Positions 1 through 41,667 of a DNA stretch of 41,667 nt are shown one piece after another. The position numbers and the translations under genes are program-made. The DNA lies in UHGV virus genome UHGV-0205829. One strand, written 5' to 3'. Position 1 is the stretch's first letter; each line of letters opens with the position of its first letter. The notes under the pieces were generated by a model, which was not told the origin of the DNA, ran no database searches, and saw nothing but the letters and a program-made list of their open reading frames with translations. The DNA comes from a virus.

Positions 1-19
1 ATTTTTCATCTCCTTATAG

Positions 20-36
20 TTGGGGTTATGGGAAGT
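20..36 (+). repeat. IR1: 17-bp core TTGGGGTTATGGGAAGT (putative inversion crossover site)
   Basis: Exact 17-mer shared with 886..902 and with the reverse complement of 1752..1768. Confidence 0.7.
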
Positions 37-438
37 GCGGAGGGATACGTGGCCGATGTTATCGACCTGTATAAATTAGGCGCAAATCCAGCCGGATTCA
101 CTGGTTCCTCAGGGGTCGGTTTTGATTCAAACCAAATTCGTATGTCCGTTGGCGAGCGTGGCAATGAATATCTGTATGGCAGTATGGTCTACAACTTTAC
201 CCCTTACAGTGGTATGTCCATACAGGGAACAAAAGCCGGAGCGGCTTATGACGGAGAGCAATTTATCATAAGCGCAGGTGGTGTTACCGGAGGGAGCGTT
301 GCAGTACCAGCGAGTGGCAGCTTTGTGGTCAGAATCCCTTTTAATAATTTTTTTGTGACAGGCGCGCCGACACTAAGATATTATCGCCGGAATGCTGGAA
401 GCACCGACATTGTAATAACCCGGATATGGTTCTCATAA
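28..438 (+). CDS. Alternative tail-fibre C-terminal cassette (silent, plus orientation). Begins inside repeat IR1 and carries the shared motif (V)GVMGS..GYV..DLY..G.N.AGF
   Basis: N-terminal motif shared with three other cassettes. Frame is open upstream to the window edge. Convergent and abutting with 439..852. C-terminal ..RIWFS resembles ..RVWLS and ..QIWLE of its paralogues. Confidence 0.5.
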   Translation: MGSAEGYVADVIDLYKLGANPAGFTGSSGVGFDSNQIRMSVGERGNEYLYGSMVYNFTPYSGMSIQGTKAGAAYDGEQFIISAGGVTGGSVAVPASGSFVVRIPFNNFFVTGAPTLRYYRRNAGSTDIVITRIWFS

Positions 439-852
439 TTATTCCAACCATATTTGATATACCTGCCCCCACATACCGGTGTAGATTACATCTATAGCAT
501 CACTGTAATAAATATCCGATATATTAAATGTTATTGTTTGATTACCATTGCCTAATCCATCCTGATACTTTATCACCCTGTTGGTAGAATGCCTGTAAAT
601 ACTTAACATATGCTGACCTGTTTCGCCTGCTGTCACATTCATGTGAACTTTTAAATATGTATATCCAGTGAGGTTATAAACTTTTGTTGAGTTCATCCTA
701 CTGCCTCCCTGCTGCACATATATTGAGTTCGATTCAAACGTGACTGTGCCGCTATCTCGATAGAATCCAGCAACATTGCTCCCGTATTTATACAGGTGAT
801 TTGCCGATACAACGTAACCGTCATGACTTCCGATAACCCCAATTACAAGCAA
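439..852 (-). CDS. Alternative tail-fibre C-terminal cassette (silent). Has no ATG (TTG at the repeat) and starts MLVIGVIGSHDGYVV
   Basis: Begins at IR2 (one mismatch to the core) and shares an N-terminal ~35-aa block with its paralogues. Lacking its own ATG and RBS fits a cassette that is expressed only after fusion. Confidence 0.5.
   Translation of the reverse strand: MLVIGVIGSHDGYVVSANHLYKYGSNVAGFYRDSGTVTFESNSIYVQQGGSRMNSTKVYNLTGYTYLKVHMNVTAGETGQHMLSIYRHSTNRVIKYQDGLGNGNQTITFNISDIYYSDAIDVIYTGMWGQVYQIWLE
821..842 (-). repeat. IR2: ttggggttatCggaagtcatga (one mismatch in the core), inverted orientation
   Basis: Reverse complement of 821..842 matches the core. Confidence 0.65.
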
Positions 853-872
853 GTATAGGATAGTCTGCGATT

Positions 873-1298
873 ATGTCTTTTATAATTGGGGTTATGGGAA
901 GTCATAGCGGATATGTAGTCACTCCAACTGACCTGTATTTACATGGTAATAATGCTGCTGGTTTTACTGCACAAAATTGTGCATTTGCTGCCGGACAAAT
1001 CAATATATATTCGCAATCATTTCCACACATACAGTGTTCAAGAAATGTTGTTGGATTTTCTGCATTAAATGTAGACGCAAATATATATGAGATAGACGGA
1101 GTACAAAACGGCTGTGGAATTCAAGTTAATATGGCTGGTATTACCTTAAAATCATTATCCGGCTCTCCTGGAAGGCGTGTATTCAGTGTTTCTTTGGCAG
1201 GCGCACAAGTTTCTGGAACATTGACCATATCATTTATTCTCAGATATAAAGCATCGAATGAAGTCGGTGGTGTTGTATATCGTGTATGGTTAAGTTAG
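873..1298 (+). CDS. Alternative tail-fibre C-terminal cassette (plus orientation). Starts MSFIIGVMGSHSGYVV
   Basis: Begins at IR3, the 22-bp perfect inverted copy of the site inside 1290..2039. Convergent with 1290..2039 and overlaps it by 9 nt. Confidence 0.5.
   Translation: MSFIIGVMGSHSGYVVTPTDLYLHGNNAAGFTAQNCAFAAGQINIYSQSFPHIQCSRNVVGFSALNVDANIYEIDGVQNGCGIQVNMAGITLKSLSGSPGRRVFSVSLAGAQVSGTLTISFILRYKASNEVGGVVYRVWLS
886..907 (+). repeat. IR3: 22-bp TTGGGGTTATGGGAAGTCATAG
   Basis: Perfect 22-bp inverted repeat of 1747..1768. Confidence 0.75.
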
Positions 1299-2039
1299 GC
1301 GTATTTGATATATAGCATGGTAAGTTGTGCTTGTTCCACCAAAATCAAATTCAAAACCAATAAACCTTGTGACATCAAACGAGGATATATTAAAAGTAAC
1401 ATTGTACGAAGAATTCCCTCCGTTTACGTTTTGGTAAAGCATGTAATCATATTTTGCACTTCTGCTCGTAGATAAATAGAGATATATTCGGGTGACATTG
1501 TTACCAGAAATAAGGCCCATTGACAATGTTAGCCTACTATATCCTGATAAATTGTAAGACTTGTTTGTAACCAATGTTCCGCATCCAGAAGTGGAGCCCC
1601 CCTCAGGATATAATCCAGATATTCGCAAATAGCCGCTTTCTAGTGTCATGGAGCCTGATTGGCCTCGTCCCATATATGCCCCAAGACCGAAGCCACCCGG
1701 ATTATTACCACGTAAATACAGGTCTTTTGAGTCAACTACCCAACCACTATGACTTCCCATAACCCCAAATATCGGCACATTCTTTTTTATGTTACCTGCG
1801 GTAAGGTTTGGATCCCCCTTCATGATAATGGCTGATGTTACAAACGTGTTCGCCGGAACTAAAACCCGGTCCGATGTTCCAGGCGTAAATGTTCCTCCCG
1901 CCTGTTCATTCATGACTCCGGCTAATGGCTCCCCGTCCTTATCAACGATTACTTTATTCTTTCTTACGTCTGGCGCTGTAGCTGTAATTACATCCAGGTC
2001 TGCGCCTCCGCCCCCTCCAGGTATTAATATCTTTCCCAT
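1290..2039 (-). CDS. Tail fibre protein: constant N-terminal part (~97 aa, Gly-rich GGGGGADLD) fused at IR4 to the currently expressed C-terminal cassette
   Basis: Strong RBS aggaaaggag N5 ATG. N-terminus is paralogous to that of 2070..3173 (MGKI.I..GG..L.DIIT). Internal motif FGVMGSHSGWVV sits at the repeat. Confidence 0.6.
   Translation of the reverse strand: MGKILIPGGGGGADLDVITATAPDVRKNKVIVDKDGEPLAGVMNEQAGGTFTPGTSDRVLVPANTFVTSAIIMKGDPNLTAGNIKKNVPIFGVMGSHSGWVVDSKDLYLRGNNPGGFGLGAYMGRGQSGSMTLESGYLRISGLYPEGGSTSGCGTLVTNKSYNLSGYSRLTLSMGLISGNNVTRIYLYLSTSRSAKYDYMLYQNVNGGNSSYNVTFNISSFDVTRFIGFEFDFGGTSTTYHAIYQIRLT
1747..1768 (-). repeat. IR4: 22-bp TTGGGGTTATGGGAAGTCATAG in inverted orientation, inside the expressed fibre gene at the constant/variable junction
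   Basis: Reverse complement of 1747..1768 is identical to 886..907. Confidence 0.75.
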
Positions 2040-2069
2040 GGCTGCTCCTTTCCTCTATTGCTTATAATT

Positions 2070-3173
2070 TTAAACCATGTAAATTTCATTAATTTTAGTG
2101 CTACAATTACCACTTGCCGCTCCAACGGAGCTTAAACTTACTCCCAATGCTCCACTTACATTTACGTAATCGTCAATCACTATATACGCATCATCAGCAG
2201 TGATTCCGCTAATATCTAATGCGGATGCTCCTGATTTCAGTTTTGTGGCAGTATCTCTATACGTTGCCGCACTATTTGCAGCACCATTTCTTACTGTAAT
2301 AGCAGGTGCATTTCCTGAATTGGATACATATATAGACTGAAACTTACTGATTCCCTTTACTTTATTTCTTGTTCCTACGCCTTGCCATAAGTAACCGCGA
2401 CCACGTCCTGAATAACATTTGCTGTTTTCATAGTATGCCACTGCTCCACAATATATCGAGCCTGTAATAGTAATTCCATTCTCATCAAATACTGTGCTTC
2501 GGGATATATTTGGTACTGGAGGATATCCTGCCGCCGAATAAAAACTGCTAGTGTCATACCCTTGATTACCACATGCCAACCATCCTCCTGTATTCCATGT
2601 GCATTGTTCTCCATTACGATAAAGCCAATGCTTAAGCTCCACTTCCATATGGCTGATTGATTCTATTGATGTGATTTCCCTGTAAAAAGTGTATTTTCCA
2701 TCCACAGTGACAAGATATTTTCCTTTAGCGACTCCAGGGAATAAAAGTACAAGGTCTGTACCAAATGTCAAGGCAAGATTATAGCCAGTCGTAATATTGT
2801 AATTATCGTCACAGCTACATACTGTACATGTTTTCCCCGTTCCTTCGGCATCTGTACATGTGACATTTAATACTCCACTTGAAATATCTGTGCTGAACAT
2901 GCCAAAATAAGGACATTTAAGCATGGTTTCATATATTTTTCCATCTGCGCCCATTGCATTGATTGTATAGTTTCCAACCTCGCTGCAATAAAATATGGCT
3001 TTCCCATCCTTGATAGTTTCGTTCCATGTTTTTCCATTGCATTCAGCCCTTACGCCATCCTCCTCTATTGATATTAAACCGTCTTTATCGGTAACGATTA
3101 TAACCACATTGGATGTTATGATATCTTCCAGGCTCTCGCCTCCTGATATCATACTTATTGATATTTTTCCCAT
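2070..3173 (-). CDS. Tail fibre or receptor-binding protein (second fibre gene)
   Basis: N-terminus paralogous to 1290..2039. Cys/Gly/Tyr-rich beta-type C-terminus. Lies in the tail-tip cluster. Confidence 0.5.
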   Translation of the reverse strand: MGKISISMISGGESLEDIITSNVVIIVTDKDGLISIEEDGVRAECNGKTWNETIKDGKAIFYCSEVGNYTINAMGADGKIYETMLKCPYFGMFSTDISSGVLNVTCTDAEGTGKTCTVCSCDDNYNITTGYNLALTFGTDLVLLFPGVAKGKYLVTVDGKYTFYREITSIESISHMEVELKHWLYRNGEQCTWNTGGWLACGNQGYDTSSFYSAAGYPPVPNISRSTVFDENGITITGSIYCGAVAYYENSKCYSGRGRGYLWQGVGTRNKVKGISKFQSIYVSNSGNAPAITVRNGAANSAATYRDTATKLKSGASALDISGITADDAYIVIDDYVNVSGALGVSLSSVGAASGNCSTKINEIYMV

Positions 3174-3222
3174 CTCTCTCCTTTACATGAACAAAAATTT
3201 GAATGTTTTTTCAATGTTTCAT

Positions 3223-3666
3223 TTACACTCCTTTCAACTTTACCGTAATGTCTATGTCAGGCTTTTTGTTATAACACCTAAAAGTTGCCTGCCCGTTTTC
3301 TGTGTCCCCATCGTCAATCATCCCAAATGCCTTGTTATACGCTTTCACCTGTTCCGGCGTCGCCCCGTCTGCAATCACCTTTACCAGTATGGGGTTGTCC
3401 TCCGTTGTCAGCCCCTCTATCGGCACAGTCTGGGTATATGGGGCCGCAGTGCTCCACCCGGATGCTTGAAGTGTGACGGGTACAACATGGTTCAGGGCAT
3501 TCACTGCCCTATTCGTAGCGTTAATGTCATTCTGTCCAAAACTGTCGCCCTTTTGTGTATAGGTAGTGGCATCTGATATACCATAGGTGCCATCCTCGTT
3601 CTGGGTCAACCTCCATCGTCTGGAACCCTCATATATATCGTCCCTATAATCTGTTTTTAAACTCAT
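3223..3666 (-). CDS. Hypothetical tail-associated protein
   Basis: Position between the tail-tip protein and the fibres. Stop and start abut the neighbouring ORFs. Confidence 0.4.
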   Translation of the reverse strand: MSLKTDYRDDIYEGSRRWRLTQNEDGTYGISDATTYTQKGDSFGQNDINATNRAVNALNHVVPVTLQASGWSTAAPYTQTVPIEGLTTEDNPILVKVIADGATPEQVKAYNKAFGMIDDGDTENGQATFRCYNKKPDIDITVKLKGV

Positions 3667-4067
3667 TACTCAAATGCACCTCCATTAAGTGTGAAAGCCA
3701 GGCGTCTGATTCCTTCGGCCCTTCCTAATATGTTCCTGTATATCTTCAGGCAGGCGGATTCAATACGGTTCAGCTCTTGCCAGTCAATGAATGGGCCGTT
3801 GTCATGATAAAACTGCCTCTCTCCTACATTGAAGGGGAATGTCCCTACGCAGACGTGGTCTATATTGGCCTCAAAGCGGTTAATTTCATCGGCATAAAAC
3901 CCATAATCCTGATAGGTCTTATCCTCTCCCATCTCCTCAAACTTAAAGTCCGGCCACAGAGTAAGCGCCTGGGTCCGTATCTCATTGATGTTGCCCTTGA
4001 TGCGGTTGTAGTCACCGATATTAAAATAATCACTGGCCTGCCAGTCTGTTTTTGGCTGTTGCCACAT
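3666..4067 (-). CDS. Hypothetical tail-associated protein
   Basis: Operon position. Overlaps the upstream gene by 38 nt. Confidence 0.4.
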   Translation of the reverse strand: MWQQPKTDWQASDYFNIGDYNRIKGNINEIRTQALTLWPDFKFEEMGEDKTYQDYGFYADEINRFEANIDHVCVGTFPFNVGERQFYHDNGPFIDWQELNRIESACLKIYRNILGRAEGIRRLAFTLNGGAFE

Positions 4068-6795
4068 AACTCATGTCCCTCCTTGCCTTGATGGTACCGC
4101 TAAGCCCACCATTAAATTTCAGGGTATGGTCCGTTACCCGTATCAGTAGGTCAGGCACATACTTATTTTCCAGGAATGCTATGTCGTTGGCATCAATCCG
4201 TGGCTCTCCCCGGTATGACAGGTCATATTCCCGGTCTGATTTCATGTAGTCCCCAATCCAATCCGCCAGGTTCGCGGCATGGACCGTGTCGGACACAAGC
4301 GGATTATTCCACGCCTCCAGGCTGCCGGTAGGATTTAGCTGTCTGCTTACCTTGGGCTGGGTAGTAACATATTCCCTGCCTGTAACGACCACCTCTGTCG
4401 GCCCTGTGATTCCTGTAAGCTCCACCGTTGCGTAATAGGCACTACTATCCACAATCTCACACCCATATTTCGGGATACTTGCAATACCAGTGAAATAGCC
4501 GATGAACTTATCACACCACTCTATATCCGGTTCATTCCCGATTCCCCAAGCTGCTGTCAAATCTACCAAAAGAATTGAATCTATATAAAGCCTTTTGTTT
4601 CCATAGGTATAAATCCTTAGGTCCCACTCTCCTGTTGCCTCAACCGTGTCAATGGCTGATTTGGTATGCCACACTCCATCTGGCGTAATAGTCTCTGGAC
4701 GTAGATTAATATTAAATGATTCTCTATTGGCAATCGCCCTGACCAAATCGCATTCATCATTTCCCGAATACTCACCGGGCGATTCCTCCCGCATGAAATT
4801 CCCCCGCAAGTAATATTTATGTCCGGATATCATCTGTACAGTTTGTACTATGTGGACTGCGTTTCCATCTTCCGAGACAACGTATGTGCATTTTCTGGCT
4901 GCGTCATACTGTGCGTTGATCCATCCGGTCACGCCGGTATCAAAAGACCCGTTCTGAACCATATTGGTTGCCTCCACATAAACCGGGACGTATGTCTTTA
5001 AATCATAGGATGGATTAGAAAAATAAAACGTATATCGGTTGTCTAAAGCGGTTACACTTATGGTCTCCCTTGCCAGCTCCTTTGCATCCTCTGTACTGAG
5101 ATTGTATATGGTGCGTACGACCTGCAGTTCCCTAACCTTGGTCAGTTGCGTGCCCTTTGGGGTCTTGGTCAACTCTACACCATATTCCAGGACATAATCA
5201 GTGCTGTCGCCGAAGATTATATTGTCCAGCACTACACGGTTATTGGGACATCCCTTGGAAAATTCCAGCACCAACCGGTCAAACTCTGGGAACTCATGGC
5301 TGACCACGTAAGTCTGTGTCAATCCAGGGACTGTATAATCTTCCATAGCCGCGTTATTGTAGTAGGCATGGAAGATAACTGTATCCGGCCAGTTGCGACC
5401 AAATTCCAGGGTTAGTCCAAAACACTTGTATGCCGCCTCCGTAGTTATTTCCACTGTGGGATTGTCCGTAAACAGCCCATCTTCCTCGGCGACGGCCTCA
5501 GACACATAGCCCGTATTGAGATATGTGGCTCCATTGGTCGTCTGCCTGGGAAGGAAATACTGTGCGCCGGATGTGCCTGTGTAATCCTGACCAGGCAGGG
5601 CATACGCTTCCTTTTCCGCGTGGTCAAGTATGGCTGACGCATGGGAAAAGTATGTCTCGTTATCAGACGCCGCCTCCATATCCGGTACAAAACTGGACTT
5701 AAGGATTATCCTGCCGGTCCGGTCCTGGTACAGGATACATCTGCCGGCATTAGCAATCAGCTGCAGGGCTTCCTTATGCGCTACCACCGGCATCGGATTA
5801 ACCACCAGAACGTCCTTAAGATATGGATCTATCCAGTAGTCCCGGTAATCCACCTGGGCATCCGCAAGGACATCCACAGCCATGTCATACAGGCTCATAC
5901 CGTCCGGATGATACCGGCCACGGTAATATGTGCCGTCCATCCCCTCAAAACAGTCTGATGCCTGGAAGTCCATCTCCGTATCATCAGCTGACCATGATTT
6001 CAGTGCAAGTGACGTTCCCGGTATCCACTCAATCGTTCCATCATCCATGGCCTGGCCGTAAAGCGCCTTGATACTCTGACCAATTTCCAAGAAGTTCACT
6101 GTACTTTCTTCATTCTCCACATCATAGGCCCGGTCCTTATTATCCACCGTTACGGAAAAATCTATGGTTGTCAACTCCTCCGATATAGGACTGATATGTT
6201 CTTTTTTGGTTGCGGACAGTATTTTTTTGCTGTCAAAATAGATGCCTATGCCCATCGTTATTTGGTTAATGCGCAGTCTGCTCTGTCCATTGGCCATGAC
6301 AGACGGCACAAAACGGAGGAAGGTTGCAGCCGGAAATATCTCCTCCGTTACATAATGCCCGCTGGCATTCCCGGTTATTTCTACGGTATTGCCATCTGAT
6401 ATGATACTGAAATCCACCGGATACGCCTTGCCAAATTCCACGGTCAGCCCTTTAATGTCGTATTGAACGGGAAACTGGATTTCAATTGCCCCCTGAAGGC
6501 CATCCGTCACGATTCCCTGGTTGAGCACCACGTCTGCTGCATCCCTGGGAAGGAAGTACATACTGCCATCCACCGTGGTATAATCCTGGTCACAGGTTGC
6601 ATACAGCTCCTGTACCTTGTAGTTATCCATGGGCTTCACTAGGTCGGAATAATAAGTATACATATCCGGCTCAGGTATGTAGGCGGATGCCTGGGCCTGT
6701 TGGTTAATCAGGCCGATGGTGACACGCAGATGAGACAGTGGGTTCCTCCACTTCCTGCGCATCATGTCCTTATATTCATTACTTGCCGCCTGCAC
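4030..6795 (-). CDS. Large tail tip / minor structural protein (Tal-like)
   Basis: 921 aa. Immediately downstream of the TMP and a small Dit-position ORF. Confidence 0.6.
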   Translation of the reverse strand: MQAASNEYKDMMRRKWRNPLSHLRVTIGLINQQAQASAYIPEPDMYTYYSDLVKPMDNYKVQELYATCDQDYTTVDGSMYFLPRDAADVVLNQGIVTDGLQGAIEIQFPVQYDIKGLTVEFGKAYPVDFSIISDGNTVEITGNASGHYVTEEIFPAATFLRFVPSVMANGQSRLRINQITMGIGIYFDSKKILSATKKEHISPISEELTTIDFSVTVDNKDRAYDVENEESTVNFLEIGQSIKALYGQAMDDGTIEWIPGTSLALKSWSADDTEMDFQASDCFEGMDGTYYRGRYHPDGMSLYDMAVDVLADAQVDYRDYWIDPYLKDVLVVNPMPVVAHKEALQLIANAGRCILYQDRTGRIILKSSFVPDMEAASDNETYFSHASAILDHAEKEAYALPGQDYTGTSGAQYFLPRQTTNGATYLNTGYVSEAVAEEDGLFTDNPTVEITTEAAYKCFGLTLEFGRNWPDTVIFHAYYNNAAMEDYTVPGLTQTYVVSHEFPEFDRLVLEFSKGCPNNRVVLDNIIFGDSTDYVLEYGVELTKTPKGTQLTKVRELQVVRTIYNLSTEDAKELARETISVTALDNRYTFYFSNPSYDLKTYVPVYVEATNMVQNGSFDTGVTGWINAQYDAARKCTYVVSEDGNAVHIVQTVQMISGHKYYLRGNFMREESPGEYSGNDECDLVRAIANRESFNINLRPETITPDGVWHTKSAIDTVEATGEWDLRIYTYGNKRLYIDSILLVDLTAAWGIGNEPDIEWCDKFIGYFTGIASIPKYGCEIVDSSAYYATVELTGITGPTEVVVTGREYVTTQPKVSRQLNPTGSLEAWNNPLVSDTVHAANLADWIGDYMKSDREYDLSYRGEPRIDANDIAFLENKYVPDLLIRVTDHTLKFNGGLSGTIKARRDMSYVATAKNRLAGQ

Positions 6796-7169
6796 TACTC
6801 CATCACCCCGCAGTCTATCAGGTTCACCTTACAGTCTTTATACATGGTGGGCAGCCCATCCGGACCTATCTCGTCTATCTTGGCCGTCCGGTTCCCCGGA
6901 TACATCCGCTCCGTCTTCCAGCAGTTGTTTTTCATGTCGGGAAACTTGACCGTCACCACAAACTCCTCAAACTCTTTAAGGATGCTACTCCAGGTCGCCG
7001 CATCCAGATAGGACCACTGCAGGCCGTCAATCTTATCCTGGTCACGGCCCACGCGCTGCCCTACGAATTCCCCCAGGGCATTCTTGCCCTGGTTCACGTT
7101 CGTAGCAATGGTAAGGCCCGGCCCCCGGTCATAGTTTGGGTATTCATGTCCGTTGATATAGATTGGCAA
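6795..7169 (-). CDS. Tail component in the distal-tail (Dit) position, unusually small
   Basis: Directly follows the TMP in the same operon. Confidence 0.4.
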   Translation of the reverse strand: MPIYINGHEYPNYDRGPGLTIATNVNQGKNALGEFVGQRVGRDQDKIDGLQWSYLDAATWSSILKEFEEFVVTVKFPDMKNNCWKTERMYPGNRTAKIDEIGPDGLPTMYKDCKVNLIDCGVME

Positions 7170-7183
7170 TCCACTCCACCTCC

Positions 7184-10100
7184 TTACGTTGGCCGCAGGG
7201 TATACCCGCTGCGCTTATCCAGCTCCACCAATTTCTTCTTTATTTCCCGGATGTCGATATTGACCGTCAAGTCCATCCGTTCAATCAGGTCTATGATGTT
7301 CCTGAGCAGTTGCACCATGATTTCCAAATAGTAGTCGCTCATGCCATTACTGCTTGTTTGGGACGCTAAAGCCACCGCCCGGTCCACCATTTCCTGCATC
7401 TTATCTTCAGGCGCCACAATCTCACCATAGTGCCGGTTATCACCAATCATGGCCAGCTGCGGGGTGTTGGCCCGGACGAAACCGCCTTGGGCCAACCGTG
7501 GAAGATGGATGTTCGGTATATTCGGGATAAAATCGGCGCCGATGCCCGGTATCTTATCCGCCACCTCATTTACGGCGTCTATCATGGCATTAATCGCATC
7601 AATAACCCTGTTGGCCATGTTCTCCACACCATCAATAATCATGTTGATAATGCCCTTTATATCTGCCCAGATACCGTCCCAGGTTTCTTTTGTCTTTTCC
7701 TTCACCGTGTCCCATGCGCCGGTAATCGCGTCTTTCATAGCCGTGAACTTCTCATCCACTGCCGTCTTGATTGTATCCCACAGGCCTGAAACAAATTCCT
7801 TAATGGATTCCCATATTTCTGATGTCTTACTCTTGACATTCTCCCAGGCTGTGCTGATGGATGTCTTGATAGCATTGAACAATGTATTGGCCAGAGACTT
7901 AAGCCAATTCCAAAGAGTATTCAAGAGTGCCTTAATTCCGTTCCAGATGGTACTGGTTGCCCCGGATATGGCAGTCCAAGCCATGTTAACAACGTTTTGG
8001 ATGAATGTTACGGCACCAGATACAAGCTCCTTCAATGCCTCCCAGATACCGGAGAATATCTCCTTGATTCCTTCCCAAGCAAGACTCCAGTCACCAGTGA
8101 ATACGCCGACAATGAAGTCAATCACACCACCTAGCGCCGTGAGCAATCCCTCTATGATGCCGGAAACGGATTCCCAGAATCCGAAGAATGTGTCAATGGC
8201 GCTCTGCAAACATGAAGCTATAACTGGCGCTACATTTGTAATAAACCATTCGATGAATGGCTGTATGGCCCCCGTCCACAATTTGGTGACTGCATCAGCC
8301 ACTTTTCCGCCAAATTCCATAAATTTATCAATTAATGGACTGAGGTACTGGTCTTTGAATTCCACAAATCGTGTGGATAGGTTCTGCAATACTGGAAGGA
8401 AATATGTGTTATAGACATCAAGCAACAGTGTTCCGATTTCCGTGAACCCTTGTTTGAAGGTTGCCAGCATTGGCGCCACATGTTCATCATATGTTGTGCC
8501 AATCTTTTCAAAAGTCTCCGCAACCAAATCTTTGATTGTAGAAAAGATAGGTTCAACCGCGCTGAATGTATCCTCCAGGGTTGTCCTGATATAATCCGCA
8601 TTTTCTACGAATGGGGCTGTAATGGTGTCCAGCACATCTGCCGCAAATGTCCCAGCCAATTCCGTGGCCCCCATGAAGGCCTCGGAAAATATTCCGATAA
8701 TATCTGCTGTAATCTGCTTCGCGCTGTTACTCCTGAGGGATGAAAATACCGTTGCAAGTGCTTTGGAAAAATTCCCGCTTATTTCTGCCATCCGTGAGCC
8801 TATGTCGAACATGGACACGAGATATTCCTTGATTCGGTCTTTATTTTGCTGCAGGAACAGGCTGATACCGCCCAGCAGGTTATCCGCTATGGACGCCCCT
8901 ACGCTCGCCATGGAACCTGCAACCTGCCCCAGGCTATAGGCCATCTGGTCAGCAAATGAATTAGCCGAAGCCAACACCTCCGGCGATGTGAATATATCCC
9001 CCAGGCTTCCCTTGATGCTGTCTATGGAGGCTTGAATGCTGTCAAATACGGATGTATCTCCAAAACCATCCCAGAAGCCTTCTTTGAACAACCCAGCAAG
9101 TTCCTTTGCCTTTTCAATTAGCCCTGCATACTTGCTGTCCATCTCATCCACGGCCGATGTATCAAGTTCGCCCATGTCGAACTCATCCGCAGAGTACCCA
9201 CCATCCGCACCGCCTCCGGAACCACCGCTACCGGAGTCTGTCTCCGGGTTGATGATATTGAGTTCATCAATGCCTGTGCTGACACTTTTCATGTCCTTGG
9301 CGGCCTTTTTAGCGGCACCTCCTGCCCCTCCGGCAGCTGCTCCGGCCTTGTCAGCGGCCTGTGCCACTGCCTCCATTCCTGCGGCGGCGGTAGATGCTCC
9401 TCCCCCGCCCTTCTTACCGGTCACCATCTCCGTGAATGCCTTGAATGCATTGGCCAGGCTCATCAGCTTGCTGATGATACGATTGATTACCTGTATGACC
9501 GGTGTCAGCACATTTATAAGACCCTGACCGATTGTGGCTTTAAGACTGTCAAACTGTAACTTCAGGACCCTAACCTGGTTTGCCCAGCCGTCAGCCGTCC
9601 GTATGAAGTCCCCGGATGCAAGGGACAGCTGGTCCTGCACAAACTTGTACCGCAGGGCCACCTTTTCTATCTCTGACATTTTAGCCGTGGTTTTTCCAAA
9701 GCCATTGGCGAGAGCATAGCTGTCCAGGGCACTCTGGGTCATAACAATACCCAAGTCCTTCAGGGATTCCGTCTCACCAGTAAAGACTGATTTCAGCTTG
9801 GTATAGGCCTCGTCCTGGCTAATGTTGTAGAAGGATGCCACATCACCGGCCAGGCCAGTCAAGGCCGTGGACATCTCATAGGCTGCCTGTTCACCAAAGC
9901 CAAAAGCCTTGGCCATTGCCCCGAACGTTCCGGTAAACTTCTTGGCCATGGTCTCTGACAAACCGAAAGAGGTTATGGCATTCTTAGCGAAGTCATCCAC
10001 CTGTTTGGACATCCGTGGGAATGTGACATCCACCACATTCTGGACTTCCGAAAGGTCGGAACCCAATTCAATGCATTTTGCACCGAAGTCTATGATTTTT

Positions 10101-18984: not shown

Positions 18985-20330
18985 TTCTTCTCAGCCTCCT
19001 CAAATCCAATCAGGTTCCGGTATGGTATCCATGCATACTGATTGGCATTAATGGTATGGTCGTTCCTGTCCTCTGGCTTGTCCTTCTCATCATCCCAGCT
19101 GTACCGGTCCAACTCGGACAGATGCTCCATGCAGGTATCAACTACCAGGTAACAGCCCTGCTGTATCCAGCCCAGCTGCAGGTTGATACGGTCCAAAATC
19201 TCCGGTCGCTTGTAGGAATCGTAAAAATTATACAGGCAGCCCTTAAGCCGCTTGTATTTGCGCAGCTCCGTGATGGTCGCCTGGTCCGCATTGTCTATGT
19301 ACACATCCTTGGCAAATCCCCAATCCTTCCGGCACTGCTCCAGGAAGCCCACAAACTTGACTGCTGTGTCACTGGGCGCCAGCGGGATGTCAAGCTTGGA
19401 ATTGTTATAGACTTTTTCGGACAGGGTGATAAGTTTCCTATCCTCCGTGATTCCCTGGAATATCATGGCTATGGTATCCGGGGACTTGGAAGAGTAGGAT
19501 GTGTCCAGGGCCGCAGTGAACTTTTTAAATTTCAGTGCCTTGGCCTGCTGGACTGTGATGACATGCTTAGACCGCTCAAAGTTGGAGAATATCAATCCGG
19601 TTGCCTTACCACGCAGGCCTTGAATCTTATTCTTCCAGATTTTCGTTCCCTTCGGGGTATTGGTCATTATCTGTTCCAGTTTTTCCTTGCTCAGGCCCAG
19701 GTTATGGGCAAAAGAAAAGAACCAATGTACCCAGCCGGGTTTTGGCTCCTCTTGCAATTCGTCTTTAATTTCCTTTGGTGTCTCTGATTCCCATTCGGGC
19801 AATGGCCGGGAGCAGTTGATATACTCCTTGTAGACATCTAGGCCAGGGTCATCCGGATTGAGCGTGGCCATCAGGTAATCACTCCGCATGGCGGCCTCAC
19901 GCACAAACTCTATGTCGGCCGTGTTAATCTCATCAATGTACAGGCATCCGTACTGGCCGCCCAGTGCATCCTTCCACTTGCGCTTGTTGCCATAGCCGAC
20001 AACAAAGATTATCTTATCACCGCCGGATGTGTGGAAGAGGATGTGGGGCATGTTATAACCACCTCCGCCGTTACCTTTGTACTCCACCAGTACGCCGAAG
20101 TCATCCAGGATACCCAGGTCCTTCTGGATGATGTTCTTCTCGGCGGCGCCTGTATCATCCGCAGCCAGGATGTGCAGCTTCTTTGGGCTTTCGGCTACCT
20201 TAAGCATGAACTTGAACAGGCCTACCGTAGTCTTTCCGGCTGCCGTGGTACCCTCCAGGAACTCCACCGGCGCATCACAACGCAGGAACGCCTTGTACTT
20301 ATCCGACAGCAGCAATCTCTCCGCACTCAT
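18981..20330 (-). CDS. terL: Terminase large subunit
   Basis: Walker A GTTAAGKT near the N-terminus. 449 aa. Follows terS. Confidence 0.85.
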   Translation of the reverse strand: MSAERLLLSDKYKAFLRCDAPVEFLEGTTAAGKTTVGLFKFMLKVAESPKKLHILAADDTGAAEKNIIQKDLGILDDFGVLVEYKGNGGGGYNMPHILFHTSGGDKIIFVVGYGNKRKWKDALGGQYGCLYIDEINTADIEFVREAAMRSDYLMATLNPDDPGLDVYKEYINCSRPLPEWESETPKEIKDELQEEPKPGWVHWFFSFAHNLGLSKEKLEQIMTNTPKGTKIWKNKIQGLRGKATGLIFSNFERSKHVITVQQAKALKFKKFTAALDTSYSSKSPDTIAMIFQGITEDRKLITLSEKVYNNSKLDIPLAPSDTAVKFVGFLEQCRKDWGFAKDVYIDNADQATITELRKYKRLKGCLYNFYDSYKRPEILDRINLQLGWIQQGCYLVVDTCMEHLSELDRYSWDDEKDKPEDRNDHTINANQYAWIPYRNLIGFEEAEKK

Positions 20331-20887
20331 TACCCACCACCACGCATCTGCTCAAGAAGGTCATCCAGTTTGGTCTTTTCGGTATCCAGGCCACCTGACA
20401 GCTCCACCTTGTCTTTGAACATCCCCAGATGACGCCCCAGGAGCTCCAATGCCTTAAGCTTATCGGACAGTTTGTATTTTTTGATATATCCAACAAACTC
20501 CTTATCCTCTCTAGCCCCCTCATAAACATCCATGACTTCCAGGCCGGCAATGCATGCCGCCGTTTCATTGTCCAGACTTGCAATATCCAATGGCTTTCCA
20601 CTGTCATCAAACAGCTTCCGGATGTCGAAGAAGCCCAATTTTGCCAGTTCCTGTAGTACCATATCCTGGGTTATCTTTGTGCGCTTCTCGCGTTCTTTCA
20701 TACGTTTCTCAATATAATCTGCAACGTTAGCATTTGTTAGCAATCTACTACCGTTAGCCCTAGCTGCTTCATCCTTCTTGACCTTCGAATACGCGACCTT
20801 GTAAGCCCTGGTGGCATTAAGGTCAATTAGGTATTCATCTGCAAATATCTTCTGTTTTGGCGTTAATGCCATCTGGCTCACCTCCAA
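20330..20887 (-). CDS. terS: Terminase small subunit
   Basis: N-terminal LTPKQKIFADEYL...NATRAYKVAY motif typical of Terminase_2-type small subunits. Confidence 0.75.
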   Translation of the reverse strand: MEVSQMALTPKQKIFADEYLIDLNATRAYKVAYSKVKKDEAARANGSRLLTNANVADYIEKRMKEREKRTKITQDMVLQELAKLGFFDIRKLFDDSGKPLDIASLDNETAACIAGLEVMDVYEGAREDKEFVGYIKKYKLSDKLKALELLGRHLGMFKDKVELSGGLDTEKTKLDDLLEQMRGGG

Positions 20888-20952
20888 TCGTTTTGGTAAA
20901 GAAAAAGAGCCGCCCGGAGGTGGCCCCTAATCATCGCCTTTTATATGATAAA

Positions 20953-21585
20953 TTATGGCTTTTCTTCCTCATCTATCATTTCAAGAACTCTTGTCACAGC
21001 ATATATATTGAACAGTTGAAAAATTGTAGAAACGAAACTAACTGTCCTCCACAGTATTATTCCAATAAAAATAAAATAAACCGCAATTAAACTTACTGCA
21101 ATCACATTATTTACTATCATGTTTAAAAATAATGTAAAACTGTCAGGCAAACAAAACATCACTATTTTCATAATCAATGTTACAATTATCGCAATAACAT
21201 ACAATAGCATTAAATATACAAAATTCTCATTGATATCTTGTAATCTACTCTTTTCTCCTCCGTCACATACTTTTGTGTCTTTTAGAAGTTGAAGTAACAT
21301 CTGTTTATTCATAAAGGCTTGTAGCAAGGAATATCCAGTGAAAATTACTCCGAAAAGTGCTAGTGAAACATTTAAAATAGCATCTATACTTTCTCTGAAA
21401 ATAGTGACTGTTTCTTTATGAATTCCGACTATGGAACCGAGGATACAACATATAACTACTAATATCCATCGTGATTTCCTATTCTTCTTTTCAACTTTAA
21501 GAGCTTTGATTGCTTTAAAAAGTAACTTTTCAGAAGGTTCAGATTGAAGTAATTGTTCAATATTATCAAGATTTAAATTATCCAT
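20953..21585 (-). CDS. AT-rich 4-TM membrane protein (moron, candidate superinfection-exclusion or Abi gene)
   Basis: ~30% GC against ~50% in flanking phage genes. Start MDNLNLD with RBS ggaggggg. Four hydrophobic helices. Confidence 0.5.
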   Translation of the reverse strand: MDNLNLDNIEQLLQSEPSEKLLFKAIKALKVEKKNRKSRWILVVICCILGSIVGIHKETVTIFRESIDAILNVSLALFGVIFTGYSLLQAFMNKQMLLQLLKDTKVCDGGEKSRLQDINENFVYLMLLYVIAIIVTLIMKIVMFCLPDSFTLFLNMIVNNVIAVSLIAVYFIFIGIILWRTVSFVSTIFQLFNIYAVTRVLEMIDEEEKP

Positions 21586-21980
21586 AATCATCCCCCTCCC
21601 AATTCCACAAATCTTACAAAAACACATCCACATCTTCTCTTCGTAACCACAGTATAGAACAAATGTTCGATTCTGTCAAATTAGAATATTTAATGAGTAT
21701 AAGCTACTCATAATAAAAGGACACCCTATCTCTAGGATGCCCTAATCGTATCTGGAAAACATCATGGGGGATAAAACCAGATACCTCACCGCTTGCATAC
21801 CCTGCGGCATTGTCCCGTAATGTACGGGTCTGTCTTATGAGGGATTACACAATACCGGTTAGTCAGCCGCCAGGGTGTGACACCTGGCGGCCGTTGCTTA
21901 AATGGGGGAGGATGCTTCCACCCTCTGGCTTCCGCATGATAGCATATTAGCACTTCTCAAGCGAACATGGCCGAACATTT

Positions 21981-22433
21981 TTAAATTTCTTCAAAAAATC
22001 TATTATTTCTTACCCGGCAGCTGTCCTCCGTAAACTTAACCCGCCTCTTTGGGAACATCCGGTTCATGGCTTGTGCCACCTTCCACCAAGGCAGGCCATC
22101 TATGTAATACAGACGGAACATGGTCCGCACCTCGCTCTTTGGTATACCCTGTATATATTCCTCCGCCTGGCAGGTCAGCTCCAGCAGTTCCGCCTCCTTA
22201 CGCGCCAGAAGCTGCCTGTACCGCTCCCTCAGCCGCTGCTTCCGATAATGCTCCGGCACGGGGTATCCCGTGACCTTAATGCTTCCTATCGTCCCATCCC
22301 GCCTTGTCCCCTTCACCGTATCTGATACCTGGTGCGGCTCCTCCAGGAACCTGTCCAGCTTCTGAATCCGTCGCCTTATGTCCTTTATCTCCTCTTTCAT
22401 CTCGCAATACTGTATCAGCACCTCCTTGTCCAT
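21981..22433 (-). CDS. Putative late-gene transcriptional activator (sigma-70 region-4-like; ArpU/RinA/DUF1492-type)
   Basis: C-terminal EVRTMFRLYYIDGLPWWKVAQAMN resembles a region-4 HTH. Sits just upstream of the packaging module. RBS aggagg N8 ATG. Confidence 0.5.
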   Translation of the reverse strand: MDKEVLIQYCEMKEEIKDIRRRIQKLDRFLEEPHQVSDTVKGTRRDGTIGSIKVTGYPVPEHYRKQRLRERYRQLLARKEAELLELTCQAEEYIQGIPKSEVRTMFRLYYIDGLPWWKVAQAMNRMFPKRRVKFTEDSCRVRNNRFFEEI

Positions 22434-22438
22434 CGGCA

Positions 22439-22738
22439 TCACCTCCTCTTCCGCTTATCCCTAGATACCACAATCGGTATCCTGCCCAAATCGTGCCCGC
22501 ATCCCTTCAATACTTGCGTCACCCTGTCCCATTCATCGGCCAGTTCTGGCGCGTTCCCATCCTCCGCCCTGACAAAGGTATATCGCTTTTGGTATAGGAT
22601 ACCCACATCACTGTAATGCTCTATCTGCTGCCGGTGCCGGATGCCCAGCATTACCATCAGTTCCGCTGCTCTGTACCGGCCGTCGTATTGGCCACAATCA
22701 TACAGGTCGTAGTACACAGGTTTTGATGCCACGTACAA
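22439..22738 (-). CDS. Hypothetical early protein
   Basis: ORF in the early operon. Confidence 0.3.
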   Translation of the reverse strand: MYVASKPVYYDLYDCGQYDGRYRAAELMVMLGIRHRQQIEHYSDVGILYQKRYTFVRAEDGNAPELADEWDRVTQVLKGCGHDLGRIPIVVSRDKRKRR

Positions 22739-22888
22739 TCACTCCCTTCGGCGGCCGGCGCAGTCCCGGGACCGGGCACAGGCTGGTATACATGTAGGCC
22801 GGCGCCGTCCGGATGCGCTCCTTGATGGCCTCGTCGGCCTGGGCGGCCAGGGCCTTGCTGCGGTCGATGCGGCTGACCTTGGACTGCT

Positions 22889-23038
22889 TACTGCCTTTCT
22901 TTATCATAAACATCCTCCACCCATTCCAGTGGTTCTCCACAATCTTGACAATAGTCTTGCCCCATCTCAACCTTGCCGGCACAGTTAGGACACTCATACA
23001 TAATGCCATGTTCCATTTCAAGCTTTATTTTAGCCATC
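22889..23038 (-). CDS. Small zinc-ribbon protein (MAKIKLEMEHGIMYECPNCAG..CQDCG), missed or misframed by the ORF track
   Basis: RBS aaagga N8 ATG with a CxxC..CxxC motif. The ORF-track 22698..23021 is a TTG-start frame overlapping it. Confidence 0.35.
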
Positions 23039-23067
23039 CTTCTTGTCCTTTCAAAATCACACAAATG

Positions 23068-23235
23068 TCAGTTTTCCTTATTTTTGTGTGGAAATTTTAC
23101 CTTATACGGACATCCCTGTATCCCGTCTCTTTGGCAGTCGATTTCTTTCTTTGATATAACCTCCGACTGTAAAACGCAAGACGTACAAGTCTTATTTTTA
23201 AAACAATTATTGCAGTCACATATTTTTGTACACAT
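23068..23235 (-). CDS. Small Cys-rich protein (MCTKICDCNNCF..CTSC..)
   Basis: RBS gaggtga N5 ATG. Eight Cys in 55 aa. Confidence 0.3.
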   Translation of the reverse strand: MCTKICDCNNCFKNKTCTSCVLQSEVISKKEIDCQRDGIQGCPYKVKFPHKNKEN

Positions 23236-23451
23236 CTGTTTCACCTCACAAATCCTAATCTACTGCCCTGTAGATAAAGGGCAAATACAAAAGTCCCATA
23301 ATGTCGTCAACTACCCTCGGCTGTATCTGGTGGTATATTAATAGCTCCAAACCTTGCCATACTAAAGCAAGCACTATGTACCACCAGCATGTTTTTAATA
23401 TCTTATCCACTGCCAGTTCCTCCGTTTAGTAAATATTAATTTTATCTGCTA

Positions 23452-23616
23452 CTATCCTGCTCGCGGAAACTGTTGCAGAAAAATACTTCATGGATTCTTT
23501 CGTGCGTGATCGTCTCGCACTCACGGCAGTTATACCGTTCGCAGTTTATAACTGCACAATCTCTACATAGACACATATCCTCTGTTTGTTTACTGCACTT
23601 TGCCATTCCTTTCTCC
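23452..23616 (-). CDS. Small Cys-rich protein (MAKCSKQTEDMCLCRDCAV.NCERYNCRECE..)
   Basis: RBS aggagaaagga ATG, directly downstream of 23625..24089. Confidence 0.3.
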
Positions 23617-23624
23617 TTAAAACC

Positions 23625-24089
23625 TTAATTTTCCAACATCGGCAGCATTGCTGGCATCTGCCCCGTCTGGTATGCCATCTCAATCTGCGGTGCAATCCAT
23701 TCTCCAGCCGTCCGTCCATCTGGCAATACAATATCGTACAAAAACTCCCGCTCCACCGTGCTGATACCAGCCTCCACCGCCTCCAGCTTAGCCTTGACAA
23801 TTAAATACAGTGCCCTCCAACGGCTTCGGCAGGCTTGCTCCCATGCAGTATGCGCCGCATCATCCGCCCGGCGTTGCCCTCGGCCCGGAGTATACCAAAA
23901 TTCTTTCGCTGACTTGTCTGGGAGAGGAAGCAGAAATCGAATCTGCCGCCCGGACATTGTAAATCCGATAACCGCCATATTAGCTTTGTATCCGCTCACA
24001 AACTGTTCTGCTCCGTGTGTTTGAACAAGCTCTTCTATATTTGCCTTCGTCCGTGCCACGGATACCGTAGTTTTTTCAGCATATGCCAT
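23625..24089 (-). CDS. Hypothetical early protein
   Basis: 154-aa ORF in the early operon. Confidence 0.4.
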   Translation of the reverse strand: MAYAEKTTVSVARTKANIEELVQTHGAEQFVSGYKANMAVIGFTMSGRQIRFLLPLPDKSAKEFWYTPGRGQRRADDAAHTAWEQACRSRWRALYLIVKAKLEAVEAGISTVEREFLYDIVLPDGRTAGEWIAPQIEMAYQTGQMPAMLPMLEN

Positions 24090-24124
24090 CTTGTACCTCC
24101 TTCTCTATCAAATGTTAATTTAAA

Positions 24125-24310
24125 TCATTTCATGATAAATCCATCTTCTGTTACGATTTCTTCGCAATTTGCCTTGCACACTGTGCAATCTGAATGATAT
24201 GAACAGTCCATAACACAAGGTTTCCCTTGCGGTCCTTCTATTGTGCACTCTCCGTTCTTATTAAGTTCTTGGCATACAAAATTGCCGCATCTGATTCCTG
24301 CATTTTTCAT
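24125..24310 (-). CDS. Small Cys-rich protein
   Basis: 61 aa with 8 Cys. ATGA overlap with the upstream methyltransferase stop. Confidence 0.35.
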   Translation of the reverse strand: MKNAGIRCGNFVCQELNKNGECTIEGPQGKPCVMDCSYHSDCTVCKANCEEIVTEDGFIMK

Positions 24311-25041
24311 GACGCACCTCCGTCAAATTTGAAATCTACCCTATCAAGGGCAATGCGATAGTTTACAGTATCTTTTTCTATCCCTATGTACTCCCGGCCC
24401 AGCTCCTGGCAGGCCACACCTGTTGTATTGCTCCCCATGCAGCTATCTAAAACCGTATCCCCAGAATTGGTGTATGTGCGGATAAAATACTTACATGCCT
24501 CTAATGGTTTTTGGGTCGGATGCAGCCTCTCACGCTGTGTATCCCATTTAAACCGCAAAACATCGCGAGGATAACGCTCCGTGCTCCCTCCTCCTGATAT
24601 GCCAGTTCGTGTCTTACCATAATTGCTGCCATCGCTTACATGCTTGGTATAGCTGTGTACTGGACTATGTCCGGTTGTTATCTGCGGATTATAAGTGGGT
24701 AGGTGCTTATAAAATATCAGTACATTTTCATGGCACTTCATCGGCATTTTAGCAGCATTCAGATGTCCAGTACCCTTTGTTTTTTCAATAATCCATTCAT
24801 ACCTGTACATTTTCAGGTTACTGCAGGCCAGCACCTTATCAAATGGGGACTGTGCCCAAAGAGCTATACACCCGTTGTCTTTAATAATCCGGCCGTAATG
24901 TTCCCATAAGCGTTTTAGGTCAATCATGCAATCCCAGCCATTGCGGGTTGTCCCATAGGGTAAATCTGTAAAAATCATATCTATGGATTTATCTTGTATG
25001 CCCGGAAGAATGTCCAGGCAATCTCCTAAAAATAATTCCAT
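24307..25041 (-). CDS. Orphan DNA methyltransferase (N6-adenine/N4-cytosine type; DPPY and HPTQKP motifs)
   Basis: Motif IV FTDLPYG near the N-terminus, then HPTQKPLEA and SCMGSNTTG (AdoMet region), in beta-class order. No adjacent restriction endonuclease. Confidence 0.8.
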   Translation of the reverse strand: MELFLGDCLDILPGIQDKSIDMIFTDLPYGTTRNGWDCMIDLKRLWEHYGRIIKDNGCIALWAQSPFDKVLACSNLKMYRYEWIIEKTKGTGHLNAAKMPMKCHENVLIFYKHLPTYNPQITTGHSPVHSYTKHVSDGSNYGKTRTGISGGGSTERYPRDVLRFKWDTQRERLHPTQKPLEACKYFIRTYTNSGDTVLDSCMGSNTTGVACQELGREYIGIEKDTVNYRIALDRVDFKFDGGAS

Positions 25042-25286
25042 GCGTTCAAGGGGCCGCTGCAGCTTTCATCCGGATAGCCCGGCCTCCCTCCTTAATCACT
25101 TAAATAACGATATAGTGGATGTGCGCCAGACCGGAACCCCTGGCCGTATGGCCCTCCATTATCTCTCCATAGGCACATCCGCTGCTGGTCTTACTGGTTG
25201 TGCATACACCAGAGCCATGCCAGCTATCTTTACGCAGTCACGGTCCTGCGAATCAGGTACCGGTATGCGCTGCTGCGTTATAAGCA

Positions 25287-25553
25287 TTACACGGGCATCT
25301 GATATGGGCAAGGGCTTCCCAGGTGACACCGGTCCATCAACTCCTCCGTTTTACCGCTCTCCAGCGCTTTAATAGCCATCTCGTAAGCCTGTATCTGTCT
25401 TTCTGCCTCTGCTATAAAGTCTATCTTGTCAGGTATCGTGTTTCCGACAATTCCCATTCGTACCATTTGCGCCCATCCCTTATCTGTAGTTTGGTAGCGG
25501 TATGTATTAATGCGTTCTTGCAGTATCGCTATTGCTCCCTGTCTGTCAATCAT
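25287..25553 (-). CDS. Hypothetical protein
   Basis: ORF with ATGA overlap to the next gene. Confidence 0.3.
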   Translation of the reverse strand: MIDRQGAIAILQERINTYRYQTTDKGWAQMVRMGIVGNTIPDKIDFIAEAERQIQAYEMAIKALESGKTEELMDRCHLGSPCPYQMPV

Positions 25554-26023
25554 ACTTCTGCCTCCTTATATGGCTCTGGCAATGGCATCCAGGCCAGCAC
25601 GTCCAGTTTCTCCCACCCATCAGTAAATGTTGCTCCGTTCCAAAATGCCCTAATCACACAGTCTGTATTTTTGACAGACACTAAATATATCTCCAGTGGC
25701 TTGTTATCATATATTGGATTCTCTTCCGGTTTCTTTGGAAGCCGCTCTTTGACCGGAATCCATCTCATACGTTTCGTTAGTTCTGATACTTCCTGGCATT
25801 TTTTGAGATAAAGCTCGTCTACTTTGGGAGCAATATTTTCATAATCCCTTAATTTTCTGGTTATATCTTGTAAGATACATCCGCAGTCTGCATCATCATA
25901 GTGCACCCACCTCTCAGCGATATCAAAAATATTGTAGGCTCCCTCCGGATCTGCTGGAACTCTATATAATATCTGCTCCCAATCTTCGACACCAACGTCA
26001 GCCTCATGTGTTAATCTTTCCAT
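25550..26023 (-). CDS. DUF551-like phage protein
   Basis: C-terminal W.PV.ERLP...V......W....W..L..WMPLPEPY pattern. Confidence 0.4.
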   Translation of the reverse strand: MERLTHEADVGVEDWEQILYRVPADPEGAYNIFDIAERWVHYDDADCGCILQDITRKLRDYENIAPKVDELYLKKCQEVSELTKRMRWIPVKERLPKKPEENPIYDNKPLEIYLVSVKNTDCVIRAFWNGATFTDGWEKLDVLAWMPLPEPYKEAEV

Positions 26024-26033
26024 AAGCTCATCC

Positions 26034-26636
26034 TCACTTTAAACTCCACCATATTTTCTGGTTCTTTCCGTATCCAGTTGCATATATTTTTACATCCATC
26101 TTAGCCTTGGCTTTCATGAGCTCAGACCGTTTAATCCCATCATCATCCGCCCGCTGCATAAGCTCAACCGCACTTACCTGGCCACCTTTCAGGACTTCAC
26201 GTAGGAACGATTCTGCCCGGTCATATTCTGTCTGGCCAAGTCCGTCCACTACATCCTTAATCCTGGCTGTCTGCACTGTATTGGCCTGGAGCTTATTGTA
26301 TATGGCCTGCTGCGAATCTGCCAATTCTGATATTTGAGTCTTGATGGATTGAAGCTCCTTAAAGATGTTTTCAAGTATCTTCACTTCCCCTCCGGATGTA
26401 ATCTGGGTCTTTTCGATTCTTTCTGGCTCTATCTCTAGTTTTTCACATATCAGGTCCCGGACCGGCTCCGGTACCATATTGTTTTTCCGCAGACTGCATA
26501 TATAATTTCTGGAACGTCCTATGGAGTAACCAAACTTCTCCATGGTCATACCTTTAGCCTGTATCATCAAAATAAGCTTGTCTACATCAATCTCCACTCT
26601 GTTCAATTCCAATATCTCCCCCTTCGTGCGCTGCAT
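26034..26636 (-). CDS. Hypothetical early protein
   Basis: ORF. Possible N-terminal HTH. Confidence 0.35.
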   Translation of the reverse strand: MQRTKGEILELNRVEIDVDKLILMIQAKGMTMEKFGYSIGRSRNYICSLRKNNMVPEPVRDLICEKLEIEPERIEKTQITSGGEVKILENIFKELQSIKTQISELADSQQAIYNKLQANTVQTARIKDVVDGLGQTEYDRAESFLREVLKGGQVSAVELMQRADDDGIKRSELMKAKAKMDVKIYATGYGKNQKIWWSLK

Positions 26637-27708
26637 ATAGCATCTTATATGCTTCCAGCGCCATCATATGTTTGGTGTAATAATACGGCTGTTTTTCTAT
26701 CCAGGCCGGCCCCATCCGGTCCAGCTGCTCCTGTTCAGCTTTTATCATGCTTTGCAACATAGCTTTATCGTAAGTCTCCAGGGTTCCATAGTCCTTGGCC
26801 TCTTTAGGTTCCTCCGGCCTATGTAACGAGCTGTTGCACTCCCACTCACAATTCCCATGCTTGACACACTCCCAACAACATTTACAGCCGCAATCCTCAC
26901 CTGTACCAGGGGTAAGTTTATATACCTCCTCCAGGGTACATTTAAATTCTGGCCTGTGAATACACTTCCCGGACTTCTCTGGTTCTTTCGGTAAACCGCT
27001 GCCCTCCTCAGCCCTTTCCGTTTCCTGTGATACTTCTGACTGTGATTCTGGTATCGGTTTTTCTTGTTGCGATATCGCAACGGGTTGTTCCCGCTCCGGT
27101 TGTGCTGGCTCTGGCAAGAGGTCCTCCGCAGATATCGTATAGGTTTGCTTCTCTGGCTGACTGGATTGCATCTCTGCCCTGGCCTGAACCGATGCGGCCA
27201 CATCTTTCGGATCCACGCCGGGGAAATCCGTCAGTTCAATCTGGCCAGGCATCTCAATATACGGTATCTCTTTGGGCTTTCTCATTTCCCTGATTTGTAC
27301 CACAGTCATATCAGGGGTGACCTGTTCAAGCTGCTCCGCATCCAGGCTTAACATTTCCTGGAGCTGAGACTTGTTAAAATCCTTGTATTTTTCGTCCAGG
27401 ATTGGGCTATTCCCATCCACGGAAAACTTGTCATTGCGTGACATATACCGGGATGTTGTGGAAGTGCTGAATCCGAACCGGTCCTTTGCATATTCATATA
27501 CATCTTTAAATCCGGCCTCTTGATATAGCTCTTTTGTATAAACGCATTTGAGGTAATAGCCTATTGCAATAACACTCCTGGCCGCTGACTTAAGATTAGC
27601 ACGTATGTAAATTTCTGCATCTTCCAGGCTGACTCCCTCATACCATTTCCGTGCTGATGTTGATTGTGTCGGTTCTGTCTCCTGCGTGCTGGTTGTTAAT
27701 TCTTCCAT
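26587..27708 (-). CDS. Hypothetical early protein with an acidic Gln/Glu-rich linker and a Cys-rich C-terminal module. Contains palindrome copy 2.
   Basis: 373-aa ORF. C-terminal CxC..CCWEC..C.WEC cluster. Confidence 0.4.
   Translation of the reverse strand: MEELTTSTQETEPTQSTSARKWYEGVSLEDAEIYIRANLKSAARSVIAIGYYLKCVYTKELYQEAGFKDVYEYAKDRFGFSTSTTSRYMSRNDKFSVDGNSPILDEKYKDFNKSQLQEMLSLDAEQLEQVTPDMTVVQIREMRKPKEIPYIEMPGQIELTDFPGVDPKDVAASVQARAEMQSSQPEKQTYTISAEDLLPEPAQPEREQPVAISQQEKPIPESQSEVSQETERAEEGSGLPKEPEKSGKCIHRPEFKCTLEEVYKLTPGTGEDCGCKCCWECVKHGNCEWECNSSLHRPEEPKEAKDYGTLETYDKAMLQSMIKAEQEQLDRMGPAWIEKQPYYYTKHMMALEAYKMLYAAHEGGDIGIEQSGD
27066..27081. promoter_or_regulatory. Palindrome copy 2 (GTTGCGATATCGCAAC), inside the coding sequence of 26587..27708
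   Basis: Exact 16-bp palindrome. Encodes VAISQQ. Confidence 0.45.
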
Positions 27709-27739
27709 GGCTCCTCCTTCCCTTTGGTTTCATATATTT

Positions 27740-28033
27740 CTAACCAGTTACATGCGGCCCTGGTTTCTTGTCTATTATCAGAATGTAGTCCCGCATTTCA
27801 GTATCCTCCACGATATAATCATCCCCCATCTTATACAGGCGCATGTTATCAAGCTGCTCATTGTTCATCTTGCACCAGAGGAAGCTTACACGGAGTATTG
27901 CCCTCATATACGCCCTCCGGGCAAGGACTTCGTCCCTGTTCATAGGGATGGCGTGGTATCCATCTTTCCCAGTATTAACCCTGTATCTTGCCAGTATCGC
28001 AGCCTCCTGCTCCTGTATCTCCATCCTTATCAC
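27740..28033 (-). CDS. Hypothetical protein
   Basis: ORF. Confidence 0.3.
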   Translation of the reverse strand: MIRMEIQEQEAAILARYRVNTGKDGYHAIPMNRDEVLARRAYMRAILRVSFLWCKMNNEQLDNMRLYKMGDDYIVEDTEMRDYILIIDKKPGPHVTG

Positions 28034-28556
28034 CGCCTAACGTAAGACCACTGGCAACCTCACCTATGCGTTGCTCTAACCGTCCGCCGCTTTCCTTTAT
28101 TCCTGCAGGTATCACTTCTCCCTGCCGTATCTTCTCCAATTTTGGCTTGTACGAATCCCGGAAAAATGCCCGTTCCGCCATGATATTCTCACTCTGGCAC
28201 AGATTCTGCCACCCCATATTCCTCACCACGCTCCTGCATGGCTCCGGAAGGCTATTCAGTGCCTGCGACTCACGCATGTACCCATAAGTTCGTATGGCCC
28301 TTAGCACCATTCCCCAGGCATCGTCCATGCTCAGTACCTCTGTCTCCCCTGCACACAACCTGCGGATGTCTGATATGGTTGGGGGATACGGACTGCTTGC
28401 CATATGCTGTTGTACTGCCAGGCTGGCCTGCCGGTATGGCAAATCCCGGAGCATCCCATACCAGACATCAAACGCATCCGCATCTGGTATGAAGGCAGGT
28501 TGTGCATATACCGCCTTTAATCCTTTCACTATCGTTTTAAACTCTTCTCGTTCCAT
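27975..28556 (-). CDS. Putative replication accessory protein (helicase-loader/G39P-like?)
   Basis: Sits immediately downstream of the initiator gene. Sequence assignment is weak. Confidence 0.3.
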   Translation of the reverse strand: MEREEFKTIVKGLKAVYAQPAFIPDADAFDVWYGMLRDLPYRQASLAVQQHMASSPYPPTISDIRRLCAGETEVLSMDDAWGMVLRAIRTYGYMRESQALNSLPEPCRSVVRNMGWQNLCQSENIMAERAFFRDSYKPKLEKIRQGEVIPAGIKESGGRLEQRIGEVASGLTLGGDKDGDTGAGGCDTGKIQG

Positions 28557-28565
28557 CCTCTTCTT

Positions 28566-29429
28566 CTACCAGTTATCTACATCACTTACCCTGTTTTGTA
28601 TTCTCTCCTGGGATGTCTGGCTTTTCTGGACATGGGGACTATCCTGGGCCTTTGACAGCCAGTTGTTGATGAATCGGCGTATCCCCTTGACAGTCTTGCG
28701 TCTCGTCGGATTGCTGTCAAGCCATCCCTTCATCTTCCTCAGCTCCTGCATGATGTCCACTGCTGGATACAGTTCCACCCATTCCGCAAAGTCCTTGTCA
28801 TAGACAGGGTATTCAGTCTTATCATTCAGTGTAAGGGAAATAACCTGCAGCGCATCAGACGGTTTATCCGGCTGTGTGCATGATATATTTCCTTTACTTT
28901 CCTTTACTTTACTTTTCTTTACTTTACTTTCCTTTAGGGATTCTTCCTGCGATTTATCCGGGTTTTTCCTGGAATTACTATCGTTTCTCCTGGAAAAATT
29001 TAAAGATGGGTTCACTTTAATAAAGGATTCCGTCTCCGCTTCATCCAAAAGCCAGAAACCCTTTATTTCTATGGGGTTCTTTTTGGCCCGTTCCTTTACG
29101 GCCAATTGGAACCTTTTCTGTATCCCGGCAGAGGTCAAGATAGTGTCCGACTGAAAAAGTGTGTCATTAAACAGTGACCGTTCCAATAAGAATTTCAAGA
29201 CCTGCTTCACCTTGTCCGGGCTCATGCCTAAATCATCTGACGTGATAAACAACGCATCATCATCAAACTTGATATAATAGCCTGCCCGGTAAATCTCACA
29301 AAGAAGGTATAAGTATATTGCTATTCCATCCGCCCCATACCGGGCCTTTAATATCTTAACCTTCTTATCCGCAAAAAAATTAACATCTAAAGGAAAGTAG
29401 TCAATACCCGCTTTCTGGGGCCTCGGCAT
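28566..29429 (-). CDS. Replication initiator (DUF4373/Lin1244-type N-terminal domain plus DnaD-like C-terminus). Internal iterons.
   Basis: IDYFPLDVNFF..ILKARYGADGIAIYLYLL N-terminal block. Internal start MPRPQK with RBS aggtga N7. The central KESKVKKSKVKESKG is encoded by 10-bp tandem repeats. Confidence 0.6.
   Translation of the reverse strand: MPRPQKAGIDYFPLDVNFFADKKVKILKARYGADGIAIYLYLLCEIYRAGYYIKFDDDALFITSDDLGMSPDKVKQVLKFLLERSLFNDTLFQSDTILTSAGIQKRFQLAVKERAKKNPIEIKGFWLLDEAETESFIKVNPSLNFSRRNDSNSRKNPDKSQEESLKESKVKKSKVKESKGNISCTQPDKPSDALQVISLTLNDKTEYPVYDKDFAEWVELYPAVDIMQELRKMKGWLDSNPTRRKTVKGIRRFINNWLSKAQDSPHVQKSQTSQERIQNRVSDVDNW
28888..28937. repeat. Iteron array: about five copies of TTTCCTTTAC interspersed with TTTAC (5/10-bp phasing). 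Putative phage origin inside the initiator gene.
   Basis: Read directly from the sequence. Followed by a moderately AT-rich stretch. Confidence 0.55.
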
Positions 29430-29440
29430 CTGCCAATCAC

Positions 29441-29782
29441 CTACTTCCTTTCGACCTCCCGGCCGGCTTCCCATTCCCGGAAAATCTGTATCCAGTCCTC
29501 CAGTCGCATGGTTGCCAGCCACTCCGAGCGGTCCCTACGGTGGAACACTACTGGAAGCTCACCTTCCCGCGCATCCCTTACTGACTGCTCCACGGCATCC
29601 AGGATATTGAGCCGTTCCACCCGTTTACATTCAATATGCATCCCTGGAAGCCCCACCACATCCGCGGAGCCGTCTGCCCCACAGAACTGCTGCCCTCTAC
29701 GGCAGGCATATCCATACCCTTTTAATATCCCGGCCAGCTCCCGCTCACCGCGTTTGCCTTTTTCCCTCTGTGATTTTCCCAT
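29441..29782 (-). CDS. VRR-NUC / PD-(D/E)xK small nuclease (Holliday-junction-resolvase-like)
   Basis: GADGSADVVGLPGMHIECK matches the PD..ExK core. ~110 aa and basic. Confidence 0.55.
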   Translation of the reverse strand: MGKSQREKGKRGERELAGILKGYGYACRRGQQFCGADGSADVVGLPGMHIECKRVERLNILDAVEQSVRDAREGELPVVFHRRDRSEWLATMRLEDWIQIFREWEAGREVERK

Positions 29783-29899
29783 AACCGCTCCTTTGAAGGA
29801 CGGGGCGGCGGTCAGGAAGCAATGGTTTGCCGCCCCTTAAATACCTCCGGCATTTAATGCCGTGACATATTATATTTGTCCGGAGGATAAAGCACTGAA

Positions 29900-30652
29900 T
29901 TATCCGATGATTGTAATTCGGCTGCTGATTGCCTTAGGCATATCCATCAAGGCATCTGTCAAATATCTCTTGATATTCGAAACTGCCTCGTTCTTCCAGA
30001 TTCCGCCTTCTGCCTCAATCAGTTTAAAAATCGGTATGTCATTATTCTCACCAATTCTGAAAACAAACTTACTGGCTGGCTGACCAACCTCCTGGAAAGT
30101 CCTATAAGGAATCAGCTCCACCGGGTTTGGTACGATGGCTGCCGCCTTTGTTGCCACTCCCACAGTCATAGTAGCAACCTGTGTCCGACCGTCATCCGAA
30201 AAGCTCTGGTCATTCTTCTTTTCAATATTCCCAGCCAGTTTCATAACTGCCTCCAGGTCCGTACTGTACTGGAAGTTTGCCTGCAGGGATATCATGAAAT
30301 TCTCCTGGTCGTACCATTTGTCAAACCGATACTCGGATGTCTCAGCCTCAGTCTCAAACAGGCACTCCCTCCTACGCTCCGTATCCAATTCAGATATCAG
30401 CTTAACCTTCGTGGGGCTCACGATATGTATAATCATATCGCCATCCGGGAATTCCCGGCTACAGCTGCCGATGTAGTCTACAAGTGACGACAGGGTTGTG
30501 GCAGTGATGGAATCTGCCATTTCCTGTGCATCATACCGTTTCAGGCTCTTGTTGGCATAAGTCTTGCCACATATCTCAATGACCTCAGTTTTTTCGTTCT
30601 CCCGTGCCAGCTCCTCCACATGCTCCAATGCTGCTTTTAATCCTTCCATCAT
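29900..30652 (-). CDS. Hypothetical protein in the recombination/replication module
   Basis: 250-aa ORF. Confidence 0.35.
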   Translation of the reverse strand: MMEGLKAALEHVEELARENEKTEVIEICGKTYANKSLKRYDAQEMADSITATTLSSLVDYIGSCSREFPDGDMIIHIVSPTKVKLISELDTERRRECLFETEAETSEYRFDKWYDQENFMISLQANFQYSTDLEAVMKLAGNIEKKNDQSFSDDGRTQVATMTVGVATKAAAIVPNPVELIPYRTFQEVGQPASKFVFRIGENNDIPIFKLIEAEGGIWKNEAVSNIKRYLTDALMDMPKAISSRITIIG

Positions 30653-30673
30653 CTTTCCTATCTCCTTTTCTTT

Positions 30674-31105
30674 TTATTGGTTAGCCGCTGCCCTTAAATC
30701 AATCGGGCCTTTGCGGGGTTCCTCGTAAATTTCTCCCGTTTCCGGGTCAAATGTCTGCGCCGGCTTCCGTACTTCTGTATAGGCCGCAGCTGGCGCCGCT
30801 GCAACAGATGTTACCTGGGGACGGTCGCTTCCATACTCGGACATCTCAATCCGGCCCGTATTGAGATCCTGGCCCACCAGGAATACCGTTTCTGATTTCT
30901 GGAATCCGGCCAGCTTGGTCTTGACCTCAAATTCAATGTCTATGGTTCCCCTGCTCCCTGGCTTGAACTTTAAATTAATCGTCATTCCGCGCGCCGCCGC
31001 AGGATCCATGTTTGGGTCCAGGATGTTCCGGCCTATCTGGGCCAGGGCCATTGTAAACTTTTCGGCCAGCTCTCCCCCGGCAATGTTGTCAAATGTGATT
31101 GCCAC
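30674..31105 (-). CDS. Hypothetical protein downstream of RecT
   Basis: 143-aa ORF. Confidence 0.35.
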   Translation of the reverse strand: MAITFDNIAGGELAEKFTMALAQIGRNILDPNMDPAAARGMTINLKFKPGSRGTIDIEFEVKTKLAGFQKSETVFLVGQDLNTGRIEMSEYGSDRPQVTSVAAAPAAAYTEVRKPAQTFDPETGEIYEEPRKGPIDLRAAANQ

Positions 31106-31134
31106 TTAATCACCTCCTTCCTCAGATTGTTTCA

Positions 31135-32031
31135 TTATGAAAAGAAATTGTCTGCAACATCATTGCTCTGCTCAGGCTGAACAGTCTGCTCCATGGCTTC
31201 CTGTCCCTGTGATCCAACCTCCGGTTCCGGACTCACTGCCGGCTGCTCCGCAGCTATATTGTCCATATCTGTCTCCACATAATCCTTGGTTCCATCATCG
31301 TGGATGACAGCCATATCCGCATCTATGGCCTGTACCAGGTCAATGCTCATAATGCCCCATTTACTAATGAGCTGCCGGAGCATCGTCTTGTATGCCATAC
31401 CATCAAAATCCTTTGCCCAGAATGTCCACTGTGTCCCTTTTTCCAGGTCTTTCTTGTATCCTGGGCTATATTTCTTGGCATGGGCTACCATTTTGCTCCT
31501 GCTCCAATACATAGCCTTGCGGAACCCGTTTACATACTCAAACATGGCATAGTATCCAATCGTAGTGGCCTGTTCACGAAGTACTTCATCCTCAATCAAT
31601 CTGACCTCTATTTCCTCATTCAGTGGGTCAAATCGAACCAGTTCCCCCTCCTTGATTGCAAGAACATTAAGTTTTTTATACTGTCCACTCCGGATAGCCA
31701 GCTGGATATACCCTTTATAGCCAAGCTGGAACTGTGCTTCCTTGGCTCCCTTGCTTCTGTTGTCATATGGAACCATGTAAAACTGTCCTAACTGTGGACT
31801 GGGTGAAAGATTAAGGGATTCGCCTAATAGTGCTGCACTCAATATACTGGGGTTTGTGCACTCCTGCAGTGCGGGGGTGGCCTGAACCGCAGATACAATA
31901 CTGGAAATAAACCTTGCTCCATTTTTTCCACCGATTATACTGTTAATCTGATTCTTAACTGCATCCTGCGCAAGGTATGCAGTCAATCCCTGTTTCTGGA
32001 TCCTGCTTGTTAAACTGTTTCCTACTGCCAT
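31135..32031 (-). CDS. recT: RecT-family single-strand annealing recombinase
   Basis: Size, position next to the YqaJ exonuclease, and RecT-like sequence (recognised by eye). Confidence 0.75.
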   Translation of the reverse strand: MAVGNSLTSRIQKQGLTAYLAQDAVKNQINSIIGGKNGARFISSIVSAVQATPALQECTNPSILSAALLGESLNLSPSPQLGQFYMVPYDNRSKGAKEAQFQLGYKGYIQLAIRSGQYKKLNVLAIKEGELVRFDPLNEEIEVRLIEDEVLREQATTIGYYAMFEYVNGFRKAMYWSRSKMVAHAKKYSPGYKKDLEKGTQWTFWAKDFDGMAYKTMLRQLISKWGIMSIDLVQAIDADMAVIHDDGTKDYVETDMDNIAAEQPAVSPEPEVGSQGQEAMEQTVQPEQSNDVADNFFS

Positions 32032-32046
32032 TGTCTTATCCTCCTC

Positions 32047-32955
32047 TTACTGCTTCGGTACCGGCTCAAACCGGATACCGTTGGTTTTTAAAAAGTGCTT
32101 AAGTGCTGCCGCCTGTCCTGTTGTCACATACACCCGGAAATCAATGATATTCACTGGATTTTCCACGGTCTCCATCCTGGGCTGCCGGACATCGGACTTG
32201 ATATCAGGTTTTGTATCTGGTATTGGTTTTTCAGCCTCACGCTTTCCTGCATTGATTACTTCCTGGGCCTCTGCCTTTATCCTGGCATCGCGCTCCGCTT
32301 TCTTTCTGGCCTGTTCCGCTTCATATTCCTTTCGTTTCTGTGCTGCCGCTTCCAGACGGTTCCGTTCTGCCATTGCGGCGCCAATATCATAATTCCGAAG
32401 GAAAACCTCCTTCATATCCCCGGCGTATGGGCTGTCCACCTCATTCAGTATAGCCAGGCCCTCGTCAACCCGCTGGATAAGAGCGGTTATTTCCTCTTTG
32501 ATGGACTTCATGGTGGTGGAAGTCAGGGCATATTCTGGTTTCATTACACGTTCAAAGGGTAGATATTTTTCGATATCATGGATATTTGCGTCATAAAAGT
32601 CCCGGACCTTGGCTGTCTTTTCCTCGCGCTGGCGACGCTCATAATCTTTAATCTGGCCATCTATATTATCAATGGCTTTCCGAACAATACCCTCAATGTC
32701 CTTTACTTCTCTCCCGAACTGTTCATCTGGCGCCAGGAGCTTCTTCCTGACTTTCGTCCGGGTTCCAGTCAAGGCTTCTATAAATTTATTAAGCTTGGCC
32801 TTATCTGCCTTAGCCTGCTTGATGGTTTCATCCGTGTACACAGACGCAGCATACTCATCCGCAGCAATTGAAACCTCTGCCTTAAGTTCCTCATAGTTCC
32901 ATTCGATTTTCTGGACAAACCCATCTTCCTGCGGGTTGTAAATTTTCAGTTCCAT
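32047..32955 (-). CDS. DUF1351-like phage protein
   Basis: Lys/Glu-rich coiled-coil C-terminus. Typical partner between YqaJ and RecT. Confidence 0.5.
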   Translation of the reverse strand: MELKIYNPQEDGFVQKIEWNYEELKAEVSIAADEYAASVYTDETIKQAKADKAKLNKFIEALTGTRTKVRKKLLAPDEQFGREVKDIEGIVRKAIDNIDGQIKDYERRQREEKTAKVRDFYDANIHDIEKYLPFERVMKPEYALTSTTMKSIKEEITALIQRVDEGLAILNEVDSPYAGDMKEVFLRNYDIGAAMAERNRLEAAAQKRKEYEAEQARKKAERDARIKAEAQEVINAGKREAEKPIPDTKPDIKSDVRQPRMETVENPVNIIDFRVYVTTGQAAALKHFLKTNGIRFEPVPKQ

Positions 32956-32962
32956 CCCTCAC

Positions 32963-33625
32963 CTATATCGCCGGGAGAATCAGATCCGGCCTGCGTCCCG
33001 TGACCACACAGTCCCAGAACCGCCTTTCGGCCTCAACCAGATACTTGATGTCCTCCTCAACGTCCTTTCGCTCTATAAAATAATGTTTGGTTGTAATCCG
33101 CAACTCCCCGCCCCATTCGCTTTTGAGCTGGGCTTTAAGGACTGCAAAATCATATTCCGTCACGGCCAGGTAATGCAGCACCTGACAGAAATAATTATCC
33201 GGTATCCGGTCACGCCACTTCTCACGCTGCATGCTTTGCAGGATATTGGTGGTCTTTATTTCCAGGATTCCGCGGCGACCATTCTTATCCACAAGCTCGC
33301 CATCCAGGGAGGCATGCATCCACGGATAGGCCGTATTTGTAAACATGTTATCCTCGTCATAGGTCACTCGGTATTGTGGATAATCCATGGCGAATAAAGC
33401 TCTCAGATACTTTTCCGCCTCGGTACCATACCTGACGTATTCCCGGTCCGATATATCCTCCGGAATAACCAAGCCACGTTTTTCTTCCCAAAGCTGCACA
33501 TTGTCTTTGTAAGGGTTCATCCCCACGCAAGCACTGGCATCAGAGCCCCCGATATGTCCCTTACGTCCTTCCAGCCATTCCTCCCGGCTTTTAAATATGC
33601 GCTTGCTTACTGACATCTTGTTCAC
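32963..33625 (-). CDS. YqaJ-like (lambda-exonuclease-fold) recombination exonuclease
   Basis: GHIGGSDASACVGMNPY N-terminal motif and downstream ...LEIKTT. Confidence 0.75.
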   Translation of the reverse strand: MNKMSVSKRIFKSREEWLEGRKGHIGGSDASACVGMNPYKDNVQLWEEKRGLVIPEDISDREYVRYGTEAEKYLRALFAMDYPQYRVTYDEDNMFTNTAYPWMHASLDGELVDKNGRRGILEIKTTNILQSMQREKWRDRIPDNYFCQVLHYLAVTEYDFAVLKAQLKSEWGGELRITTKHYFIERKDVEEDIKYLVEAERRFWDCVVTGRRPDLILPAI

Positions 33626-33776
33626 CTTCCAATCTCATTAACTTCCCGCAGTTTGGACATGGTGTAATCTCGCCCAGCAGGGACCAGTGCCGCAGGCCAC
33701 AACTGCATACCATTGTAAAAAATGGTGCTGTAATCTTTACATGGCTGCCAGGATAATAAGTTTTAGATATTGCCAC
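33591..33776 (-). CDS. Small zinc-ribbon protein
   Basis: CSCG...CPNCG. Confidence 0.3.
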   Translation of the reverse strand: MAISKTYYPGSHVKITAPFFTMVCSCGLRHWSLLGEITPCPNCGKLMRLEGEQDVSKQAHI

Positions 33777-33826
33777 CTTGTAATCCTCCGATATCTCCCT
33801 TATAATAAGGGTGTGTTGTTTTTTAG

Positions 33827-34060
33827 TTATTGGACCTCTTCGCGGTTGCCGCCGCTGGGGTCCTTTTTTCTCCTTCGGAGCTCAAATAGATATTCCATCA
33901 GCTCCGCCACTTCCGTTGCTGTATATAATGCATCCGGATTATGTTTAGCGCACTCGCTTATATAGCCGGTGACTCTTGGGAATGCCGTTTCAAAGTCTTG
34001 GCACCCAGATTCCTTTATGCAATCCAACGCTGTCAGCTTCTTGACCATCTTTTTTCTCAA
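33827..34060 (-). CDS. Hypothetical protein
   Basis: ORF. Confidence 0.3.
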   Translation of the reverse strand: MRKKMVKKLTALDCIKESGCQDFETAFPRVTGYISECAKHNPDALYTATEVAELMEYLFELRRRKKDPSGGNREEVQ

Positions 34061-34075
34061 TCATTTCACCTCCCC

Positions 34076-34339
34076 TCAAATTACACCCATGGCCAGCGCC
34101 ATGACCACGATAGCTACCATCCACATCCCCAGCAGCCAGATGACCGCCGGTACAATCCACTTAGCTGCCCTCATGATTGGGCCGTCCCGGCGTCTCCTGC
34201 GGTGCCGCACCTCAATCACCCGCTCCCTACCCATGACATGGGTCAGTGCTATGGTAGCCGGTCCTACAAAATCCACACGCCAGCCGGGATACTGGACCGC
34301 TGCCTTAGCACGGATGGATAACTCAGTTACTTTTGTCAT
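34076..34339 (-). CDS. Small membrane protein
   Basis: Two hydrophobic helices and an Arg-rich loop. Confidence 0.35.
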   Translation of the reverse strand: MTKVTELSIRAKAAVQYPGWRVDFVGPATIALTHVMGRERVIEVRHRRRRRDGPIMRAAKWIVPAVIWLLGMWMVAIVVMALAMGVI

Positions 34340-34566
34340 TGGCTTGTCCCTCCTTCCTCTATTTCGGCTACCGGATACGTCATAATAAATCGTTCCAGGT
34401 CACTCCCTCGTATCTTCCGCTGGCCCAGGAGCAAAGACGGGAGCTTCTTTGTACTGATAAGCTCATACACCTTGGTTGGATTAACCCTGAGAACGCCTGC
34501 CGCCTCCTTGACTGTGTAGATTGGCTTGTAAGGTTCCACCATCGCTTTTATCCTCCTTCCTCTCAT
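34336..34566 (-). CDS. Excisionase-family / MerR-like HTH DNA-binding protein
   Basis: YTVKEAAGVLRVNPTKVYELISTKKLPSL. Confidence 0.55.
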   Translation of the reverse strand: MRGRRIKAMVEPYKPIYTVKEAAGVLRVNPTKVYELISTKKLPSLLLGQRKIRGSDLERFIMTYPVAEIEEGGTSQ

Positions 34567-34728
34567 AGTCCCTGCACGGATACCACCGTGTCCGTTCCAG
34601 GCACTGGCTATGCCGGCAGGTCTTGCATGTTGTTTTGATATGTACCGCCTCCCTCGTTGCGTTTTCTCCCCCTCCTTGGTATACTGTACTTACAGGCTCC
34701 TGCCAGAGCCGAGTACGAAAGAAAGGAG

Positions 34729-34902
34729 ATTATGATGGATATTTTAGGTAACAAACATATAATCGATATGGTAAAAGAAATCACTGTTGCAAAGATGTCT
34801 AATACTAATACCCCTCCATCAAAAGAAGGTGGCGAAAAAGTAGCAGAGTTTATGCAAGCGATTTATGACAAGCTCGTTGAATTAAACAACAAGGCACTTT
34901 AA
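34729..34902 (+). CDS. Small low-GC plus-strand ORF (MMDILGNKHIIDMVKEITVAKMS...)
   Basis: Strong RBS aaaggag N3 ATG. Opposite orientation to the surrounding operon. Confidence 0.35.
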   Translation: MMMDILGNKHIIDMVKEITVAKMSNTNTPPSKEGGEKVAEFMQAIYDKLVELNNKAL

Positions 34903-35078
34903 ATCTTCCATAATTCGATTAGTTCATGAGCCAGTGCTGGTAAAATCTCTACATCTTTTTCAGATACTGGCTCATTGACTGTCTTTTCAATGAAATTAAG
35001 TATTGCGGTTTCTAATCGTTCCATTTCTGTCCTCTCTTCCACCTCTCTCACCTCCTTTTCCCAGTTGACACACATACG
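34899..35078 (-). CDS. Small hypothetical ORF downstream of cro. Start uncertain.
   Basis: The ORF-track version overlaps cro. An internal MERLETAILNF start has RBS agagagga. Confidence 0.2.
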   Translation of the reverse strand, partial: RMCVNWEKEVREVEERTEMERLETAILNFIEKTVNEPVSEKDVEILPALAHELIELWKI

Positions 35079-35097
35079 TAATAGTGGTATATTTTTC

Positions 35098-35310
35098 TTA
35101 TCGAACGTGTGTTTGTTTTTCTTCCTGAAAGAAAAAATCCAATGGTTTATCAAGAGCTTTGCAAATATCGTAATATTCGTTTGCTTCGATTTTTCGATTA
35201 CCATTAAGAATTGCATTGATAGTGGTTAATCCCATATTGGTCTTATCAGCAAGAAATGTTTGCTTGATTCCTCTGGCATCCATATATGCCTTAATTTTTA
35301 AACCTAGCAT
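35098..35310 (-). CDS. Cro-like XRE-family HTH regulator
   Basis: 70 aa with an HTH. Divergent from the repressor gene across the operator region. Confidence 0.7.
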   Translation of the reverse strand: MLGLKIKAYMDARGIKQTFLADKTNMGLTTINAILNGNRKIEANEYYDICKALDKPLDFFFQEEKQTHVR

Positions 35311-35345
35311 CTTTTCACCTCCTTATACGGTTATTTCGTGTATGC

Positions 35346-35486
35346 TCAAATACTACTACGGAATATTCGTATTGTCAAGCTGATTTTTACGGAATATTAG
35401 TACTTTTATTTATTTTTTTTAACTTCATATTCGGATTTTCCGTATTTTTATATTGATTTTCCGTACTTTGTGTGATAATCTACTAT
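35346..35486. promoter_or_regulatory. Divergent early promoter/operator region with at least five TACGGA(A/T)WAT half-sites in both orientations
   Basis: TACGGAATATTCGTA at 35347, TACGGAATATTAGTA at 35379, TCCGTA at 35430 and 35451, GTACGGA at 35479. Confidence 0.55.
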
Positions 35487-35505
35487 TGTACGGAGGAATA
35501 CAAAA

Positions 35506-35856
35506 ATGGGAGATATTAAAGAAAACATTTCAAATAACATAGTATATTACCGTAAAAAAATCGGACTTACCCAAAGTCAGCTTGCAGAAAGGCTCGGGGT
35601 TAAGACCACCACTGTTTCCACATGGGAACGTGGCGCCAGTTCACCAGATATTGAAACTCTATATGATATCTGTAAAATTTTTGGTGTATCTTTGGATGAG
35701 ATGTATGGAGTAAATACGGAAAAAGGATTTAGCCAGACCGACCACCCCTACGATAGATTAATTACTGTATACACCAGAAGTAGAAAAAATCTTTCCCAGG
35801 AAGAAAAAATGAGACTCGCTCGTATAATATTATCGGATGATGACAACGAGGAGTAA
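35506..35856 (+). CDS. Phage repressor (cI/ImmR-like XRE HTH, with no S24 peptidase domain)
   Basis: HTH block LTQSQLAERLGVKTTTVSTWERG. 116 aa. Followed by the ImmA gene. Confidence 0.75.
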   Translation: MGDIKENISNNIVYYRKKIGLTQSQLAERLGVKTTTVSTWERGASSPDIETLYDICKIFGVSLDEMYGVNTEKGFSQTDHPYDRLITVYTRSRKNLSQEEKMRLARIILSDDDNEE

Positions 35857-35862
35857 TATCAA

Positions 35863-36555
35863 ATGGATTATCAAAGCCTATATGACAGTATTTTATACGC
35901 ATATACGTTTTTTGGCATTGACTCATTTCCAGTAGACTGCTTCGAATTAGTTCGGAAATGTGGTTTCAGAACTGTGAAATATACGGACTTAAGTGATAAG
36001 AAGAGAATAGCCTGTCGAACCCTTAGCGAAGATGCCTGCCTTTTGGATGGAACATTGTTTTATGAGGCTAAAGCCCATTCGCGACGGATACAATTTACAA
36101 TAGCACATGAATTTGGGCATGTGTTCTTGAAAACAGACAATGAGGACAAAGCTGATGAATTTGCCAGCCATTTTTTAGCACCACGTATTCTTATTCACAA
36201 ATATAAATGTCATGACGCAATCCAGATACATGATACTTTTGGTCTGTCCTATCAGGCATCTAACAGAGCCTTGATGTCCTACAAAGAGTGGTTCCGCAGT
36301 ATCTCCTACGGCGCAACTAGGAAACCCACGGAGCCGGAGTTGCAGCTGGAACATATTTTCTTTCCTGAACCAAACCTTATTCCACTCATGGAAGGTATTG
36401 CCCAACCGGCCAGGGGGTGTTATACTGAAGAGGATGAGGCTGGCTACTCTGAATTGAATGAACGTTCTGATTTTATGAGATTAATAAGCAGATGGCATGG
36501 AGACCGTGGCTTTGGCCTTGCAGAAAACAAATGGCTTTACGGGAACGACTTATGA
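35863..36555 (+). CDS. ImmA/IrrE-family Zn metalloprotease (anti-repressor protease)
   Basis: HEFGH motif (TIAHEFGHVFL). Immediately downstream of the repressor. Confidence 0.8.
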   Translation: MDYQSLYDSILYAYTFFGIDSFPVDCFELVRKCGFRTVKYTDLSDKKRIACRTLSEDACLLDGTLFYEAKAHSRRIQFTIAHEFGHVFLKTDNEDKADEFASHFLAPRILIHKYKCHDAIQIHDTFGLSYQASNRALMSYKEWFRSISYGATRKPTEPELQLEHIFFPEPNLIPLMEGIAQPARGCYTEEDEAGYSELNERSDFMRLISRWHGDRGFGLAENKWLYGNDL

Positions 36556-36610
36556 TTGATAATCAGCCTATGGCTTTTTAATAAAAACTTTTTAAGGGGG
36601 ATATATACTA

Positions 36611-41667: not shown

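Follow-up and report, generated by a model that had tools for sequence, protein, structure and literature searches.

The window analyzed here, i.e., the whole stretch of 41,667 nucleotides, is the complete, circularly permuted 41,667-bp genome of a temperate Enterocloster phage, and in relatives its end at 41667 runs directly into position 1. The locus of interest, a tail-fiber shufflon at positions 1-2039, is flanked by XhlA/holin on one side and by tail genes on the other side of the closed circular genome, with the window starting 19 nt left of the core of the first site. A megablast search of window positions 1-2100 against GenBank phages yielded no match, leaving the locus without an annotated relative. 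The following features are distinguished in the locus, together with the integrase gene at a distance of about 5 kb on the circular map:

9..36, plus strand: site s1, with the degenerate arm tctccttatag (LF flank), the center TTGGGG (20-25) and the arm TTATGGGAAGT (26-36)
37..438, plus strand: cassette 1, silent here; with the constant part in L006, L008-L010 and P0009
439..825, minus strand: cassette 2, silent here; with the constant part in L007 and P0005/P0006
826..853, minus strand: site s2, in plus-strand reading ACTTCCGATAA (826-836), CCCCAA (837-842) and TTACAAGCAAG (843-853)
843..885, no strand: 43-bp spacer between s2 and s3, supplying the spL and spR flanks; inverted in L006-type isoforms
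875..902, plus strand: site s3, with the degenerate arm gtcttttataa (875-885), the central region TTGGGG (886-891) and TTATGGGAAGT (892-902)
903..1298, plus strand: cassette 3, silent here; with the constant part in L016, L017, L053, L054, L056 and P0019/P0008
1290..1751, minus strand: cassette 4, the tip now on the constant part; product of 249 aa with a beta-sandwich tip
1752..1779, minus strand: site s4, the expressed junction, in plus-strand reading ACTTCCCATAA (1752-1762, XerC-arm-like), CCCCAA (1763-1768) and ATATCGGCACA (1769-1779)
1769..2039, minus strand: constant fiber N-terminus (residues 1 to about 90), with ribosome-binding site (RBS) and ATG at 2039
38144..39349, plus strand: lysogeny integrase, a tyrosine recombinase of 401 aa; the sole recombinase in the genome, probably not part of the shufflon

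A minus-strand ATG at position 9 was tried as the start of a gene left of position 1 and rejected: after circle closure it reads M-K-N-M-V-T-stop. Likewise, an IS91-family Y2 transposase and a group II intron, found near the lysin gene in some relatives, are irrelevant to the rearrangements, since the window and L007 lack both and yet differ in arrangement. Elsewhere in the genome, a recombination module is present (RecT at 31135-32031, YqaJ exonuclease at 32963-33625, and DUF1351), and the replication module contains a 373-aa ORF adjoining a helicase-loader-like gene.

The 17-bp core TTGGGGTTATGGGAAGT occurs in four copies, 20-36 (+), 826-842 (-), 886-902 (+) and 1752-1768 (-), the second of which carries one mismatch (TTGGGGTTATCGGAAGT). 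These alternating copies, originally noticed in a sequence-only reading of this DNA, were re-found at the same coordinates, with no further match in the window at up to three mismatches; 0.16 copies are expected by chance, and four or more were reached in 0/100 shuffles. The perfect 22-bp inverted repeat formed by copies 3 and 4 was found as well (TTGGGGTTATGGGAAGTCATAG) and forms part of an 83-nt arm with 80% complementarity. Each site combines a conserved 11-bp arm and a conserved 6-bp center with another arm that differs at every site and that, in the case of s4 (ATATCGGCACA), lies within constant coding sequence. Four short repeats in both orientations (+ - + - order) separate the segments.

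All four ORFs, 28-438 (+), 439-852 (-), 873-1298 (+) and 1290-2039 (-), begin with the block GV(M/I)GS..G(Y/W)V....(D/H)LY..G.N..GF, in agreement with the sequence-only reading, which had also assigned them a common terminal motif; this motif, (R/Q)(I/V)W(L/F)(S/E), ends three of the four, cassette 4 having QIRLT. The cassettes turned out to be more divergent than the 60-75% relatedness initially suggested, with 27-41% amino-acid identity between cassettes and about 61-67% identity in gapped DNA alignments. Each of them represents a single tip ORF (135-160 aa), and their convergent stop codons abut or, as for cassettes 3 and 4, overlap; no second (assembly, U/U'-type) gene was found in either invertible half, with no room for it between the convergent stops. 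The tips resemble CBM11/CBM29/CBM4, adhesin domains and viral tail proteins, and one source annotates family member P0051 as "tail fiber protein". As already recognized from the sequence, solely ORF 1290-2039 possesses the constant N-terminus with its RBS and ATG (GGAAAGGAG-N6-ATG), and this constant part is the sole promoter-proximal, translatable entry to the shufflon.

The predicted fusion of alternative tips to one constant N-terminus by inversion is documented by natural isoforms, both as proteins and as near-identical contigs. Contigs L006-L011, L016/L017 and L053 match the window at 99.5-100% identity over the shufflon-flanking blocks and whole cassette segments. In contigs with at least 99.6% identity to the window, the same backbone flanks, four in number (constant, spL, spR and LF), carry permuted cassettes, and inversions with ends inside the core are the sole difference of near-identical contigs from the window. 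Conversion of the window arrangement to that of L006 takes two nested inversions, and L006 to L007 a single one; segments inverting singly and nested are both needed for the observed arrangements. Among database proteins, the constant N-terminus is joined in frame to five different tips, including cassette 1 (P0009), cassette 2 (P0005/P0006), cassette 3 (P0019/P0008) and a fifth tip, while P0001, composed of the cassette-3 leader MSFII and cassette 4, represents a reciprocal product, cassette 4 being detached in L006-L011 and located on the spR flank instead. These isoforms come from separate assemblies (public contigs), and the junctions recur in independent assemblies (ENA, Logan, NCBI MAGs, JGI, IMG/VR) made with different assemblers. 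Every junction is reciprocal and in frame, and several arrangements per lineage are observed in four lineages. A site-specific deletion between direct sites was considered for L016/L017/L053 and rejected: alignment places the end of the cassette-4 loss outside any site, which makes it an ordinary deletion. Direct-repeat deletions are rare among the arrangements. The inversions themselves are documented; the enzyme acting on them is what we infer below.

A natural polymorphism allowed mapping of the exchange. The C variant at core position 11 (G/C at arm position 7) accompanies cassette 2 next to each of the possible left flanks (spL, constant, LF and spR), which places the exchange within TTGGGGTTAT, an interval of 10 nt that includes the 6-bp center. 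In L056, this variant is distributed differently, so that the variant-cassette linkage is valid only within lineages. No chimeric cassette N-termini were seen, despite the longer 80% homology right of the core.

Comparison with related lineages revealed which part of the site is retained. Lineage B (L020, L059-L074) keeps TTATGGGAAG about 5 codons further upstream and in another reading frame (N-I-V-Y-G-K vs. F-G-V-M-G-S), and a "null" site, present in several related lineages, retains exactly the 17-bp core followed by a short junk tail and a stop codon in place of a tip cassette, giving a truncated fiber (OFF). Owing to this frame shift and to core retention at null sites, the conserved unit is, as judged from comparative sequence analysis, the DNA and not the peptide, in line with the original suggestion of selection on the DNA site rather than on a mere coding motif. 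The central regions are CCCCAA in the window, CTCCAA in L018/L019 (the same site type on a different phage backbone), ACAATA in lineage B and AGTATA in L142, i.e., they differ between lineages and are uniform within every locus examined except L052; in this contig of low coverage, each of the three sites has a center of its own, which constitutes an exception to the within-locus identity of centers. A viral scan for CTTCCCATAA-N6-TTAT returned mostly chance singletons among the matches listed, with L142 as the only new locus among them. The peptide block that surrounds the core is a conserved feature of a large Lachnospiraceae fiber family, whose other members are single-tip. In GTDB genomes, the constant N-terminus alone as a query gave no match; a family-profile scan of GTDB yielded 31 distant fibers, all but L020 with a single tip and no extra cassette, and such single-tip fibers give no clue to an adjacent recombinase.

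Going beyond the sequence-only reading, we found that the core is a predicted dif-like half-site. Read on the opposite strand, its conserved half TTATGGGAAGT becomes ACTTCCCATAA, which serves as the XerC arm in the dif sites predicted for Carboxydothermus and Moorella; the corresponding arm is ACTTCCGATAA in the predicted site of Desulforudis and ACTTCCTATAA in S. aureus. The table of Kono contains these three sequences 11, 4 and 29 times, respectively (Kono 2011, PMC3025954). The conserved arm ACTTCC(C/G)ATAA shows 11/11 identity to predicted Clostridia dif XerC arms, variable position 7 included, in a comparison with predicted sites of other Clostridia and Bacilli, which may differ from Enterocloster's own dif. 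Our literature search found neither an Enterocloster or Lachnospiraceae dif sequence nor a report on Xer-driven phage shufflons. A count over 960 kb of retrieved DNA gave 114 copies of the arm within shufflon sites and 11 outside them, the latter all lacking TTAT after 6 bp. The second arm shares with the XerD consensus TTATGTAAACT the inner TTAT alone, its outer 7 bp being unrelated; the inner tetramers are TTAT, CTAT, TTAC and ATAT in the window (one mismatch in 3/4) and TTAT, TTAT and GTAT in lineage B. Each site reads as a putative half-dif, with a conserved XerC-type arm, a 6-bp asymmetric center and a degenerate arm.

Recombinase searches pointed to no phage enzyme dedicated to these sites. 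The Resolvase domain had no match in the scanned window ORFs or in the precomputed Pfam annotation of near-identical contigs, phmmer detected no serine recombinase near any shufflon, and no hidden or second recombinase emerged from Pfam and PHROG analysis of unannotated window ORFs or from the precomputed Pfam annotation of near-identical contigs. The closed circular genome has no dedicated recombinase gene (rci/rin type) beside the segments, and none adjoins the shufflon in lineages A', B and C. Thus, the sequence-only reading was right that the window lacks a serine or dedicated invertase, although it overlooked the tyrosine integrase at 38144-39349.

Since the phage lacks its own flipping enzyme and its sites are dif-like, borrowing of host Xer is probable. 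On balance, we favor a tail-fiber shufflon whose inversions are catalyzed in trans by a tyrosine recombinase of the host, with XerC/D as the most likely candidate. The more specific version, in which a recombinase-free shufflon hijacks host XerC/XerD via in-frame half-dif sites, private centers provide insulation and the null site of sister lineages is an OFF state, is one to which we give about even weight. [quoted passage not shown] Host XerC/XerD homologs, suggested as the enzyme in preference to another host tyrosine recombinase by the dif-like arm, would bind the sites and invert in trans, with strands exchanged, in a presumed order, in the 6-bp asymmetric center CCCCAA. Reciprocal exchange between oppositely oriented sites would allow each of the four divergent tips, which are beta-sandwiches of a carbohydrate-binding-module-like type, to be read in frame with the constant N-terminus, and this permutation would provide a phage population with several receptor specificities, presumably changing its host range. 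The private center would prevent recombination with chromosomal dif or other prophages' shufflons, and the null site in sister lineages may serve as a built-in fiber-OFF state. Some properties of the housekeeping system count against Xer: at dif, canonical Xer shows no bias between inversion and deletion, whereas deletions are rare here, and complete exchange normally requires FtsK or accessory factors. The second arm, in which only TTAT recalls the XerD consensus, likewise counts against it. Precedents are provided by the TLCphi and GGI sites, which combine a good XerC arm with a divergent XerD arm (PMC5357621), and by Acinetobacter plasmid pdif sites with XerC/D-mediated inversions (PMC9947245).

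It appears rather unlikely that the same shufflon is served by a dedicated trans-acting tyrosine invertase of the host or of a co-resident prophage (RecV-like or Xer-paralogous, with dif-like arm specificity). Such an enzyme would be consistent with a phage that itself has no invertase, with inversions limited to a short core and with a degenerate second arm, which suits a recombinase binding one arm strongly. C. difficile RecV, for instance, acts globally in trans. A trans-supplied invertase was also proposed for one recombinase-less prophage inversion, at CAGGGTTA (Mavrich et al. 2018, PMC6109161). Arguing for Xer itself, the full identity of the arm to predicted dif XerC arms, including position 7, and its retention in different coding frames across three or more phage lineages are as predicted from constraint by an essential, slowly evolving host enzyme. 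The sequence picture left by a dedicated host invertase recognizing a dif-like arm would be the same. We regard as highly improbable a double role of the lysogeny integrase as the invertase: although it is the sole site-specific recombinase of the genome, and as a tyrosine recombinase fits an asymmetric 6-bp overlap region, neither its attP core CCACGACGGTTTCAACGTGCACCG (39452-39475, from attL/attR comparison) nor its arm sites bear any relation to the shufflon sites. The GGTAGGCAA arm repeats cluster only in attP (39355-39642), with a count across the window not above chance and none near 1-2039, and the same site type occurs on the L018/L019 backbone and in lineages B and C with no integrase nearby.

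The annealing-mediated inversion entertained in the sequence-only reading, i.e., homologous or annealing recombination between short inverted repeats by host RecA or phage RecT and YqaJ in place of a site-specific enzyme, is disfavored by both exchange mapping and the pattern of site conservation, and we consider it very unlikely. The RecT/YqaJ/DUF1351 module, the absence of an invertase from the phage and the 22 identical bp of copies 3 and 4 within 83 nt at 80% would suit it, but cassette-2 events exchange within at most 10 identical nt, with none of the chimeric N-termini that the adjoining homology could generate. Moreover, conservation of the element stops abruptly at 17 bp, including at the null site, which lacks a tip cassette; lineage B retains the element in a different frame; and the centers covary next to an invariant arm, a signature of site-specific recombination that homologous recombination would not be expected to leave. 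An explanation without any programmed switching, in which decaying paralogs and a coding-motif repeat are accompanied by rearranged contigs as assembly artifacts, could draw on the conservation of the peptide block in a fiber family with otherwise single-tip members and on the tendency of short-read assemblers to mis-join at inverted repeats. It is close to refuted by the same reciprocal, in-frame junctions across independent assemblies and assemblers, by the multiple arrangements in each of four lineages and by a DNA arm conserved out of frame.

Tail-fiber inversion switches are a classic phage host-range hedge, and to our knowledge all those characterized have their own invertase. The shufflon described here, in abundant human-gut Lachnospiraceae prophages, is without an invertase, and its sites have the very sequence of the XerC half of Firmicute dif. 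Should host Xer prove to be the enzyme, this would represent a new Xer role beyond dimer resolution, IMEX or pdif mobility, namely, programmed protein-coding phase variation in a virus as a new physiological use of Xer, and invertase-based searches would systematically overlook such phase-variable phage loci. In that case, "fixed arm, private central region" would be a testable grammar (ACTTCCNATAA-N6, matching centers) offering orthogonal Firmicute switches without an added enzyme, and receptor and ON/OFF switching of gut prophages would be directly testable using available lysogens and public sequencing reads. Even with another host recombinase, the isoform series provides base-pair-level crossover mapping for a new shufflon family.

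With respect to known systems, the likeness to the Mu G and P1 C layout, proposed in the sequence-only reading, is only loose, and the locus is closer to R64- and Rin-type shufflons. In common with Mu G, P1 C and p15B Min (the last being multi-segment), inversion inside the fiber gene swaps the receptor-binding C-terminus. In these systems, a serine invertase encoded adjacently (Gin, Cin, Min) works with Fis and an enhancer on symmetric 26-bp sites having a 2-bp crossover, and each segment carries a U/U' assembly gene; neither a serine invertase nor symmetric gix-like sites, Fis/enhancer or U/U' genes are found here. The R64/IncI shufflon (Rci, sfx) shares multiple segments inverting singly or in groups, one conserved arm plus spacer with a non-conserved other arm, and sites inside coding sequence at the constant/variable junction; it differs in its target (the pilV adhesin rather than a phage fiber), in the rci gene adjoining the shufflon and in the unrelated sfx sequence.

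The Rin system of Bifidobacterium dnaJ2-integrated prophages, which connects a constant receptor-binding-protein N-terminus with dissimilar C-terminal cassettes via the 11-bp rix, is similar in being found in Gram-positive gut temperate siphophages, in its short asymmetric repeats, in its inferred tyrosine-recombinase chemistry and in the comparison of prophage and virion isoforms (PMC6109161). The resemblance of rix TTCCCTAACCC to TTCCCATAACCCC of this phage is a lead only. In contrast to this phage, Rin cassettes are flanked by their own XerD-like invertase gene and are mostly tandem rather than in convergent pairs, and no dif link has been drawn for them (PMC6109161). A BV01-like Phocaeicola phage is another gut temperate phage with a multi-cassette tail-fiber shufflon, in this case covering the distal end of a carbohydrate-binding fiber gene, with all configurations present in read data, and is distinguished by its own flanking recombinase, a 10-bp motif TGGGAGAACT and a host of another phylum (PMC13596623). 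Finally, IMEX (CTXphi, VGJphi, TLCphi, GGI) and Acinetobacter pdif modules likewise have dif-like sites and no recombinase of their own, with a divergent XerD arm in TLCphi and GGI and with opposed pdif sites giving XerC/D inversions and module shuffling (PMC5357621, PMC9947245, PMC13141974). While these elements use Xer for integration, excision and module movement, and IMEX centers match host dif (PMC5357621, PMC9947245, PMC13141974), the phage locus has a private center (CCCCAA) and is proposed to use Xer for in-frame switching of a structural gene.

The 17-mer TTGGGGTTATGGGAAGT occurs four times in the window (sites s1-s4, orientation + - + -), with copies expected by chance at 0.16 and none of 100 dinucleotide shuffles reaching four; the rest of the window holds no further copy at up to 3 mismatches. 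Three copies open tip-domain ORFs of 135-160 aa and the fourth lies inside a fibre gene (cassettes c1-c4):

20-36 (+), core copy, s1
28-438 (+), tip-domain ORF
439-852 (-), tip-domain ORF
826-842 (-), core copy with one mismatch, s2
873-1298 (+), tip-domain ORF
886-902 (+), core copy, s3
1290-2039 (-), fibre gene, 249 aa
1752-1768 (-), core copy, s4

Among the cassette ORFs, only 1290-2039 (-) carries the constant N-terminus (const) with a strong RBS and an ATG. The coordinates, ORFs and single translatable fibre gene of the sequence-only reading were all re-found. The N-terminal block GV(M/I)GS..G(Y/W)V....(D/H)LY..G.N..GF is common to the cassettes, which elsewhere are only 27-41% identical as protein. 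In an AlphaFold model of the fibre protein (mean pLDDT 74.6, tip mostly above 80), residues about 105-248 form an all-beta sandwich resembling CBM11, CBM29 and CBM4 modules, gingipain adhesin domains and uncultured-phage "tail proteins", and the modelled fold fits a glycan-binding receptor tip.

A protein search found the identical constant N-terminus joined to each cassette, and cassettes 1, 2 and 3 as well as a fifth tip were recovered as alternative 3' ends of related fibre genes:

P0009, constant + cassette 1
P0005 / P0006, constant + cassette 2
P0019 / P0008, constant + cassette 3
P0002-4, constant + fifth tip
P0001, cassette-3 leader "MSFII" + cassette 4, the reciprocal product

Over the flanking blocks and whole cassette segments, the contigs encoding these proteins match the window at 99.5-100% identity, but in a rearranged order. 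When every site was tabulated with its flanks across contigs, the backbone flanks (const; spL and spR, between s2 and s3; LF, left of s1) proved constant and the right halves c1-c4 permuted:

Window: const-c4, spR-c3, spL-c2, LF-c1
L006 type: const-c1, spL-c2, spR-c4, LF-c3; two nested inversions from the window
L007: const-c2, spL-c1, spR-c4, LF-c3; one inversion beyond the L006 type

Two arrangements occur in a lineage without c4 (L016, L017, L053) and three in a three-site lineage (constant, spX, LF; c5, c2, null); L056 has five sites. Misassembly as the source of these orders is very unlikely because the contigs stem from independent assemblies (ENA, Logan, NCBI MAGs, JGI, IMG/VR). The proposal that inversion joins alternative tips to one constant N-terminus is thus borne out by isoform proteins and permuted near-identical contigs alike, and the locus is almost certainly a programmed inversion switch of fibre tips. 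The spR flank (window 873-902) also places an ATG (MSFII...) and a weak AGGA before whichever cassette sits behind it; in L006-type arrangements this cassette is co-oriented with the fibre operon (L006 10001-10492), which might allow translation of a free tip domain (P0001, 163 aa).

The exchange interval could be mapped from s2, where core position 11 is C rather than G. In the window and the three-site lineages this C always travels with cassette 2, whether the left flank is spL, constant, LF or spR, and the flanks diverge immediately left of the core; exchange therefore takes place inside TTGGGGTTAT. No chimeric cassette N-termini occur among the tabulated sites, despite 80% identity of c3 and c4 over 83 nt.

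On the opposite strand the site reads ACTTCC(C/G)ATAA - CCCCAA - (TTATAAAAGAC, CTATAAGGAGA, TTACAAGCAAG or ATATCGGCACA). It resembles dif, the site at which host XerC/XerD resolve chromosome dimers. Kono et al. (PMC3025954) list as predicted dif sites ACTTCCTATAA-TATATA-TTATGTAAACT in S. aureus, a site beginning ACTTCCTAGAA- in B. subtilis, ACTTCCCATAA-TAAGTA-TTATGT... in the Clostridia Carboxydothermus and Moorella, and ACTTCCGATAA-TAGATA-... in Desulforudis. Both window arm variants match XerC arms of predicted Clostridia dif sites (Carboxydothermus and Moorella; Desulforudis) exactly and differ solely at the seventh position, which is naturally variable in dif. The geometry also fits dif: an 11-bp arm, then a 6-bp central region that coincides with the interval mapped for exchange, then a second arm that opens with the dyad TTAT or, at three of the four window sites, with a one-mismatch form of it (CTAT, TTAC, ATAT), its outer 7 bp being unrelated to the XerD arm. 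Across 960 kb of fetched DNA, 114 copies of the arm belong to shufflon sites and 11 lie elsewhere, against 5.5 expected; none of these 11 has TTAT six bases beyond it. Judged by its sequence, the shufflon site is a half-dif.

Sister lineages separate the arm from the centre. Lineage B (Clostridium sp. 1001271st1_H5, L020, and 16 IMG/VR contigs) has a switch of the same kind on a fibre whose constant part is 61% identical; its sites read TATTGT-TTATGGGAAG (centre ACAATA), and the conserved arm lies in a different frame (N-I-V-Y-G-K vs F-G-V-M-G-S), with the SIFGV motif about five codons downstream of it. In lineage C (L142) the two sites, inverted relative to each other, have the centre AGTATA, and L018/L019, on a different phage backbone, have CTCCAA at all three sites. 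The arm is thus fixed across lineages and the centre differs between them, centres being identical within each locus examined except in the low-coverage contig L052 (TTGGAG, TTGGG with one base missing, and TTGGGG at its three sites, const in the null state), which is either a mutationally frozen shufflon or a sequencing error. A fixed arm combined with centres that vary between lineages and are uniform within loci is what the overlap region of a tyrosine recombinase would be expected to show, and not what a coding motif or homologous recombination would. One IMG genome (2855372448) harbours both a lineage-A' prophage (L003, CCCCAA) and a lineage-B prophage (L073, ACAATA), and these unlike centres would block cross-recombination between the two.

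Many relatives (L003, L005, L018, L019, L051, L052 and L055-L058 in lineage A'; L059-L074 in lineage B) also carry a null site, where the full core leads into a short junk tail (GVIGSKIMLSMAA-stop) or, for lineage B, into a 35-bp frameshifting unit. Const is joined to the null site in roughly every second contig, which leaves a truncated fibre (P0011, P0013) and looks like a programmed fibre-OFF state. The null site is absent from the window lineage, and the window LF-c1 junction has the appearance of a precise deletion between two direct sites separated by 71 bp.

The genome in the window is that of a temperate phage of siphophage type (closest proteins labelled Enterocloster bolteae by database sources) with the leftward order tape measure, distal tail proteins, 367-aa protein, fibre and XhlA/holin/lysin, plus integrase, a CI/ImmA module, RecT/YqaJ, replication genes, terminase and portal. 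In relatives 40734..41667 joins 1..36 directly at 100% identity, which makes the window a complete circle, opened 19 nt ahead of the first site, with no hidden sequence left of its start. The search for serine or tyrosine invertases in this closed genome detected nothing beyond the lysogeny integrase, and the earlier claim that no invertase is recognisable stands to that extent, having overlooked this tyrosine recombinase:

38144-39349, integrase (Int)
39350-39945, attP region
39355-39642, clustered Int arm-type repeats GGTAGGCAA
39452-39475, 24-bp attP core CCACGACGGTTTCAACGTGCACCG, defined from integrated copies, common to attL and attR

Int itself is an unlikely invertase, its att core and arm repeats having no counterpart near the shufflon; integration adjoins a tRNA-U5-methyltransferase-family gene (L014). 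Nor does a recombinase flank the shufflon in L018 or in lineages B and C. Homology-driven exchange through RecT and YqaJ, whose genes are present, is argued against by an exchange window of 10 nt, conservation that ends sharply at 17 bp, and covariation of central regions, which homologous recombination would not be expected to produce. The sites are most economically explained by a host tyrosine recombinase of dif-arm specificity that would act on them in trans, XerC/XerD being the simplest candidate; the enzyme may instead be a dedicated RecV-like or Xer-paralogous invertase. There are precedents in the IMEX sites of TLCphi and GGI, whose XerC arm is good and whose XerD arm diverges (PMC5357621), and in pdif sites, at which XerC/D mediate inversions and module shuffling (PMC9947245, PMC13141974). 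The full statement, an inversion switch served by a host Xer-type enzyme, we regard as reasonably probable.

Several other genes deserve mention. Between an ImmA/IrrE-like peptidase (35863-36555) and the integrase, 36611-37954 (+) encodes 447 aa with a transmembrane N-terminus, a coiled coil, and DUF4041 (SNIPE) and T5orf172/MUG113 nuclease-like domains, which looks like a lysogeny-module defence or exclusion gene. The 547-aa head-morphogenesis protein at 15557-17200 (-) (Phage_min_cap2 / SPP1 gp7-like) bears the ADP-ribosyltransferase toxin domain PF03496 in a near-identical contig (precomputed Pfam) and may be an injected effector. Four otherwise near-identical phages (L006, L008, L009, L011) carry an IS91-family element (Zn_Tnp_IS91 + Y2_Tnp) between an 81-aa gene and the lysin gene (about window 40735-40780), L011 with an additional group II intron reverse transcriptase there; the window and L007 have neither. 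A mosaic relative sharing the replication module (L015) encodes a 341-aa XerC/D-like tyrosine recombinase (17858-18883) upstream of a sigma-70 region-4 protein in the late-regulation region, with no counterpart in the window.

In function the locus is a tail-fibre shufflon comparable to those of p15B (Min), Bifidobacterium (Rin, PMC6109161) and BV01-like phages (PMC13596623), each of which, unlike the window, has a flanking recombinase. It does not belong to the Mu G / P1 C family to which it was likened earlier, as serine invertase, U/U' genes and a symmetric gix-type site are all missing. R64 sfx shares a conserved arm and spacer, a variable other arm and placement within coding sequence, but the window site sequence is, on inspection, a half-dif. 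Mavrich et al. described one prophage inversion without a recombinase, at CAGGGTTA, and suggested a trans-acting enzyme (PMC6109161); the Rin rix repeat TTCCCTAACCC of the same study resembles window TTCCCATAACCCC. Both observations are leads rather than tests. Our literature search turned up no report in which Xer or dif-like sites are connected with a phage fibre shufflon. New here is the combination of dif-type sites, centres private to each lineage and the lack of an invertase in the phage, which amounts to a specific, testable mechanism.
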